This document shows, one piece after another, positions 1 through 64,000 of a stretch of DNA of 64,000 nt (position 1 is its first letter; the number at the start of each line of letters is the position of its first letter). The position numbers and the translations under genes were made by a program. Location: the NCBI GenBank assembly GCA_041742825.1, contig JBGTNX010000115.1:34491-98490 (forward strand), in the 5' to 3' direction. Origin of the DNA: Acidimicrobiia bacterium. GTDB lineage: Bacteria > Actinomycetota > Acidimicrobiia > Spongiisociales > ZC4RG35. Below the pieces are notes generated by a model. The model made no database searches, had not been told where the DNA came from, and was given only the letters and a program-made list of their open reading frames with translations.

Positions 1-558
1 ACGGACGCCGGCTCCCTCGAATGCCGACCCCTCACCCCGGAACGGTTCAGGGACATGGAGACCGTCTTCGGGGAGAGGGGAGTGGCGCGCCGCTGTTTCT
101 GTATGCATTGGCGCCGCCCTGATGGCGGACACCAGGACGATCTGGTCAACCGGGATCGATTCGAAGCGGTGGTTGCGGCCGGGCCTCCACCCGGACTGAT
201 TGGCTACATCGATTCTGAGCCACTGGGCTGGGTTCAGGTCGGTCCCCGGAGTAATTTCCCGACGATCGGCCGCTCCCGACTCTTGCAGCCGATCGACGCC
301 GCCGAAGTGTGGTCGATCAACTGCTTCGTGGTCCGTGTCGGGCATCGGGCCCAGGGAATCGGCCGGGGAATGCTCGGAGCGGCAATTCGGTATGCAAAGG
401 ACCAAGGAGCGATGGCGGTCGAGGCCTACCCGGTCGACGGTCAACGGGCATCGGTAGGTGATTACTTCACCGGAACCCTGGGCATGTTCGAGGAAGAGGG
501 GTTCGTCGAGTTGATTCGCCGCAACGAGTCGAGGCCAATAGTCCGCCTCGCGTTCTGA
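1..558 (+). CDS. GNAT family N-acetyltransferase (frame open to window start; first Met at 55)
   Basis: Frame-1 ORF runs from nt 1 to the stop at 556-558. GNAT motif-A-like HRAQGIGRGMLGAAIRYAKDQGA and C-terminal FEEEGF. Confidence 0.75.
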   Translation, partial: TDAGSLECRPLTPERFRDMETVFGERGVARRCFCMHWRRPDGGHQDDLVNRDRFEAVVAAGPPPGLIGYIDSEPLGWVQVGPRSNFPTIGRSRLLQPIDAAEVWSINCFVVRVGHRAQGIGRGMLGAAIRYAKDQGAMAVEAYPVDGQRASVGDYFTGTLGMFEEEGFVELIRRNESRPIVRLAF

Positions 559-578
559 TCCGGCGCGGCAACGCCCGC

Positions 579-1220
579 TCAGGCCTTTACGGACGTAACC
601 AGCTCGGCGAGCAGGCTGCGCACCCGTTGCTCGATGTCATCGCGGATCGGGCGCACGTCTTCGACTGACTTGCCGGACGGGTCGTCGAGCTCCCAGTCGA
701 CATACCTCTTCCCGGGGAACAGCGGGCAGGCGTCTCCACAGCCCATGGTCACCACCACATCGGCAGCGCGGATGATCTCGTCGGACCAGGGTTGGGGGAT
801 CTCGGTGCCGATGTCGATCCCCTTTTCCGCCATCGCCGCAACCGCGGCCTGGTTCACCATCTTCGCCGGCTCGGACCCACCCGAGAAGACATCGACGTCG
901 TCGCCTGCAATGTGTCGCATCCATCCGGCGGCCATCTGGGATCGCCCGGCGTTGTGCACGCAGAGGAAGAGCACGCTGGGTTTGAGGGTGCTGACGTCGG
1001 CATCGAGACGGATGAGGGCGCGCAGGCGATCACGGGCGAAGCGCTCGGCGAGGAGAGGCACCCAGGTGCTGGTGCTTGCCCGTTCGGTGAGCGTATCGAG
1101 GGAGCTGTTCATGAACCGCTCGACGGTCTCGGCGTTGAGTTTTCCTTCGAACTGCCGTCGAAGGCGTTCGGCAGCCTCCCGGATCTGGAGCTTTTCGGCG
1201 GTGTTGAGAATGACTGGCAT
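579..1220 (-). CDS. arsC: Arsenate reductase, LMW-PTP type, with an N-terminal helical extension of about 80 aa
   Basis: P-loop CVHNAGRSQMAAG (CX5R-S) and downstream TMGCGDACP. Start taken at ATG 1220 (MPVILNT). The longer 369-aa ORF upstream overlaps the aquaporin gene and looks spurious. Confidence 0.85.
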   Translation of the reverse strand: MPVILNTAEKLQIREAAERLRRQFEGKLNAETVERFMNSSLDTLTERASTSTWVPLLAERFARDRLRALIRLDADVSTLKPSVLFLCVHNAGRSQMAAGWMRHIAGDDVDVFSGGSEPAKMVNQAAVAAMAEKGIDIGTEIPQPWSDEIIRAADVVVTMGCGDACPLFPGKRYVDWELDDPSGKSVEDVRPIRDDIEQRVRSLLAELVTSVKA

Positions 1221-1228
1221 GGCAACCT

Positions 1229-1900
1229 TCAGTTGAGAGATAGTTGTCGGGAATTTTTCGGGAAGAGAAAGGAGACGAAAGGCACGCTGAGTGCGCCGGC
1301 GACCAATTGGGCAACCACGAATCCGGGTACCGAAGCAGCGGCGATGCCCGTATAGGTGTCGGTGAGGACTCTGGACATCGTGACGGCAGGGTTGGCGAAG
1401 CCGGTCGATGAGGTGGCGAAGACGATTGCGGCCACCCAGGCACCAACTGCCATCGGCACCGCATAGGCCCGGTCTGTCCTGACCAGGGCAAGGATTGCGA
1501 GCACGAGGACGAACGTGGAGATGAACTCGGCGAGGATCAACCCCGGCCCCCCGCGTTCGGTGCTCGACGCCTGCACCATGCTTTCCCCGAAGCTGTAGTT
1601 GGCGGCAGCCACCCCGGCGACCGCCCCAGCTAGCTGGGCTGTCCCATAACCGATGGCGAGACGGCCGTCCAAGGCGCGGAATCGCCAAAAAGCGAGCGTG
1701 ACTGCGGGGTTGAAATGAGATCCCGACACAGCTTGGAACAGAGCGATAAGCACGGCGAGGCCCAAGCCGACTGCAACCGCATGAGCCATGAGTCGGACCC
1801 CTGCATCGTCGGCGAGCCTTTCGGCGGCTATCCCGCTTCCGACGATGACGTAGAGGAGGAGGGCGGTGCCGACTCCCTCTGCGGTGATCTCCCGTGTCAT
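1229..1900 (-). CDS. MIP/aquaporin family channel (AqpS-like candidate arsenite channel)
   Basis: Two NPA boxes (HFNPAVTLAF and FANPAVTMSR) and a hydrophobic 6-TM pattern. Lies between two ars genes. Confidence 0.85.
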   Translation of the reverse strand: MTREITAEGVGTALLLYVIVGSGIAAERLADDAGVRLMAHAVAVGLGLAVLIALFQAVSGSHFNPAVTLAFWRFRALDGRLAIGYGTAQLAGAVAGVAAANYSFGESMVQASSTERGGPGLILAEFISTFVLVLAILALVRTDRAYAVPMAVGAWVAAIVFATSSTGFANPAVTMSRVLTDTYTGIAAASVPGFVVAQLVAGALSVPFVSFLFPKNSRQLSLN

Positions 1901-1903
1901 CGG

Positions 1904-2578
1904 TCAGGCTCGGGAGTTCTCAAGTCGGCCGACCCGGGTTGCGATCTCCTCGAATGCCTTCTGAAATGACCGGAGGTCTCCTGCTCGCACCGGATCCGGC
2001 ACCGACCAGTGGAAAGTGGTTGTCGCCGGGGGCAAACCGTCTTCCCGGGCCCGGTCGCAGACACTGACCACGAGGTCGGGTTTGGCTCCGAGAGTCTCGT
2101 ACCCGGCCGGTGATCGCCCGGAGAGGTCGATGTCCATGCTGGCTGCCGCTTTGACCGCAAGGGGATGGACACGACCTGCCGGATGGCTTCCCGCACTTTT
2201 GGCCTTTTCGCCGGTGGCCTTTTCCCATACCGCAGCGGCGAACTGAGAGCGGGCGGAGTTGTGGGTGCAGATGAAAGCGACCGATCCGAATTCGTGCGAT
2301 TGCCCTGGCCGTGGCCCGGGGAACGAGTCCAACGAGTCCAACGAGTCCCAGTTCAGTGTTACGTACTTGCGCCGTCGGTCGCCCTCAGATACTTGGCGCC
2401 GAATCAGTGAAGCGGCTTCGAGGATGTCGAGATGGTGAGCCAGGAGGTTGGTGCCGATCTCAGCGATACGGGCAAGTTCGGCAACAGTGAGATCGGATGC
2501 GGCGAGGTGGTCGACTATCGACAGGCGCCGGGCATCTCCGAGGGCCGCGTGCACCGCTGCTCTGACTTCCAAGGTCAT
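1904..2578 (-). CDS. ArsR-family HTH regulator fused to an LMW-PTP/ArsC-like domain
   Basis: N-terminal ArsR/SmtB wHTH (ALGDARRLSIVDHL...LTVAELA...NLLAHHLDILEAASLI). C-terminal CTHNSARSQ P-loop. ATG 2578 chosen because the TTG at 2617 lies inside the promoter. Confidence 0.8.
   Translation of the reverse strand: MTLEVRAAVHAALGDARRLSIVDHLAASDLTVAELARIAEIGTNLLAHHLDILEAASLIRRQVSEGDRRRKYVTLNWDSLDSLDSFPGPRPGQSHEFGSVAFICTHNSARSQFAAAVWEKATGEKAKSAGSHPAGRVHPLAVKAAASMDIDLSGRSPAGYETLGAKPDLVVSVCDRAREDGLPPATTTFHWSVPDPVRAGDLRSFQKAFEEIATRVGRLENSRA
2322..2348. repeat. 3 x 9-bp perfect in-frame tandem repeat (aacgagtcc)
   Basis: Read directly. Encodes DSLDSLDS in the linker between the ArsR and ArsC-like domains. 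Confidence 0.9.
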
Positions 2579-2587
2579 ATGTTCCCA

Positions 2588-2617
2588 ACTATATTGACTC
2601 AATAATTTCTGTGTCAA
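2588..2617 (-). promoter_or_regulatory. Putative sigma70-type promoter with embedded ArsR-type imperfect dyad
   Basis: Minus strand reads TTGACA-18 nt-TATAGT, with the ATG 10 nt after the -10 box. Arms TTGAC/GTCAA flank an AT-rich core. Locally AT-rich in a GC-rich genome. Confidence 0.5.
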
Positions 2618-2740
2618 ATTAGCGGGACTTGTGCCAGCGTTGCTCAGCCCGCCGGCCTTTGATCCGAGGCGGGGCCATTTGGCTCTACCGGTTCGTCGAG
2701 CAACATGCGATAGTCAGCTTGTTACCGAAGGGAGCCGAGA

Positions 2741-3208
2741 ATGGAAATCAACACCGGCCTATCCGAAGAATCCAGGAGCGAATTGGCTGAGGGCTTGGGC
2801 CGTCTGCTCGCCGACACCTACACCCTGTACGTCAAGACGCACGGATATCACTGGAATGTCACCGGTCCGATGTTCAGGACGCTGCACCTGATGTTCGAGG
2901 AGGAGTACATCGACCTTCGAGAGGCAGTCGACGTTATCGCCGAACGGATCAGGGCGTTGGGCCACCCGGCACCGGGAAGCTACTCCGAGTTTGCGGAGTT
3001 GACCTCAGTGACCGACGAAAAAGGTGTGCCTGAGGCCATGGAAATGGTGCGAAACCTCATGGAGGGCCATGAGTCGGTAGTCCGCACCGGCCGAGAGGTA
3101 GTGAAGACGGCGGAGGAAACCGGTGACGTGGCTTCGGCGGACCTGGTTACCCAGCGGATCGACATCCACGAAAAGACTGCATGGATGCTGCGATCGATGG
3201 CTTCTTAG
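2741..3208 (+). CDS. dps: Dps family DNA-protection/ferritin-like protein
   Basis: LADTYTLYVKTHGYHWNVTGPMFRTLHLMFEEEY is a classic Dps ferroxidase-site region. GGGAG RBS upstream. Confidence 0.9.
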   Translation: MEINTGLSEESRSELAEGLGRLLADTYTLYVKTHGYHWNVTGPMFRTLHLMFEEEYIDLREAVDVIAERIRALGHPAPGSYSEFAELTSVTDEKGVPEAMEMVRNLMEGHESVVRTGREVVKTAEETGDVASADLVTQRIDIHEKTAWMLRSMAS

Positions 3209-3369
3209 GCGGCAGCTTCCCCAGAATCGCCGGGGCACCACATGCCCTGGTACCCGCAGTTGCAGCGGTAGGCGATCTGCAGACCGTTGCTCGTGCGCAC
3301 GATGCGCTCGATGTTCTCGTGAAAGAGCAGGACCCGCGATCCGTGTGCGGGGCAATACGGGGCGAACAT
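3205..3369 (-). CDS. Small Cys-rich hypothetical protein (54 aa from MFAPYCP)
   Basis: CPxH...CxC...C pattern. Its ATG overlaps the upstream stop (TGATG), suggesting coupling. Confidence 0.45.
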   Translation of the reverse strand: MFAPYCPAHGSRVLLFHENIERIVRTSNGLQIAYRCNCGYQGMWCPGDSGEAAA

Positions 3370-3572
3370 CAGCGCACCCCCTGGAGTCTGTACTTCGACC
3401 ACCACGCCCACATCTGATCGCGAGCCTCGCTCAGATGTAGTGACGATCGGTAGAGGTCTGAAATCGAGGCGCCGGCGAGGCGCAGGTCCTCGTGTTCAAC
3501 CCAAGCCCTGGCGAGACGTTCGTAGTTCTCGGCGAAGGTGGCCTCTTTGTCATTGGGTTTCTCGGCTGTCAT
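3369..3572 (-). CDS. Hypothetical small helical protein (67 aa)
   Basis: ORF with an AGAAGGA RBS and a good upstream promoter. No family recognised. Confidence 0.45.
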   Translation of the reverse strand: MTAEKPNDKEATFAENYERLARAWVEHEDLRLAGASISDLYRSSLHLSEARDQMWAWWSKYRLQGVR

Positions 3573-3627
3573 CTCTGTTCCTTCTGCCCTCGTTCTCGTA
3601 ACGGCTGAACCATGTTTTGGTACTTAC

Positions 3628-3656
3628 AGACTAGATGACGAAATGTAAGCCGTCAA
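3628..3656 (-). promoter_or_regulatory. Putative promoter TTGACG-17-TAGTCT for the small-ORF pair
   Basis: Read on the minus strand in an AT-rich intergenic patch. Confidence 0.4.
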
Positions 3657-3757
3657 GCCTATTTAGCGTATTACATCGGAAAACTAGCCAGGAACCATCA
3701 GTACCGCACGGACCAGGATGACGAGGGATGCTCCGGTCCGAGCCTTTAACGAGCGCT

Positions 3758-4741
3758 CTAGCCTGAGAAAGCCGGGATTACCTCGCTGGAGAACAGCTCG
3801 AGCCCGCTGGTGTCGTATGCGGCGTCTGCGAAGTTGACGATTGTGTAGGACATCCCCGCAGCCTCCCACTCTTTGAGCATCGCCACGATCTTCTCCGGGG
3901 TGCCGGACGTCCTCAGGTACAACTTGGCCAGCCACTCGGCCCGGCTCTCGGGGAGATGGTCGCTCAACACCGACCGTGCCCAATCGATCTTGTCTTCTAC
4001 TTCAGATTCCGTCGGCGCACAGAAGATGTTGAAGTTCGATGACCGCACGATCGATCCGTAGTCGGTGCCGACGTCCTCGCAGTGGCCCTTGAGTACCAGA
4101 GACTTGTGGACGAATTCGTCGAGTCCATCTCCGAAGTTGGTGTACTGGGCGTAGCGCGCCGCAACATTGAGGGTGAGTTGCTCACCGCCGCCGGCAATCC
4201 AGAAGGGGATGTGGGGCTGCTGAAGCGGCTTCGGTTGGGAGATCGCCCGGTCGAGTTGGTAGTACTTTCCGTCGTATGTGACCTCGTCCTCGGTCCACAT
4301 CGCTTTCATGATCTCGACACCCTCGCGGAGCATCCCGATCCGCTCTGCTGGCTTGAGGAACGGGTACCCGTACCCGTCGTGCTCCTCCTCATACCAGCCT
4401 GCGCCAATTCCCATCTCGACCCGACCCCCGGAGATTACGTCGATTGAGGCGGCGACCTTGGCCAGGTACGAGGGAGGTCGGTAGGTGTTGCAGGTGCACA
4501 TCTGACCGAGGCGCACCGACTGGGTGACTCCGGCGAGTGCGGCCATGAGAGTCCATGCCTCGTAGGTGACCTCCTGTGACCGCACCGGGACGGTGTGAAA
4601 GTGGTCATAGACCCACAGCGACTCATAGCCGGACACCTCGATCGTCCTGGCGACCCGGGTCATCGTCTCCCAATGGTCCTCGACCGGGATCCCGACCAGG
4701 TCGTGGCGCCATCCCTGCGGTACAAATGCTCCAAATCTCAT
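3758..4741 (-). CDS. Luciferase-like monooxygenase (LLM) class, probable F420-dependent oxidoreductase
   Basis: MRFGAFVPQGW N-terminus, and length and pattern typical of actinobacterial LLM enzymes. Confidence 0.8.
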   Translation of the reverse strand: MRFGAFVPQGWRHDLVGIPVEDHWETMTRVARTIEVSGYESLWVYDHFHTVPVRSQEVTYEAWTLMAALAGVTQSVRLGQMCTCNTYRPPSYLAKVAASIDVISGGRVEMGIGAGWYEEEHDGYGYPFLKPAERIGMLREGVEIMKAMWTEDEVTYDGKYYQLDRAISQPKPLQQPHIPFWIAGGGEQLTLNVAARYAQYTNFGDGLDEFVHKSLVLKGHCEDVGTDYGSIVRSSNFNIFCAPTESEVEDKIDWARSVLSDHLPESRAEWLAKLYLRTSGTPEKIVAMLKEWEAAGMSYTIVNFADAAYDTSGLELFSSEVIPAFSG

Positions 4742-4782
4742 CGCAACGACGATAGCCCTTCGCCTTCGCCGGGATGATGGCC

Positions 4783-5433
4783 TCAGAGATCCGGAATGGC
4801 TTTGTCGAGGAGACGGCGAACCTCCGACTCGGGGGTCTGGCCGAACTGGCGGTACCAGGCTCCCACTGCGACCAGCGAGAGAGGTGTGAGCAAGGAAACC
4901 ACGTCGTCAGCCACCCATTCCAGCCTGGCGACTACCTCGGGCGCCGCCACCGGCACCGCTACGACGATCGACCTCGGTCCCAAGGTCCGCAATGCCTCGA
5001 CCGCAGCCTTCATGGACGACCCGGTGGCCATGCCGTCATCGACGACGATTGCGGTTTTGCCCGTAATGTCGATGTCCCGTTCGTCGCCGCGCAATGCAAG
5101 TTCCCTCTCTTTCAATTCAGTGCGTGCCGCCGCAGCCGCCGCATTGAACGCCTCGTCACTCATTTTCAGCAAGCCGAGGACTTGTTCGTTGCGGACGATG
5201 ACACCACCTGAGGCCACGGCGCCCATTGCCAGCTCGGGTTGGCCGGGAACCCCGATCTTGCGAACGACGACGATGTCGAGCGGAGCACCGAGATGGCGGG
5301 CCACCTCAAAGGCCACCGGGACACCGCCCCGGGGAAGACCGAATACCACCAGGTCGCGGCTCCCGGCATAGTCGCTGAAGGCACCAGCGAGCCGCTTCCC
5401 GGCGTCGCTACGATCGGTAAACCGTTCTGCCAT
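4783..5433 (-). CDS. Phosphoribosyltransferase family protein
   Basis: PRPP-binding loop AIVVDDGMATGSSM and N-terminal FGLPRGGVPVA. Confidence 0.85.
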   Translation of the reverse strand: MAERFTDRSDAGKRLAGAFSDYAGSRDLVVFGLPRGGVPVAFEVARHLGAPLDIVVVRKIGVPGQPELAMGAVASGGVIVRNEQVLGLLKMSDEAFNAAAAAARTELKERELALRGDERDIDITGKTAIVVDDGMATGSSMKAAVEALRTLGPRSIVVAVPVAAPEVVARLEWVADDVVSLLTPLSLVAVGAWYRQFGQTPESEVRRLLDKAIPDL

Positions 5434-5499
5434 TGTTCGAAACCTACCGATCTGCAGCCAGCCTCAGTTAGGGGCCGAAACCGAACGGCAGACCCGCAC

Positions 5500-7500
5500 C
5501 TATGAGGTTGCTTTGAGGTCGAGCCGCCTCAGAAGTTGGGCGTTGAGGGCAACGACCACCGTCGAGGCGCTCATCAGGACTGCGGCCACGGCCGGACCGA
5601 GGACGACTCCCGCCCAGGCCAGCGCTCCGGCGGCCAGGGGCAGAGCGACCACGTTGTACCCGGTTGCCCAGGCGAGGTTCTGTAGCATCTTGCGGTAACC
5701 GGCTGCGGAGAGCCTCCTGATTGCGATGACACCCCGCGGATCATCGGACGCGAGGACAATGCCGGCCGACTCGATTGCGACATCGGTACCGGCGCCGATG
5801 GCAATCCCGACGTCAGCCTGAGCCAGGGCCGGAGCATCGTTCACGCCGTCGCCAACCATTGCAACGGTGAAGCCACGCTCCTGCAGTGAAGCGACGTAGG
5901 AGTGTTTGTCCTCAGGAAGAACCTCCGCCATCACTTCGTCGATATCGAGTTCGGCTGCAACCGCTTCGGCGACCTGACGGGCGTCTCCGGTGATCATCGC
6001 AACCTTCACTCCGCGACGGTGCAACTGTTCGACTGCATCCCGGGACTCGAGTCTGACTTCGTCCTCGAGGGAGATTGCCCCGGCGACCACACCGTCACGA
6101 ATCACATACAGAACAGCCGAACCTCTATCGCGCCACAAAGCTGTATTCCCGTGCAACTCCTTCGGTTCTTCGAGACCCCTTTCCCGCAGCATTGTTGGTC
6201 CTCCAACAGCCACCGTCGAGCCGTTTACCGTCGCTTCGACCCCTCGCCCGCTCATCGATTTGAAATCGGTCGCCCGTGGAACTCCTCCAAGTTCGCGCCC
6301 CGCCGTGGTGATCGCACGGGCAAGAGGATGTTCGGAATCGGACTCGACGCCTGCCGCCAGCAGGAGAATCCCGTCGTTGTCCCCGTTGGTCGCCAACACT
6401 TCCGCAACCCGGTGTGCGCCCTTGGTCAGCGTCCCGGTCTTGTCGAAGAGGACGAGGTCCACCGACCTCATCTTCTCCAACGCCAGACGGTCCTTGACCA
6501 GAATCCCGTTCCGCGCCGCCATCCCTGTTGATATCGAGATCACCATTGGTATCGCAAGACCAAGAGCATGAGGACAGGCGATAACCAGGACGGCGACCGT
6601 CCGCACCACAGCCTGGTCCGCCTGACCGACCGCAACCCATGCGATCGCCGTGATTACTGCAGCCCCGAGCGCTACGTAGAAGAGGACAGCGGCTGCGCGA
6701 TCGGCGAGAACTTGGGCTTTGGATCGAGATGACTGAGCGGCAGTGACCAGACGCTGGATCCCGGCGAGTGCCGTATCTTCCCCGACCGCGTCAACCTCGA
6801 TCCGGATCGCAGTGTCGGTCGCCACCGTCCCCGCGACGGTTCTGTCTCCGGGCCTTTTTCTGACCGGCCGGGATTCGCCCGTCACCATCGACTCGTCCAC
6901 TTCAACCTCACCGTCGGTGATGGTGCCGTCCGCAGGTATCCGTGCTCCTGGTCTCACCAGCACCACATCGCCGGGGGAGAGGTGGCTGGTCGGGACCTCC
7001 CTGGTTCCGTCTTCGGTCACGACCTCGGCGGTGTCGGGCAGCAGCTCGGCGAGGGCGGCAAGGGCACCACGGGCCTGTCCGATTGCCCGCATTTCCATCC
7101 AGTGCCCGAGGAGCATCACGGTTATCAGGGCAGCAAGCTCCCACCAGAACTCGAGATCGAACCACCCCAACGAGGTGGCAACCGACGCCGAGAAGGCGAC
7201 GGTTATCGCCATTGCGATAAGGAGCATCATGCCCGGTTGTCGATCCCGGACCTCCATGGCCGCGCCCTTGAGGAACGGTGAGCCGCCGTAGACGAAGATG
7301 ATGGTCCCCAGAAGTGGTGCCACGAGCTCTGATCCCGGGAAGGTTGTGGCGGAGTAGCCAAACCAGGCCTGGATCATCTCGCTGAAGTACACGACCGGGA
7401 TCGTCAGCAGCAGTGAAATCCAGAACCGGTCCCGGAACATGTCCGGGCTATGTCCCTCATGTTTGTCGTGTCGGGCTGTGTCGTGGCCCTGGTGATCCAT
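5500..7500 (-). CDS. copB: Heavy-metal P1B-type ATPase, CopB-like (CPH motif, His-rich N-terminus)
   Basis: Motifs [17 protein letters not shown] and TM6 CPH (VIACPHALG). N-terminus [20 protein letters not shown] 7500 has a GAGGAAG RBS; the GTG at 7521 abuts the -10 box. Confidence 0.9.
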
Positions 7501-7523
7501 AGTCACTTCCTCTTGCTCCACCC

Positions 7524-7555
7524 GTTATACACCTTCTAGTGTGCTGGAAGGTCAA
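7524..7555 (-). promoter_or_regulatory. MerR/CueR-type promoter with long spacer and internal dyad
   Basis: Minus strand reads TTGACC-20 nt-TATAAC. The spacer holds arms ACCTTC/GAAGGT separated by 10 nt. Confidence 0.6.
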
Positions 7556-7595
7556 GGGCGGCCGGAGAGTTCCCGTCGAAACGGCGGGGTTCGGC

Positions 7596-9731
7596 CTAGC
7601 GCCTCGTCGCAGAGTTGACGATTATCACCGGGCAGGGGGCGTGGCGGACCAGGTGCTCGACGCGAGGGCCGAGGTGGAGCCGGGTGCTTCCTGCCCTGAC
7701 GCTGGTGCCAAGGACGAGGAGGTCCGGGTGCGTCTCCTCGACGGCGTCGAGGATCCCCGTCTCGGCGTCGATGGCGTGCCTCACATCGGTCGAGTACGCG
7801 GCCTGGCCCATGGCCTGGCCAACTACCTCGAGCTCGGCCGTGACCTCGGCCCCGAGTATGTCGCGTGACGGTCTTCCATAGGCTGTGGAAACGACATGGA
7901 TCAGGTTCACGTCGTCCCCGCGTTTGGCGATTGCGAACGCCATCTCAGCTGCTCTCTGCGCAGATTGCGTTCCGTTCGTAGGAACCAGCATCCGGCTCGG
8001 ATTCCAGTCGGATCCGGCATCCTGCCCGCCTCTGACGATCAGGGTGGCACAAGGGGCGAGCTTGACGAGATCATCGATTACCGGCCCGAAAAGGCTCTCC
8101 TCCGCATCGCGGGGGGCAGGCGTGCCTAGCACCATGAGGTCATAGCCTCCCTTCGCCTCCTCCAGGATGGCAGCCACCGGATCGTCCGACACAACTACTC
8201 GGGATACGACGTCGCGCCCGAAGAGATTCTCGATTTCCGACAAGTATCGGATGGTTCCCTGCCGTTCCTCCGCCGCGATGACGGCAAAGAGTGTGATCGC
8301 CATCTCCTGGTTCTTGGAGATTCGCTTGAGGATGGTCGCCTGCATCCCCCGGGTGAAACCGACTGTCTCCGGACCTCCTCGAACCGGGACAAGGATCCGC
8401 CTGATCTCACCGACGAATGAGCCCTTCATTGTCGCCTCCCGGCGAAGGCGTCTCTCCTCCTCATCTCCGAGGACGATTCGCGATGTTGTGTACCGCAACG
8501 CCACCGGTGCCATCAGCGATGTCGCAATGGCCATGACAACGATTATCGAGAACATCTCCTGGCTGAGGATGCCCAGAGAAAGCCCGATGGTTGCGATGAT
8601 TATCTCGAGGGCACCGCGGGCGTTGAGACCGGACCCGTAAGCGAGGGCCGACCAGTGATCCTGTCGGGCAAGAAGCCGAGCGCCAGCGTAGGCACCGACC
8701 ACTTTCCCGAAAGTCGCAACCAGGATGACCGCAAGGGTGATGAAGAGGAGCCTTGGTTCGAGGATCGCCGAGATATTCACCTTGAGCCCTGCATTCGCGA
8801 AGAAAATCGGAGCGAAGATCGCCAGGGCGACCGACTCAAGCTTCTGGATCGCGTCGGACGGCAGTCGCGGCGAGCGCCCGAAGAGAATCCCGATCACAAA
8901 GGCGCCGAGTACCGGCTCGAGATGCAGGGCCTGGGTGAAAGCCCCCCAGACGAAGGCAAGTACCACAACGAGGGTGAGGACATGGTCGGGGCCGCGAAAC
9001 CGGTCCTGGACAAACGCCAGGCTGCGATCGACGAGCCACGCTCCAATTGTCACGGTCGCCACGATGAAAACCACCACAAGGCCAACCGTCTGGATCACCG
9101 TCCCCGCGGTGAGGGTGGCAGCACTCGCGAGTGCGGTGACCAAACCCAACAGCGTCCAACCTGTGATGTCATCGATCATCCCGGCTGCAAGCAGGGTCTG
9201 ACCGACATCACGTCGCATCAGGTCGAGGTCCATAAGGACCTTGGCGAGAACCGGGATCGCCGAAATCGACAGGGCGGTCGCCACGAACAGGGCAAACACC
9301 GTGCGCTGGGCAGGGTCGGCGAGGAGATCGTCGGGGATCGCGAAGCCGAGGGCTAGACCGGTAACGAACGGCAGAACCAAGCCCCCCACCGCCACGCCAA
9401 GGGCGGTGGCGGCCTTTCTCTTGATCAACCGGAGGTCGGTCTCCAGGCCGGTGATGATCAGGAGGAACATCACCCCGATGAGTGCCACCACCTCGAGGAG
9501 ATAGCCCTGGACCTCGGTTTGGGGGACGATCCAGCGTCCGACCAAAGGAAACAGCCCGGAGATGAGTGTCGGCCCCAGCACCACGCCGGCGAGGATCTCT
9601 CCGACCACGGAGGGCTGTCCCAGTCTGCGAGCGAGGCCCCCCATGAGTCGCGCGGCGAAGAGCAGCAGAGCGATCTGGACCACAAGCATCAGCACGTCAT
9701 CGTGCGAAGCTGCACCGAATACACCGGGCAC
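7596..9731 (-). CDS. CPA2-type cation:proton antiporter fused to two C-terminal universal stress protein (USP) domains
   Basis: Polytopic Na+/H+-exchanger-like region of about 400 aa. It is followed by two USP-like modules (ILVPVRGG...LMVLGT and MLVPTNGT...LLVLGT...HAPCPVIIV). GTG start with a GGAAGGAG RBS. Confidence 0.85.
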   Translation of the reverse strand: MPGVFGAASHDDVLMLVVQIALLLFAARLMGGLARRLGQPSVVGEILAGVVLGPTLISGLFPLVGRWIVPQTEVQGYLLEVVALIGVMFLLIITGLETDLRLIKRKAATALGVAVGGLVLPFVTGLALGFAIPDDLLADPAQRTVFALFVATALSISAIPVLAKVLMDLDLMRRDVGQTLLAAGMIDDITGWTLLGLVTALASAATLTAGTVIQTVGLVVVFIVATVTIGAWLVDRSLAFVQDRFRGPDHVLTLVVVLAFVWGAFTQALHLEPVLGAFVIGILFGRSPRLPSDAIQKLESVALAIFAPIFFANAGLKVNISAILEPRLLFITLAVILVATFGKVVGAYAGARLLARQDHWSALAYGSGLNARGALEIIIATIGLSLGILSQEMFSIIVVMAIATSLMAPVALRYTTSRIVLGDEEERRLRREATMKGSFVGEIRRILVPVRGGPETVGFTRGMQATILKRISKNQEMAITLFAVIAAEERQGTIRYLSEIENLFGRDVVSRVVVSDDPVAAILEEAKGGYDLMVLGTPAPRDAEESLFGPVIDDLVKLAPCATLIVRGGQDAGSDWNPSRMLVPTNGTQSAQRAAEMAFAIAKRGDDVNLIHVVSTAYGRPSRDILGAEVTAELEVVGQAMGQAAYSTDVRHAIDAETGILDAVEETHPDLLVLGTSVRAGSTRLHLGPRVEHLVRHAPCPVIIVNSATRR

Positions 9732-9749
9732 ATCTACTCCTTCCTCTGT

Positions 9750-9857
9750 CGCCTTGGGGGTTAGCTGACGGGCTCGGGCTGGAAGCTGCCCTACTCGCTG
9801 GTGAGATTCGCCCCGGGTTGTTGGGTTCCCCCACCCGGACAGGTCCGGGTTCGGCGG
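9750..9857 (-). promoter_or_regulatory. ydaO/kimA-class c-di-AMP riboswitch aptamer
   Basis: Minus-strand blocks GGGGGAACCCA, GGGGCGAAUC, GUAGGGC and CCCGAGCCCGUCAGCUAACCCCCAAGGCG. Closing helix CGCC/GGCG. Ends 4 nt before the antiporter RBS. Confidence 0.8.
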
Positions 9858-10084
9858 TTACCTGAGGCAGGCTAGTGCAGAACGACGCAAGTGAAAATGC
9901 CCCAACCAGTCACCGCTCGAGTGGGCTTCCACCGGTTTCATTGGTTCGACCTTGTTTGGGTCTTGAAGTGGTGCGCTCCGTTGCAAAAAGCCTTCTCTTT
10001 GTGAGATGTCACGATCCGGGGATATCGAGCTGAGAGCCTCGAACTGGGAGGCAACCGGTCGACAAGATCCATCGCGTCGGTAGG

Positions 10085-11644
10085 ATGTCCGGTCAGGGTG
10101 ATCTTGGAGGGGTGCAAGTGGGGGGATATCGGCGGTCTATGGTCTGGAGTCTCGTCTATGGCCTCGGGCTCACGCTCCTCCTCTCCGCCGCGCTTTGGTT
10201 CACCGTGGCCAACGGCCAACAATTCGCGTCCGGGGACTCTCCGACGTATCTGTCCTCGGCTGAGAACATGGCGGCCGGACGCGGCTACATCGTGTCCTTC
10301 GGCGGCAGCGAGGGCGAGGCCGCGGTGCATGCGTTTCCTCCGGGATACCCGGCCACCGTTGCCGCCCTCACAAGCTTTGGGATCGAGGTGGAGACGGCGG
10401 CCGCCATCATCTCGTCCTTGCTTGTCGGCGCAATCGCCGGCTCGTTCTTCGCCTTCACACTCAGGCGGGTAGGGTCTCCTGGCGTTGCGATAGCCGTAGG
10501 GGCCTTAGCCGCGCTGCTCACATTCCCCTTTGCAGTCGCGCCTCGCTCAGAAGCGCTATTTGGGTTGCTCATCTCGGTGGCGGTGATGAGTGCCGCCTCA
10601 TTCCTCCGCTCACGCAATGAGAAATTCCTCTTGTTCGCATCGCTCATGGCAGTGCTTTCCGTGACTGTCCGGACAGTCGGGCTTGCGGTTGTGGCCGGCA
10701 TTGCAGTGACAGCTTGGCTTGGTCTGGAGGATCGCCGGCGCAGGCTGATCTATTCGGGGGGGATCGTGTTGGCGGGACTCCTCGTATTCAGGGCTCTCGT
10801 TGGGACCGGCGAGCGGGCGATCGCCTGGCACCCGCCTGATTTACAGACACTCAAAGTGGGAGCGCATGCGATCGTCCGGTGGTTGGTACCCGACATCGCG
10901 AACCCATTGACCGAACTCGTCTTGTTTCTGGGCCTCGTAGTTGGGATCGGGGTTCTCCTGACTGCCGCATACAGACGGACAGGGCTCGATATTTCGAGAT
11001 CGGCGCCATGGTGGCCCGCAGCATTGGTAGCGGTATTTCAGGTGCTGATGTTGCTGGCAGCGAGGGCCCTATTCGTTGCGCAAACGGATCTCAGCAGTCG
11101 TCTGATGTATCCGGTTGCACTTGCAGTGCTGCTCGGAGCTGTTGAGTTGACGTCGTCGAAGAAATCTTCCGCTCCCAGCCGCTCCGGGAGGGTCGCAGTG
11201 CTTCTCCTTTGTGGGGCGGCCTTGGCCGCGTCGTCGTGGATTGCGATTCAGCTTGCTCTCGACGTACGGTCGGGAGATCGCGACATCGCATCCTCCGAGT
11301 TCATCGATGGTGCTCCGGTCGACGCCGCACGTGAACTGTCGAGCGATCACATCCTGTATAGCAATTATCCCGACGCCCTCTGGGTGGCTGATATCGACAG
11401 GGCGCGGTACATCCCCCGCGACTACAGCCCGCTCAGCCTCCTCCCCAACGAAAGCCTCGAGGCGGAGCTCGATCGCCTGGGTCGGGAGACCCTCGCCAAC
11501 GACGCCGTCGTCCTGATGTATCGCGCCCAAACGAGGGGCTACCAGATCGATGAAGAGACCGTGCGTGAGGTAGTGCCCTGTGTCGTGGTGGAGACCGAGG
11601 ACGCTGTCCTGCTCGTCTCGAATGGGCATCCGTGGTGCCCGTGA
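10085..11644 (+). CDS. Polytopic membrane protein, GT-C (ArnT/PMT)-like glycosyltransferase candidate
   Basis: About 10-12 hydrophobic helices, then a soluble tail of about 130 aa. Sits at the head of a sugar cluster. Start uncertain (alternative Met at 10139). Confidence 0.55.
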   Translation: MSGQGDLGGVQVGGYRRSMVWSLVYGLGLTLLLSAALWFTVANGQQFASGDSPTYLSSAENMAAGRGYIVSFGGSEGEAAVHAFPPGYPATVAALTSFGIEVETAAAIISSLLVGAIAGSFFAFTLRRVGSPGVAIAVGALAALLTFPFAVAPRSEALFGLLISVAVMSAASFLRSRNEKFLLFASLMAVLSVTVRTVGLAVVAGIAVTAWLGLEDRRRRLIYSGGIVLAGLLVFRALVGTGERAIAWHPPDLQTLKVGAHAIVRWLVPDIANPLTELVLFLGLVVGIGVLLTAAYRRTGLDISRSAPWWPAALVAVFQVLMLLAARALFVAQTDLSSRLMYPVALAVLLGAVELTSSKKSSAPSRSGRVAVLLLCGAALAASSWIAIQLALDVRSGDRDIASSEFIDGAPVDAARELSSDHILYSNYPDALWVADIDRARYIPRDYSPLSLLPNESLEAELDRLGRETLANDAVVLMYRAQTRGYQIDEETVREVVPCVVVETEDAVLLVSNGHPWCP

Positions 11645-11753
11645 GGTGTTCCGCTGCTACCCCTTGTGGTGATCGCCCACTCTGAGTAGCCTAATCCTCG
11701 GGGTAGTTGGAAGGGGAGACAAATGAGATCCGCGGGGCAACGGGGAGTCAGTC

Positions 11754-12971
11754 ATGTACTCGGCTGACCGCATCCCATCTGATCAAGACTCGAGCGGCCG
11801 TTCGTTTGGCGAGCCCGAGACGGCGAACCTGAGAAATGCGATCAAGTCCGGCATTCTGTTCGGGCCGAAAGGGAGCTACGTCAAGGAACTCGAACAGGAG
11901 TTTGCAGCTTGGAATGAAAGTGATCATGGCATTGCCGCCAGTTCTGGCACCGCCGCGATCCACACGGCACTGGCTGCCATCGACATCGACCCCGGCGACG
12001 AGGTCGTCACCACGGGCATAACCGACATCGGCGCGGTCGTGCCGATCCTCTACCAGGGCGGGATCCCGGTCTTCTGCGATGTCGATCCCAAGAGTGGCAA
12101 TCTCGATGCTGACTCCGTGAGAGGACGGATCACCGATCGGACTCGAGCCATCATCGTCACCCACCTCTTCGGTAATCCCGCCGACGTGGTGGAAATCCGG
12201 GCAATCGCCACCGCCCGCGGCATCCCGATCATCGAGGATTGCGCCCAAGCATTCGGGGCGACGATCGGCGGCCGCAAGGTGGGCGGGTTCGGGGACATCG
12301 CCACGTTCAGCCTTCAGCAGGGCAAGCACATCACCAGCGGTGAGGGCGGGCTGATGACCACCGACAACGCAGACCTCGCACGCCACATGCGTCTGTACGT
12401 CAACAAGGCCTGGGATTACGACGATCCCTCCGATCACGACTTCCTCGCCCTCAACTACCGGATGACTGAGCTTCAGGCGGCGGTCGCCGTAGCCCAACTC
12501 GCCCAGCTCGACGACAACATCGCCACCAGGCGCCGGAACGCTGAATCGCTCCTCGACCAACTCGCCGGCGTCCCCGGGGTCGACCCCGTGACGAGAGTGG
12601 AGGGAGCCGATCCCAGTTACTGGAGGGTGGGTTTGCTTGTCGACCCGACGGTGGTGCCCGGTGGGACGGACGCCCTCGCTGCCAAACTGAGCGGGGTCAA
12701 CGTGCCGGCAGCCTCTCGCTACATAAAGAAGCCTGCGTTCCAAACCGGGCTCATCCAGAACCAGAAGACCTTCGGAGGGAGTCGCTGGCCGTTCACTCTC
12801 GCCACCGACGACGCCCTCGACTTCTCACCAGAGCGCTTCACCGGGACGTTTCAGTTTCTCAGCCGTGTCCTGGTCATCCCCTGGAACGAGCGGCTGACAT
12901 CTGAGCACGTCGGCCGCATCGCAGACGCTATCGCCACCGCGGTCGACGAGATGATCGAGGAGGCGGCATGA
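11754..12971 (+). CDS. DegT/DnrJ/EryC1/StrS family sugar aminotransferase
   Basis: Family-typical blocks AASSGTAAIHTAL, GDEVVTT and FSLQQGKHITSGEGG (PLP-Lys region). Confidence 0.9.
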   Translation: MYSADRIPSDQDSSGRSFGEPETANLRNAIKSGILFGPKGSYVKELEQEFAAWNESDHGIAASSGTAAIHTALAAIDIDPGDEVVTTGITDIGAVVPILYQGGIPVFCDVDPKSGNLDADSVRGRITDRTRAIIVTHLFGNPADVVEIRAIATARGIPIIEDCAQAFGATIGGRKVGGFGDIATFSLQQGKHITSGEGGLMTTDNADLARHMRLYVNKAWDYDDPSDHDFLALNYRMTELQAAVAVAQLAQLDDNIATRRRNAESLLDQLAGVPGVDPVTRVEGADPSYWRVGLLVDPTVVPGGTDALAAKLSGVNVPAASRYIKKPAFQTGLIQNQKTFGGSRWPFTLATDDALDFSPERFTGTFQFLSRVLVIPWNERLTSEHVGRIADAIATAVDEMIEEAA

Positions 12972-13963
12972 CTCTACGGCTGGCCATTGTGGGAGCGGGC
13001 CGCATCGCCGGTGCCTATGCGGAGATCGTCGCAGAATGCGATGCCGTAGAGATGGTCGGCGTCGCTGACCAGGAACCCTCGCTGGCGAAGACTCTTGCGG
13101 GCGAGCTGGGATGCGACGCCTACGACTCGCATGAGAGCCTCATCGAAGACGCCCACCCCGAGGCGGTAATACTCTGTACGCCACCGGCGACTCACCCCGA
13201 GCTCACCATCGCCCTCCTGAGATCGAAGGTGAGCGTCATGTGTGAAAAGCCGCTTGCCATCTCGTCGGTGGAAGCCCGCCGGATGCTTGCCGTGGCGGCG
13301 TCGAGCAACGCAATCCTCACCATGGCGACGAAGTTCCGCTACGTCGACGACATTCTCCGGGCCCGGGAAATCGCCCGGTCCGGGGACATCGGCGAGGTGA
13401 TCCTCGTCGAGAACACATTTGCCTCACGGGTCGACATGGCCGGGAGATGGAACTCCCAACCTGCCATTTCGGGTGGCGGGGTGCTCATGGACAACGGGAC
13501 GCACTCGGTCGACATGGTCAGGTACATCCTCGGACCCATCGCCGAGGTCATGGCCCTGGAGGGGAGGCGAACTCAGGGACTGGAAGTGGAGGACACCGCC
13601 CAGATGTTCTTGAAGAGTCACGACGGGGCGCGCGCCACTATCGACCTCTCCTGGTCGTTGAGCAAGGAGCGGGAGTGGTTTCTCGAGATATACGGCTCCG
13701 ATGGGACGATCCAGGTTGGATGGAACCGGTCGCGATACCGAATGGGCGAGGAGAGCGACTGGACGGAATTCGGCAGCGGCTACACCAGACAGGAGGCGCT
13801 GCGCAACCAGATAGCCAACTTCGCGGGAGCCATAGCCGGCACTGAGGAGCTCCGCATCGACGCCACCGACGCCATGGCCTCGGTGGAGGTGCTCGAGGCC
13901 GCCTACCGTTCCCTTTCTCGAGACCGATGGGTGAGCGTCGACGCACCGGTCTTCGTCGCTTGA
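12968..13963 (+). CDS. Gfo/Idh/MocA family sugar oxidoreductase (WbpB/GnnA-like)
   Basis: Rossmann N-terminus LAIVGAGRIAGAYAE and an EKP motif (MCEKPLA). ATGA overlap with the preceding gene. Confidence 0.9.
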   Translation: MTLRLAIVGAGRIAGAYAEIVAECDAVEMVGVADQEPSLAKTLAGELGCDAYDSHESLIEDAHPEAVILCTPPATHPELTIALLRSKVSVMCEKPLAISSVEARRMLAVAASSNAILTMATKFRYVDDILRAREIARSGDIGEVILVENTFASRVDMAGRWNSQPAISGGGVLMDNGTHSVDMVRYILGPIAEVMALEGRRTQGLEVEDTAQMFLKSHDGARATIDLSWSLSKEREWFLEIYGSDGTIQVGWNRSRYRMGEESDWTEFGSGYTRQEALRNQIANFAGAIAGTEELRIDATDAMASVEVLEAAYRSLSRDRWVSVDAPVFVA

Positions 13964-14547
13964 TGCCGCCCAGAATCCATCCCACGGCCATAGTCGAGGA
14001 CGGGGCCGTCATCGGCGACGGAACCTCGGTCTGGGACAATGTCCACGTCCGGGCTCCGGCCAGGATCGGAGCCGATTGTATCGTCGGGGAGAAGACCTAC
14101 GTTGCCTACGACGTGGAGATCGCCGACCGGGTCAAGATCAACGCCATGGTTTACATCTGCGCCGGGGTGAGAATCGAGACCGGGGTGATGGTCAGCGCCG
14201 GGGTCATCTTCACCAACGATCGCTTTCCTCGCGCCACGACGCCGGACCTCGCCGAGCTTCGCCCATCGGCGCCCGACGAGTCGACCGAGCAGACCCTGGT
14301 CCGGGAAGGAGCGACCATCGGGGCCGGGGCGGTCATCGGGCCTGGGCTCGAGGTGGGCCGGTTCGCCGTGGTGGGAATGGGCTCGGTAGTGACCAAATCG
14401 GTAGCTGACCACGCGCTCGTGCTCGGCAACCCGGCGCGACCGGTGGGCCACGTCTGCCGCTGCGGGCACATGTTGTCCGAAGACCTCGATTGCGGTTCGT
14501 GCGGCCGGTCCTACGTCATTGCCGACGGAAAGGTGGCCGACCGCTGA
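13963..14547 (+). CDS. Left-handed beta-helix (hexapeptide) N-acetyltransferase, WbpD-like
   Basis: Hexapeptide repeats IHPTAIVEDGAVIGDGTSVWDNVHV... Start at ATG 13963 overlaps the preceding stop (TGATG). Confidence 0.85.
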   Translation: MPPRIHPTAIVEDGAVIGDGTSVWDNVHVRAPARIGADCIVGEKTYVAYDVEIADRVKINAMVYICAGVRIETGVMVSAGVIFTNDRFPRATTPDLAELRPSAPDESTEQTLVREGATIGAGAVIGPGLEVGRFAVVGMGSVVTKSVADHALVLGNPARPVGHVCRCGHMLSEDLDCGSCGRSYVIADGKVADR

Positions 14548-15851
14548 TGGGCTCCTGGGCTGTCGTCGGCGGGGGCATCCTCGGATCCTCGATCGCGCTC
14601 GATCTGGCTGACGCCGGGCACCAGGTCACCCTGTTGGAGAAGGCCGGGGAGCTCGGAGGCCTTGCCTCGGCCTGGCATCTGGGAGACGTCGTCTGGGACC
14701 GCCACTACCACGTCACGCTGCTGTCCGACCAGCACACGAGGGGACTGCTTTCGCGCCTCGGACTGGAGTCGGAGATGAAATGGGTTGAGACCCGAACCGG
14801 CACCTGGACCGGCGACAGGCTCCACTCCATGTCGTCAACCCTCGACTACATCAAATACCCGGAGCTGTCTCTTCTCGACAAGGCCCGCCTCGGTTGGACA
14901 ATCCTGTCGGCCAACCGAATCGACGACTGGAAAGCCCTGGAGCAGGTGACCGTCGAGGATTGGCTCCGCTCGAAGTCGGGGGCCCGGGTTTTCGAGTCGT
15001 TCTGGCTTCCCCTTCTCAAGTCGAAACTGGGCGACTCGTACAAGGAGACATCCGCAACATTCATCTGGGCAACGATCCAGCGTCTCTACGCCGCCCGGAG
15101 CCAGGGTCTGAAGAAGGAGATGTTCGGCTACGTTCCCGGCGGCTATGCCCGGATACTCGCCGTCCTCGGCGATGCACTGGTCAACGCAGGTGTCGACGTG
15201 CGGCTCGGCGTGTCCGTCGACTCGGTACGTTCCGGCCCGCTCGTAATCGTCGACGGGGAAGAGGAGTCCTACGACCATGTGGTGGTCACCGCGGCCCCGC
15301 CAATCGCCAGCCGGCTGGTCGAAGGCCTCACGGCAGGGGAGCAGACCAGTCTCGAGGCCATCCGCTACCAGGGCATCGTGTGCGCATCGCTGCTCACTAG
15401 CCAGCCCCTCGCCGGCTACTACCTCACCTATCTGTATGAAGAGGCTCCATTCACCGCAGTCGTTGAGATGTCCGCCTTCGTGGACCGCTCCGAGTTCGAC
15501 GGCAAGTGCCTCGTCTACCTCCCTAGATACTGCGCACCTGGCGACCCCCTGTTCGAGGAGACCGACGAAGAGATCAGTTCGAGGTTCCTGCCCGCCCTCC
15601 AGCGCATCTACCCCGGCTTCGACCCTTCCGACGTGGAGGCGTTCCGGGTCTCCCGGGTTCGGGGTGTGTTCTCCATCTCCACCCTCGGCTATTCCGATGT
15701 CGTTCCCTCGTTCGACACCAGCATCGAGGGAGTGCACCTGGTCAGCTCGGCTCAAATCGTGAATGGCACCCTGAATGTCAACGACACAATGGCTCTGTCG
15801 AAGCGGGCGACCGCCCACCTGAATCGGGTCGCGGGGGCAAAGGTGGCATGA
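14547..15851 (+). CDS. FAD/NAD(P)-binding oxidoreductase (amine-oxidase/phytoene-desaturase-like fold)
   Basis: Dinucleotide-binding N-terminus VVGGGILGSSIALDLADAGHQVTLLEKAGELGG. TGATG overlap with the preceding gene. Confidence 0.8.
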   Translation: MGSWAVVGGGILGSSIALDLADAGHQVTLLEKAGELGGLASAWHLGDVVWDRHYHVTLLSDQHTRGLLSRLGLESEMKWVETRTGTWTGDRLHSMSSTLDYIKYPELSLLDKARLGWTILSANRIDDWKALEQVTVEDWLRSKSGARVFESFWLPLLKSKLGDSYKETSATFIWATIQRLYAARSQGLKKEMFGYVPGGYARILAVLGDALVNAGVDVRLGVSVDSVRSGPLVIVDGEEESYDHVVVTAAPPIASRLVEGLTAGEQTSLEAIRYQGIVCASLLTSQPLAGYYLTYLYEEAPFTAVVEMSAFVDRSEFDGKCLVYLPRYCAPGDPLFEETDEEISSRFLPALQRIYPGFDPSDVEAFRVSRVRGVFSISTLGYSDVVPSFDTSIEGVHLVSSAQIVNGTLNVNDTMALSKRATAHLNRVAGAKVA

Positions 15852-16816
15852 GCCGCTACGTCAGTCTCAGCGTTGACCTCGACAATCACTGGTCGTATCT
15901 GAAGACTCACGGGAACCCGGCTTGGGAAAGCTTCCCCAGTTATCTCGACCGTGTTGTCCCGCTTGTGTGCGAGTTTGCCGACCGCCACGAAATCGACCTG
16001 ACCATGTTTATCGTCGGCCAGGACGCCGAGCGCGCCGAGAATGCCCGGGCGATGAAGCAGATCGGGGAGAGCAGACATGAGGTCGGCAACCACTCGTTCC
16101 ATCACGAGCCCTGGCTGCACCTGAAGAGCCAGGCAGAGATCGAGGAGGAGATAGGTCGGGCGAATGACGCGATTCATATTGCAACCGGCAGGAAACCCAA
16201 TGGCTTCCGCGGCCCCGGTTTCAGCATCTCCCAGGCCACCATTCGGGTCCTCGACGAACAAGGCTATGCCTACGACGCCTCGACCCTGCCCACCTTCATC
16301 GGCCCCCTGGCCCGCGCCTTCTATATGAGACAGAGCAAGCTCGACGAGGAACAGCTCGAGCGGCGCAGCCAGCTGTTCGGGACTGTCAAGGATGTCTTCC
16401 GCCCGATTACGCCATATGTCTGGGAGTTCGACGACCGGGAGTCCAGCGTTGTTGAGATTCCTGTGACAACGATGCCGCTGTTCCGGGTCCCGATCCACGC
16501 CACCTATCTCCTCTACCTGGCGAAGTACTCGGCCGGTCTTTCTCGTTTGTATCTGCGGACTGCGCTCGCATTCTGCCGTCTCACTGGTGTGCAGCCATCG
16601 ATACTGCTGCATTCGCTCGACTTCATCGGGGCCGGGGATATCGACGACCTGGGCTTCTTCCCTGGAATGGACATGTCAGGCGAGACGAAGCGAGGTCTGC
16701 TCGACGACTATGTCGCAGCCTTGAAGGGTTTTGGGGAGATTGTCACGGTGGAAGAGCACTCTTTATATGCCACGGGCGGGCGCCTGCAGGGTCGGAAGGT
16801 CACGTCCCTGGCTTGA
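15848..16816 (+). CDS. Polysaccharide deacetylase family protein (ArnD-like candidate)
   Basis: NodB-type motifs FIVGQDAE and HEVGNHSFHH. ATGA overlap with the preceding gene. Confidence 0.85.
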   Translation: MSRYVSLSVDLDNHWSYLKTHGNPAWESFPSYLDRVVPLVCEFADRHEIDLTMFIVGQDAERAENARAMKQIGESRHEVGNHSFHHEPWLHLKSQAEIEEEIGRANDAIHIATGRKPNGFRGPGFSISQATIRVLDEQGYAYDASTLPTFIGPLARAFYMRQSKLDEEQLERRSQLFGTVKDVFRPITPYVWEFDDRESSVVEIPVTTMPLFRVPIHATYLLYLAKYSAGLSRLYLRTALAFCRLTGVQPSILLHSLDFIGAGDIDDLGFFPGMDMSGETKRGLLDDYVAALKGFGEIVTVEEHSLYATGGRLQGRKVTSLA

Positions 16817-17888
16817 CCCTGCTGGGGACGGACCTGTCACTCTTCTGCGTCTTCCACGTTCCCTGATACCAGAGCTCCTCGAAATACCGCTTGTTCTGGG
16901 CGGAGATGATGCCGACGCTCATGAGTTGGCAGGCGACGATCAGCGCGATACCCCCCACGATGAAGCTGTGCGGGCTTAGTTTGAATGCATCGGCGACTGC
17001 CTCGGTGAGGATCCAGAGGAACGACCCGTCGTAATCGGGAAGGAAGCTGATGACATGCCAGGCTGCCCACCCGAGAGCATAGAAGGCCATAACCAACAGG
17101 ATCAGGCTCGGGATGATGAAGAACGTGAATGGCCTGAAAATGAAGCCTGAGAAGAGTGAGTCGATGATCATGGTGACGAAGCGCATATGCCCGCTACGTC
17201 TCTTGGTCTCCTCCTCGTCGCGGGTCCATACGAGATGGGCGGGTATCTCGATGATCGTCTGTCTCATCAGAGTCGCCTTGTAGATGATCTCGGCGTTGAT
17301 CTGGTTGTCCATCGACTTGAGGCTCAACCCGTCGATAAACAGGCTGTCGTAGGCTCGGACCATCCCGGTCACCGTCGAGATGTGATGGAGCGATAGCCAC
17401 TGGAGGATCCTGTTGGCCCACCTGCTCATCAGCGCCCGCATGCGGGGAACCCCGGTCACGCTTCCCCCCGCCATGTACGGCGAGGCGACGACCACGCTCG
17501 CCCCGGTTGTCTCCATCGTCTCGAAGAGTCGCTCGATGTGGTCCGGGCTGTAGCTGAGATCGGCGTCGAAAGTGATGAGTATGTCGCCTCTTGCTTCCCT
17601 GAAGCCGGTTTTCATCGCCTGGCCGAGACCGAAGTTGAAAGGATGCGATACCACGTGAACATCGGCATGGGAGTCAGCGAAGCGCAGGGCCTCGAGCGCG
17701 GTGTCGTCACTGCTCCCGTCGTCGACGATCACAATCTCGCAGGAGTAGCTTGCCGCGCTTATGTGGTCGTGGAGCACCTGGAGATTTTCATACAACGATG
17801 ACGCCTCGTTGTATGCGGGCACGATGAGAGTAAGTCGTGGAGCCTGCGAGCTCAATTCTCTGCCTTCACGGCCGTTTACCTCCTCCAT
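16800..17888 (-). CDS. GT2 polyprenyl-phosphate glycosyltransferase (ArnC/GtrB/PpgS-like) with C-terminal TM helices
   Basis: LIVPAYNE...VIVDDGSSDDT...DADLS (GT-A DXD), then two hydrophobic helices. Start at ATG 17888 (MEEVNG). Confidence 0.85.
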   Translation of the reverse strand: MEEVNGREGRELSSQAPRLTLIVPAYNEASSLYENLQVLHDHISAASYSCEIVIVDDGSSDDTALEALRFADSHADVHVVSHPFNFGLGQAMKTGFREARGDILITFDADLSYSPDHIERLFETMETTGASVVVASPYMAGGSVTGVPRMRALMSRWANRILQWLSLHHISTVTGMVRAYDSLFIDGLSLKSMDNQINAEIIYKATLMRQTIIEIPAHLVWTRDEEETKRRSGHMRFVTMIIDSLFSGFIFRPFTFFIIPSLILLVMAFYALGWAAWHVISFLPDYDGSFLWILTEAVADAFKLSPHSFIVGGIALIVACQLMSVGIISAQNKRYFEELWYQGTWKTQKSDRSVPSRVKPGT

Positions 17889-17898
17889 TCGCAACAAA

Positions 17899-19062
17899 CT
17901 AGCTTTTAGTCGCCGGGTCGAAATGGGCCGAAATGACCATAAGGCGGTTGATTGCATCGGCGCAGCGTCGACCGGAATCGCCATCGCCAAAGGGACTGGG
18001 GACCCCCGCCAGTTCCTCCAAGGAGAAGGGCTCGCCAGCAAGCCATTTGCGGCCGGTCGAGGAGATGTCCCGCCCGACTCCAACGAGGGAGCAGAAGGTG
18101 CCAAGCACCTCGGGTCGTTCCGTTGAATTGCGCACGACCACCATCGGACGCTTCAAAACAGAGACCTCCTCTTGGAGTCCACCGGAGTCTGCAACCACTA
18201 ACGCACACTCCGCGAGGAGAGCAAGGAACTCGACATAGCCGAGAGGGTCGAGGGGGCGCACTTCTCCCTGGTTCAGCGTTACCGCTCCGTTGGCGGCGAT
18301 CGCCCTGGTTCTGGGATGGACCGGGAGAACGACCGGCAGCTCGAGTTCAGCGAGCTCCGCGATGATGGTGCGGAGCCGCTCGACGTCGTCGACGTTCTCA
18401 GGTCGATGAAAAGTGGAGAGTACGAAAGAACCGGAGGCGACTCCATACTTCTCGAGGATCGGGGCACGTTCGGACGGCTCGGGAAGGAGGTGTTGGACGG
18501 CATCGACGACAGTGTTGCCTGTGATCTCGATCCGATCGAGGGGGATGCCCTCCGAGGTCAGGTTCCGGGCCGATGTGTCGGTAGGGGCGAGACACAGGTC
18601 GGAGAGGTGATCCGCCACCACCCTGTTGTGCTCTTCAGGCATCCTCCGGTCGTGACTCCGAAGTCCCGATTCCACGTGGATCATCGGTGTAGATCTGGCG
18701 TTGGCGGCTATTGCCGCGGCCATGGTCGAGTTGGTGTCTCCCTGAGCGACGACCGCCGACGGCCGGATCTCCTCGAAGAGGTCGTCCAGACGACTCACGG
18801 CACTGCCCAGCTGCTGCCCGCGGCCGATTCCCCCTATGCCGAGCCGGTAGGCAGGCTCGTCCAGCCCAAAGGCATCGAAGAACGCTCCTGCCATGTTGGA
18901 GTCGTAGTGCTGGCCGGTATGGATCACTATCGGCGGCTCGGGCAAAGCGCGGATAACGGGAGCCAGTTTGACGATCTCGGGACGTGTTCCAAGAACGATC
19001 GCTATTCGACCATGGCTGTCATTGGTCGACTCGGGTGGTCCCGCTTTCCCCGGGTCAGACAT
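17899..19062 (-). CDS. wecB: UDP-N-acetylglucosamine 2-epimerase (non-hydrolysing)
   Basis: IAIVLGTRPEIVKLAPVI and HTGQHYD signatures. Confidence 0.9.
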   Translation of the reverse strand: MSDPGKAGPPESTNDSHGRIAIVLGTRPEIVKLAPVIRALPEPPIVIHTGQHYDSNMAGAFFDAFGLDEPAYRLGIGGIGRGQQLGSAVSRLDDLFEEIRPSAVVAQGDTNSTMAAAIAANARSTPMIHVESGLRSHDRRMPEEHNRVVADHLSDLCLAPTDTSARNLTSEGIPLDRIEITGNTVVDAVQHLLPEPSERAPILEKYGVASGSFVLSTFHRPENVDDVERLRTIIAELAELELPVVLPVHPRTRAIAANGAVTLNQGEVRPLDPLGYVEFLALLAECALVVADSGGLQEEVSVLKRPMVVVRNSTERPEVLGTFCSLVGVGRDISSTGRKWLAGEPFSLEELAGVPSPFGDGDSGRRCADAINRLMVISAHFDPATKS

Positions 19063-19747
19063 CTTTGCTCAGAACATACGAGGCTCTACGCGATTGGTAG
19101 GCGAGGTTACGAGGCTCGCGAGTCGTGTTGAGACCGGCTGGCTGCGCCATTCTGGAGAGCGTGTCCTCCGTGACCGTGCCCAACCCGATTTCGTCTCGGG
19201 CTTTCTGGTAGCGGTCCGCGTTGGCACGAGCGAATCTGATGGCGTCGAACAGGACGCGATTGCGCAGCGCCAACCAGAACCACTGGAGGCCCTCGACAAC
19301 TAAGGAGGGTGAGGCAGTTGGTACGTCACTTATGGCGATCCGGCCTCCGGGTGCGAGCATTTCTGCCCACCGCTTTAGCCAATTCGAGAGGGTTCTCTCG
19401 TCCATGTACTGGACCACGGAGTTCACCACGATCAGGTTGTACCTCCGATCCGTCCTAGCCGCGTCGACCGGGGAGACATTCGATGCTCCGATCCGATCTA
19501 TCGCACGGTTCACTGCGCTGTCCACTTCATCGAAGATGTCCACGGCAGAAACATTCAGGGCAAGGTGCTCTGATACGTAGCCGTAGCCGCAGCCGAAGTC
19601 GAGAACGACCTCTTGGCCGGTTAGCTCGAATCTCGCCACGAGGTTGTTGGCGACGACTCTCGCCTCGGCGGCGAGATAGCGGTCATCGGGCGTCTGCTGC
19701 CAGTAATCGTGCCAGACGAGTTCTGGTCTCTTCTTCGGTGTGCTCAT
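19055..19747 (-). CDS. Class I SAM-dependent methyltransferase
   Basis: Motif I VLDFGCGYG. Start at ATG 19747. Overlaps the wecB start by 8 nt. Confidence 0.75.
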   Translation of the reverse strand: MSTPKKRPELVWHDYWQQTPDDRYLAAEARVVANNLVARFELTGQEVVLDFGCGYGYVSEHLALNVSAVDIFDEVDSAVNRAIDRIGASNVSPVDAARTDRRYNLIVVNSVVQYMDERTLSNWLKRWAEMLAPGGRIAISDVPTASPSLVVEGLQWFWLALRNRVLFDAIRFARANADRYQKARDEIGLGTVTEDTLSRMAQPAGLNTTREPRNLAYQSRRASYVLSKDV

Positions 19748-19922
19748 TGACCCTGGGGGTATCGGCGCTGCTCCGGTGAAACCTGAGATGCTGCCCTGAC
19801 AAACAAGAGCGTGCTCAGAAGCTGACGACGCCGATCGGTGGTGGCAGGCAGGCGAGGCCTTAACCTGCGGTCGTGACACTCGGTCCTTCGCAGGTTGCGG
19901 CAAGCCAGGCGAAACTGCAGCG

Positions 19923-21668
19923 ATGAGCCTCTCCGACAGCCGACTTTCCAATCTGGGGGCCAATCAGATCATCACCGGATTCGACGGGTTCATGGACCGG
20001 TTCAGGGCGATCAATCGGCGTGCCCCCGGACGATTCGAACTTCGGGATTGGGCGGGCGCTCAATCGGATGCGGTCGAGAGGCTCGATCTTTATTCATCGA
20101 CGGTGGGAGAGGTCGTCGGAGCGATCGAGGCACTGCTGGAGGATCGCTGCGAAGACTCGGTGTTGTGGGTCGCGATCAAAGCCGTCTACTCCAGGTTGAT
20201 CTCAGATCGCCAGGACTGGGAACTGGCAGAGACCTACTTCAATTCTATAACCCGGAAGGTCTTCACCACGGTCGGCGTCGACTCAGCCGTGGAGTTCGTC
20301 GACACCGATTTCGACAGCCCACCCAGTCCGTCACAAGCACCTGTCTACCGAACCTATGAAGGGGCGGCATCGCTCACGGCTCTGATCGCAGAGATCCTGG
20401 AAGGGGCGAGACATCGTGTTGACTACGCCGACTTCGAAGGAAATGTCGCCGAGGTGTCCGAGCGGGTCGAGCGCCGGTTGAGCGGAGCCGGGGGGTTGCC
20501 TGTGGTCGAACGCGCGGAAGTAGTCGGGTCGATGTTCTATCGGGGCCAGGCGGCGTACATAGTTGGGCTTCTGTATTCGGGATCACAGAGGATTCCATTG
20601 GCGATCGCACTGCGAAACAGTTCCGGCGGTGTCGTTGTCGATGCTGTTCTGCTCACCGAGAACGAGGTGTCGATCCTGTTCAGCTTCACCCGGTCCTATT
20701 TCCAGGTCGATGTGGCGCGGCCTTACGACCTGGTCCGGTTCTTGCGCAGGCTGATGCCACGGAAGCGGATCGCCGAGTTGTACATCTCGATCGGCCACAA
20801 TAAACACGGCAAGACCGAGCTCTACCGCGACCTGCTCCGGCACCTGCAGTCGACCGACGAGCGGTTCGAGCATGCCCGCGGCACCAAAGGCCTGGTGATG
20901 ATCGTGTTCACGATGCCGGGTTATGACGACGTGTTCAAGGTGATCCGGGACCGGTTCGCACCCCCGAAGCGGACGACGCGACGGACCGTGATGGCGAAGT
21001 ACAAGATGGTCTTCCAACATGATCGGGCCGGCCGCCTGATGGATGTCCAGGACTTCCAGCATCTGAAGTTCGATAAGTCCAGGTTCAGCGAAAAGCTGTT
21101 AGCAGAGCTTCTCGACGAGGCAGGGAGAACCGTATCGATGGAAGGCGACTCTGTGATCGTCAGCCACGTCTATGTCGAACGCCGCATCGTCCCCCTCGAC
21201 GTGTTCGTCCGTGAAGCACTGCCGACGGCCGCCGCTGAAGCGGTGCTCGACTACGGCCAGGCGATCAAGGACCTGGCTTCGACCAACATCTTCCCTGGCG
21301 ACCTGCTCATGAAGAACTTCGGAGTCACCAGGCACGGGCGGGTGGTTTTCTATGACTATGACGAGCTCTCGGCCCTCACTGATGTCAGGTTCAGGGAGAT
21401 GCCACAGCCGCGTGACGACCACGACGCGATGTCGGCCCAGCCATGGTTTGCGGTCGGGGAGCGCGATGTGTTCCCCGAAGAGCACGAGCACTTTCTCGGG
21501 CTGAATTCCGAGCTCAAGGACCGGTTCAATCAGACTCACGCCGACCTGTTCCGGGTCGAACCGTGGGTGGGCATCCAGGATCGGATTCTCGAAGGGGAGC
21601 TGATCGAGGTCTTCCCGTACTCGGAGGGGGCGAGACTTCCCGGTACGGCCGGCTTCCGGGGCTGGTGA
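19923..21668 (+). CDS. aceK: Isocitrate dehydrogenase kinase/phosphatase
   Basis: Collinear with E. coli AceK as I remember it: GLVMIVFTMPGYDDVFKVIRDRFAPPK, NIFPGDLLMKNFGVTRHGRVVFYDYDE, DVFPEE. Length about 580 aa. Confidence 0.9.
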   Translation: MSLSDSRLSNLGANQIITGFDGFMDRFRAINRRAPGRFELRDWAGAQSDAVERLDLYSSTVGEVVGAIEALLEDRCEDSVLWVAIKAVYSRLISDRQDWELAETYFNSITRKVFTTVGVDSAVEFVDTDFDSPPSPSQAPVYRTYEGAASLTALIAEILEGARHRVDYADFEGNVAEVSERVERRLSGAGGLPVVERAEVVGSMFYRGQAAYIVGLLYSGSQRIPLAIALRNSSGGVVVDAVLLTENEVSILFSFTRSYFQVDVARPYDLVRFLRRLMPRKRIAELYISIGHNKHGKTELYRDLLRHLQSTDERFEHARGTKGLVMIVFTMPGYDDVFKVIRDRFAPPKRTTRRTVMAKYKMVFQHDRAGRLMDVQDFQHLKFDKSRFSEKLLAELLDEAGRTVSMEGDSVIVSHVYVERRIVPLDVFVREALPTAAAEAVLDYGQAIKDLASTNIFPGDLLMKNFGVTRHGRVVFYDYDELSALTDVRFREMPQPRDDHDAMSAQPWFAVGERDVFPEEHEHFLGLNSELKDRFNQTHADLFRVEPWVGIQDRILEGELIEVFPYSEGARLPGTAGFRGW

Positions 21669-21717
21669 AACCGGCGCCGAATCCACGAACGGCCAACCAT
21701 CGGATACCGTTGGCCTG

Positions 21718-23163
21718 GTGAGTCAAACCCTCGCCCGTGCCCTCGTGTTCTTCACTTCTGCCGCAGTCCTGGTCATCGAGATACTCGCGGGCCGGCTCCT
21801 CGCTCCTTATCTGGGCGTCAGCCTCGAAGTGTTCACGGGAATCATCGGTGTGATCCTCGCCGGGATCGCCCTCGGAGCCTGGCTCGGCGGTCGCGCCGCG
21901 GATCGGATGGAGCCTTCCCGACTTCCCGGGCCTCTGATGGTTGCCGGGGGGTTGACCGCGATGCTGAGCCCACCGATCATCGACTTCTTCGGCCCCAACG
22001 TTGGCATCAGCCCCTTTTCGATCGTTTTCCTGGCTTCGGTGGGTTTTGTAGTGCCCGCCGCATTGCTAACGGCGGTCACGCCGGTGATCGTGAAGATCCG
22101 TCTCAGCTCACTCGATGAGACCGGCTCCGTCGTCGGCAGCTACTCCGCAATAGGCACCGCGGGCGCTATCGGAGGGACATTCGTCGCCGGCTTCTTTCTG
22201 ATTGCGGCGTTCCCGACCCGGCCGATAATCGCCGGTCTCGGATTCTTCCTCGTCGTGTCCGGGGCCTTGCTGATGCTCGGGCGAAGTCGCTTGGTGTCGG
22301 TAGCGGCAATCGCCATCGGGGCCGGTGCCGGAACGATGCTCGCCCTGGCGGAAGGGCCGTGCCAGTTCGAGACGACCTATCACTGTGCTGAAGTGCGAGT
22401 CGATGACCAGCGCCCCAGCGGTCGGACCCTGATCCTCGACCGTGGCCACAACAGCTACGTCGACCTCGACGATCCCACCTACCTCGAATTTCGGTATGCG
22501 CGGGTGATGACCAATGTCATCGACTCGGTATTGCCGACCGGTCCGCTGAACGTGCTCTCGGTTGGCGGGGGAGGCTTCACCTTTACTATCTACCTGGACG
22601 CCGTTCGGCCCGGGACCGATCACGTTGTTCTCGAGATTGACCGCGAGTTGCTCACAATCGCAAGGCAGGAACTCGGCTTCCAAGATCAGGCCGAGGTGGT
22701 GCTTGCCGACGCCCGCCAGTCGATCAGCGGGGTAGCCGGCGGCTCGGTCGATCTGGTCATCGGTGATGCCTTCAGCGGGCTTACGGTCCCCTGGCACCTA
22801 ACGACCGCAGAGTTCGTCTCGATCGTTGATTCGAAGCTGAACGATGGCGGCATCTACCTCATCAATGTGATCGACTACGGCGATCTCGAGTTCGCCCGGG
22901 CGACCGCCCGTACGTTCCTGGAGGTGTTCGATCATGTCGCAGTGTTCGCCCCGCCCGAATATCTGGCGGGTACCTCGGGAGGTAACTTCGTGGTTGCCGG
23001 GTCTCGTTCCGCCATCGACCTGCCCGCGGTGATAGCTCGCATCGGGATCAGCGGTGGTGTCGAGGACGGGATCGACGGAGCCGCTCTCGAGACGTTCATC
23101 GGTGACGCGGTCGTACTCCGAGACGACTTTGCGCCGGTGGACCAGATGATCGATCGCGGGTAG
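21718..23163 (+). CDS. Fused polytopic membrane / spermidine-synthase-like (class I MTase fold) protein
   Basis: Membrane region of about 200 aa (FFTSAAVLVIEILAGRLLAPYLG), then a VLSVGGGGF...GDAF SAM-fold domain. Confidence 0.8.
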   Translation: MSQTLARALVFFTSAAVLVIEILAGRLLAPYLGVSLEVFTGIIGVILAGIALGAWLGGRAADRMEPSRLPGPLMVAGGLTAMLSPPIIDFFGPNVGISPFSIVFLASVGFVVPAALLTAVTPVIVKIRLSSLDETGSVVGSYSAIGTAGAIGGTFVAGFFLIAAFPTRPIIAGLGFFLVVSGALLMLGRSRLVSVAAIAIGAGAGTMLALAEGPCQFETTYHCAEVRVDDQRPSGRTLILDRGHNSYVDLDDPTYLEFRYARVMTNVIDSVLPTGPLNVLSVGGGGFTFTIYLDAVRPGTDHVVLEIDRELLTIARQELGFQDQAEVVLADARQSISGVAGGSVDLVIGDAFSGLTVPWHLTTAEFVSIVDSKLNDGGIYLINVIDYGDLEFARATARTFLEVFDHVAVFAPPEYLAGTSGGNFVVAGSRSAIDLPAVIARIGISGGVEDGIDGAALETFIGDAVVLRDDFAPVDQMIDRG

Positions 23164-23211
23164 ACACAGGTAGCCTCCCTTCGAATAGATAAGACCATTG
23201 ATAGGACCGAC

Positions 23212-23601
23212 ATGGACAAGAAGCCAATCGACTCACTGCAATGGGTGCCGGCACCAGTTGAGCATTTCACCGGGCCGGTATGGTTCGGGGACATGGCGAG
23301 TGATGGTTCGGAAACCGGGATGAGGGTTCTCGGGGTGCAGTTCGCCCCCGGATCGAGGACGGATTGGCACTCCCACCCAGGTGGGCAAGTGCTCCATGTC
23401 GTCTCAGGAAGCGGCGTGGTGGCCAACAAGGCGGGCCTGCGGGTCGAGATCTCGGCCGGCGACACTGTGAACACCCCGCCCGATGAACTGCACTGGCATG
23501 GCGCCCGGCACGATTCCCCGATGATGCATCTCTCGATCACCCATGGTGGCGCTACAGAATGGGCTCCCGAGAAGGTGGATGACGCCGCCTACGACGCTTG
23601 A
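23212..23601 (+). CDS. Cupin domain protein
   Basis: Cupin metal motif TDWHSHPGGQVLHVVSG...HWHG. Confidence 0.8.
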   Translation: MDKKPIDSLQWVPAPVEHFTGPVWFGDMASDGSETGMRVLGVQFAPGSRTDWHSHPGGQVLHVVSGSGVVANKAGLRVEISAGDTVNTPPDELHWHGARHDSPMMHLSITHGGATEWAPEKVDDAAYDA

Positions 23602-23671
23602 CCTTTCCCTCCCTCAGACTCGCCCCGGCAAATTGTCGGCTCTTCCCATCGAGGTTCCGGCTTTGCTATAT

Positions 23672-23687
23672 TTCAACAGCTGTTGAA
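23672..23687. promoter_or_regulatory. 16-bp perfect palindrome TTCAACAGCTGTTGAA, candidate TetR operator
   Basis: Read directly. Overlaps a TATATT -10-like hexamer and lies 4 nt before the AGGAG RBS of the ABC operon, whose last gene is a TetR regulator. Confidence 0.5.
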
Positions 23688-23697
23688 TTAGGAGTGA

Positions 23698-24750
23698 ATG
23701 ATGTGGGCGATGATCGTCAAGGAGTTCCGCCAGGTCCGTCGGGACCACCGCACCCTGGCGATGATGATCGTGATGCCGGTGCTTCTCCTCGTCGTGTTCG
23801 GTTATGCCGCGTCATTTGATGTCTCTGCGATAGCAACCTCCATCTACGGGCCCGGCGCCGAAGCGGCATCCGAGATGCTGCCCGAGCCGTTCGACGTCCG
23901 GGAGGTGGATTCAACCGGCACCGCCGATACGGCCCGGGAGGATCTGCGACGCGGCGAGGTCGTGGTGGCGATCGTAACCGGGCCGGCGAGTCCCACAGCA
24001 CTTATCGATGGGTCGCAGTTGTTCCCGGCCCGTGCCGCCTCGCAGATACTGGCAACCGCCGCCAGCTCATTTCCCGGGCTCGAAACCGAGATTCTCTTCA
24101 ACCCCGACCTCGAGACATCGGCAGTTCTGGTCCCTGGCCTGGCGGGGCTCATCCTGTTGTTCGTCGGGACGGTCATCACAAGCTTGGGGGTAGTGAAGGA
24201 ACGGCAGGCAGGCACGCTCGAGCAACTAGCCGTTATGCCCCTCCGCCCGACCGACGTCTTCGTCGGGAAGATCGCCCCGTATTTTCTGGTCGCGTCCCTC
24301 GACCTCGTAATCGTCCTCGTGGTCGGGACTGCGTTGTTCGATGTTCCGTTCAACGGATCGTTTTGGCTCCTTGGCCTCGGTTCGCTGATGTTTCTCTTTG
24401 TCACCCTCGGGCTTGGTGTATTGGTTTCCAGCGTCTCACAAAACCAGGGACAGGCGATCCAGCTCGCCCTCATGACCTTGCTGCCTCAGGTACTTCTGTC
24501 GGGGCTGATCTTCCCGCTCGACTCGATGGCCGCCGGTGTCCGTTGGATCGGGTACGTGTTGCCTCTCACCTATTTCAACCTCCTCGCCAAGGGTGTGATG
24601 CTGCGCGGCGCCACGTTCTCCGACATGCTCTTTCCATTAGCTCTCCTTGCCATCCTCGGGACAGTCATATTCGGCCTCGCCGTGCTCCGCTTCCGGCGGG
24701 ACCTCGGATCTGCGAACGGTGCCCGCTCAACCGCGAAGGTTGCAGCGTGA
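23698..24750 (+). CDS. ABC-2 type transporter permease (YbhS/R-like)
   Basis: N-terminus MMWAMIVKEFRQVRRDHRTL and a 6-TM ABC-2 pattern. Confidence 0.85.
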   Translation: MMWAMIVKEFRQVRRDHRTLAMMIVMPVLLLVVFGYAASFDVSAIATSIYGPGAEAASEMLPEPFDVREVDSTGTADTAREDLRRGEVVVAIVTGPASPTALIDGSQLFPARAASQILATAASSFPGLETEILFNPDLETSAVLVPGLAGLILLFVGTVITSLGVVKERQAGTLEQLAVMPLRPTDVFVGKIAPYFLVASLDLVIVLVVGTALFDVPFNGSFWLLGLGSLMFLFVTLGLGVLVSSVSQNQGQAIQLALMTLLPQVLLSGLIFPLDSMAAGVRWIGYVLPLTYFNLLAKGVMLRGATFSDMLFPLALLAILGTVIFGLAVLRFRRDLGSANGARSTAKVAA

Positions 24751-25562
24751 GTTGGGGAGTGTGGGGATTAGGGGTCAGCATCGGGTCGCGGCCCGCCCTG
24801 CACGAAATCGACCTCGACGTGGTGCCGGGCTCCATTGCTGCGATCGTTGGCGGCGATGGCGCCGGCAAGTCGACCCTCGCCAGGGTCCTGGGCCGGTTGA
24901 TTCCTTTCGAGTCGGGAAAAGTGGTCCTGCCCGAGCGACCTGCTGTCGGGTACCAGCCCGCCTCATCCGGCTCGTGGCCCGACTTGACAGTTTCCGAGAA
25001 CCTTCAATTCGTAGCCGACGCTCATCGTCTCGACGCCGCCGAGAAGTCCCGCAGACTCGACGGACTGCTCGCTGCCACCGGACTCGAAGCAGCGAGGGAC
25101 CGGCTCGGGGCCCAACTCTCGGGAGGGATGCGCCAGAAACTGGGGGTGGCGATGGCGCTTGTTGCACGTCCGGAGATGCTCGTGCTCGACGAGCCGACCA
25201 CCGGTGTCGACCCGGTCAGCCGATTTGAATTGTGGAGGCTGATCTCGCGATCGGCAGCGGAGGGGACTGCGGTCGTGATGACAACCACATATCTGGACGA
25301 AGCCGCACGTGCATCCTTCGTTCTCGCCATCGAGGCCGGTGTCGAGATCGTTTCGGGAGCACCCGAGGAGATACTCGACTCGGTCCGGGGCCCGATCTGG
25401 AGCACGTCGCAACTTCCTCCCGATATGTCGCACCGCTGGCGGAGGGGCAGTCAGTGGCATTCATGGAGTGAAGACGGGTCGTCGCCTTCCGGCGCCAAGC
25501 AGGTGGAGCCCGACCTAACCGACATCCTCACCGCCCGGACGCTGATGCGGCAGGGCCGATGA
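24747..25562 (+). CDS. ABC transporter ATP-binding protein (first of two)
   Basis: Walker A GGDGAGKST, signature LSGGMRQK, Walker B LVLDEPTTG. GTG start overlaps the permease stop (GTGA). The upstream part of ORF 24363.. is an artefact. Confidence 0.8.
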   Translation: MSWGVWGLGVSIGSRPALHEIDLDVVPGSIAAIVGGDGAGKSTLARVLGRLIPFESGKVVLPERPAVGYQPASSGSWPDLTVSENLQFVADAHRLDAAEKSRRLDGLLAATGLEAARDRLGAQLSGGMRQKLGVAMALVARPEMLVLDEPTTGVDPVSRFELWRLISRSAAEGTAVVMTTTYLDEAARASFVLAIEAGVEIVSGAPEEILDSVRGPIWSTSQLPPDMSHRWRRGSQWHSWSEDGSSPSGAKQVEPDLTDILTARTLMRQGR

Positions 25563-26410
25563 GCAACCTTGCGATCATCGATGGCCTGCACAAGTCGTTT
25601 GGAGATGTCGCCGCACTGAGGGGAGTGGACCTCGAAGTTGGTCCGGGGGAGATAGTCGGGCTTCTCGGTGCGAATGGTGCGGGGAAGACCACACTCATCA
25701 GGTGCCTGCTTGGCCTGATCCTGCCCGATTCCGGACGGGTCAGCGTGATGGGGCTCGCTCCCGGGCGCGACGTGCTGCGCAGGGTGGGCTACGTGCCCCA
25801 GGGCCTCGGTCTGTATACCGACCTCACCGTGTCGGAAAACCTCGAATTCCAGAGCGGGGTATATGGAGTAGCCGAGCCTGATTCGATTTCCTCATTGCTT
25901 CCGGTCATGGATCAGGCTGTCGGGCGGCTATCGCACGGCATCCAGCGCAGGGTGGCTTTCGCGGCGGCTCTGTCTCATCAGCCCGAGCTTCTCGTCCTCG
26001 ACGAGCCGACATCGGGGGTAGGGGTCCTGGGAAGGGCAGGGCTCTGGGAGACGATACGTGATGCATCTGCTGGCGGTGCGGGTGTACTGGTAACGACCCA
26101 CCATCTCGAGGAGGCCGAACAATGCGACAGGCTGGTCATGCTGGCTGACGGTGTTGTGGTTGCCGAGGGAACGCTTGTGGAAATAATCGGGCCGCGAACC
26201 GCGGTAACGGTTGCAGGCGGCGATCAGGCGAGAAATATGGACCTGATTACTGAGGCCGGTCTGGTTGGATCTTTTGCAGGGACCGGGCTTCGAGTTGTCG
26301 GGGCCGGTATCGATCGTGTGGTCGCCGCGCTGGGGAACGAGGCCGGGCTCACGATTCACGAACAACCGGCCACGCTGGAAGAAGCGTTCGTCGACCTCGT
26401 CACAGCTTGA
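25559..26410 (+). CDS. ABC transporter ATP-binding protein (second of two)
   Basis: Walker A GANGAGKTT and Walker B LLVLDEPTSG. ATGA overlap with the preceding gene. Confidence 0.9.
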   Translation: MSNLAIIDGLHKSFGDVAALRGVDLEVGPGEIVGLLGANGAGKTTLIRCLLGLILPDSGRVSVMGLAPGRDVLRRVGYVPQGLGLYTDLTVSENLEFQSGVYGVAEPDSISSLLPVMDQAVGRLSHGIQRRVAFAAALSHQPELLVLDEPTSGVGVLGRAGLWETIRDASAGGAGVLVTTHHLEEAEQCDRLVMLADGVVVAEGTLVEIIGPRTAVTVAGGDQARNMDLITEAGLVGSFAGTGLRVVGAGIDRVVAALGNEAGLTIHEQPATLEEAFVDLVTA

Positions 26411-27000
26411 GCGGAAAACGCGGCCCTCGTCGTGGCTCTCCCGACACCAGGGAGGCGATTCTCGATGCGGCTCGGGCCAGTTTTGCCGGCGTCGGGTATA
26501 ACGGTTCGACCATCAGGCGGATTGCGGGACTGGCCGGGGTCGATCCCTCATTGGTGATTCACTACTTCGGGACCAAGCAGGATCTCTTCGCCGCCTCCGT
26601 CGCATTGCCGATCAGCCCTGCGGCGATGTTCGAAAGGGTCTTTGTCGCGGGTGCTGCGGATGACAGCGTCGCGGAAAGACTGACCAGGATCTTCTTCGAG
26701 GTGTGGGAGCAACCCGAGTCGCGCCAGGCGCTTCTCGGGCAACTGCGGGTCTCCTTTGAGACCGGGCAGCCGCCACCCATGGGCGAGTTCGTGTTCGATG
26801 CAATAATCAGCCGTATTGGCGAGTTTCTCGACGGCCCCAACGCCGAGCTCCGGATGGAGCTGGCTGCGTCTAATTTGATCGGGATAGCTATTCTTCGGTA
26901 TGTAGTGGCCTTGGAGCCGCTGGCTAGCGCCGACGTCGATTCGTTGGTCGCTGAGATCGCTCCCCGAATACGCGGATATCTCACTTCGGCCAAGAACTAG
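26407..27000 (+). CDS. TetR/AcrR family transcriptional regulator
   Basis: N-terminal HTH REAILDAARASFAGVGYNGSTIRRIAGLAGVDPSLVIHYF. TTG start overlaps the preceding stop. Confidence 0.9.
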   Translation: MSGKRGPRRGSPDTREAILDAARASFAGVGYNGSTIRRIAGLAGVDPSLVIHYFGTKQDLFAASVALPISPAAMFERVFVAGAADDSVAERLTRIFFEVWEQPESRQALLGQLRVSFETGQPPPMGEFVFDAIISRIGEFLDGPNAELRMELAASNLIGIAILRYVVALEPLASADVDSLVAEIAPRIRGYLTSAKN

Positions 27001-27067
27001 CCTGCCCTTCGTTTCAAAAGGGCTGGAGACGGGAAATACCGGACATGCCTGCAGAACCAGCGAAACC

Positions 27068-27802
27068 ATGACCTTCGCTGCCGCCGTGGGCCCTCTCGTC
27101 GTCTATGCAGCGACCTTCCAGACCATCGTCTTCTTCCTGCTCCCGACACGGCTCCGAACCGGCTGGGCGCCGGTGACAATCGGGCTGGGTGGTGCCGGCT
27201 TGATTTTGACGGCCGGGGCCGTATTCGGATTCGAGACCATCGGCCTGGGCACACCAGACCCGGCCACGGTCATCCTCTGGGCGATCGCCACCTTCGTCGT
27301 GGTTTCGGCCATCGGATCGACAATGTTGTGGAGCGAACGTCTCCGCCCGGCACTGGCCGACCCTCGCATCGCCGGCCTGGGACGTCGGGGAGCTGTGTTT
27401 CAGATAGCTTTCCGGATTCCGATCCTGACCGCATTGATCGAGGAGGCGTTCTTCAGGGGAGTGCTGCACGCGGCGCTTACCGCCGTCTACTCGACACCGG
27501 TGGCGATTGTGGTTGGGGCGGGGCTATTCGGTCTCTGGCACCTCGGGCCCGCCCTCGAACAATCGGAGAATCACCTGGGCGGCAACTCCGCAATCCATGT
27601 GCTCGTCACCATCGCCGTCACCACACTGGCAGGTTTCGGATTCGTCGCTCTGCGAATGACAACCGGGTCGATCTGGGTTCCGGTGGTGGTGCACGCCCTC
27701 CTCAATATCACCATGGCGCTCTTTGCCAGAGCGGCCGGAGGGCCACGCTTCGCCGGCGATGCTCGAACTGACGAGGAAGTAGTTATTGCCACGCAGGGCT
27801 AG
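27068..27802 (+). CDS. CPBP family intramembrane glutamic endopeptidase (CAAX protease-like)
   Basis: Motifs EEAFFRG, FGLWH and HALLN. Confidence 0.85.
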   Translation: MTFAAAVGPLVVYAATFQTIVFFLLPTRLRTGWAPVTIGLGGAGLILTAGAVFGFETIGLGTPDPATVILWAIATFVVVSAIGSTMLWSERLRPALADPRIAGLGRRGAVFQIAFRIPILTALIEEAFFRGVLHAALTAVYSTPVAIVVGAGLFGLWHLGPALEQSENHLGGNSAIHVLVTIAVTTLAGFGFVALRMTTGSIWVPVVVHALLNITMALFARAAGGPRFAGDARTDEEVVIATQG

Positions 27803-27811
27803 CCTCCGGTC

Positions 27812-28132
27812 GTGCAGTTGGTAACCACTCTCCAGTCCGATCTCACAGCGGCGCTCAAAGCTAGAGATTCGGTGAAGGTGAGTGTGATTCGATCACTTCT
27901 GTCGTCGATTGCGAATGCAGGTGCAGTCCCGTTTTCAACCGCCACCGACGCTGTTGGCCTCTATGCGGGCGATTCTGCCCGTCGCTCGATCGACGTCGGG
28001 GATGTGAGGCGATTGCTGGAGGACGAGCTAGCCGAACGGGCCGGCGCGGCCAGCTCTTACATCGACCCTGCTGCGATCGAGAGAGTGCATAGAGAAGCTC
28101 TATTGATCAGGGAATATCTCGCCTCGTTTTGA
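27812..28132 (+). CDS. GatB/YqeY domain protein
   Basis: LQSDLTAALKARDSVKVSVIRSLLSSIANA is typical of YqeY. GTG start. Confidence 0.8.
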   Translation: MQLVTTLQSDLTAALKARDSVKVSVIRSLLSSIANAGAVPFSTATDAVGLYAGDSARRSIDVGDVRRLLEDELAERAGAASSYIDPAAIERVHREALLIREYLASF

Positions 28133-28199
28133 TCTTGGAGAATCTGTCACAGCCTTGCCGTACAATCGCCGGTCCTGACCAGAAGGGGTCTTAGAAAAT

Positions 28200-29198
28200 A
28201 TGAGTTCAATCGTCGAAGCACGCGGTCTTGTCAAGAAATACGGCGAGGTGGTCGCCCTGGACGGGCTCGACATCGATGTCGTTGAAGGCACGATTCTCGC
28301 CCTCCTCGGGCCCAACGGTGCCGGCAAGACGACCGCGGTGTCGATCCTGACCACCCTGCTCCACCCCGATGAGGGAACTGCGCGCATTGCCGGCATCGAT
28401 GTGCTGGGGAACCCGGAAGAAGCACGAAAGGTGATCGGGCTGTCCGGTCAGAATGCCGCTGTTGATGAACATCTCTCGGGATTCGAGAATCTCGACATGA
28501 TCGGCCGTCTCTACCAACTGGGCCGGGTTCGATCACGCGAGCGGGCACGCGAGTTGCTCGACCGCTTCGACCTCAACGACGCCGCCGACCGCCCGGTGAA
28601 GACGTACTCGGGAGGCATGAGACGGCGGCTCGACCTGGCAGGTGCGCTGGTCGCCGAATCTCCGGTCCTCTTTCTCGACGAGCCCACCACCGGTCTCGAC
28701 CCGAAGAGCCGTACCGACTTGTGGGGTGTCATCAAAGACCTCGTGAGCCGGGGGACGACACTTCTCCTCACCACGCAGTATCTCGAGGAAGCAGACCGCC
28801 TTGCCGATCGAATCGTTGTCATCGACCACGGCAAGTCGATTGCCGAAGGCACCGCCGACGAGTTGAAAGAGACAATGGGCGGGGAGCGGATCGAGGTGAC
28901 TCTGGCCAATGAGGACCAGGTTGAAGAGGCGGCAACCATCCTGAGCTCGTTGGCGCTCGGTCAAGCCCATTCCGACGGGAGGGCGAGAACCCTTGTGGTG
29001 CCGATCACGGGCGGTGCCCGGACCCTCACCCGTGCCCTGCGTGAACTGGATCAGGCAGGGGTTGAGATCCAGGACGTCGGTCTGAGGCGCCCGACACTCG
29101 ATGATGTGTTCCTCTCACTGACGGGTCACGTCGCTGAATATGAAGAAGTCGAGGCCGGGCTCGAAGGCGCTGGCGTTGCAGAAGGTGGTGAATCATGA
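28200..29198 (+). CDS. ABC transporter ATP-binding protein (DrrA-like)
   Basis: Walker A GPNGAGKTT, YSGGMRRRLDLA, LFLDEPTTGLDP. Confidence 0.9.
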   Translation: MSSIVEARGLVKKYGEVVALDGLDIDVVEGTILALLGPNGAGKTTAVSILTTLLHPDEGTARIAGIDVLGNPEEARKVIGLSGQNAAVDEHLSGFENLDMIGRLYQLGRVRSRERARELLDRFDLNDAADRPVKTYSGGMRRRLDLAGALVAESPVLFLDEPTTGLDPKSRTDLWGVIKDLVSRGTTLLLTTQYLEEADRLADRIVVIDHGKSIAEGTADELKETMGGERIEVTLANEDQVEEAATILSSLALGQAHSDGRARTLVVPITGGARTLTRALRELDQAGVEIQDVGLRRPTLDDVFLSLTGHVAEYEEVEAGLEGAGVAEGGES

Positions 29199-30004
29199 GC
29201 GGATTGGCGCAGACGTTTTCAGACGGGGCCGTTATCGCCAAACGCAACCTGATCAAGATCAAGCGGGTTCCGGAAGTCCTGGTGTTCGTGCTGATCTCGC
29301 CGATCATGTTCGTCCTGTTGTTCGCCTACGTCTTTGGCAGCGCCATCGACATTCCGGGTGGTTCTTATCGGGAGTTCCTGATCGCCGGGATCTTTGCCCA
29401 GACCGTCATCTTCGGGGCCACATTCACCGGGGCGGGGATCGCCGAGGACATGCAGAAGGGGATCATCGACAGATTCAGGTCGCTTCCGATGTCACGGTCA
29501 GCAGTGTTGGTGGGGCGGACTGCCAGCGACGTGGTCTACAACATCCTGTCCCTGTTCATCATGGCCCTGAGCGGTTTGCTCGTGGGCTGGCGGATGAACA
29601 ATGGTTTCTTGAACGCCGTGCTCGGCTTCACGTTGTTGTTGCTCTTCGCTTATGCATTCTCGTGGGTGATGGGCTTCGTCGGTCTGCTGGTGCCGAGTGT
29701 CGAGGTGATCAATAACGCCTCATTCATCGTCATCTTCCCGCTGACATTCATCGCCAACACCTTTGTCCCACTGGACGGTTTTCCCCCGGTGCTGAAGACG
29801 TTCGCCGAGTGGAACCCGGTGTCTTCACTGGCTCAAGCAACCCGCGAATTGTTCGGGAACATTCCCCCCGGGACCCCCGAGCCCACAGTCTGGCCACTGC
29901 AGAATCCGGTTCTATACACATTGATCTGGGTCGTGGTGATCATCGCCATCTTCGCCCCGTTGGCGGTACATCGCTACAAGACGATGCAGGGACACGGCAA
30001 GTAG
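29195..30004 (+). CDS. ABC-2 type transporter permease (DrrB-like)
   Basis: 6-TM ABC-2 pattern. ATGA overlap with the ATPase gene. Confidence 0.9.
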   Translation: MSGLAQTFSDGAVIAKRNLIKIKRVPEVLVFVLISPIMFVLLFAYVFGSAIDIPGGSYREFLIAGIFAQTVIFGATFTGAGIAEDMQKGIIDRFRSLPMSRSAVLVGRTASDVVYNILSLFIMALSGLLVGWRMNNGFLNAVLGFTLLLLFAYAFSWVMGFVGLLVPSVEVINNASFIVIFPLTFIANTFVPLDGFPPVLKTFAEWNPVSSLAQATRELFGNIPPGTPEPTVWPLQNPVLYTLIWVVVIIAIFAPLAVHRYKTMQGHGK

Positions 30005-30050
30005 GTGCAGTTGCATAGACGGGGCAACGGCGTCAGCACACGAGGAACCG

Positions 30051-30470
30051 ATGAGAGTCAGCGATCGACCAGTCGATGAGCACATCAACTCACACCCCGA
30101 AGGGGTGAGGGAAGACCTAGAGGCGATCGATGACCTGATTTCGGAGGTGTTCGCAGGTGAGACGCGGGTGTTGTGGGAGGGAAAGATGTGGGGCGGCACC
30201 GACCAGGAGATCATCGGGTATGGAGATTTCATTTACCAAAACTCCAAGGAGACGGTCGAATGGTTCAAGGTCGGCCTTGCCGCCCAGAAGAACTACCTCA
30301 GCCTCTATGTGAATGCGGTCGAAGACGGTGAGTATCTATCCAGGACCTATGGAGACCGTCTGGGGAAAGTGAAAGTGGGTGCGGCGAGTATCGGCTTCAA
30401 AGACCTTTCGGCCATCGATCTGGGCGAATTGCGCGCCATGTTGGAGCATTCCCGGCGGGTTATGGAGTGA
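30051..30470 (+). CDS. DUF1801 (YdhG-like) domain protein
   Basis: WGGTDQEIIGYG...KNYLSLYV pattern typical of DUF1801. Confidence 0.7.
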   Translation: MRVSDRPVDEHINSHPEGVREDLEAIDDLISEVFAGETRVLWEGKMWGGTDQEIIGYGDFIYQNSKETVEWFKVGLAAQKNYLSLYVNAVEDGEYLSRTYGDRLGKVKVGAASIGFKDLSAIDLGELRAMLEHSRRVME

Positions 30471-30495
30471 AATCCCCCGAATCCCCTTGATACCT

Positions 30496-30525
30496 GGCCT
30501 TCATCAGAGAACTCTCATGAAGGCC
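30496..30525. terminator. Hairpin with a perfect 9-bp stem between convergent genes
   Basis: GGCCTTCAT-12 nt-ATGAAGGCC read directly. No strong U-tract. Confidence 0.45.
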
Positions 30526-30607
30526 TTACCCGGGGCTCCAGCCAAAACCTGAACTCATCGCCCTATCTCCGGCTCACGGTCGGAGTCCGAATCGAGCGGG
30601 AAAGTTG

Positions 30608-31774
30608 TCAGTGGCCCTGCGATTGCGTTCTCCGGTTGAGGACGTCGCTCGATGTTGCATCGAGAAAATCAGCCACCAGTGCCCCGACGGCCCGCGCCCG
30701 CAGTGAAGCAAAAGCATCGAATCCGTGTTGTCCGCCGGCGACCTCATGATATTTGACCGGGACCGCCTCTGACTTGAGCGCTTCGACGAAGTGGACCGAT
30801 TCGGCGGGCAGCACCAAGGAGTCGTATTCGCCGTGGACCGCAAAGAAGGGCGGTGCCTGGCGATGCGCCAGGTCGATTGGTGATCCAAGTCGATAGAGTT
30901 GCGGTGACTGCGCTGGCGAGGACTTCATGACGTGGTTGGCGATGAAGGGCCAGTCATACCTGGTTCCGTTGCGGACCAGGAGATCGTAGATCCCATAGTG
31001 GGGGACACACGCGATCAGCGAGGTGTCTACCTCCTCGAAGCCGGGCTGCAGGCCGGCCACGTTGGCGGTGAGGGCGGCGAGGGCTGCGAGATGAGCACCT
31101 GAAGATGCACCGGCGATCGCCACCCGGCCCGGATCGATTCCCAGTTCTTCTGGGTCTGCTTTTGCCCATGCGATCGCCCGCTTCACGCCAATCAGATGCT
31201 CCGGAAAGGTGGCTGCCGGTGAGAGCGGATATCGGATGTCGAGCACAACCCATCCCCGGCTCGCGAGATCGTAGAGCAGGGGACGCGCCTGGCGGCCCGG
31301 CCCGCCCCGCATCCACGATCCGGGGTGGAGGTAGATGAGTGCCGGTGCCATTTCGAGGCCCTGCCGGCTGTAGATACTCATGGCGAGTCCTTCGGCGTAT
31401 ATGGCGCCTTCGGTGACGTCCACCCCGTCGGGGACGACGATCCTGACCCGCCAGAGGTCAAATATGCCCGGTCTCAAACCGGCATCCCGCGCCGAACGCA
31501 AGCTGCGCCTGATCAGGATGAGGAGCCCGATCTCGGCGATTGCAAAAAGGGCCAGTCCGACCCGGCCGACTCCGAGCTGGAGCGACCCGGCCGCGACGAA
31601 CAGGCTTGCGATCCCGGCACCCACCAGTAACAGCCAGGGTGCCAATTCGGAGACGACCATTGCCGGGAGCCAGAGCGGTGGCACCCCCTTCCCGGGGGGT
31701 ACCGGTCGGCGTAGCGCGTTTACCGTGAGGATGAGTGCAGTTGCGGCCCAGGTGAAGAAGAGAGCAGCGATCAT
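30608..31774 (-). CDS. Membrane-anchored alpha/beta hydrolase (esterase/lipase-like)
   Basis: N-terminal TM helices. HPGSWMRGG oxyanion-type motif and GASSGAH nucleophile elbow. Confidence 0.8.
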   Translation of the reverse strand: MIAALFFTWAATALILTVNALRRPVPPGKGVPPLWLPAMVVSELAPWLLLVGAGIASLFVAAGSLQLGVGRVGLALFAIAEIGLLILIRRSLRSARDAGLRPGIFDLWRVRIVVPDGVDVTEGAIYAEGLAMSIYSRQGLEMAPALIYLHPGSWMRGGPGRQARPLLYDLASRGWVVLDIRYPLSPAATFPEHLIGVKRAIAWAKADPEELGIDPGRVAIAGASSGAHLAALAALTANVAGLQPGFEEVDTSLIACVPHYGIYDLLVRNGTRYDWPFIANHVMKSSPAQSPQLYRLGSPIDLAHRQAPPFFAVHGEYDSLVLPAESVHFVEALKSEAVPVKYHEVAGGQHGFDAFASLRARAVGALVADFLDATSSDVLNRRTQSQGH

Positions 31775-32853
31775 CGAGAAGTGGGTCCAGGGGCCGGCTC
31801 ACGGTAGAGCGCGGCACCGTAATGGGCACCGGCCCCGAACGCAGCGAAACAGACCAGGGTGTCGGGCCTTACCCTCCCCGCCTCGCGCAGTTCGTGGAAC
31901 AGGATCGGCAGCGTTCCGGCGGTTGTGTTCCCGTACCCGCCGATATTCGACGGGACCTTTTCGGGACTCATCTCGAAGTGTTTCCTGACTCCTTCGAGTA
32001 TGCGGTCGTTTGCCTGGTGCGCGACTATCAGGTCGATCTCATCGAGTCCGATTCCTGCCTTCGCTGCAACTGCCCGCGCCGCTTCCGGCATCAGTCTCAC
32101 GGCCCGGCGGTAGAGGCCGCCGCCGTCCATCACAGGAAGGTGGGCGTCATCGTCGAGCATCTGGTGAGTCACGTACGGCCTCGATCTCGACCCGACTCCC
32201 GGAACCATGATTAGCTCGAAGCTGTTCCCGTCAGTGTGCAGGGAAGTCGCGATGAGCCCTTCGGTGTCGGTATCGGAACGTCTGAGGACCATGGCTCCGG
32301 CACCATCCCCGAAAATGACACTCCATGACCGGTATTTCGTGTTCCGCTGATAGTCGGCTGCGGGGATCTCCTCCCCCGATCCGAGCACTGATCTCCAGGA
32401 TGCTTCGCTCCATGGCTGGAATCCGGCATGGACTTCAGCGCCGACCACGAGAATGGTTTCGGCCCGGCCCGCCGTGAGCAGGGAGTCAGCAAGGTCCAGC
32501 CCGTAGAGGAAGCCGCTGCATTGCTGGCGCAGATCGAACGCAGCGACATGGCCAAGTCCAAGCCCCTTCTGGACGAGTCCGGCGATCCCGGGCGCCATAT
32601 AGTCGGGAGTCATGGTTGCTGTGATCAGTGCGTCAACATCTTCGGGCTCGATACCCGCACTGGCGATGGCGCTGCGGCCGGCGAGAATTGCCAGGTCCGA
32701 GGCGCCGACACCCGGATCGGCGAAGTGCCGCTCTTTGACCCCGGTTCGTGTCGTTATCCACTCGTCCGTCGTGTCCATGATCCGGGTCAGGTCATGGTTG
32801 GTCACAACATTTTCGGGGACATACATTCCCGTGCCGACGATCACACCGCCCAA
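31771..32853 (-). CDS. 3-oxoacyl-ACP synthase III (FabH-like)
   Basis: QCSGFLYGL active-site Cys region, VAHQAN, and GNTTAGTLP. Overlaps the hydrolase start by 4 nt. Confidence 0.85.
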   Translation of the reverse strand: MGGVIVGTGMYVPENVVTNHDLTRIMDTTDEWITTRTGVKERHFADPGVGASDLAILAGRSAIASAGIEPEDVDALITATMTPDYMAPGIAGLVQKGLGLGHVAAFDLRQQCSGFLYGLDLADSLLTAGRAETILVVGAEVHAGFQPWSEASWRSVLGSGEEIPAADYQRNTKYRSWSVIFGDGAGAMVLRRSDTDTEGLIATSLHTDGNSFELIMVPGVGSRSRPYVTHQMLDDDAHLPVMDGGGLYRRAVRLMPEAARAVAAKAGIGLDEIDLIVAHQANDRILEGVRKHFEMSPEKVPSNIGGYGNTTAGTLPILFHELREAGRVRPDTLVCFAAFGAGAHYGAALYREPAPGPTSR

Positions 32854-32904
32854 TTCAAACCTCGTTTCATCTCGAGATTGGTTCGTCGCCGAACTACCCC
32901 ACGG

Positions 32905-33903
32905 ATGTCTGGATTGATGCGGAACCCGATCAGTAGACGGCTGGTGACAATCAGCCTTGTCTTCACCGCGGCGGCGGTCATCAGCGCGCTTTTGCCAATC
33001 CTCCTCATGGCGGCCCTGATCGTAGATGCAGTCACGGTTCTCATAGTAAGAAGGCCCGGGGCATCAACGCGGATAGTTGTGTTTGTCTGGATCTACCTGA
33101 TCGGAGAGGTTTGGGCGATCCTCGCCCTGGGCCTGGTGTCCCTCCTGGGTGAGAGCCGGTCTCTGGCAATCACATATAGTCTCCAGGCCTGGTGGGCCGC
33201 CTGGAACTACCGGGCCTTCACCCTGGTGTTCAATGTCAGGTTCCGGGCTGAAGGTTCCGAAGCAGCGGTCCCCCCACCCGTGATCGTGCTCGCCCGCCAT
33301 GCCTCATTGATCGACTCGCTGCTTCCAGTGGTCTTCATCGCCCATCGGCACAAGATCAATCTCCGATATGTGCTCAAGCGGGAGCTCCTTGTGGACCCTG
33401 CCCTGGACATTGCAGGAAATCGCCTGCCGAATCACTTCATCGATCGGGAATCCACCGACTCCGAGTCCGAATTGGCATCTCTGCGTGAGCTCGCCTCGGG
33501 CATGTCCGATCGGGAAGGGGTTGTAATCTTCCCCGAGGGCACCCGTTTTTCTGAGGCAAAGCACGGCCGCCTGGTGGCACGTCAACGAAACAAACAGGGC
33601 ACCGTCGCTGAGGTCACCCGGGCGTTGAGAAACGTGATGCCACCGCGGCCGGCCGGCACTCTCGCCATCCTCGATGCAACAGATGCCGATGTGGTAGTTC
33701 TCGCTCATCGCGGCCTCGAGGGATTCTCCGGTCTTGGCGATGTATGGGCGGGGGAAGTCATCGGTGCCGACGTGGCGGTCAAGATGTGGAGGGTGGAGAG
33801 AGACCTGATACCGCGGGGTCGTAGCGAACGCATCGAATGGCTGTATCGGCTTTGGGCCGAAGTCGATGACTGGGTGTCCGCGGGAGCCGGCGCCAGTGGT
33901 TGA
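32905..33903 (+). CDS. Lysophospholipid (PlsC-like) acyltransferase with N-terminal TM segments
   Basis: HX4D motif (RHASLID) and FPEGTR. Start at ATG 32905 or 32917. The upstream ORF part is antisense to the FabH-like gene. Confidence 0.8.
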   Translation: MSGLMRNPISRRLVTISLVFTAAAVISALLPILLMAALIVDAVTVLIVRRPGASTRIVVFVWIYLIGEVWAILALGLVSLLGESRSLAITYSLQAWWAAWNYRAFTLVFNVRFRAEGSEAAVPPPVIVLARHASLIDSLLPVVFIAHRHKINLRYVLKRELLVDPALDIAGNRLPNHFIDRESTDSESELASLRELASGMSDREGVVIFPEGTRFSEAKHGRLVARQRNKQGTVAEVTRALRNVMPPRPAGTLAILDATDADVVVLAHRGLEGFSGLGDVWAGEVIGADVAVKMWRVERDLIPRGRSERIEWLYRLWAEVDDWVSAGAGASG

Positions 33904-34675
33904 CCTCGTCCTTGTGGCTGGCCTCGTCGTCATGACTCTGATGGTGATCGTATGGGTCACCAGCATCGTGTTGGGCGACGCCTCCATTGTCGACATGGTC
34001 TGGGGCTTGGGATTTGTCGTCGTCGCCTGGTCGACATTCCTCGTCTCGGATTCCACGGGGCCGCGTCCGCTCCTTATGACCGCACTGGTGACGGTCTGGG
34101 GCCTCCGTCTCAGTGGATACCTCGTCTGGCGAAATCTCGGGGAGGAAGAGGACAAGCGTTATCAAAAGATGCGTGCGAGAAATCCGGAGTCGTTCTGGTG
34201 GACAAGCCTCTTCAAGGTCTTCTTGCTGCAGGGCCTGCTGATGTGGGTGATCTCCTTCCCTGTGATCGTGGCACAAAGATCCGGGACCGGGCTGATCTGG
34301 CTCGATTTTCTGGCAATCGGGATCTGGGGGACCGGGCTTGTATTCGAGTCGGTGGGTGACTTCCAATTGGCCCGTTTCAAGAATCAGCCCGGTTCTGAAG
34401 ACAAGGTCATGGACAGCGGTCTCTGGCGGTATACGAGGCATCCGAACTACTTCGGCGACTTCTGCGTGTGGTGGGGCCACTATCTCGTGGCAGTGGCCGC
34501 CGGCGCATGGTGGACGGTTTTCTCGCCACTGGTGATGTCGTTCCTGTTGATGCGGTTCTCCGGCGTCACTCTTCTCGAAAAGACGATCACCTCGCGGAGG
34601 CCCGGGTATGCCGACTATGTCGCCCGGACGAACACATTCTTCCCCGGCCCTCCTTCAGGCGGGGCAAAGGGCTAG
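33866..34675 (+). CDS. DUF1295 membrane protein (steroid-5-alpha-reductase/ICMT-like fold)
   Basis: RYTRHPNYFGDFCVWWG motif. The real start may be the GTG at 33896. Confidence 0.75.
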   Translation: MTGCPREPAPVVDLVLVAGLVVMTLMVIVWVTSIVLGDASIVDMVWGLGFVVVAWSTFLVSDSTGPRPLLMTALVTVWGLRLSGYLVWRNLGEEEDKRYQKMRARNPESFWWTSLFKVFLLQGLLMWVISFPVIVAQRSGTGLIWLDFLAIGIWGTGLVFESVGDFQLARFKNQPGSEDKVMDSGLWRYTRHPNYFGDFCVWWGHYLVAVAAGAWWTVFSPLVMSFLLMRFSGVTLLEKTITSRRPGYADYVARTNTFFPGPPSGGAKG

Positions 34676-35301
34676 TCCGGTGGTTGTCCGAACGTTTCCT
34701 GATAATCGGCAATAGCGGCGTTCACAACTTCGTAAGCCGCCTCCCGTCCGTAGTGACCTTCGATCGACACGGTCAAGTCTTTACCGGGGACTTGTTTGTA
34801 CGTCAGGAAGTAGTGCTCGAGGCGATGGAGAAGAATCTCGGAAAGGTCGGAGAGGTCGGCGACGTTGGCGTAAATCGGATCGTTGGCCAGCATGGCGACG
34901 ATCTTGTCGTCGGCCTCGCCATTGTCGATCATTTTGATGCCACCGACCACCCGCGCCTGGAGAATGATGTCCGAGTTGTTGATGGGTCGTTCGGAGAAAA
35001 CGCAAATATCCAGTGGATCGCCATCTGCCGTTTCGGCACGCTCGCTCAGCGCTGCCACCCTGCTGCCGCAGTAGGTGCGGGGGACGAGCCCGTAGAGCGT
35101 CGGGGGTGAACTGCTGCTTTGTTGGGGACGGTCGACCTTGAGCAGCCCGCTCTCCTTGTCGAGTTCATACTTGATGACGTCGAAGGGTGTGATTTCGATA
35201 TAGGCAGTGACCAGCCCGGGCGGTTCGGATCCGGTATCCAGCCCATGCCAGGGGTGGGATCGGAAGCGGGGGAGGGAGTCGTTGTTCAACCTGTGCAGCA
35301 C
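34672..35301 (-). CDS. ppa: Inorganic pyrophosphatase
   Basis: YIEITPFDVIKYELDKESGLLKVDR, GDPLDICV and DDKIVAM blocks. Confidence 0.9.
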   Translation of the reverse strand: MLHRLNNDSLPRFRSHPWHGLDTGSEPPGLVTAYIEITPFDVIKYELDKESGLLKVDRPQQSSSSPPTLYGLVPRTYCGSRVAALSERAETADGDPLDICVFSERPINNSDIILQARVVGGIKMIDNGEADDKIVAMLANDPIYANVADLSDLSEILLHRLEHYFLTYKQVPGKDLTVSIEGHYGREAAYEVVNAAIADYQETFGQPPD

Positions 35302-35302
35302 G

Positions 35303-36550
35303 TTAACCGGTGTTCCCGGAAGCCGATATCGTCGTCACCCTCTCTTCGAGAAAAGCCTTCTCCGCCCGGTTTGACGTGAGCTGCAGTGCGTGACGGTATG
35401 CCGAGAGGGCCTCGTCGGCGCGGCCCAATCTGGCAAGCATCTCGGCTCTCGCCGAATGCCACAGGTGGTAATTGTCGAGGTCGAGGGGGTCGATCAGTGC
35501 CAGCGCGGCTTCCGGCCCGTCGCGTTCGCCAATCGCTACAGCCCGGTTCAAAGCGACCACCTTTGTTGGCATCATCGACATCAGTCGGTCGTAGAGGGCA
35601 ACGATCTGATGCCAGTCGGTTGCATCCGCCGTCACCGCGTCAGAATGGACTGCATTGATCGCCGCCTGGAGCTGATACGGCCCCGGCCGATTCCTGCGGA
35701 GACAGGCGCGGACGAGAGTCTGGCCCTCAGCGATGAGTTCTTCGGACCACAGCTTGCGGTCCTGGTCTGCGAGCAGCACGAGAGAGCCATCGTTGTCAAC
35801 ACGAGCGGGCCGACGCGCCTCGACGAGGAGCATCAACGCGAGGAGGCCGGCCGCTTCTGGTTGATCTGGCATCAGGCCATGAACCAGCTTGCCCAACCTG
35901 ATTGCCTCGATGCTGAGATCGCTCCGGGTCAAACTCGGCCCTGATGTAGCCGTGTGGTCCTCGTTGAAGATCAGGTAGATGACTCCGAGGACCGAACGCA
36001 GTCGTTCGGGGAGATCGGCATCCTCGGGAACGCGGTAAGGGATCTCGTTGACTTTGATCTTCTTCTTGGCGCGGACGAGACGCTGGGCGAGCGTTGGTTC
36101 AGGCAGGAGGAAAGCCCGGGCAATCTCCGGTGTCTCCAGGCCGCCAATGAGGCGGAGTGTGAGGGCCATCTGAGCCTCGATCGAAAGCGCAGGGTGACAA
36201 CAAGTGAACATCAGCCGGAGCTGGTCGTCAGAGAGGTTTTCAAACTGCGGTTCTCCGGCATCATCGGGTGAGTGGAGGAATACCGCCTGGGTGTATTTGT
36301 CCTCCCGCTTGCTGTCGCGGCGATAGACGTCGATGGCTCGGTTCCGGGCCGTGGTGATGATCCAACCCGCCGGCGAGGGCGGGATTCCTTTCTCCGGCCA
36401 CTGTTCGAGAGCCACGACAAAGGCATCCTGGACTGCTTCCTCGGCGAGGTCGATGTCGCCGAGCGTCCGGATCAGGCTGGCACGGGCCTTGCCGGATTGC
36501 TCACGGAAGACTTGCTCAACTTCGAATTTGCCTTCCGGTCGCAGAATCAA
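35303..36550 (-). CDS. ECF-type sigma-70 family factor with a C-terminal extension of about 230 aa (ECF42-like architecture)
   Basis: Sigma region 2 (WIITTARNRAIDVYRR) and region 4 (LETPEIARAFLLPEPTLAQRLVRAKKKI), then a long helical tail. TTG start uncertain. Confidence 0.8.
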   Translation of the reverse strand: MILRPEGKFEVEQVFREQSGKARASLIRTLGDIDLAEEAVQDAFVVALEQWPEKGIPPSPAGWIITTARNRAIDVYRRDSKREDKYTQAVFLHSPDDAGEPQFENLSDDQLRLMFTCCHPALSIEAQMALTLRLIGGLETPEIARAFLLPEPTLAQRLVRAKKKIKVNEIPYRVPEDADLPERLRSVLGVIYLIFNEDHTATSGPSLTRSDLSIEAIRLGKLVHGLMPDQPEAAGLLALMLLVEARRPARVDNDGSLVLLADQDRKLWSEELIAEGQTLVRACLRRNRPGPYQLQAAINAVHSDAVTADATDWHQIVALYDRLMSMMPTKVVALNRAVAIGERDGPEAALALIDPLDLDNYHLWHSARAEMLARLGRADEALSAYRHALQLTSNRAEKAFLEERVTTISASGNTG

Positions 36551-36610
36551 CCCTCCGAATCTTCATGGGAAAAGCCCCTCGATTTCCAGCAGGCCCCCGG
36601 TACGGAGAAG

Positions 36611-38035
36611 TTAGCCGCAGACGTCCGCGCTCGAACTCACATTGACGGGGTCTTCTTCCCACCCCCCGGTAAGGATGAGTCCAACGGTCTCCTGGATGCG
36701 GGGTATGTCCGCCATCGCATACCCCGTAGCTGTGTACTGGCCGTTTCGATAGTCGACATCGAAGCCAACGAACGTGATCTTGGTGGTGTCAATCGAAGGG
36801 GCGAAGTTGATGAGATACGGAAGCTGGTTCGAAGGGATGTTGGTCGACACTCTCCGCTCGATGACGTCGAGGAGCGAGACCAGCTTTGTGGTCAGATTGT
36901 ACGGTCCCGCCTCGTCGAGCAAACCCGTCGTGAGGCATCTCTGTCGCTCCATGCGCACATAGTCATTGCTGGCGGTCCGGCTCCTGGCATAAGCGAGCGC
37001 CTCGGCACCGGTGAGCCTCTGTTCTCCGGGGTTGAAGGTGACCATCTCATAGTCGCTGGGATCGTCCTCATAAATTGGGGCCGTGAAGGCCTTCCGGGGG
37101 TTCACGTTCACCCCACCAAACACGTCGACGATCTCCACGAAGCCCTGCATCTCGACGAGGATGTGATAGTCGATCGGAATTCCGAGTGTCGCCGAGACGA
37201 TGTTGGAAACGGCGGTGATTCCAGGATCAGGGCCTGCGAACATCTCGGGGTGGGCCTGACCGTAGAGGTAGACCTCGTTGAGGATCCCCTTGCTGTGGCC
37301 GGGGAAGGGGGTTCCGTCGGCGAAAGAGAGACCCGCCATGTTTCTCGGGAGCCCGAACAACGCCGTCGCACCAGTGAGCGTGTCGACGGTCGCAACCATC
37401 ACGCTGTCGGTACGAAGACCCGATCTTCCCGGCCCTGCATCCCCGCCGAGCAGGAGAAAGGTGAGGCGGTTGGTCCCGAGGGGGAGAGTAGTGGTTGTGG
37501 TTGAGCTGGTCGTCGAGCTGGTCGGGATGGTCCGCGGGGTGACGATAGGGCCGGCGTACGGCAGTGTTGTCGTCGTGGTCGTTGTTGTGGAACTGCTCGT
37601 GGCGGGTACGTGAATTGGAGTGAAGTTGGGCTCGCCGCCGGGGAAGACTTCCATGATCGTCGACCTGGTCTCGAGGCCCAAATAGGCCAGCGTGGCGTGA
37701 GGGACAACAGTGAACACCACCAACGCTGCGAGACCGGCACGCACAAAACGGCCGCCCGCTCTTCGCCAGGCGTCCGTCACGGCGAGGATGCGAAACATCC
37801 CGAAGATGATGTTGATCGATACGAGAACCGCCAACAGGTCGGGGTTGGTGACGATCTTGAGCATCCCGATCGCTTCCGTCGTGATCACTCCCCAGGTGGC
37901 GAAGGCGAGGGCGGCAGCGGTCGACAGGAGCAGCATCCATCCGAATCCGCGGGCCCCGGTGAGGAGCTGTCCGGCGCCCGGGACCACAGAGGAAGCGAAT
38001 CCCGCTCTGAGAGGCGTGCTCCTTGGTTTTATCAC
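36611..38035 (-). CDS. LytR-CpsA-Psr (LCP) family protein with N-terminal TM region and Thr/Ser-rich linkers
   Basis: LLLGGDAGPGRSGLRTDSVMVATVD LCP core. GTG start. Confidence 0.85.
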   Translation of the reverse strand: MIKPRSTPLRAGFASSVVPGAGQLLTGARGFGWMLLLSTAAALAFATWGVITTEAIGMLKIVTNPDLLAVLVSINIIFGMFRILAVTDAWRRAGGRFVRAGLAALVVFTVVPHATLAYLGLETRSTIMEVFPGGEPNFTPIHVPATSSSTTTTTTTTLPYAGPIVTPRTIPTSSTTSSTTTTTLPLGTNRLTFLLLGGDAGPGRSGLRTDSVMVATVDTLTGATALFGLPRNMAGLSFADGTPFPGHSKGILNEVYLYGQAHPEMFAGPDPGITAVSNIVSATLGIPIDYHILVEMQGFVEIVDVFGGVNVNPRKAFTAPIYEDDPSDYEMVTFNPGEQRLTGAEALAYARSRTASNDYVRMERQRCLTTGLLDEAGPYNLTTKLVSLLDVIERRVSTNIPSNQLPYLINFAPSIDTTKITFVGFDVDYRNGQYTATGYAMADIPRIQETVGLILTGGWEEDPVNVSSSADVCG

Positions 38036-38132
38036 GTGGATACAACGCCGGATCGGGGGCCGGGGTTCCGGAATCCCTCAACCAGGTCGGGTTGCCGTAT
38101 CCTGCACGCGCGCCGACTGCGATAGGAGTGAA

Positions 38133-39089
38133 ATGGCAAGTGGAGGAACCCGGGCGATTCTCGCGGCGATGATTGCCAACGGAGGCATCGCCATCGCCAA
38201 GTTTGTCGCCTATCTCGTGACCGGATCGTCAGCGATGCTCGCCGAGTCGGTCCATTCGGTTGCTGACACCTCCAATCAGGGACTGCTCCTGTTCGGGGGC
38301 CGCCAGGCACGGAGGATCGCCGACGACGAGCACCAGTTCGGGTATGGGCGAGAGCGGTACTTCTGGTCATTTGTCGTCGCGCTCGTCCTGTTCACTCTGG
38401 GTGGGTTGTATTCCCTCTACGAGGGAATCGACAAGCTCCGCCATCCCCATGAGGTCACGGCCCTGGGATGGGCCATTGGTGTCCTCATCTTCGGTCTGAT
38501 TCTCGAGGGGTTTAGCTTTAACACCGCCATCGTCGAGGCGAGGAAGGTAAAGGGAAATCGCAAGTGGAGTGACTACATACGCCGCTCCCGTTCGCCGGAG
38601 CTTCCGGTCGTCTTGTTGGAGGATGCAGGAGCGATGCTCGGTCTCCTCATCGCTCTGATCGGTGTGGGCCTCGCGGCCGCCACTGGAGACCCGATCTGGG
38701 ACGGGATCGGAACCGTGGGCATCGGTCTTCTCCTATTGGTCGTTGCTTCGGTCCTCACCGTTGAAATGCGATCGTTGCTCTTGGGCGAAGCGGCCACCAA
38801 GGAGGACATCGCGGCGATCGTTGGCGCAGTTAGAGGGTCGGAAGGTGTGACGCGGATAATCGACCTCAGGACCCAACACATCGGCCCCGAGGAATTGCTC
38901 GTGGCGGGGAAGGTCGAGTTCGACCGCTCCTTGAATATGAGCGGTGTCGCCGATGCCATCGACCGGTGCGAAATTGCGATCCGGGAAGCCGTGCCTCACG
39001 CTCGCCGGATCTACCTCGAGCCCGACCTCTTCGACCCCAACCATGTCGGGACCGTTGACCTCCCTCCCGAAGGCGGAGGCGGCCACTAG
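38133..39089 (+). CDS. Cation diffusion facilitator (CDF) family metal efflux transporter
   Basis: AIAKFVAYLVTGSSAMLAESVHSVADT. AGGAG RBS before ATG 38133. Confidence 0.9.
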   Translation: MASGGTRAILAAMIANGGIAIAKFVAYLVTGSSAMLAESVHSVADTSNQGLLLFGGRQARRIADDEHQFGYGRERYFWSFVVALVLFTLGGLYSLYEGIDKLRHPHEVTALGWAIGVLIFGLILEGFSFNTAIVEARKVKGNRKWSDYIRRSRSPELPVVLLEDAGAMLGLLIALIGVGLAAATGDPIWDGIGTVGIGLLLLVVASVLTVEMRSLLLGEAATKEDIAAIVGAVRGSEGVTRIIDLRTQHIGPEELLVAGKVEFDRSLNMSGVADAIDRCEIAIREAVPHARRIYLEPDLFDPNHVGTVDLPPEGGGGH

Positions 39090-39132
39090 GCACCGGGAAC
39101 GCCTGCAACTTCGGTTCTGGCACGGGCTGTTG

Positions 39133-39176
39133 GGAACGAGAAAGGGGCGGCCCTGGGGCCGCCCCTTTCTCGTTCC
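39133..39176. terminator. Bidirectional terminator hairpin with a perfect 20-bp stem
   Basis: GGAACGAGAAAGGGGCGGCC-ctgg-GGCCGCCCCTTTCTCGTTCC, between convergent CDF and ABC ATPase genes. Confidence 0.7.
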
Positions 39177-39294
39177 TTGGGAGGAGGAAGTATGTTGTTG
39201 CGCTGGCCGTTGATCGACCCGCACTACCTTTTTAAGCACCCGAAGTAAACAGCCGGTTAACGAAGGTCGAACCCTTTGGAAAGATTGCGTGCAC

Positions 39295-40143
39295 CTATTC
39301 CTGGTGGTACTCCCCGGGCGAGGTCTCCGGGTGGACCGATTTTTGTCGATGAATGTGCCGACCGGGGACCGGTTGGTGGGCAGGATCGTCAACGAAGATG
39401 CTTCCGTCGTCGATATGGAGCAGCGATGGCCCGTAGGCTGCGGTCAGGTTTTCTGTTGTAAGGACCGATTCCGGCCGGCCCGACGCCACGACCCGACCGG
39501 CCAGGAGGATGACATGGTCGGCTATCTTCGCTTCGGAGAGATCGTGGGTTGTCATCACGACCGTGCACCCGCTTTCGATTTCGTCATGGATGACCTTGTC
39601 GATTGCGTGTGCGGCTGTGAGGTCGATACCGGTCAGGGGCTCGTCGAGTAGTAACAGCTCGTGTTCCTGGGCGAGGCCCTGAGCGACGAAAACCCGTTGC
39701 CTCTGTCCCCCGGACAGGTGCTGCATGTGCTCGGCTTGCAGGTCGGTGACTCCGGTGCGCTCCATTGCGGATTCGATTGCAGTCCGATCCTCCCGACCCA
39801 ACCGCTCGAACCATCCCTTCCCGGCAAACCTTCCCATCATCACGACCTCTGCAACCGAAATCGGCAATGCATCGTTGACCTTGGTCGTCTGGAGGACATA
39901 GGACACCCGCTTGAAACCGTCTCGCAATGCCGGCACCTCTACTGACCCCGAGGTCGGCTCGATTAACCCTGCGATTGCATTCAGCAGCGTGGACTTACCA
40001 GAGCCATTGGGCCCGATGACTGCAGTCACCGTCCCGGAGGGAACCCTGAACGTCGAGGCGTCGATGGCCACCTTGCCGTCGTAGCTCACGACAAGGTCTG
40101 TGCAAGTGACTGCTGGAGGAGCCTCTAGTTGCATCGCGAGCAC
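39295..40143 (-). CDS. znuC: Metal (zinc-type) ABC transporter ATP-binding protein
   Basis: Walker A GPNGSGKST, LSGGQRQRV, LLLDEPLTGID. Downstream of and overlapping zur; the start could be 40134. Confidence 0.85.
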   Translation of the reverse strand: MLAMQLEAPPAVTCTDLVVSYDGKVAIDASTFRVPSGTVTAVIGPNGSGKSTLLNAIAGLIEPTSGSVEVPALRDGFKRVSYVLQTTKVNDALPISVAEVVMMGRFAGKGWFERLGREDRTAIESAMERTGVTDLQAEHMQHLSGGQRQRVFVAQGLAQEHELLLLDEPLTGIDLTAAHAIDKVIHDEIESGCTVVMTTHDLSEAKIADHVILLAGRVVASGRPESVLTTENLTAAYGPSLLHIDDGSIFVDDPAHQPVPGRHIHRQKSVHPETSPGEYHQE

Positions 40144-40565
40144 AGTCCCTCGATCTCGAGCGCGTGGTCGCGAGGGGCGAATGCGACCTCCTTGCCGATC
40201 GTATCAACAATCGCCTCGAGTTGAGTTTCGATCTCTGCGGCGATCTCGATGTCCTCCACCTGACCACAGTCGATGCATACGAGATGGTGGTGATGGCCCA
40301 TCAGCCACTCCGCCAACTCGTACCTGGTGACGCCCTTCGTCGAGTAGTGGGGGCTGATCACACCGGCACGCTCCAGTACTGCAAGCGATCTGTAAATGGA
40401 GGAGAGCGGGACAGAGCTCCCGATCGATGTGTAGAGATCCGACGCCGATCGGGGGCCGTCTGCGAGTCCTAGTGAACGGACAATCGTGCGCCGACCCGAA
40501 GTCAGTCGGACATCTTTCTCCTGGAGCCGGTGAGCGATCTGCTTTTCGAGATTGGTTTCTGGCAT
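40125..40565 (-). CDS. zur: Fur family repressor, Zur-like
   Basis: RLTSGRRTIV wHTH, HHHHLVC..C and CSRC metal sites. Start at ATG 40565. The upstream ORF extension lies in the operator region. Confidence 0.85.
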   Translation of the reverse strand: MPETNLEKQIAHRLQEKDVRLTSGRRTIVRSLGLADGPRSASDLYTSIGSSVPLSSIYRSLAVLERAGVISPHYSTKGVTRYELAEWLMGHHHHLVCIDCGQVEDIEIAAEIETQLEAIVDTIGKEVAFAPRDHALEIEGLCSRCN

Positions 40566-40580
40566 GACTTCAGTTTGTTG

Positions 40581-40620
40581 ATTATCGTTCTCAATAAGAA
40601 CTATAATGATTCTCAATATC
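40581..40620. promoter_or_regulatory. AT-rich divergent promoter region with two Fur/Zur-box-like repeats
   Basis: TTCTCAATA occurs twice (40588 and 40610, 22 bp apart). TGATTATCGTTCTCA and ATAATGATTCTCA resemble the ATGATTTTCA Zur half-site. Dyad GTTCT-N5-AGAAC at 40587-40601. Confidence 0.5.
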
Positions 40621-40638
40621 AATTACAAATGAGAGAGA

Positions 40639-41595
40639 ATGAGACCTTGTAAGGCATTGACTTTGGTGGCCGTGGTCACAGCATTGACACTCGGTGCGTG
40701 TGGCTCCACCGACCCGGGGAACAGTGACATCAAAATCGTTGTCACCACCTCGGTCCTTGGCGACCTCGTTGCCAATGTCGCAGGCAACGAAGCCACGGTT
40801 GTGGTCCTGATGCCGCTCGGCGCAGACCCGCATTCGTTCTCGCCGTCGTCCCAACAGGTCGCCGAAATGAATGACGCCGACCTGGTGGTTGTCAACGGTC
40901 TCGGCCTGGAAGAGGGTTTCGCTGCCGTCCTCGATGGAGTTGTGACTGACGGGGGCCGTGTGTATGAAGTCGGCACGACGTTGGACCCCATCCCGTTCGG
41001 GTTCGACGAGGACGATCATGAGGACGACCATGATGACGACGTGGCACACGAGGAGGGGGATCATTCACTCGATCCTCATGTCTGGATGGACCCGTTGCGG
41101 ATGGCAGAGGCCGCAGCAAGCATCGCCATCGAGCTGAACGAGATCGAGCCCGGATTGGGTTGGACAGAGCGCGCTTCGGCGTATGCAGCCGAACTGGAGG
41201 AGCTGCACGCCGAGATCGAGCAGGACCTCTCAATTGTCGGCCCGGCCGACCGCCTGCTCGTCACCAATCACGATTCGCTCGGCTATTTTGCCGAAAGGTA
41301 CGACTTCGAGGTCGTGGGCACGGTGATACCCGGTGGATCCACCCTCGGTGATCCAAGCTCGGAGGCGCTAGCGTCACTGGTTGCGACGATGCGCGAACTC
41401 CAAGTGCGGGTCATCTTCGCCGAAACCATCCAACCGTCCGAGCTCGCCGATGCAGTCGCGGCCGAGCTCGGAGAAGAGGTCGCCGTTGTCGAGCTGTTCA
41501 CGGGATCTCTGGGTGAGCCCGGGTCTGGCGCTGAGAACTTGATCGACATGTTGCGCACCAATGCGGGCCGAATCGCGCAGGCGCTCGGGTCCTGA
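40639..41595 (+). CDS. znuA: Metal ABC transporter substrate-binding lipoprotein, ZnuA-like with His/Asp-rich loop
   Basis: Lipobox LTLGAC. Loop DEDDHEDDHDDDVAHEEGDHSLDPH, followed by the conserved DPHVWMDP. Confidence 0.9.
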   Translation: MRPCKALTLVAVVTALTLGACGSTDPGNSDIKIVVTTSVLGDLVANVAGNEATVVVLMPLGADPHSFSPSSQQVAEMNDADLVVVNGLGLEEGFAAVLDGVVTDGGRVYEVGTTLDPIPFGFDEDDHEDDHDDDVAHEEGDHSLDPHVWMDPLRMAEAAASIAIELNEIEPGLGWTERASAYAAELEELHAEIEQDLSIVGPADRLLVTNHDSLGYFAERYDFEVVGTVIPGGSTLGDPSSEALASLVATMRELQVRVIFAETIQPSELADAVAAELGEEVAVVELFTGSLGEPGSGAENLIDMLRTNAGRIAQALGS

Positions 41596-41602
41596 AGATA
41601 GA

Positions 41603-42484
41603 TTGATCGCAGTGGACTGGATCACCGAACCGTTTGAGCTGGCCTTCCAACAGCGGGCCCTTCTCGGCGGTGCCCTGGCGTCTATAGCGCTGGCCCTGGT
41701 CGGAACCTGGGTCGTGATCAGGGGAATGAGCTTTCTCGGGGATGCTCTCGTCCACGGTGTGATCCCTGGAATTGCCCTGGCCATCCTGTTCGGATTCAAC
41801 CCGATGCTCGGAGCCGGCCTGGCGGCGGTGGTGATGCTGTTCGGTATCAACCTGGTGCACCGGCAGACAGAATTCCCCGAAGACACCGGGATTGGCCTGC
41901 TTTTTGTCGGAATGCTCGGGCTGGGCGTGATCCTCATCTCGCGCACTCCATCGTTCTCGGGCGATCTCACTGCAATCCTGTTTGGTGACGTCCTCGGGGT
42001 CACCGGATCGGACATTGCCTGGTTGGGCGTCGTCGCCGGAGCGACAGTTGTCGCGAGTGCGGTCATGTACCGGCCGTTCCTCGTGCTCTCATTCAACGAG
42101 CAGAAAGCAAGGCTGCTCGGACTGCGACCCCGGCTGGCCCACGTGGTGCTGCTCGGCCTGATCGCGGTGGTGATAATTGGCTCGTTCCAAACGGTTGGGA
42201 CGATGCTTGTGTTCGGTCTGCTCGTCGGCCCGGCGGCCACAGCGGCCCTGCTCGTGCGCCGGGTCCCGGCGATCATGGCTCTGGCCGCCTCGATCGGGGT
42301 GCTGTCCGTGTTTGTCGGGTTGATCGTCAGCTATCACGCCGACACCTCGGGCTCGGCCACCATGGCGGTGATGCCGATTCTCCTGTTCTTCGTGGTATTG
42401 GGGGTGCGCTCGATGGGTACGGGAAGGCGAACCGAGCAGTTGGCTGCCACTGCAGGGCCTCGGGAGACCGGTATTACTCCCTGA
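41603..42484 (+). CDS. znuB: Metal ABC transporter permease, ZnuB-like
   Basis: FQQRALLGG...GMSFLGDALVHGVIPG pattern. Start is TTG 41603 or GTG 41612, just after the znuA stop. Confidence 0.85.
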   Translation: MIAVDWITEPFELAFQQRALLGGALASIALALVGTWVVIRGMSFLGDALVHGVIPGIALAILFGFNPMLGAGLAAVVMLFGINLVHRQTEFPEDTGIGLLFVGMLGLGVILISRTPSFSGDLTAILFGDVLGVTGSDIAWLGVVAGATVVASAVMYRPFLVLSFNEQKARLLGLRPRLAHVVLLGLIAVVIIGSFQTVGTMLVFGLLVGPAATAALLVRRVPAIMALAASIGVLSVFVGLIVSYHADTSGSATMAVMPILLFFVVLGVRSMGTGRRTEQLAATAGPRETGITP

Positions 42485-43412
42485 TCCAGGGCGGGGTTGG
42501 TGCCTCGATCCTCGGCAGAGACGACGGGACCGGTGCGAATCTCTCGTCGTTGTGGTCCCTCCAGTCGCGCCAGGCTGCGGTGATCTCATCCTGGTCGCGC
42601 GCCACGAAATTCCACCACATCTTGATTGGCTCCTCGAGCGGCTTCCCGCCGAGGATGAGGAGGCGGATCCCTTTCGACAGCCCTTCGACGCGAAGCTCCT
42701 CCAGGCCTGCCGGCACATAAGCAAGAGATCCCGGTTCCACGATTGCATCCTCGACGCAGACCGAGCGATTGATCGGGACGATTGCGTACTCGAACGATCG
42801 ATCCGCCGGTATCACGGTCGGAGCATCCACAAAGAGATCCAAGCCAACCGCCGGATGATCGAAGGTGGCCGGAGATGCAGCACCGTCGAGAGCGCCGAGG
42901 AACACAATGCCGCGACTTTCGCCGAGCTCGAATTCAGGAAGGGTGTCGACGTGCTCGAAGCTCGACACGCCATGCCGGGTCGACTCAGGTTGTGCCAGCC
43001 ACATCTGCGCTCCCATGATCCCCCCGGTGTCCCTGGCGGTGGCGGGTTCGACCCCGAGCTCGGCATGGGCCAGGCCATTGCCACTGGTCATCAGATTGAG
43101 CTGCCCGGGCGCGATCAATTGTTCGGTGCCGAGGGAATCGGAATGAAGGGCTGAACCGGCAAACAGCCAGGTCACCGTGGCCAGCCCGATATGGGGGTGA
43201 GGGCCGATCTCGAGGGGCGGTGGCTCTTCGATGTCGTCGGGGCTCATCAGGTCGACGAAGCACCAGGGGCCGACGGCCCGCTTCTGCTTGGTGGGGAGCA
43301 CTCGCACCACCTGCATGGCGCCGACCTGTGCAGTCCTGCCCTCTTTGACCTCGATCGTCGACATGCCGAGGGAGGCCCCGTCGACGGTTTGCTCTTCGAC
43401 GGGCCCGCTCAT
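42474..43412 (-). CDS. Pirin family protein
   Basis: GPHPHIGLATVTWLF pirin N-terminal cupin signature. Confidence 0.9.
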   Translation of the reverse strand: MSGPVEEQTVDGASLGMSTIEVKEGRTAQVGAMQVVRVLPTKQKRAVGPWCFVDLMSPDDIEEPPPLEIGPHPHIGLATVTWLFAGSALHSDSLGTEQLIAPGQLNLMTSGNGLAHAELGVEPATARDTGGIMGAQMWLAQPESTRHGVSSFEHVDTLPEFELGESRGIVFLGALDGAASPATFDHPAVGLDLFVDAPTVIPADRSFEYAIVPINRSVCVEDAIVEPGSLAYVPAGLEELRVEGLSKGIRLLILGGKPLEEPIKMWWNFVARDQDEITAAWRDWRDHNDERFAPVPSSLPRIEAPTPPWIRE

Positions 43413-43419
43413 CTCAAAC

Positions 43420-43767
43420 TCACCCGGTCACCGTGATGCTTCCTGTCATGTTTGGATGGATGTTGCAGAAGTATGTGTAGGTGCCGGCCGCATCGAAGGT
43501 GAATTCGAACGACTCCCCCGGGGAGATCCCGCTGGAGTCGAAGAGACCGTCGTTGGCCGTCCAGGTGTGGGTCGTACTGTCGTTGTTGGTGACGGTGACA
43601 GTCCCTCCTTCCGAGAGTTCGCCCGGCTCACTGAACGCGAAACCCTCGATCGAGATGGTGACGGTGCTGGCGGCGTCCCCGGTGCCGGGGTCGTCGTCGG
43701 GGTCATCGGATCCACCACAGGCGACCAGCAACAACCCGAGTACGAGAACCATTGATCTGATTGGCAT
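43420..43767 (-). CDS. Cupredoxin (amicyanin/plastocyanin-like) lipoprotein
   Basis: Lipobox LLLVACGG. Type-1 Cu ligands in TTHTW and YFCNIHPNM (C-x2-H-x2-M). GGAAAGG RBS before ATG 43767. Confidence 0.8.
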   Translation of the reverse strand: MPIRSMVLVLGLLLVACGGSDDPDDDPGTGDAASTVTISIEGFAFSEPGELSEGGTVTVTNNDSTTHTWTANDGLFDSSGISPGESFEFTFDAAGTYTYFCNIHPNMTGSITVTG

Positions 43768-43835
43768 CTTCAACCTTTCCATATGCATAACCCTACGCCT
43801 CGGTCGCCCGGTTGGTTCGGGAATGTGGCCGGGTT

Positions 43836-45065
43836 TCAGCTCAGCAGGCGATTCTGATTCGGAGACGGGAATCTGACGCTGAATCGGGTGTCGCCAACGA
43901 ACTCGACCATCCTCGATGCCGCGTCGGTTAGGAGCTGGTTGTGCTGTCGGGTCAGTTTGCGATGGAGATCGAGTGCTATCTCCCCACTGGCCCGCTGTGC
44001 CCAACCGCCGACAACTTCGCCGTCGGCCCAAATGGTCGGCCCCGCGTTGCCGTTGCGATCGAATACTTGTTCGGCGATGTCCGGAGCGAGGAACCAGTCC
44101 CGTTCCTTCCACCCCATCGTGGTTGGGTCGAGGCCGGGGAGGAGAGCAACCCAGGGCGCGAAATCGCCCGGGCCGGCCACGTCACCGGCATTTACCCACG
44201 CTTTTGCACCCGACTCGAGCGACACCTCCACGGCGTCGATCGCGGTGAGGGCCATTCGGGTCATCGTCAAAGTCCAACCGGTCCACCACTTCAGATCGGT
44301 GAGCGTGCACGGGCCGAACCGGTCGAGCAACCGGGCCAGGAGCTCCGCCGCGCCCTGCGCCGGTTCTTGGCCGGTGAGGGCCGGGAATCCCCATCTCTGC
44401 GCCGTGTCCCAGATGTAGTTGGATGCGATCCAGGTGCCCTGGGGTCTGGTCCGCACCACGTCCCCGTTCATGGCCGCAAGCAGGAGCGCACGGCTGTGAC
44501 CGGGAATCGAGCTTTCCTGGCGCGTCCCCTGGATCACCCGGACCGGCAACGCGAGGTCGGGGAGGGCGATACCGATTTCTCTGGTCGATGCAGGAGCGCC
44601 TGTGCTCAGGTAGTCGACGATCCGCGCGGTCGCCATGCCCAACCATTCGTGGGGCCGGGAGATCGCGGGTGTGGCTTCGAGCCAACCAAGAAATCGCCGC
44701 TCTTCGGCAGCAGCGATCTTCAGAGTGCACGATGCGTGCGCGGAGACAATCGTCTCCGGCCCCATGACCCAGAGGGTCCGGCGCATGGCGTGATGGCGAA
44801 AGACGGTGCGGTCGTTGTAGAACTCACGGTGGATGGCATCGATCGTCGGGTTGTCGAGCCGGGCGGCAGCTGTGAGATAGACGGCAACCGGGTCGGATGA
44901 GTGCAGGGCGACCAATGCTTCGACGACGGTGGGGAGGTCCGCCGCCCGCAGTTCGGGCAAGAGGAGATGTTTGTGAGCCATTCGGTGGCGGCGCTCGGCG
45001 TTGGTGATCAGGGGTAGCGGCACCCGCTTCAAGTTAGTTCGATAAGGACGAAAGCCCTCCTGCAT
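43836..45065 (-). CDS. Winged-helix DNA-binding protein, YcaQ/AlkZ-like
   Basis: Length and N-terminal pattern (LLLPELRAADLPTVVEALVALHSSDP). C-terminal GPTIWADGEVVGGW is typical of the family. Confidence 0.7.
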   Translation of the reverse strand: MQEGFRPYRTNLKRVPLPLITNAERRHRMAHKHLLLPELRAADLPTVVEALVALHSSDPVAVYLTAAARLDNPTIDAIHREFYNDRTVFRHHAMRRTLWVMGPETIVSAHASCTLKIAAAEERRFLGWLEATPAISRPHEWLGMATARIVDYLSTGAPASTREIGIALPDLALPVRVIQGTRQESSIPGHSRALLLAAMNGDVVRTRPQGTWIASNYIWDTAQRWGFPALTGQEPAQGAAELLARLLDRFGPCTLTDLKWWTGWTLTMTRMALTAIDAVEVSLESGAKAWVNAGDVAGPGDFAPWVALLPGLDPTTMGWKERDWFLAPDIAEQVFDRNGNAGPTIWADGEVVGGWAQRASGEIALDLHRKLTRQHNQLLTDAASRMVEFVGDTRFSVRFPSPNQNRLLS

Positions 45066-45130
45066 GGGGCCCACTGGCGGTGGCAAGCACGGTTGGGTGT
45101 CGGGTAGGTTTGGTGGATAAAGGAGTCTGC

Positions 45131-45811
45131 ATGCAAATACGGAAACTGATGACCGGCGACGTGGCCACAATTGAGGAGTCGGCTTCGCTCAAAGACGCCG
45201 CCCACATCATGATCGAGCGAAAGATAAGCGGTATACCTGTTGTGGACGGCGATGGCCGCCTCGTGGGGATCGTCACCGAAGGTGACGTGCTGCATCAGGA
45301 GTCGCTCCGCCAACCCGCCACAACGCTGATGTCGTTCTTCAAAAGCGTCGAGGAGCGGGCGATCTCAGTTGGGGACGCAATGACCAAGAAGGTCAAGACC
45401 ATAGGAGTCGATGCCGACCACACCGAGGCCGCACGCCTCATGGAGTCCACCGGTGTGAAACGGCTTCCAGTGGTCGAGCCTGACGGGAGCGTGGTCGGGA
45501 TCCTCAGCCGATCGGACATCCTCAAAGTATTTGCGCGCGACGACAACGAGATCGAGACCGAGATCCGATCCGAGGTCATCGAGCGAATCCTCTGGCTCGA
45601 GCCTGCGGGACTCAGTGTCGAAGTGGCGGATGGGATTGTGACCCTCGACGGCACGGTGCCCACCAGGTCTGACGCCAGGATCCTCGAGGAGATGACCCGG
45701 CGCATCGACGGAGTGGTTGGGGTGAGCTCGGACCGGCTCCAATTCGATGTCGACGACAGCAAGCGTGCAGAGAAGCGCATTCCCGGCGACGCTCCCAGAG
45801 CTAACTGGTAA
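45131..45811 (+). CDS. CBS-pair plus BON domain protein
   Basis: Two CBS motifs (ISGIPVVDGDGRLVGIVTEGD and RLPVVEPDGSVVGILSRSD), then a BON-like tail. AAAGGAG RBS before ATG 45131. Confidence 0.8.
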   Translation: MQIRKLMTGDVATIEESASLKDAAHIMIERKISGIPVVDGDGRLVGIVTEGDVLHQESLRQPATTLMSFFKSVEERAISVGDAMTKKVKTIGVDADHTEAARLMESTGVKRLPVVEPDGSVVGILSRSDILKVFARDDNEIETEIRSEVIERILWLEPAGLSVEVADGIVTLDGTVPTRSDARILEEMTRRIDGVVGVSSDRLQFDVDDSKRAEKRIPGDAPRANW

Positions 45812-45837
45812 TTAAGAGTCCGTTTTCCAGCGGGCTC

Positions 45838-46494
45838 TCACCACTCCTCGGGGTCCTTCTTATCTGACTCCGAGCGGGCGACGTAAGCGGCTGCTTCGCT
45901 GCGGTTACTCATGTCCATTTTGGTGAGCACCGAAGACACGTAATTCTTGACCGTTTTTTCGGCGAGGAACATCTCCTCGGCGATCTGCTTGTTGGTCAGA
46001 CCCTGTGCGATATGGCTGACCAGGGTGCGTTCCTGTTCGGTAAGCTTCGCCAGCCTGGGGTCCTCGGACTTGCCGGTCCGCAGTCTTTCGAAGAGACGTT
46101 CCACCATCGATTTGTCGAGAAGCGACTCACCCGCGGCGACGCGGAGGATGTTGTCGACGAGCTCGGTTCCCTTTACCTTCTTGAGCACGTAGCCCGAGGC
46201 TCCCGCCATGATCGAAGCCATAAGTGCCTCCTCGTCGGCATAAGACGTGAGCATCAGGACGCGGACGTCAGGGAATCTGGCCAGAATCTCCCGGCAGGTC
46301 TCGATGCCTGACTGCTCGGGCATCCTCACGTCCATGACCACCACGTCAGGCTCATCGAGCCCTGTTCTCCGGAAGGCTTCCTCGCCGGAACTCGCCTCCC
46401 CGACGACCTCGACCTCGGGATGGGAAGTCAACATCGATTTGAGACCCTGGCGGACCACCTCGTGGTCATCGACAATTAAAACTCTCGTGCTCAC
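45838..46494 (-). CDS. NarL/LuxR family response regulator (DevR-like)
   Basis: REC domain VLIVDDH...DVVVMDVRMP and a C-terminal LuxR HTH (LTEQERTLVSHIAQGLTNKQIAEEMFLAEKTVKNYVSSV). Confidence 0.9.
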   Translation of the reverse strand: MSTRVLIVDDHEVVRQGLKSMLTSHPEVEVVGEASSGEEAFRRTGLDEPDVVVMDVRMPEQSGIETCREILARFPDVRVLMLTSYADEEALMASIMAGASGYVLKKVKGTELVDNILRVAAGESLLDKSMVERLFERLRTGKSEDPRLAKLTEQERTLVSHIAQGLTNKQIAEEMFLAEKTVKNYVSSVLTKMDMSNRSEAAAYVARSESDKKDPEEW

Positions 46495-46569
46495 GATGAA
46501 GACAGTAATGGCTATTGATCCAGCTACCGCACTCCAGGGGATCTGAACCAGCCTGATTACTCTTGCATC

Positions 46570-47685
46570 ATGGAGAGACAGATTCCAGTGACGAGGCTTG
46601 CCAGCCTGACCGAGGCGGTCGTCTCATTGGTCGCGATGGCGGACCTCGAGCATCTCCTCCGCCGTTTGGTCCAAACCGCCTGTGACACAACCGGTGCCCG
46701 CTATGCCGCCCTGGGTGTTGTCGGGGAGCACAAGACGCTCATCGAGTTCGTTCATGAAGGGATCGACCCGGAGACGGTCGCACGGATCGGCCACTTGCCC
46801 AAGGGCCACGGGGTGCTGGGAACCTTGATCAGGGACCGGGTGACATTACGTCTCGACCGGATGTCCGACCATCCGGACTCGGTGGGATTCCCCGAGCACC
46901 ACCCTCCTATGGACCGATTCTTGGGAGTCCCGGTGGGAATTGGCGACTTGGCGGTGGGCAACCTCTACCTCACCGAGAAAGAAGGGGGTTTCGACGCCGA
47001 CGACCAACTCATTGTCGAGGCCCTTGCCGCAATCGCCGCAGTTGCGGTGGAGAAAACTCGCCTTCGCACCCGGCTCTCAGAGGTGGCAGTGCTGGAAGAT
47101 CGGCAACGGATCGGACGCGACCTCCACGACTCGATCATCCAGGACCTCTTCGGGACCGGCCTGCAATTGCAGGGACTCACCTCGGGGGCCATCGACGAGA
47201 CGACCAGAGCGGGTCTGGATGAAGCCGTTACCCGGATCGACGACACCATCGATTCGCTACGCGAGATCGTGACCGACCTCGACCGGCCGGTTACCACTGG
47301 AAGCTTCGGGGACCTGCTTCGCACTCAGCTCACCCGGCTGGCGGCGCCCTACCAGGTTGCGGTCGGTGTTTCAGTTGAACCTGCAGGTCTGGAACTCCCC
47401 GACCTTGCAGTTGCCTCCGTCCAACCAATGATCACCGAGGCGGTTTCGAATGCCCTCCGTCACTCCGGTTCAAAGGTGATCGATGTGAGGTTGGAGAGAC
47501 TCGGCGAACGGCTCGTGATATCGGTCGTCGACCAGGGATCAGGATTCGACCCGGAGAGCGCAAAGGCCGGAATGGGTTTGAAGAATCTAAGTGAGAGAGC
47601 CTCCGAGTTGGGCGGCCACGTCGATATCCGGTCGGTCGGCGGTGTCGGGACCGTAATCGAAGTTCTCCTCCCCTACTCGGGGTAG
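46570..47685 (+). CDS. GAF domain sensor histidine kinase (HisKA_3 type)
   Basis: GAF region (ARYAALGVV...GNLYLTEK), H-box RIGRDLHDSIIQDLF, and a HATPase tail. Confidence 0.85.
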   Translation: MERQIPVTRLASLTEAVVSLVAMADLEHLLRRLVQTACDTTGARYAALGVVGEHKTLIEFVHEGIDPETVARIGHLPKGHGVLGTLIRDRVTLRLDRMSDHPDSVGFPEHHPPMDRFLGVPVGIGDLAVGNLYLTEKEGGFDADDQLIVEALAAIAAVAVEKTRLRTRLSEVAVLEDRQRIGRDLHDSIIQDLFGTGLQLQGLTSGAIDETTRAGLDEAVTRIDDTIDSLREIVTDLDRPVTTGSFGDLLRTQLTRLAAPYQVAVGVSVEPAGLELPDLAVASVQPMITEAVSNALRHSGSKVIDVRLERLGERLVISVVDQGSGFDPESAKAGMGLKNLSERASELGGHVDIRSVGGVGTVIEVLLPYSG

Positions 47686-48137
47686 GTTATTGCCGGTGCA
47701 TTTTCGAGCGCCGTGCCCACCCTCTGCAGCCAGTCTTCGACCGTGAGCCGCGCCACCCGCTCCAACAGCATATTGTCGAGCATATCTCCGACCCAACCGA
47801 ACGGCGGGTCATAAGAAGCCCGGACCCGCAGCGTTGAGTCGGACGGCCCCGATCTCGAGGCCTCCAGGTCTCCGGTGAGTCTGGGAAATAGGGCCCTGGC
47901 TCCGGTGGCTCGCCAGGTGAAGGGGAGTGCGATCCCGGCGCGGGTGATCTTCGGCTGGCCAAACTTGAGGGCTACCTCTTTGGCCAGGGGTGCCTCCGGC
48001 CCCACCCGGCTCCGCAGGTCTTCCCCCCGCCGATATACGACCACGCCGAAACCCTCGATGGCGGCGAGCTCGTCAATCAGTTGTCGTTCGACCACTTCGA
48101 TCGGGATGTCGACCGCGATCTCGTGCTCGACGAACAT
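47673..48137 (-). CDS. Hypothetical protein (154 aa)
   Basis: ORF coupled (TGATG) to the upstream CBS gene. No family recognised. Confidence 0.5.
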   Translation of the reverse strand: MFVEHEIAVDIPIEVVERQLIDELAAIEGFGVVVYRRGEDLRSRVGPEAPLAKEVALKFGQPKITRAGIALPFTWRATGARALFPRLTGDLEASRSGPSDSTLRVRASYDPPFGWVGDMLDNMLLERVARLTVEDWLQRVGTALENAPAITYPE

Positions 48138-48505
48138 CAGCTACCTGCGACTGCCCAGAGAAGGTCCTTGATGCTGACCATCCCGACCAGGTTGCCGTTG
48201 TCGGTGACCGGCAGGTGCCGGTAGCCGGTGGCATTCATCCATGCAACAGCTTCCGAAATCTCGGTGTCGATCTCGACCGTGTCCGGAGCCGCGGTCATGA
48301 TGTCACGTGCTGTGGCGTCCTCCTCGGACCGGGCCACGGCATGGACGATGTCGCGGTCTGTGACAATTCCCACGAACTCGTCGTTGACGTCGAGCACGGC
48401 CACCGACCCCACCCCTTCGGCCTCCATGAGCTTCGCCACGTCCACCAGTTTCATGCTCGGTGGGGCGGTGACGATGGCCCCGGCGACCAGTTCTGAAATG
48501 TTCAC
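48137..48505 (-). CDS. CBS-pair domain protein (Hrp1-like size)
   Basis: Two CBS motifs (VGSVAVLDVNDEFVGIVTDRD and HLPVTDNGNLVGMVSIKD). GTG start. Confidence 0.8.
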   Translation of the reverse strand: MNISELVAGAIVTAPPSMKLVDVAKLMEAEGVGSVAVLDVNDEFVGIVTDRDIVHAVARSEEDATARDIMTAAPDTVEIDTEISEAVAWMNATGYRHLPVTDNGNLVGMVSIKDLLWAVAGS

Positions 48506-48536
48506 GTCTATCTCCTGATGCTTCTTGTCTTCACGG

Positions 48537-48995
48537 TTACAAACGGCCAGGACGGGTCGGGATCGAGATCCAAGTGCCCGACGTCCTCCCGCTTATCTCT
48601 TCGATCGAGATCGCGATGAAGGTGGCAGGCTCGGCGATCGGGCTTCTCTTTCCTCTCGAGAACGGTGAGCCGAGCTCTTCCCGATACTTGGAGAGGAGGG
48701 AGGACACCACTTGCTGAGCAAAGAGGTTGTCGTGGCGCTGGCGGGCTCGGCCGCTGACGATCACGCATTCCCAGCCGCCGTCCGCTGTCGTCTGCATGAC
48801 TTCGAACGAGACCGCCGGGCTTACCTTGATGGCATCCACCCGGCGTCCGAGCCCGGTTCTGAAGCAGATCTCATTCTCGATCACTACATATGAGACGGGC
48901 GAAACATAGGGAACGTCGCCATCGATGACGGCCATGTGCCCGATCTTGCTTTCTACAAGCAGGCCGAGGGTCCTCTTCTCGCTGAGATTCTCCAT
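48537..48995 (-). CDS. Pyridoxamine 5'-phosphate oxidase-like (FMN/F420-binding split barrel) protein
   Basis: GHMAVIDGDVPYVSPVSYVV...ICFRT pattern. Start at ATG 48995. Confidence 0.75.
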   Translation of the reverse strand: MENLSEKRTLGLLVESKIGHMAVIDGDVPYVSPVSYVVIENEICFRTGLGRRVDAIKVSPAVSFEVMQTTADGGWECVIVSGRARQRHDNLFAQQVVSSLLSKYREELGSPFSRGKRSPIAEPATFIAISIEEISGRTSGTWISIPTRPGRL

Positions 48996-49097
48996 GCTCC
49001 CAACGTACCGGGGCGGTGCGGTCACCAGTAGGGACCTTCGGACCTCCCCGGCGGGACCTTTTCCACGTGGTGGTCGGAGCAGTGCTCGGGGCAAAAA

Positions 49098-49124
49098 AAT
49101 AGGCCCGGCAGTGCCGGGCCTATT
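49098..49124 (-). terminator. Intrinsic terminator of the RRM gene
   Basis: Perfect 12-bp stem AATAGGCCCGGC-agt-GCCGGGCCTATT, followed on the minus strand by a U-run (A-run at 49093-49099). Confidence 0.75.
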
Positions 49125-49139
49125 TGCGATTGTCCTTGG

Positions 49140-49394
49140 TTAGCGGGAACGCTCGCGTGCGATATTCACCGTGAGGCTACGACCATCATGGTCCTTGCCG
49201 TTGAGTGCTTCGATTGCGGCGTTTGCGTCTTCGGCCGAAGCCATCTCGACGAAGCCGAAGCCTCGTGAGCGACCGGTTTCCCGATCGGTGATGACCTGCG
49301 CGCTGGTTACCTGGCCGTACTGGCCGAACAGCGTCTCCAGGTCGGAGTTGCTAACCGAGTATGTGAGATTCCCCACAAAAAGGTTGTTGGACAT
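49140..49394 (-). CDS. RRM-domain RNA-binding protein (84 aa)
   Basis: RNP2 LFVGNL and RNP1 RGFGFVEM. Confidence 0.85.
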   Translation of the reverse strand: MSNNLFVGNLTYSVSNSDLETLFGQYGQVTSAQVITDRETGRSRGFGFVEMASAEDANAAIEALNGKDHDGRSLTVNIARERSR

Positions 49395-49413
49395 GGTGTG
49401 TTTCGCTCCTTCC

Positions 49414-49446
49414 AAAAAAGCGTCGGATCTTCGAGGCTTCTGACGC
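49414..49446 (-). promoter_or_regulatory. Terminator-like leader hairpin plus U6 immediately 5' of the RRM gene RBS
   Basis: Minus strand reads GCGUCAGA-11 nt-UCCGACGC-UUUUUU-GGAAGGAG. Confidence 0.45.
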
Positions 49447-49556
49447 CTGGTCGGATCAATTTCACTATATCGGCTTTTGGATTGGCCGATGTCATAACCT
49501 TATACGGCATTTGGGGGAATGTTCCATCCAATTCGCCGTTTCGATAAGGTGAGCGC

Positions 49557-49706
49557 ATGGGAGATCCTGCCTGTTTTCTCGAGTTCACATGTTTCGAGTG
49601 CGGTCTGATGCTCGAACCTGCCGACCGTTCCTTGGCGATTTGCCCTCGGTGTGGAGCTGATTTCGAAAGTGACGAGGTCCAGAACCCGGGGGAACCGGAA
49701 CAGTGA
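49557..49706 (+). CDS. Unlisted small zinc-ribbon protein (49 aa)
   Basis: My translation: MGDPACFLEFTCFECGLMLEPADRSLAICPRCGADFESDEVQNPGEPEQ. CxxC...CxxC pattern. AAGGTGAG RBS. Its stop overlaps the GTG of the next gene (GTGA). Confidence 0.5.
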   Translation: MGDPACFLEFTCFECGLMLEPADRSLAICPRCGADFESDEVQNPGEPEQ

Positions 49707-50122
49707 AGGACGCCAACGTCCGACGTTTTTCTTCGCTGCACACGGCCCTGTTCCGACTCACCGGGGGGCGCATCGGTAAGCGACTGGTCGACAATGACAT
49801 GCTGCTGCTCACAACGGTCGGTTCCAGCACCGGCCAGGACCATACTGTCCCGCTCCTGTACCTCGAGCACGAGGGCTCCCTCGTTGTGGTCGCTTCATAC
49901 GGTGGGCGGCCCGATCACCCCCAGTGGTACAAGAACCTGCTCGCAACTCCCGAAGCAAATATTCAGATCGGCTCGGAATCGATCGAGGTCGAAGCAAGGA
50001 CAGCATCCGGGGCGGAGCGGTCGCGGCTCTGGCGCGATGTGGTTCGTTCCTACGACCAATACGAGGTCTATCAGACTCGGACAGACCGCCAGATTCCGCT
50101 GGTAGTGCTCGACCCGCGATGA
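49703..50122 (+). CDS. Deazaflavin (F420H2)-dependent nitroreductase family protein (Ddn-like)
   Basis: LLLTTVGSSTGQDHTVPLLY...GGRPDHPQWYKNL...QIPLVVL family pattern. Confidence 0.85.
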   Translation: MKDANVRRFSSLHTALFRLTGGRIGKRLVDNDMLLLTTVGSSTGQDHTVPLLYLEHEGSLVVVASYGGRPDHPQWYKNLLATPEANIQIGSESIEVEARTASGAERSRLWRDVVRSYDQYEVYQTRTDRQIPLVVLDPR

Positions 50123-50168
50123 GGCCGAGTAGAGCCGGCGCAGGCAAGGCGTCGAAAGCTGTCGAACG

Positions 50169-50571
50169 ATGGCATCCGGTTCGACCGTGACGAAAAGAGT
50201 GGACCGCAACGTGATCGAATCAGCCTTCCCCATAATCAGCGCTACGGACCTAAGACGGCTCCCCGATTTCTATGAGGATCTGCTCGAAGGCACCGTGACC
50301 TATCGGTTCCCGGCAGATGGCCTGCCCGAGTTCGTGAGCCTGAGCCTCGGTGCATCGACGGTGGGGATCGCCGAGGACTCGAGCGTCTCGACGTCAAAGG
50401 ACCGGAGGTTCGCGCTGGGGATCTATGTGGAGGATTGCGACCGCGTGGGTGGACCTGGTGCGCGACCGCGGCCTCGAAGTAATCGAGGACCCGGCCGACC
50501 AGCCGTGGGGGGAACGAGTCGGTCGGGTAGGAGACCCCGAGGGCAACATGGTGATCCTGGGACAGCGCTAG
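50169..50571 (+). pseudogene. VOC/glyoxalase family gene interrupted by a +1 frameshift near 50448
   Basis: The N-terminal half is in frame 50169 (...FALGIYVEDCDRV). The conserved C-terminal half (VDLVRDRGLEVIEDPADQPWGERVGRVGDPEGNMVILGQR) is in frame 50350. Deleting one G of GTGGGTGG restores a single ORF. Confidence 0.6.
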
Positions 50572-50615
50572 GCGTAAAGACAATGCTGCCCCGTTCCGTG
50601 GGTTAAATTGCTTCC

Positions 50616-51518
50616 GTGTCGATAATCGAGGTGACCCAGCTGGTGAAGAACTACGGGGATCTCCGTGCAATCGACGGTATCAACCTTTCGATCGACCCCG
50701 GTGAAGTTTTTGCCCTCCTGGGTCCCAACGGTGCCGGTAAGAGCACGGCTGTTGAGATAATGGAGGGCCATCGGGAGAGAACATCGGGCTCGGTCGAGGT
50801 CCTCGGGTTCGACCCCGCAACCGGTGGCCGCGATTACCGGGAGAAGATCGGAATCGTTCTCCAGGAGTCAGCGGTCGAACCCGAGTTGACCGTCTCGGAG
50901 GTGATCGACGTATACGGGGATGTGTTCCCGAAGCGACGCCCGACCGGCGAACTGATAGAACTCGTGGGCCTCCAAGAAAAGACGAATGCCCGGGTAAAGA
51001 CCCTTTCCGGCGGACAGCAGCGGCGCCTCGAGCTGGCTCTCGGACTGGTCGGTGACCCCGACCTGATTTTTCTGGACGAACCAACCACCGGCTTCGATCC
51101 TTCGGCTCGACGACAGGCCTGGTCGATCATCGAGAACCTGTCCAGCCTGGGCAAGACAATCCTCCTCACCACCCACTACATGGATGAGGCACAGCACCTG
51201 GCCGACCGGATTGCAATCATTGCGGCCGGGTCGATCGTCGCCGACGGAACTCCCGACACCCTCGGGGGACGGCAGCAAGCTGAGGCGAAAATCCGGTTTG
51301 CACTTCCAGACGGTGTCTCGGTGTCCGACCTCCCGGCTCAGCCTTTTGCGAGCAGCGAAGGGAAGGTCGTGTTCTCGACACAGGAACCGACCCGACTGCT
51401 CAATGAGCTGACCTCATGGGCTGTCGGGCGCAACCTGGAACTCGATTCCCTGTCCGTCGAGCGCCCGACCCTCGAGGATATCTACCTGCGGCTCGTGGGA
51501 GACGAGCCCCATGTCTGA
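50616..51518 (+). CDS. ABC transporter ATP-binding protein
   Basis: Walker A GPNGAGKST, LSGGQQRRLELA, IFLDEPTTGFDP. GTG start. Confidence 0.9.
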   Translation: MSIIEVTQLVKNYGDLRAIDGINLSIDPGEVFALLGPNGAGKSTAVEIMEGHRERTSGSVEVLGFDPATGGRDYREKIGIVLQESAVEPELTVSEVIDVYGDVFPKRRPTGELIELVGLQEKTNARVKTLSGGQQRRLELALGLVGDPDLIFLDEPTTGFDPSARRQAWSIIENLSSLGKTILLTTHYMDEAQHLADRIAIIAAGSIVADGTPDTLGGRQQAEAKIRFALPDGVSVSDLPAQPFASSEGKVVFSTQEPTRLLNELTSWAVGRNLELDSLSVERPTLEDIYLRLVGDEPHV

Positions 51519-52338
51519 GCGTCCGAGCGATCTCAGGCTGATCTGGCAGCAGACCCGCTACCAGAACAAGATCTTCTGGCGCACCCCCGTCGCCGCATTC
51601 TTCACCCTCGTGTTCCCCCTGATGTTTCTCGTGCTGTTCACCGCGATCTTCGGCAACGATGAAATCGAAGGCCTCGGGGTCACAACCGCGCAGTTCTTCG
51701 CACCCGGACTAGCAGTTTTTGCCGCCGCCTCGGCCTCGTACACCAACCTGGCAATCGGGACTGCGATCTCGCGCGACAACGGGATTCTCAAGCGGGTGCG
51801 CGGCACACCGTTGCCACCCTGGATCTATATCGCCGGCAGGGTTGTCTCAGCCGTCTATCTCGCCGCTATCGCAGTTGTGGTCATGATGGGTGTTGCAGTC
51901 GCGTTCTACGGTGTCTCGGTTTACTCGCGGACGATTCCCGCAATGATCGTGACGTTCCTGGTCGGCGTCGGTTGTTTCGCTGCCCTCGGGATGCTGGTCG
52001 CGGCGCTCGCACCGAATGGTGACTCGACCCCTGCAATCACCAACGCCACGATCCTTCCCATCGCTTTTGTCTCCAACATCTTCATCCCGATCGACGACCC
52101 CCCGGTATGGATGGAGCTCATCGGCAACTTCTTCCCGTTGAAGCATTTCGGAGACGCATTCCGCGCCGCCTTCGACCCCCGGCTAACTGGCACACAATTC
52201 CACTGGGACAGCATCGGCTATATGGCGCTGTGGGGAGTGATCGCGGTGATACTTGCCGCGAGGTTCTTCAAGTGGGAGCCATCCAAAGGCTCGGAGGGCA
52301 AGCGCCGGAAGAAGAAAGACGCCGTCGAAGTCAAATAG
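51511..52338 (+). CDS. ABC-2 type transporter permease
   Basis: 6-TM ABC-2 pattern. 8-nt overlap with the ATPase gene. Confidence 0.85.
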   Translation: MSERPSDLRLIWQQTRYQNKIFWRTPVAAFFTLVFPLMFLVLFTAIFGNDEIEGLGVTTAQFFAPGLAVFAAASASYTNLAIGTAISRDNGILKRVRGTPLPPWIYIAGRVVSAVYLAAIAVVVMMGVAVAFYGVSVYSRTIPAMIVTFLVGVGCFAALGMLVAALAPNGDSTPAITNATILPIAFVSNIFIPIDDPPVWMELIGNFFPLKHFGDAFRAAFDPRLTGTQFHWDSIGYMALWGVIAVILAARFFKWEPSKGSEGKRRKKKDAVEVK

Positions 52339-52735
52339 CTGAGGCGTCGAATGCGGCGCGGAACAAGCCAACCAGGGCTTTGCGGTCGACATCCTCGAGA
52401 CTCTTGATGTAGACGCACGTCTTGCCGGTTGTGTGTTTGCCAAGTTCGCTCAGCATCCGGTCGCGGCCGTCGAAGTCCGTCGGCAGATAGAGGGTGATGT
52501 TTGCATTCCGCGGCGAGAATCCAACCTTGAACCAGTCGAGTTCGCGGCCGCTGTCATATCTCATATGGATTTCACCGAAGCCGACGATGCCGGGACCCCA
52601 CATTCTCGGCTTCTCGCCGGTCGCGGCCGTCATCATCGCAACGATCTGGAGGGAATCCTCGCGTTTGCTGTCGTCTTCGACCTTCTCGATGAAGTCGGTG
52701 ACGTCGCCATCGGTCAACTGCGTCTTGTTCACCAC
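52331..52735 (-). CDS. DUF1801 (YdhG-like) domain protein
   Basis: MWGPGIVGFG...NANITLYL pattern, parallel to the protein at 30051-30470. Confidence 0.7.
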   Translation of the reverse strand: MVNKTQLTDGDVTDFIEKVEDDSKREDSLQIVAMMTAATGEKPRMWGPGIVGFGEIHMRYDSGRELDWFKVGFSPRNANITLYLPTDFDGRDRMLSELGKHTTGKTCVYIKSLEDVDRKALVGLFRAAFDASAI

Positions 52736-52747
52736 TATCGGTCTTGA

Positions 52748-53143
52748 CTACCTCTCCTGGAGCCTGCTGAGGAGATTGGTCACCGAGTCCATGCTGATGC
52801 CGCCCTCCGGGAGATTTCCTGCCGGAGTCAGCCTGTCGATGACCTTGGGTAGAGCCATTGAAATCTTTGCTGCGGCTTCCTTCGGGTCGATTCCGAGCTT
52901 CTTGGCAACTCCGGCGACTGCGTCGCTGCCCAGGGCTTCTTCGATCTTGCTGGCCCCAACCGGGGAGTTTTCCCCGGTTCCGATCCAGCTCTCGAGCTGG
53001 CCCTGCAGGTTACTGCCCTTGAGCTTGGCGACGAGGGCGTCGATCCCGCCGAATTGCTCGATGAGCGCCTGAACGACTTCGGCGATTCCGCCCTTGCTAC
53101 CTCCGCCCCCGAGCAGGCCAGTCAGTCGGTTGAGAATTCCCAT
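52748..53143 (-). CDS. YidB (DUF937) family protein
   Basis: GGIDALVAKLKGSNLQGQLESWIGTGENSPV is the family signature. Confidence 0.8.
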   Translation of the reverse strand: MGILNRLTGLLGGGGSKGGIAEVVQALIEQFGGIDALVAKLKGSNLQGQLESWIGTGENSPVGASKIEEALGSDAVAGVAKKLGIDPKEAAAKISMALPKVIDRLTPAGNLPEGGISMDSVTNLLSRLQER

Positions 53144-53289
53144 TTCCAGATCCTTTCGAAACGTATTGGTTGGAACTTAGCGTCTGTCGATCGTGGTGGG
53201 CGAGCAGTCGGCCAGCGCCGTGCCACCCTGAGGTTCGGGTGTGACTGGTTGCCTTCATCGCTCAGGACCGAGCCATTAGAGTCCCGAAT

Positions 53290-53655
53290 ATGAAGCGGCT
53301 AATCGGCATTCTCGTCACCGCCCTGGCGATCTGGGTGGCTGAGGTAATCGTTCCCGGTCTCGATTTCATTGGGAAATGGTGGGCTTTCCTCCTTGTCGCA
53401 CTAATCCTTTCGATAATCAATTCTGTGGTCAAACCCATTGTCAAGCTGCTCAGCCTCCCGGTGGTCCTGGCGACTCTCGGGTTGTTCCTTCTCGTGATCA
53501 ACGCACTTATGCTCTCTCTGACAGTGTGGTTGGCCGACCCGGCACGGCTCGACCTCGGTCTCACGTCGGATGGGTTCTTCTGGGCAACCTTTCTCGGCGC
53601 CGTTGTGATCAGCATCGTCCAATCTGTTGTGAACCTCTTCATCGACGCTGACTGA
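53290..53655 (+). CDS. DUF360 / holin superfamily IV-like 4-TM membrane protein
   Basis: LILSIINSVVKPIVKLLSLPVVLATLGLFLLVINALML is the family pattern. Confidence 0.8.
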   Translation: MKRLIGILVTALAIWVAEVIVPGLDFIGKWWAFLLVALILSIINSVVKPIVKLLSLPVVLATLGLFLLVINALMLSLTVWLADPARLDLGLTSDGFFWATFLGAVVISIVQSVVNLFIDAD

Positions 53656-53726
53656 GTTCGGGACGCCCGACTCTGGTTCCAGCGACCTATGGATATAGGT
53701 CCGGCATCCGGTCAGAGTGGTAGGAA

Positions 53727-53987
53727 GTGGATGATCCTGGGAGGGACGCTTTCATGCTGGAGAAAATTCTCAACGAACTGCCCGGCCGCGCCTGTGAGCA
53801 CGAAGCAGTGGTAACGACACGAAACCATGGGCTGGAGCGGCAAGTGTGTGAGTCATGCGGTCATGTGACTGTTCGGCTTCTCGACACCACCGCGGCGGAA
53901 GAGGCACAACTGGTGGGCACTGTCCACCACCCGAGGCCAAGTCTCGCCAACGCCATGGCGGGGGAGGGCCGTCAACTCGCCGAATAG
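53727..53987 (+). CDS. Hypothetical small protein (possible Cys/His metal site; start uncertain, Met at 53754)
   Basis: ORF only. Contains C-x-H...CxxC-H. No family recognised. Confidence 0.3.
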   Translation: MDDPGRDAFMLEKILNELPGRACEHEAVVTTRNHGLERQVCESCGHVTVRLLDTTAAEEAQLVGTVHHPRPSLANAMAGEGRQLAE

Positions 53988-54023
53988 GACCGGTCGGCCA
54001 GGCCATGCGTCCGCGTCTGGCGG

Positions 54024-55820
54024 CTACTGCCTGAAGAGGTCCGGGAGAACACTCAGCGGCACATTGCCCTGCCCGAGGAAGATCTCGTGGAAATTGGCCA
54101 TGGCCACGGGATCATCAGCCGATACCCCGTTCGCGTCCCTCAGCTCCAGAATGGCGAGCATCCCCACCATGTAGGCTGTCGCCTGACCCGGATACAGTGC
54201 ATAACGCTCGATTTCGTAGTTGAAATGGTCGCCTTCGATGACCTCGGTCATTGCCTGCAATGCCTCGTCCCTGGTCCATTGGTAGTGATGGATCCCCGTG
54301 TCCACGACCAAACGCGCTGCTCTCAGAAGCTCATAGTCGAGTCGACCGAAGTCGCTCAGAGGATCGTCCCGATACACACCGGTTTCGGCGGCGAGGCGCT
54401 CCGCATACAGAGCCCAACCTTCGACATGGCCCGTGCTGGTGAGGAAGCGCTGGGGCGATGCCAGATCCGACTCCTGGGCCAGGGCGATCTGGAAATGATG
54501 GCCGGGGACTGCCTCGTGGTACGCGAGCGACTCCATCGTGTATCGAGCCACCTGCTGACCGCCCGTCCCCGCATGAAACTGCCCCGGGCGAGTCCCGTCC
54601 GATGCAGGAATCAGGTAGAAGGCCACGGGGCCGGGGTCGTTGACGATCTCCAGCGGAGTGCTCGGCACGGTCTTGAAGTAGGGATCGGACCAATCCGACG
54701 CATTCTCGATGATCGTTGCGTAGGCGTCGACTACTTCGCCTCCTGACACAAAGCCGCCGCGGTTTGCCGCAAGCTGCCGGAACTCGGCGACGCTGAGCTC
54801 ACCAAAGCCCGAGGCCACAGCCAGGTCCTGCATTTCACCCTTGATCCGATCGGCTTCATCGAGACCGATCTGATGGATCTCTTCCGGTGATAGCTCGGTC
54901 GAGGTGTGGCGGCCGAGAAGGTGCCGGTAGAAGCTATCTCCGCCCGGAAGGGCGCCAACGCTGAGGACTTGGTGCTGTTGACCGATACCGCGCAGGTGCT
55001 CGATCAGGTCTTGCCATGCCGGTATGAAGCTGGCGGCAAGTTCTGAGCGGGCCCGGTCGACATATCCACTCCCGGTCTCCGCATCGAGGTCAGCAGCCTG
55101 GATCCGATCTTCGAACGCAGCGAGAAGTGCCATGCGTTCGGGGTCGCCCCCGGCGATGTCATCTTCGAGCTGGCGGATGGTGATATCGATCAGGTACCCC
55201 GCGGGAACGGCCCCAGCAGCTTCGGCTTCCACCATCCAAGCGATCACCTGTTCGACCTGCGCCGGGACGGCTGCCAGTCTCGCAATGTACGCCTCGATCT
55301 CATCGGGGGCCGTCAGCGGATGCACCGACATGAACAGGCTCATCAAGTCTCCGTTGTAGCTGTTGATCAGGAAATGGACCGGCCACTCCAGCAGCCGGAA
55401 CCCATTTGCCGCGATTGCGTTATCCAGATGCCACTCGAAGGCCTTGTAGGTGATCTGCTGATCGGGAGAGAGGGTCTTGGGGTCGAAGGAGCGCAGCCGC
55501 GACAGCACCGATTCCGAGACCTCCGTTGTGGCGAGGATGTACTCCGGCGAGAGGTCGTCGAGTTGGTCGGGGCGGGTCCCATACCGGGCATCCAATCCGA
55601 GGACGGTGACCAACTGGGGCCTTCGCTTTGTCCACTCTTCGAACGAGCTCTCCACGAAATCGTCGAACGATTCTGTGACTGCCGGACCGTGGGTAGATGC
55701 CGTTGTGGACGTGACGGCGCCGGTTGCGGCAGTGTTTTCTGTCACCCCCGCGTTCGAAGTGCAAGCCGTCACGAGGACAACGAGAACAAACGCCGCCGCT
55801 GGTACCTGGAGCCTGGTCAT
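54024..55820 (-). CDS. DUF885 family lipoprotein (metallopeptidase-like)
   Basis: YHEAVPGHHFQ motif. Signal/lipobox VVLVTAC after ATG 55820. Confidence 0.85.
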   Translation of the reverse strand: MTRLQVPAAAFVLVVLVTACTSNAGVTENTAATGAVTSTTASTHGPAVTESFDDFVESSFEEWTKRRPQLVTVLGLDARYGTRPDQLDDLSPEYILATTEVSESVLSRLRSFDPKTLSPDQQITYKAFEWHLDNAIAANGFRLLEWPVHFLINSYNGDLMSLFMSVHPLTAPDEIEAYIARLAAVPAQVEQVIAWMVEAEAAGAVPAGYLIDITIRQLEDDIAGGDPERMALLAAFEDRIQAADLDAETGSGYVDRARSELAASFIPAWQDLIEHLRGIGQQHQVLSVGALPGGDSFYRHLLGRHTSTELSPEEIHQIGLDEADRIKGEMQDLAVASGFGELSVAEFRQLAANRGGFVSGGEVVDAYATIIENASDWSDPYFKTVPSTPLEIVNDPGPVAFYLIPASDGTRPGQFHAGTGGQQVARYTMESLAYHEAVPGHHFQIALAQESDLASPQRFLTSTGHVEGWALYAERLAAETGVYRDDPLSDFGRLDYELLRAARLVVDTGIHHYQWTRDEALQAMTEVIEGDHFNYEIERYALYPGQATAYMVGMLAILELRDANGVSADDPVAMANFHEIFLGQGNVPLSVLPDLFRQ

Positions 55821-55895
55821 CAAAGAGTCATGTGGCCACGGCCCGGTTCCATGTCCTACCCATGACCTGAGGGGAGACACGTTAGATTCAGCTCC

Positions 55896-57797
55896 ATGGA
55901 TCGGGAAAGGGAGCAGCACCGCATCGCCCGGACTTTGTTCGCCTCGCTGGTGATCGTGTTCGGCCTCCAATCGTTGCGCTTCCTCTTCGGCTCACTGAGC
56001 TGGTACCTGCGGGACACCCTCGGTATCGGCGTGCTCGACCTGATCCCGATTGCCTTTGCACCATTTCTACTCTCGGGACTGGTCCCGCTGCTGGCGAAGT
56101 GGGTCCCGTTCGAGCGTGTGATGTTTTCGGCAACGCTGCTACTGGTGCTCGCACGACTCGTGAACCAGATCTCCGCCGATCCGCTTGTCGACTTCTGGTC
56201 TTCGTCGGTGGCCACTCTTGCCTTTGTCGGACTGCTTCCACTTCTGTTCGGACTGGGCCGCTCGGCAATGGTGGGAGGGCTGCTCATCGGGCTCGCCATA
56301 GATTCGGCGATCAAAGGGCTGGGTCTGAGCCTCGATCTCGCCTATCAGCCTGGTTGGAGGTCGGTCGTTGCAGTTGTCGGGCTCGGTCTCGGCATCGCCT
56401 GGGCTTTCAACAATATGGGAGCGCTGGAGAAAGCCGGTGCCGGCCACGTCGCCAGCATTTCTCTGCTCGGGCTCGCACCGTTCTTGTTCCTCCAGATGCT
56501 CCTCCTCCAGTCCCAGGGTTGGACGTCGGCGGTCACCGGTGTGTCTGGGCCGACCGCCCAATTGCGCATCGCAGTTCTCAACGCGCTCGCCGTGTTCCTC
56601 GCCTACCGCCTCGCGGGCAATCGGACGATGTTCGGCCTGTGTCTCGGTCTCGTCGTAGGCGCGGTACTTGCGGCCGAAGGTGATGGCACCGTCTACAACA
56701 TTCTCAGTCTCGTTGCGATCCCGGCCGCCGGTGTGGTCTGGGCGGGTCTCGTACCGGGGCCGGACGAACCCCGGATCGGGGCGTCGTCTTTCTATCTGAT
56801 CGCCGGTGCCTCCCTCTTCCTCGCTTTCGGGCTCGCCTATTACGTGCCGCTGGACATGAATCTGGGTTTTGACGCCCCGGCGGTCAGGATCGCGGCAGGC
56901 GTCGTTCTCGCTGCTCTCGGCGGCGCGGCGATGACCCGCCAGCAATCCGGCTTTCTTTCGGGGCACACCGATTGGGGTTTCGCTGCAGTAGCGGCTGTGC
57001 TCCCGCTGCTGGCATTTTCAGCCGCCCTCGGGGCCGAGACCGAGTCCCTTGAGGCATCTGAAGGCCCTATTCGGTTCGTCTCGTACAACGTGCACTCCGC
57101 CTTCGACATCGACGGCAACCTCGACGTTTCCGGAATCGCCGAAGTGATTGCCGATACCAGGGCCGATGTGGTCGCCCTCCAGGAGGTGTCGCGCGGCCAG
57201 CTTCTCAGCGCCAACACCGACCTGCTGACCCTCCTCCAACTCGAACTCGGCTTCGAACATGTTGCCTTCTTCGGCACCACCGATCCGGTTTGGGGAAATG
57301 CGATCCTGAGCCGGTACCCGATCATCGATGTTGCCACTGACTACCTGCCGAGGGTCGGAACGCCGATGCGACGCGGCTCTCTTGGTGCACTTGTCGCGAT
57401 CGGCGACCGCGAGGTCCTGGTTATCAGCACCCACCTCCAGCACGTCAACGACTCCGACGTTCACGACGAAGATCCCGAAGCCGACCTGTTGCCGGTGCAT
57501 ACCGAACAGATCAAAGTGATCCTCGACCAGTGGGCGGGCCAAACACCGGCAGTCTTGATGGGCGACTTCAACGCAAGACCGGACTGGGCCCAGATTGCAA
57601 TTATCAATTCGGCCGGGTGGGTGGATACATGGGCAGAAGAAGGTTCGGGTGACGGGTTCACGTCCAATGCCTCCGACCCCCGCTATCGGATCGACTACAT
57701 ATTCCATACCGGGGACATGAGAGCGGCCGATGTCGGGGTCATCCAGTCGACGGCATCGGACCACTTTGCCGTAGTGGCCGACCTCAACTTCGAGTGA
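55896..57797 (+). CDS. Polytopic membrane domain (about 390 aa) fused to an endonuclease/exonuclease/phosphatase (EEP) domain
   Basis: C-terminal EEP blocks IRFVSYNVHS, VVALQEV, GDFNARP and SDHFAVVADL. The N-terminus has many hydrophobic helices. Confidence 0.8.
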   Translation: MDREREQHRIARTLFASLVIVFGLQSLRFLFGSLSWYLRDTLGIGVLDLIPIAFAPFLLSGLVPLLAKWVPFERVMFSATLLLVLARLVNQISADPLVDFWSSSVATLAFVGLLPLLFGLGRSAMVGGLLIGLAIDSAIKGLGLSLDLAYQPGWRSVVAVVGLGLGIAWAFNNMGALEKAGAGHVASISLLGLAPFLFLQMLLLQSQGWTSAVTGVSGPTAQLRIAVLNALAVFLAYRLAGNRTMFGLCLGLVVGAVLAAEGDGTVYNILSLVAIPAAGVVWAGLVPGPDEPRIGASSFYLIAGASLFLAFGLAYYVPLDMNLGFDAPAVRIAAGVVLAALGGAAMTRQQSGFLSGHTDWGFAAVAAVLPLLAFSAALGAETESLEASEGPIRFVSYNVHSAFDIDGNLDVSGIAEVIADTRADVVALQEVSRGQLLSANTDLLTLLQLELGFEHVAFFGTTDPVWGNAILSRYPIIDVATDYLPRVGTPMRRGSLGALVAIGDREVLVISTHLQHVNDSDVHDEDPEADLLPVHTEQIKVILDQWAGQTPAVLMGDFNARPDWAQIAIINSAGWVDTWAEEGSGDGFTSNASDPRYRIDYIFHTGDMRAADVGVIQSTASDHFAVVADLNFE

Positions 57798-58156
57798 GCG
57801 ACTGGACCGAGCAAGTCGGTGAGCCCGGTCTCGAACGAATTGCGGCGTCGCTCAGGGAAAGGAGGGACCGCCTTGCAGGCGAACTGGTACGCCTGACCGA
57901 GCCTCCCGAGCAGGGTGCGGGCGTCGGGTTCGGGAAGCGGGTCGGCGACGGGACGTCGGAGGCGGTCGAGCGAATCAGCACAACGGCCACGGCGAGGTCG
58001 ATCGCGACCTCGATCCACGAGATCGACGTTGCTCTCCAACGGGTCGAGGGGGGAAAATATGGCGTCTGCGAGGTTTGTGGCGGGCCAATTCTCGCAGAGC
58101 GATTGGAAGCCCTCCCGGCGACATCGACCTGTATGAAGTGTGCCACCGCCCGATAG
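57794..58156 (+). CDS. TraR/DksA family C4 zinc-finger protein
   Basis: CEVCGGPI...TCMKC four-Cys finger. GTG start overlaps the EEP stop (GTGA). Confidence 0.8.
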   Translation: MSDWTEQVGEPGLERIAASLRERRDRLAGELVRLTEPPEQGAGVGFGKRVGDGTSEAVERISTTATARSIATSIHEIDVALQRVEGGKYGVCEVCGGPILAERLEALPATSTCMKCATAR

Positions 58157-58174
58157 TGCCTGAAAGAGCCCAGC

Positions 58175-58681
58175 TCAGGTATCGAGCTTTCGGTAGCTAC
58201 CTCTGAAATGGACCAGGGGATCGGCGAGGTCGGCATGGGAGGTCTCGTCGATTCTGCCGACAAGGATTCCCGACCACCCGATTTCCTCGATTGTCTGCAA
58301 CGAGCAGAAAGCGCGGTCGGGCATCGCCGTCAGAGTCGGCCCCCAGTTTGACCGTTCCCAGTCTGCGCTGGCGAACATCCCTCCCGGGCTGGGCCTCAGA
58401 CCAGCGAATACTTCGGCTAGCCCATCATGGCCATGTCTGCAGATGTGGACCACGAACTTTCCCGTCTGCGAAACGACATCGAACAGGTCGGAGTTGGGAC
58501 CGACTGCAGCATAGAGAAGCGGAGTAGCGCCTTCGATGGCAAAGAGCGAAGAAACCGTAAGGCCGGTCTGTGTTTCTTCGTTCCCTGAGGTGAGGATCGT
58601 GACCGGAGACGCGAGACGGCCCCTGAACCTACGCAACCGGTCGTCACCTTCGGGGGAAAAGGGATTGTCACTGTGAATCAC
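58175..58681 (-). CDS. Flavin reductase-like (FMN-binding split barrel) protein
   Basis: FRGRLASPVTILTS...GLTVSSL pattern. GTG 58681 is a tentative start. Confidence 0.65.
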   Translation of the reverse strand: MIHSDNPFSPEGDDRLRRFRGRLASPVTILTSGNEETQTGLTVSSLFAIEGATPLLYAAVGPNSDLFDVVSQTGKFVVHICRHGHDGLAEVFAGLRPSPGGMFASADWERSNWGPTLTAMPDRAFCSLQTIEEIGWSGILVGRIDETSHADLADPLVHFRGSYRKLDT

Positions 58682-58757
58682 GACCTCGATTGTGGCACGG
58701 AATACGCAACGACCGACCTGTCGGCTAGCTTTGCGGTAACCAACTGAAGGAGAACCA

Positions 58758-59195
58758 ATGGCTTTGGATAGCACCGGATCGGCCCACTGGGAGGGCGACC
58801 TCATGACCGGAAATGGCGTGGCAAACCTCGACTCATCGGGGGCAGCGGGGCCGCTACCGATCAATTGGAAAGCCCGCGCCGAAGAGCACGGCGGAACCAC
58901 CAGCCCTGAGGAATTGATCGCAGCAGCACATGCCTCCTGTTACAGCATGGCGTTCTCCAACATGCTCGCCAAAGCCGGCACACCGCCTGTTTCGCTCGAC
59001 ACGTCGGCGACTGCGACCTTTGTCCCCGGCGAAGGAATTACGGGAATCACCCTCACTGTCAAGGGAGTTGTCCCCGATATCAGTGACGAGGACTTCCAGG
59101 CAACAGCCGAAAATGCCAAGGAGAACTGTCCTGTGTCCAAGGCGCTGGCCGGCAACGTCCCGATCACTCTGGACGCCTCTCTCAACCCGGCGTAG
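58758..59195 (+). CDS. osmC: OsmC family peroxiredoxin
   Basis: TSPEELIAAAHASCYSMAF and ENCPVSKAL carry the two conserved Cys. Confidence 0.9.
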   Translation: MALDSTGSAHWEGDLMTGNGVANLDSSGAAGPLPINWKARAEEHGGTTSPEELIAAAHASCYSMAFSNMLAKAGTPPVSLDTSATATFVPGEGITGITLTVKGVVPDISDEDFQATAENAKENCPVSKALAGNVPITLDASLNPA

Positions 59196-59209
59196 GAACA
59201 GACCTCCGG

Positions 59210-60301
59210 ATGCGTCTCGGGGTAGCCGCTGCCCTCGTCGATGGGCGCCTCGTCCCGGGCGACGTCGAGGTAGAGGGGTCATCGATCGCGGCGGTCGGGA
59301 TTGACGGGGGAGGAAGCGGTGTCGCCCTTCCTGGATTCATCGATATCCACACCCACGGCTACGACGGTGTCGACTTTGCGTTCGCCAGCCCCGACGAGAT
59401 GCGGGATGTGTCGCTTGCCCTGACCGCGACAGGGGTGACCGCTTTTCAGCCGACTCTCCTCACGCTCACCGAGAAGGAGTTCCGGGATGCATTGTTGGCC
59501 CACGCCGCCGCCGACTACGAAGGGGCGAGCTTTCTCGGCACCCACCTCGAGGGACCTTTTCTATCGCCCGAGTATCCGGGAGCCCATGACCCCGGCCTGC
59601 TGCGAACTCCGGATCTAGGTCTCTGTCGCCGGTTGCTCGAATCCGGGGTAGTGGGCCAGATGACGCTCGCTCCAGAATTGTCCGGTGCATTCGAGCTGAT
59701 CGAGATCTTGGGCCAGGCGGGTGCAGCAATCGCCGTCGGCCATTCCGACGCCGACGCTGCCCTGGCCCATCGTGCTTTCGACGCGGGCGCCAGGATCCTG
59801 ACTCATGTGTTCAACGCCTGCCGCCCCTTCTCCCATCGTGATCCCGGGATCGGCGGTGTGGCGCTGACCCGGCCGGATGTGTTTATCTCCGCAGTCGTCG
59901 ACAATGTGCATCTGAGCAAGGAAGCAACTCTGCTCGCCATGGCGGTAGGCCCCGATCGATTTCTCGTCGTCACCGATGCGATGTCGGGCGCAGGCAGAGG
60001 AGACGGCACTTTCCAACTCGGGAACAAGGAGGTCTCGGTGCACAAGGGAGAGGCGCGACTCGCTGACGGCACAATCGCCTCGAGCGTTCTGACCATGGAT
60101 GCAGCTTTGCGAAACCTAACCGAACTTGGTTGGGACCTTCCGAAGGCTTCAGCGGCCCTGGCAGCCACGCCCGCCCGTGCGATTGGCCGGGCCGACCTCG
60201 GGTCGATCAGAGTGGGTAACAGGGCAGATATCGCTATCGTCGACGACGATCTGAAAGTAGTCGCCACTTATGTCTCCGGTGAAGAGCGATATCGGCGGTG
60301 A
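59210..60301 (+). CDS. nagA: N-acetylglucosamine-6-phosphate deacetylase
   Basis: PGFIDIHTHG, the HLEGPF region, and the THVFNA motif. Confidence 0.85.
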   Translation: MRLGVAAALVDGRLVPGDVEVEGSSIAAVGIDGGGSGVALPGFIDIHTHGYDGVDFAFASPDEMRDVSLALTATGVTAFQPTLLTLTEKEFRDALLAHAAADYEGASFLGTHLEGPFLSPEYPGAHDPGLLRTPDLGLCRRLLESGVVGQMTLAPELSGAFELIEILGQAGAAIAVGHSDADAALAHRAFDAGARILTHVFNACRPFSHRDPGIGGVALTRPDVFISAVVDNVHLSKEATLLAMAVGPDRFLVVTDAMSGAGRGDGTFQLGNKEVSVHKGEARLADGTIASSVLTMDAALRNLTELGWDLPKASAALAATPARAIGRADLGSIRVGNRADIAIVDDDLKVVATYVSGEERYRR

Positions 60302-60507
60302 AGACCGTCAGGCCCTGGATCCGGCGACTCCGGTTGGCGAATACGCCCGAGATATCGGTTAGCCTGGCCGGGCAAATCGGGGTTTTCCTGCCGCAACCCT
60401 TCCTTGGTCAGAGGTAACTGTCCTGAAGAAACCGGGGATGGATAACTCCCCGGCGGTTGCACCATCCTCCTTAGGTTGAGTCGACCATGTGTCGATAGCT
60501 TAAGGTC

Positions 60508-62397
60508 GTGACGACTCTCAAGGATCCACCGGTCAAGTCTGGCCAATTGCCGGCCCCACCGGCATTGTTACCCGTGAGGTCGAGGCGCAGCAATCTCCAG
60601 GGCGACATCGTCGGCGGCGTTCTGGCAGTCACTTTTTTCGTTCTCGTTGCAATTCTCGTCTGGGGATTCGTATGGCAGCGAGAGGTTCTCCAGGCGGCGG
60701 CGCTAGACCGGGTCACCGGGGTGGCGGCGGCACAGACAGAGCGCGTCGACGAATTCCTCGATGAAGGTTTGAACCACGCCGAGATGCTCGCGACTCGGGA
60801 TCAGCTAGTCCGCGGCCTCCCCGGCGGGGAAGGTGGCAACGGCCCGGCCGGGGTCCAGAGGGCAATCGATGAGTATGTCGGCGTCGCCCGCGACGTCGCC
60901 TGGGTGACGGTGTATTCGGCGGACTTGGAGATCGTTGCGAGCACCAGCCCGACTCCGGTCCGAGTCAATGCCGACTACCTCGCCCGGGCGCTGCGGGGGA
61001 GTGTTGTGGGCAACGTGATTGCAGGGGATGTCGAGAACTTGCATCTCGTCGGGTTGGGTGTCGGCAATCCCGCCGATCCCCGTGGTGTGGTTCTGGTCGC
61101 CCAGTCGATGGCGCGACTCAATGCGATGACTCTTGACTACCGCGGGTTGGGTAAGACCGGGGAGACAACCCTCGCCCGCGCCGTGGAGGGCGGGGTCGAG
61201 TTTCTGACTCCGCTTCGTTTCGATCCAGATGCTGACCTCTCGAGAGTTGTTTCGGAGTCAAGTGTCGACGTGACAGTAATCCGGATCCTCAACGTTGGCT
61301 CGGTCCAGTCCGATGACGGTGTCGACTACAGGGGCGTGCCGGTAGTGGCGGCTGGTTCACTGCTCGAGCCGGCAAATTGGATCCTCGCCGTCGAACTCGA
61401 CCGTGATGAGGCCATGGAACCGTTGGACAGTTTCGTGCGGGCTGGACTCTTTGCCCTTGTCGTTGGTTCACTGCTCGCCGCTGCGCTGGCGTGGAGAGTT
61501 TCCCAACAGATTCGTCGCCCGATTTTCGAGATGAGAACCGCAGCTCTGGCCATTGCCACCGGAAATCGCGACACGGTGGTGCCCAACAACCGCAACGATG
61601 AGATCGGAGAGCTCGTCGATGCTTTCAATATCATGACAGCCGAGTTGAACAGTCTGACCGGCGGTCTCGAAGCACAGGTGGCGGTCCGCACGGCCCAGCT
61701 CGAGGAGAAGAACAGCGAGTTGCGCGATCTGATGGCGGCCAAAGAGACATTCCTTGCGGGGGTGTCCCACGAAGTCAGGGGCCCGCTGACGGCGATGATG
61801 GGCTTCATCGAACTTGCCCGGGACGACTCGATTGCAATGACCGAAGAAAGCGGGCCGATGCTCGCAGCGGCCATGCAGCAGGCCGACGAAGTGTTGATTC
61901 TGATCGAGGACCTCCTTGCCGCCGCTCGCGCCGAATCGGGGACACTGCGAGTGGCGGCTGTGCGGGTTGACCTCCACGCCCAGGTAGAACAAGTCAAGGA
62001 GGGGCTCTCGCCAGCTCAAAGTGACCTCATTGATTTACGTCTGGGGGACGCCGTAGCCCTGGGCGACCCAGCCCGGATCCGCCAGGTTGTGCGAAACCTC
62101 GTAAGCAATGCATTCAGGTACGGCGGCGAGCAGGTCCGACTCCGCACTTACAGTGAGGCGAATACCGTGAGGCTGGTTGTGGAGGACGATGGCGACGGGA
62201 TCCCATCATCCGACCGGGAGAAGGTCTTCCATCCGTTTGCACAATCCGAGGGGCGACGCAAGGTAGAGGATTCTGTTGGAATCGGCCTTCATGTTTCACG
62301 GCAACTGGCGGAACTGATGTCCGGGCAGCTCAATTACCGATACGAGGACGGATGGAGTGCCTTCACCCTCATCCTTCCCCGGTTTATCGAAGACTGA
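60508..62397 (+). CDS. Sensor histidine kinase (TM, extracytoplasmic Cache-like region, HAMP, HisKA, HATPase)
   Basis: HAMP (IRRPIFEMRTAALAIATGN...DEIGELVDAFNIM), H-box FLAGVSHEVRGPL, and N/G boxes. GTG start. Confidence 0.85.
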   Translation: MTTLKDPPVKSGQLPAPPALLPVRSRRSNLQGDIVGGVLAVTFFVLVAILVWGFVWQREVLQAAALDRVTGVAAAQTERVDEFLDEGLNHAEMLATRDQLVRGLPGGEGGNGPAGVQRAIDEYVGVARDVAWVTVYSADLEIVASTSPTPVRVNADYLARALRGSVVGNVIAGDVENLHLVGLGVGNPADPRGVVLVAQSMARLNAMTLDYRGLGKTGETTLARAVEGGVEFLTPLRFDPDADLSRVVSESSVDVTVIRILNVGSVQSDDGVDYRGVPVVAAGSLLEPANWILAVELDRDEAMEPLDSFVRAGLFALVVGSLLAAALAWRVSQQIRRPIFEMRTAALAIATGNRDTVVPNNRNDEIGELVDAFNIMTAELNSLTGGLEAQVAVRTAQLEEKNSELRDLMAAKETFLAGVSHEVRGPLTAMMGFIELARDDSIAMTEESGPMLAAAMQQADEVLILIEDLLAAARAESGTLRVAAVRVDLHAQVEQVKEGLSPAQSDLIDLRLGDAVALGDPARIRQVVRNLVSNAFRYGGEQVRLRTYSEANTVRLVVEDDGDGIPSSDREKVFHPFAQSEGRRKVEDSVGIGLHVSRQLAELMSGQLNYRYEDGWSAFTLILPRFIED

Positions 62398-62470
62398 CTT
62401 GTAATCCTGTACGGGTCTATAGTGCTCGATGTCCCTTACGCAGACCGGTCCGTCTACAGTAAGGGGTGAA

Positions 62471-63022
62471 ATGGATTTTTCACATTACAGCGACGAGCCG
62501 GTCCAGCTTGCAGTCGACCTGGTCAACTCCCTCGACCCGATCAGCCAGGTGGAGAAACTGGAAACACCAGCGGACATCTCCGCCCTTGTCGGTGATCGGA
62601 CGTCGGGATGGGCCGAAGCCGAGTTAGACCCTACCGACAGAGATCTCAAGGAGATTCGGTCGTTGCGAAAACAACTTCGTGGGGTCTTCGAGACGGATGA
62701 CGAGACTGAGGCGGCCAGAATCCTCAACGCGGTGCTCGGCCAGGTTGGCGCGACCCCGCGTATCAGCGTCCACGGCATCGGACCCCACCTCCACTTCGAG
62801 GCCTCGGGGGAGAGCGTTGCCCGCTGGCTGGGGGCCGTTACCGCAATGGGCCTCACCACCGCCCTCATCGAAGGAGGTTTCGAGCGGTTCGGGACTTGCG
62901 ACTCGAAGACATGCGACGATGCCTACGTCGACACCTCTCGCAACCGGTCGCGGCGCAACTGCTCGGAGAAATGCACCACCAGGGAAAATGTCGCCGCCTA
63001 CCGCTCGCGACTCAACAATTGA
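62471..63022 (+). CDS. CGNR zinc-finger (ABATE) domain protein
   Basis: C-terminal CDSKTCDDAYVDTSRNRSRRNCSEKCTTRENVAAYR. AAGGGGTG RBS before ATG 62471. Confidence 0.8.
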   Translation: MDFSHYSDEPVQLAVDLVNSLDPISQVEKLETPADISALVGDRTSGWAEAELDPTDRDLKEIRSLRKQLRGVFETDDETEAARILNAVLGQVGATPRISVHGIGPHLHFEASGESVARWLGAVTAMGLTTALIEGGFERFGTCDSKTCDDAYVDTSRNRSRRNCSEKCTTRENVAAYRSRLNN

Positions 63023-63063
63023 GTGGAAGGCGCTCCGCGAGTGCTGAACTGACACGGTCCGCC

Positions 63064-64000
63064 ATGGCAATCGTTCTGGCGGTTCTAATCGTGGCTTGCG
63101 ACCCGGCCGCTACACCCCAGACCACCGCCCCGCCCGCCGACTCGCCGGTGACCACTCGAAGTGTGACATCTCCTCGGTCGACCACGTCCACAGTGGCTGT
63201 GACCACGACCACTGCCCCGGCCCCACCAACCACCGTCGCCGAGCGGGGCTGGTTGGTCATCCACGGCACAGGAGACGTCAATCTCGATGGTGATGTGATC
63301 AGAGCCTTGCGCACCAACGGTTATGGCCATGCCTGGTCGGGGCTGGGTGGTCTCTTCGGCGCTGATGACCTGACCATCATCAACCTCGAGTGCTCACCAT
63401 CGCCCGACGGACCTCCTGAGCCGAAGGAATTCGTGTTCGCCTGCGACACCGAGGCATACCCCGCGGCGGTCGAGGCAGGCATCGATGTGGTCAATCTCGG
63501 CAACAATCATTCACAGGATCACGGGAAGGCGGCGATGCTGGAGGGAAGGCGCATTCTCGAAGGCGTCGGGCTGAACCCAATCGGTGCGGGCTGGAATGAG
63601 GCCGAAGCGGGCAAGCCCGCATTTTTCGACCTCAACGGTTGGCGGGTTGCCGTCATCGGATTCGGCGGTGTCTTCCCGCATGAGGGGTGGTTCGCCACTC
63701 CCGACAGGCCCGGCATGCGCGACGGCGACACTATCGATCGCATGGTTGACGCAGTTGAGTCCGCGGATCGATTCGCCGACATCGTGATCGTCACCATCCA
63801 CTGGGGGGTCGAACTAGACGACAGGCCCCGTCCCGAGGACGCGGAACGCGCCCGAGCGATGATCGCGGCGGGAGCGGATGCAATCTTCGGTCATCACCCC
63901 CACCGCCTTCAGTCGCTGGAAATTGTCGACGGTCGGCCGGTGGCGTGGTCGCTGGGAAATTTCGTATGGCCCAGCCTCTCCCTTGCCGGGTCGACCACAG
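63064..64000 (+). CDS. CapA family (PGA_cap metallophosphatase-like) lipoprotein, 3'-truncated by window end
   Basis: My translation: MAIVLAVLIVAC lipobox, a Thr/Pro-rich linker, then NLECSP, VVNLGNNHSQDHG, VTIHWGVE and FGHHPH blocks. No stop before nt 64000. Confidence 0.8.
   Translation, partial: MAIVLAVLIVACDPAATPQTTAPPADSPVTTRSVTSPRSTTSTVAVTTTTAPAPPTTVAERGWLVIHGTGDVNLDGDVIRALRTNGYGHAWSGLGGLFGADDLTIINLECSPSPDGPPEPKEFVFACDTEAYPAAVEAGIDVVNLGNNHSQDHGKAAMLEGRRILEGVGLNPIGAGWNEAEAGKPAFFDLNGWRVAVIGFGGVFPHEGWFATPDRPGMRDGDTIDRMVDAVESADRFADIVIVTIHWGVELDDRPRPEDAERARAMIAAGADAIFGHHPHRLQSLEIVDGRPVAWSLGNFVWPSLSLAGSTT

Follow-up and report, generated by a model that had tools for sequence, protein, structure and literature searches.

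In the leader of a cation/proton antiporter gene we identified a c-di-AMP riboswitch that we regard, with a probability of about 0.72, as a translational OFF switch of a NapA-type antiporter, most likely a Na+ exporter. The riboswitch lies on the minus strand of the stretch of DNA analysed here (64 kb in full, hereafter the window), in the 5′ leader and on the same strand as the gene that it precedes. On the basis of Pfam and structure matches this gene (9731..7596, minus strand) encodes a protein of 711 aa, composed of a NapA-like CPA2 antiporter and two C-terminal USP domains. The next gene on the same strand, 74 nt downstream, encodes a copper-type P1B ATPase (7521..5500), and a divergent gene on the opposite strand (10085..11644), coding for a membrane protein without a confident family, leads into a sugar-modification cluster. 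The RNA itself is nothing new, since its class, ligand and OFF logic are textbook knowledge; the target is uncommon but physiologically sensible.

The initial annotation had assigned the element to the ydaO/kimA class and proposed an Infernal comparison with RF00379, which we carried out. When the window was scanned with all 4227 Rfam families using cmscan, the c-di-AMP riboswitch model RF00379 gave the sole match above gathering score, at 9866..9735 on the minus strand (E 1.1e-18). With 86.2 bits the match exceeds the gathering score of 38 more than twofold, and it spans model positions 1–134 of 134 and is not truncated. The minus-strand sequence given earlier for 9857..9750 is identical to that of the window, and the closing helix CGCC/GGCG recognized at that stage is P1, in which the 5′ strand CGCC (9856..9853) pairs with the 3′ strand GGCG (9753..9750) in the cmscan alignment. 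All of the conserved core blocks (CCGAA, GGGGGA-CCC, GGGGCGAAUC, GUAGGGC, CCCGAGCCCGUCAGCUAACC and AGGCG) were found in the element, which carries every column that is invariant in an alignment of 20 sequences, the crystallised RNA 4QLM among them, and fits all helices of the model with two non-standard pairs. In 80 diverse members the nested helices covary, with 96.4% of cells paired and both sides changed in 20 of 28 pairs, as compared with 33–46% of cells paired in a control with slid partners; the alignment was fitted to the RF00379 model and is to that extent biased in favour of the structure. The window element is a genuine member of this well-known class, and an ordinary, high-scoring one. 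Members of the class bind two molecules of c-di-AMP and alter gene expression, and from its sequence the window RNA would be expected to bind c-di-AMP.

To place the element in its genomic context we collected relatives of the antiporter from one genome per species, which gave 80 loci. The nearest relatives are Acidimicrobiia MAGs with protein identities of 92–93%, and the window is therefore placed in that class. RF00379 scores above the gathering score directly upstream of the ortholog at 41 of the 80 species-level loci, and a model built here from these sequences returned the same set of riboswitch-bearing loci. Where protein identity is at least 61% and enough upstream sequence is available, the riboswitch is intact in 37 of 44 loci, mostly from Acidimicrobiia; among 35 more distant loci (Chloroflexota, Gemmatimonadota, Deinococcota and others) it is present only in L043, L065, L067 and L073. 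The copies in the nearest relatives, L001 and L002, score 56 and 49 bits, and decayed copies below the gathering score were seen in L006 (5′ part only), L008 (CAGCUAAC core mutated) and L046 (pseudoknot loop lost). Locus L005 contains, in addition, a more divergent Na_H_Exchanger-plus-Usp gene (801 aa) with an RF00379 element of its own (97.5 bits), and hence the link between the riboswitch and antiporter–USP genes arose or persisted in two gene lineages. We also considered an operon with the Cu-type P1B ATPase; as only L002 and L062, the two closest relatives, have this gene after the antiporter, we do not count it as a conserved component of the unit. A Pfam scan of 44 window ORFs detected no domain of a c-di-AMP cyclase or phosphodiesterase.

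In order to judge how unusual the pairing is, we sampled the class regardless of the gene that follows, using the invariant 14-mer CCCGTCAGCTAACC to scan the same genome collection. At least 120 loci were obtained, mostly from Solirubrobacterales and Streptomyces, with some from Firmicutes, Cyanobacteria, Nitrospirota and others, and these contain 119 matches to our own model, among the matches listed. A CPA2 antiporter or USP region was found downstream of none of the 119 riboswitches among the matches listed (tblastn, E up to 1e-3, up to 3 kb), 108 of which have at least about 1 kb of downstream sequence. Reviews name K+ and amino-acid transporters and cell-wall enzymes as targets of the class, and in Streptomyces only cell-wall hydrolases. 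Full-text literature searches, the scope of which excluded the gene lists of Nelson 2013 and Block 2010, returned no c-di-AMP riboswitch before a cation/proton antiporter. The earlier description of the downstream gene as a CPA2 antiporter fused to USP was borne out by Pfam matches to Na_H_Exchanger and two Usp domains, and the view that such a target is unusual for the class is supported both by the sample and by the reviews. The gene pairing is rare for the class, yet kept in dozens of Acidimicrobiia genomes.

We next consider the position of the ribosome-binding site. In the crystal structure 4QLM, the hairpin that precedes the CCCGAGCCCG block has a loop, CUCCUUCG, which pairs with CGAAGGAG just after P1 (PMC5393176). 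Both strands of this pseudoknot align with window sequences on the minus strand: the 5′ strand CUUCC (9785..9781), in the loop of the hairpin GGGC-AGCUUCCA-GCCC, is equivalent to the 4QLM loop, and the 3′ strand GGAAG (9744..9740) lies within the Shine-Dalgarno region GAGGAAGGAG (9746..9737). GGAAG forms the 5′ half of the ribosome-binding site GGAAGGAG. According to this alignment, and to the loop/tail covariation described below, the ribosome-binding site is predicted to be one strand of the aptamer pseudoknot and more than a mere neighbour of the aptamer. The initial annotation, in which the aptamer ended 4 nt before the ribosome-binding site, has to be amended on this point, as 5 nt (ACAGA) separate the end of P1 from GGAAGGAG and the aptamer continues past P1. 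In comparison with 4QLM/4QLN (Ren and Patel 2014; PMC5393176), the core blocks align and the same hairpin loop is joined to the post-P1 tail, but the pseudoknot of the window comprises 5 bp, set off from P1 by a 5-nt linker, instead of 8 bp, and the P2 and P5 hairpins differ in length.

Since CUUCC and GGAAG are nearly invariant within the Acidimicrobiia set, covariation support for the pseudoknot has to come from other family members. The second L005 riboswitch combines CUUUCC with GGAAAG, and in L020 pairing is retained via G-U (CCUUCC with GGGAGG). Across the class, in the 119 sampled members among the matches listed, loop and tail covary, giving pairs such as CUCUUUC:GAAAGAG, CCUUCCU:AGGAAGG, CUCCUUG:CAAGGAG, CUUCCCUA:UAGGGAGG and GCCCAUG:UAUGGGC, and dozens of distinct matched pairs occur among 131 distinct family members. 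The mean longest complementary run between loop and tail is 6.13 for matched strands and 5.27 for strands of different members, a narrow margin because pyrimidine loops pair loosely with purine tails; the observed complementarity was reached by none of 2000 permutations. The predicted stability of the loop:tail duplex (−9.1 kcal/mol) is close to that of the site paired with a generic 16S 3′ tail (−8.9 kcal/mol), so that the pseudoknot and the ribosome would compete for the site.

Upstream of P1, a TANNNT hexamer was seen in each of the 37 riboswitch-bearing sequences examined, namely those of the window, of 35 orthologous loci and of the second L005 riboswitch; it ends 7–14 nt (mode 11) before P1. 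The DNA has a G+C content of 62–70%, against which this conservation stands out. TANNNT matches the −10 consensus of actinobacterial housekeeping promoters. In the window the hexamer is TAGCCT (9874..9869, minus strand), ending 12 nt upstream of P1, and its conserved position suggests that it works as a −10 promoter box. A −10 box at this place would make the aptamer the extreme 5′ end of the mRNA, with a predicted transcript start at about 9863..9861, 5–7 nt before P1.

Downstream of the aptamer, no intrinsic terminator and no stem-plus-U-tract were found before the start codon, and the gap between P1 and the GTG (9731..9729, minus strand) is only 18 nt. The sole Shine-Dalgarno sequence of the window leader, GGAAGGAG, is located 5–7 nt before the GTG, the placement of which is backed by an ATG at the same position in L062. 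In those Acidimicrobiia loci where our script could place the start, the start codon follows the GGAAG(G) strand by 6–16 nt. As judged by eye, a second AGAGG-like site is present nearer the start codon in L013, L015, L016, L017 and L019, and in these five loci the pseudoknot may miss the working ribosome-binding site. In the sampled Streptomyces members, AGGAAGG in the pseudoknot is followed by AAAGGAG and then by the start codon. An aptamer that abuts the start codon is a common expression platform among the actinobacterial members sampled. Calculations limited to nested structures gave a mean P(unpaired) of 0.54 for the ribosome-binding site. In folding energy, the region has no advantage over shuffled sequences (z = 0.99). 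The minimum-free-energy fold pairs an upstream anti-Shine-Dalgarno sequence, CCUGCCUC (9871..9864), with GAGGAAGG; we rejected this helix, since its overlap with the conserved −10 hexamer makes it improbable that the sequence is fully transcribed, and also in view of the folding energy just given.

The proposal of the initial annotation that control is translational and does not operate by attenuation is strengthened by the lack of a terminator, by a start codon 7 nt after GGAAGG, and by coupled upstream ORFs in three distant orthologs. Translational coupling classically relies on an upstream ORF with a stop codon overlapping the start of the main gene. L065, L067 and L073 each carry an ORF of 18–21 codons, in a frame other than that of the main gene, which begins 8 nt past the pseudoknot strand and shares its TGA stop with the main start codon in ATGA or GTGA. 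The sequences of the three peptides bear no relation to one another, and what persists is the arrangement; such a layout would be sensible only if the riboswitch gates ribosome entry, which argues for a translational output. These loci belong to two unclassified MAGs and one Trueperaceae MAG. Experimental precedents come from other actinobacteria. The Corynebacterium glutamicum nlpC riboswitch has no terminator and lowered reporter protein but not transcript, and its authors proposed a pseudoknot with the ribosome-binding site, CUCC:GGAG (PMC9960051). The Streptomyces coelicolor rpfA member, also without a terminator, is reported to act on transcription (PMC9960051; PMC10117811). We infer translation as the level of control and OFF as its direction; the latter follows from the pseudoknot being part of the ligand-bound crystal fold, from every characterised member of the class being an OFF switch, and from the behaviour of the nlpC member, which lacks a terminator and lowers protein and not transcript at high c-di-AMP.

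In the mechanism that we propose, transcription would start a few bases upstream of P1, so that the aptamer forms the 5′ end of the mRNA. With c-di-AMP bound, the RNA would adopt the full aptamer fold including P1 and the CUUCC:GGAAG pseudoknot; the Shine-Dalgarno sequence would then be held in the pseudoknot, buried against the aptamer, the 30S subunit would not bind and the antiporter would not be made. At low c-di-AMP, the pseudoknot and P1 would be unlocked and the Shine-Dalgarno sequence would become free for translation. Production of the antiporter would thus fall within the programme that runs at low c-di-AMP (salt or osmotic upshift, K+ demand), beside K+ and osmolyte uptake. In Staphylococcus aureus, high c-di-AMP prevents the upregulation of kdp under salt stress (PMC4686210). 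A Na+ extruder made at low c-di-AMP would fit the accepted picture, in which c-di-AMP is low upon salt or osmotic upshift and its low level releases K+ and osmolyte uptake.

The nature of the transporter was assessed from its domain matches and its ion-binding site. Pfam places Na_H_Exchanger (PF00999) at residues 27–413 (E 3.5e-52) and two Usp domains at the C-terminus (E 1.9e-28). Thermus NapA is an electrogenic Na+/H+ antiporter, and its structures (4BWZ/5BZ2) are the nearest among those solved, at about E 1e-37, as compared with just 4e-9 for KefC. Residues D187–D188 (IDD) align with NapA D156–D157 and the lysine of a GKV motif aligns with NapA K305 in TM10; the DD motif is present in 44 of 45 orthologs. 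Na+/H+ exchangers have ND or DD at this position, as opposed to QD in the K+-selective KefC and KEA proteins (PMC11150392). In KefC, the single swaps Q155D and T127V abolished binding and did not switch specificity (PMC11150392), and the DD motif is for this reason a hint to the choice of ion and no proof of it. By these residues the transporter is NapA-like, with DD and a K305 equivalent, unlike KefC with its QD. The antiporter most likely exports Na+ in exchange for H+; we favour Na+(Li+)/H+ exchange on this evidence and regard K+ transport as a live alternative.

The USP domains were considered as KdpD-like c-di-AMP sensors, as ATP binders and as a hidden RCK_C domain, and all three candidates were discarded as the corresponding motifs are missing. 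KdpD resembles the window protein in that it carries a USP domain on an ion-homeostasis protein within the regulon of c-di-AMP, and its SXS-X20-FTAXY motif allows this domain to bind c-di-AMP (PMC4686210). In the window protein this motif has no match, not even to FTAXY alone, and it was found in none of the 45 orthologs parsed. The UspFG-type ATP-binding motif G-X2-G-X9-G-(S/T) is likewise absent from the window protein and from all 45 orthologs, and neither the RCK_C signature (I/L)(I/L)X2DXRX5N(I/L)(I/L) nor a TrkA or RCK Pfam match was detected. An improbable extension of the model is a two-tier control by c-di-AMP, in which the amount of the protein would be set by the riboswitch and the transporter would be gated by its tandem USP domains, serving as a new type of receptor for c-di-AMP (or pApA/AMP), in parallel to the combined control of expression and activity of KimA and KtrAB in Bacillus. 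If true, this would make Na+/H+ antiport a core c-di-AMP output, repressed and hence opposite in sign to CpaA and KhtTU.

Several other readings of the locus have to be weighed against a translational OFF switch of a Na+ exporter. The one that we take most seriously, although we would not back it, retains the OFF switch and holds that the antiporter moves K+, by K+/H+ exchange or K+ uptake, thereby tuning K+ balance as do kimA, ktr and kdp. There are K+ transporters among CPA2 members, K+ uptake genes are the usual targets of the class, and the single KefC swaps Q155D and T127V abolished binding without a switch in specificity (PMC11150392). Against this, the match to NapA is far stronger than that to KefC (about 1e-37 versus 4e-9), equivalents of D156, D157 and K305 are all present, with DD in 44 of 45 orthologs, and repression of a K+ exporter at high c-di-AMP would oppose the known logic of c-di-AMP. 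A different objection concerns the level of control: the riboswitch may be real and its output lie mainly in the transcript, through premature non-canonical termination, or through Rho-dependent termination or decay inside the ORF, as for Streptomyces rpfA. In S. coelicolor the rpfA transcript, which has no canonical terminator, rises without the riboswitch or DisA (PMC9960051; PMC10117811). Blocked translation often exposes mRNA to Rho and RNases, and both effects could coexist. We nevertheless consider an output mainly at the transcript level rather unlikely here, given that P1 and the start codon are just 18 nt apart with no stem-plus-U-tract, that the ribosome-binding site itself is the predicted pseudoknot strand, and that translation is indicated by the coupled upstream ORFs of L065, L067 and L073.

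The sign of the response could also be the reverse, with c-di-AMP freeing the ribosome-binding site and inducing the antiporter. Such an ON switch would match the activation of CpaA and KhtTU, CPA2 K+ exporters that c-di-AMP activates at the protein level, provided that the antiporter exports K+. However, only the pseudoknot loop is a conserved complement of the ribosome-binding site, and this loop is paired in the ligand-bound structure 4QLM. The one upstream anti-Shine-Dalgarno candidate (CCUGCCUC, 9871..9864) coincides in part with the −10 box, and the transcript probably does not include all of it. Furthermore, no ON member has been described for the class and the transporter has DD in place of the QD of K+-selective exchangers, all of which makes an ON switch very unlikely. 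Least credible of all is that the element is a decaying relic or senses a ligand other than c-di-AMP. Decayed copies do exist in L006, L008 and L046, all below the gathering score, and the nearest relatives L001 and L002 reach only 56 and 49 bits; the window copy, on the other hand, scores 86.2 bits and shares all invariant columns of the 20-sequence alignment, and the element stands above the gathering score at 41 orthologous loci. A c-di-AMP-responsive translational OFF switch of a Na+ exporter remains our preferred reading.

The B. subtilis ydaO/kimA c-di-AMP riboswitch, reportedly the subject of work by Nelson and colleagues in 2013, belongs to the same aptamer family, with P1–P7 and the pseudoknot, and is likewise an OFF switch in the leader of an ion-transport gene. 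It differs from the window element in having an intrinsic terminator and a K+ importer as its target, whereas the window has no terminator, a ribosome-binding site predicted to lie in the pseudoknot, and a NapA-like antiporter with USP domains as the target. The C. glutamicum nlpC riboswitch is, like the window element, actinobacterial, lacks a terminator and comes with evidence for translational repression; its target is a cell-wall peptidase and its mechanism only partly shown (PMC9960051). The Na+ riboswitch (DUF1646 motif) controls NapA-like CPA2 antiporters in salt and osmotic adaptation, the genes being napA-like and annotated as ‘kefB’, but it has an unrelated fold, binds Na+ and acts as an ON switch via a terminator (PMC9337991). 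That c-di-AMP is linked to CPA2 antiporters is already known at the protein level, via RCK_C domains: CpaA of S. aureus, KhtTU of B. subtilis and CpeAB of Streptomyces tie c-di-AMP to CPA2 antiport, also in Actinobacteria. These systems are thought to be K+/H+ exporters and are mostly activated by protein-level control via RCK_C, whereas in the window control is at the RNA level and likely repressive, and the protein has USP instead of RCK domains and a NapA-like ion site.

Overall, what is modestly new is the target, its conservation in Acidimicrobiia, the predicted repression by c-di-AMP and the predicted position of the ribosome-binding site inside the aptamer pseudoknot. We expect these results to be of moderate interest to the c-di-AMP and ion-homeostasis field and no surprise to riboswitch specialists. 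The locus appears to lend itself well, as a natural example, to the study of translational control by riboswitches of this class, with the ribosome-binding site in the pseudoknot strand and a coupled upstream ORF in some relatives; prior support for such control was indirect and came from C. glutamicum alone. The c-di-AMP regulon would gain a conserved member in a barely studied actinobacterial class, namely a NapA-like antiporter with USP domains, unlike the cell-wall hydrolases that are the known targets in Streptomyces and Corynebacterium. Furthermore, the pairing provides a testable link between c-di-AMP and sodium/proton exchange, in which the predicted effect would be repression, opposite to the activation of CpaA and KhtTU.

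In three of the 80 species-level loci that hold relatives of the window antiporter, the riboswitch has decayed and scores below the Rfam gathering score. Only the 5' part is left in L006 (2927-3000), the invariant CAGCUAAC core is mutated in L008 (2846-2985) and the pseudoknot loop is lost in L046 (2858-2987); the antiporter genes 3' of these decayed elements are intact. Reduced scores were also observed for the two closest relatives of the window antiporter (92% protein identity), whose riboswitches reach 56 bits (L001:2809-2948) and 49 bits (L002:2865-2997) compared with 86 bits in the window. The L002 element carries a mismatch in the closing helix P1 (CACC versus GGCG) together with a changed GGGGGA block, and drift of the aptamer is possible in this lineage.

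The L005 ortholog lacks a riboswitch, and the other copy in the same MAG, L009, has one. Convergent to this ortholog, the L005 locus carries a divergent second Na_H_Exchanger-plus-Usp gene that encodes 801 aa (L005:5298-7703, minus strand). This second gene has a separate RF00379 element (7744-7894, minus strand; 97.5 bits), in which the pseudoknot is shifted to CUUUCC:GGAAAG.

Three loci have an upstream ORF of 18–21 codons before the antiporter (L065:2931-3020, L067:2934-3030 and L073:2925-3020), starting 8 nt 3' of the riboswitch pseudoknot strand. Its stop codon overlaps the antiporter start codon as ATGA or GTGA, and the encoded peptides are not conserved in sequence. This arrangement looks like translational coupling 3' of the riboswitch. 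In the window, an out-of-frame ATG overlapping the antiporter GTG start (AUGUG) opens a 14-codon ORF (9733-9689, minus strand) that shares one ribosome-binding site with the antiporter; this ORF is probably a chance occurrence.

Seven loci (L015, L016, L017, L024, L028, L029 and L057) come from records titled ‘uncultured Acidobacteriota bacterium’. Their promoter, riboswitch and antiporter are as in the Acidimicrobiia MAGs, with an identical TAGATT −10 box and 61–64% antiporter protein identity, and the Acidobacteriota labels may be wrong. Two other RNAs in the flanks of related loci, a TPP riboswitch (L033:7193-7306, plus strand; 60.6 bits) and a fragment of a group II intron (L074:5236-5343, plus strand; 60.4 bits), are unrelated to the c-di-AMP riboswitch or to the antiporter.

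The window also encodes a full-length AceK (isocitrate dehydrogenase kinase/phosphatase; 19923-21668, plus strand; E = 4e-107), here carried by an Acidimicrobiia genome; AceK is best known from Proteobacteria. A copper-type P1B ATPase gene (5500-7521, minus strand) lies 74 nt 3' of the antiporter gene, a synteny found only in L002 and L062. Its His-rich N-terminus and a CPH motif replacing CPC suggest a CopB-like pump. The stretch 579-2617 (minus strand) encodes two neighbouring fusion proteins of the ArsC-like, low-molecular-weight phosphatase type, and one of them has an ArsR-type HTH. They adjoin a Dps/ferritin gene (2741-3208) and the copper ATPase, which suggests a small neighbourhood for metal and oxidative stress.
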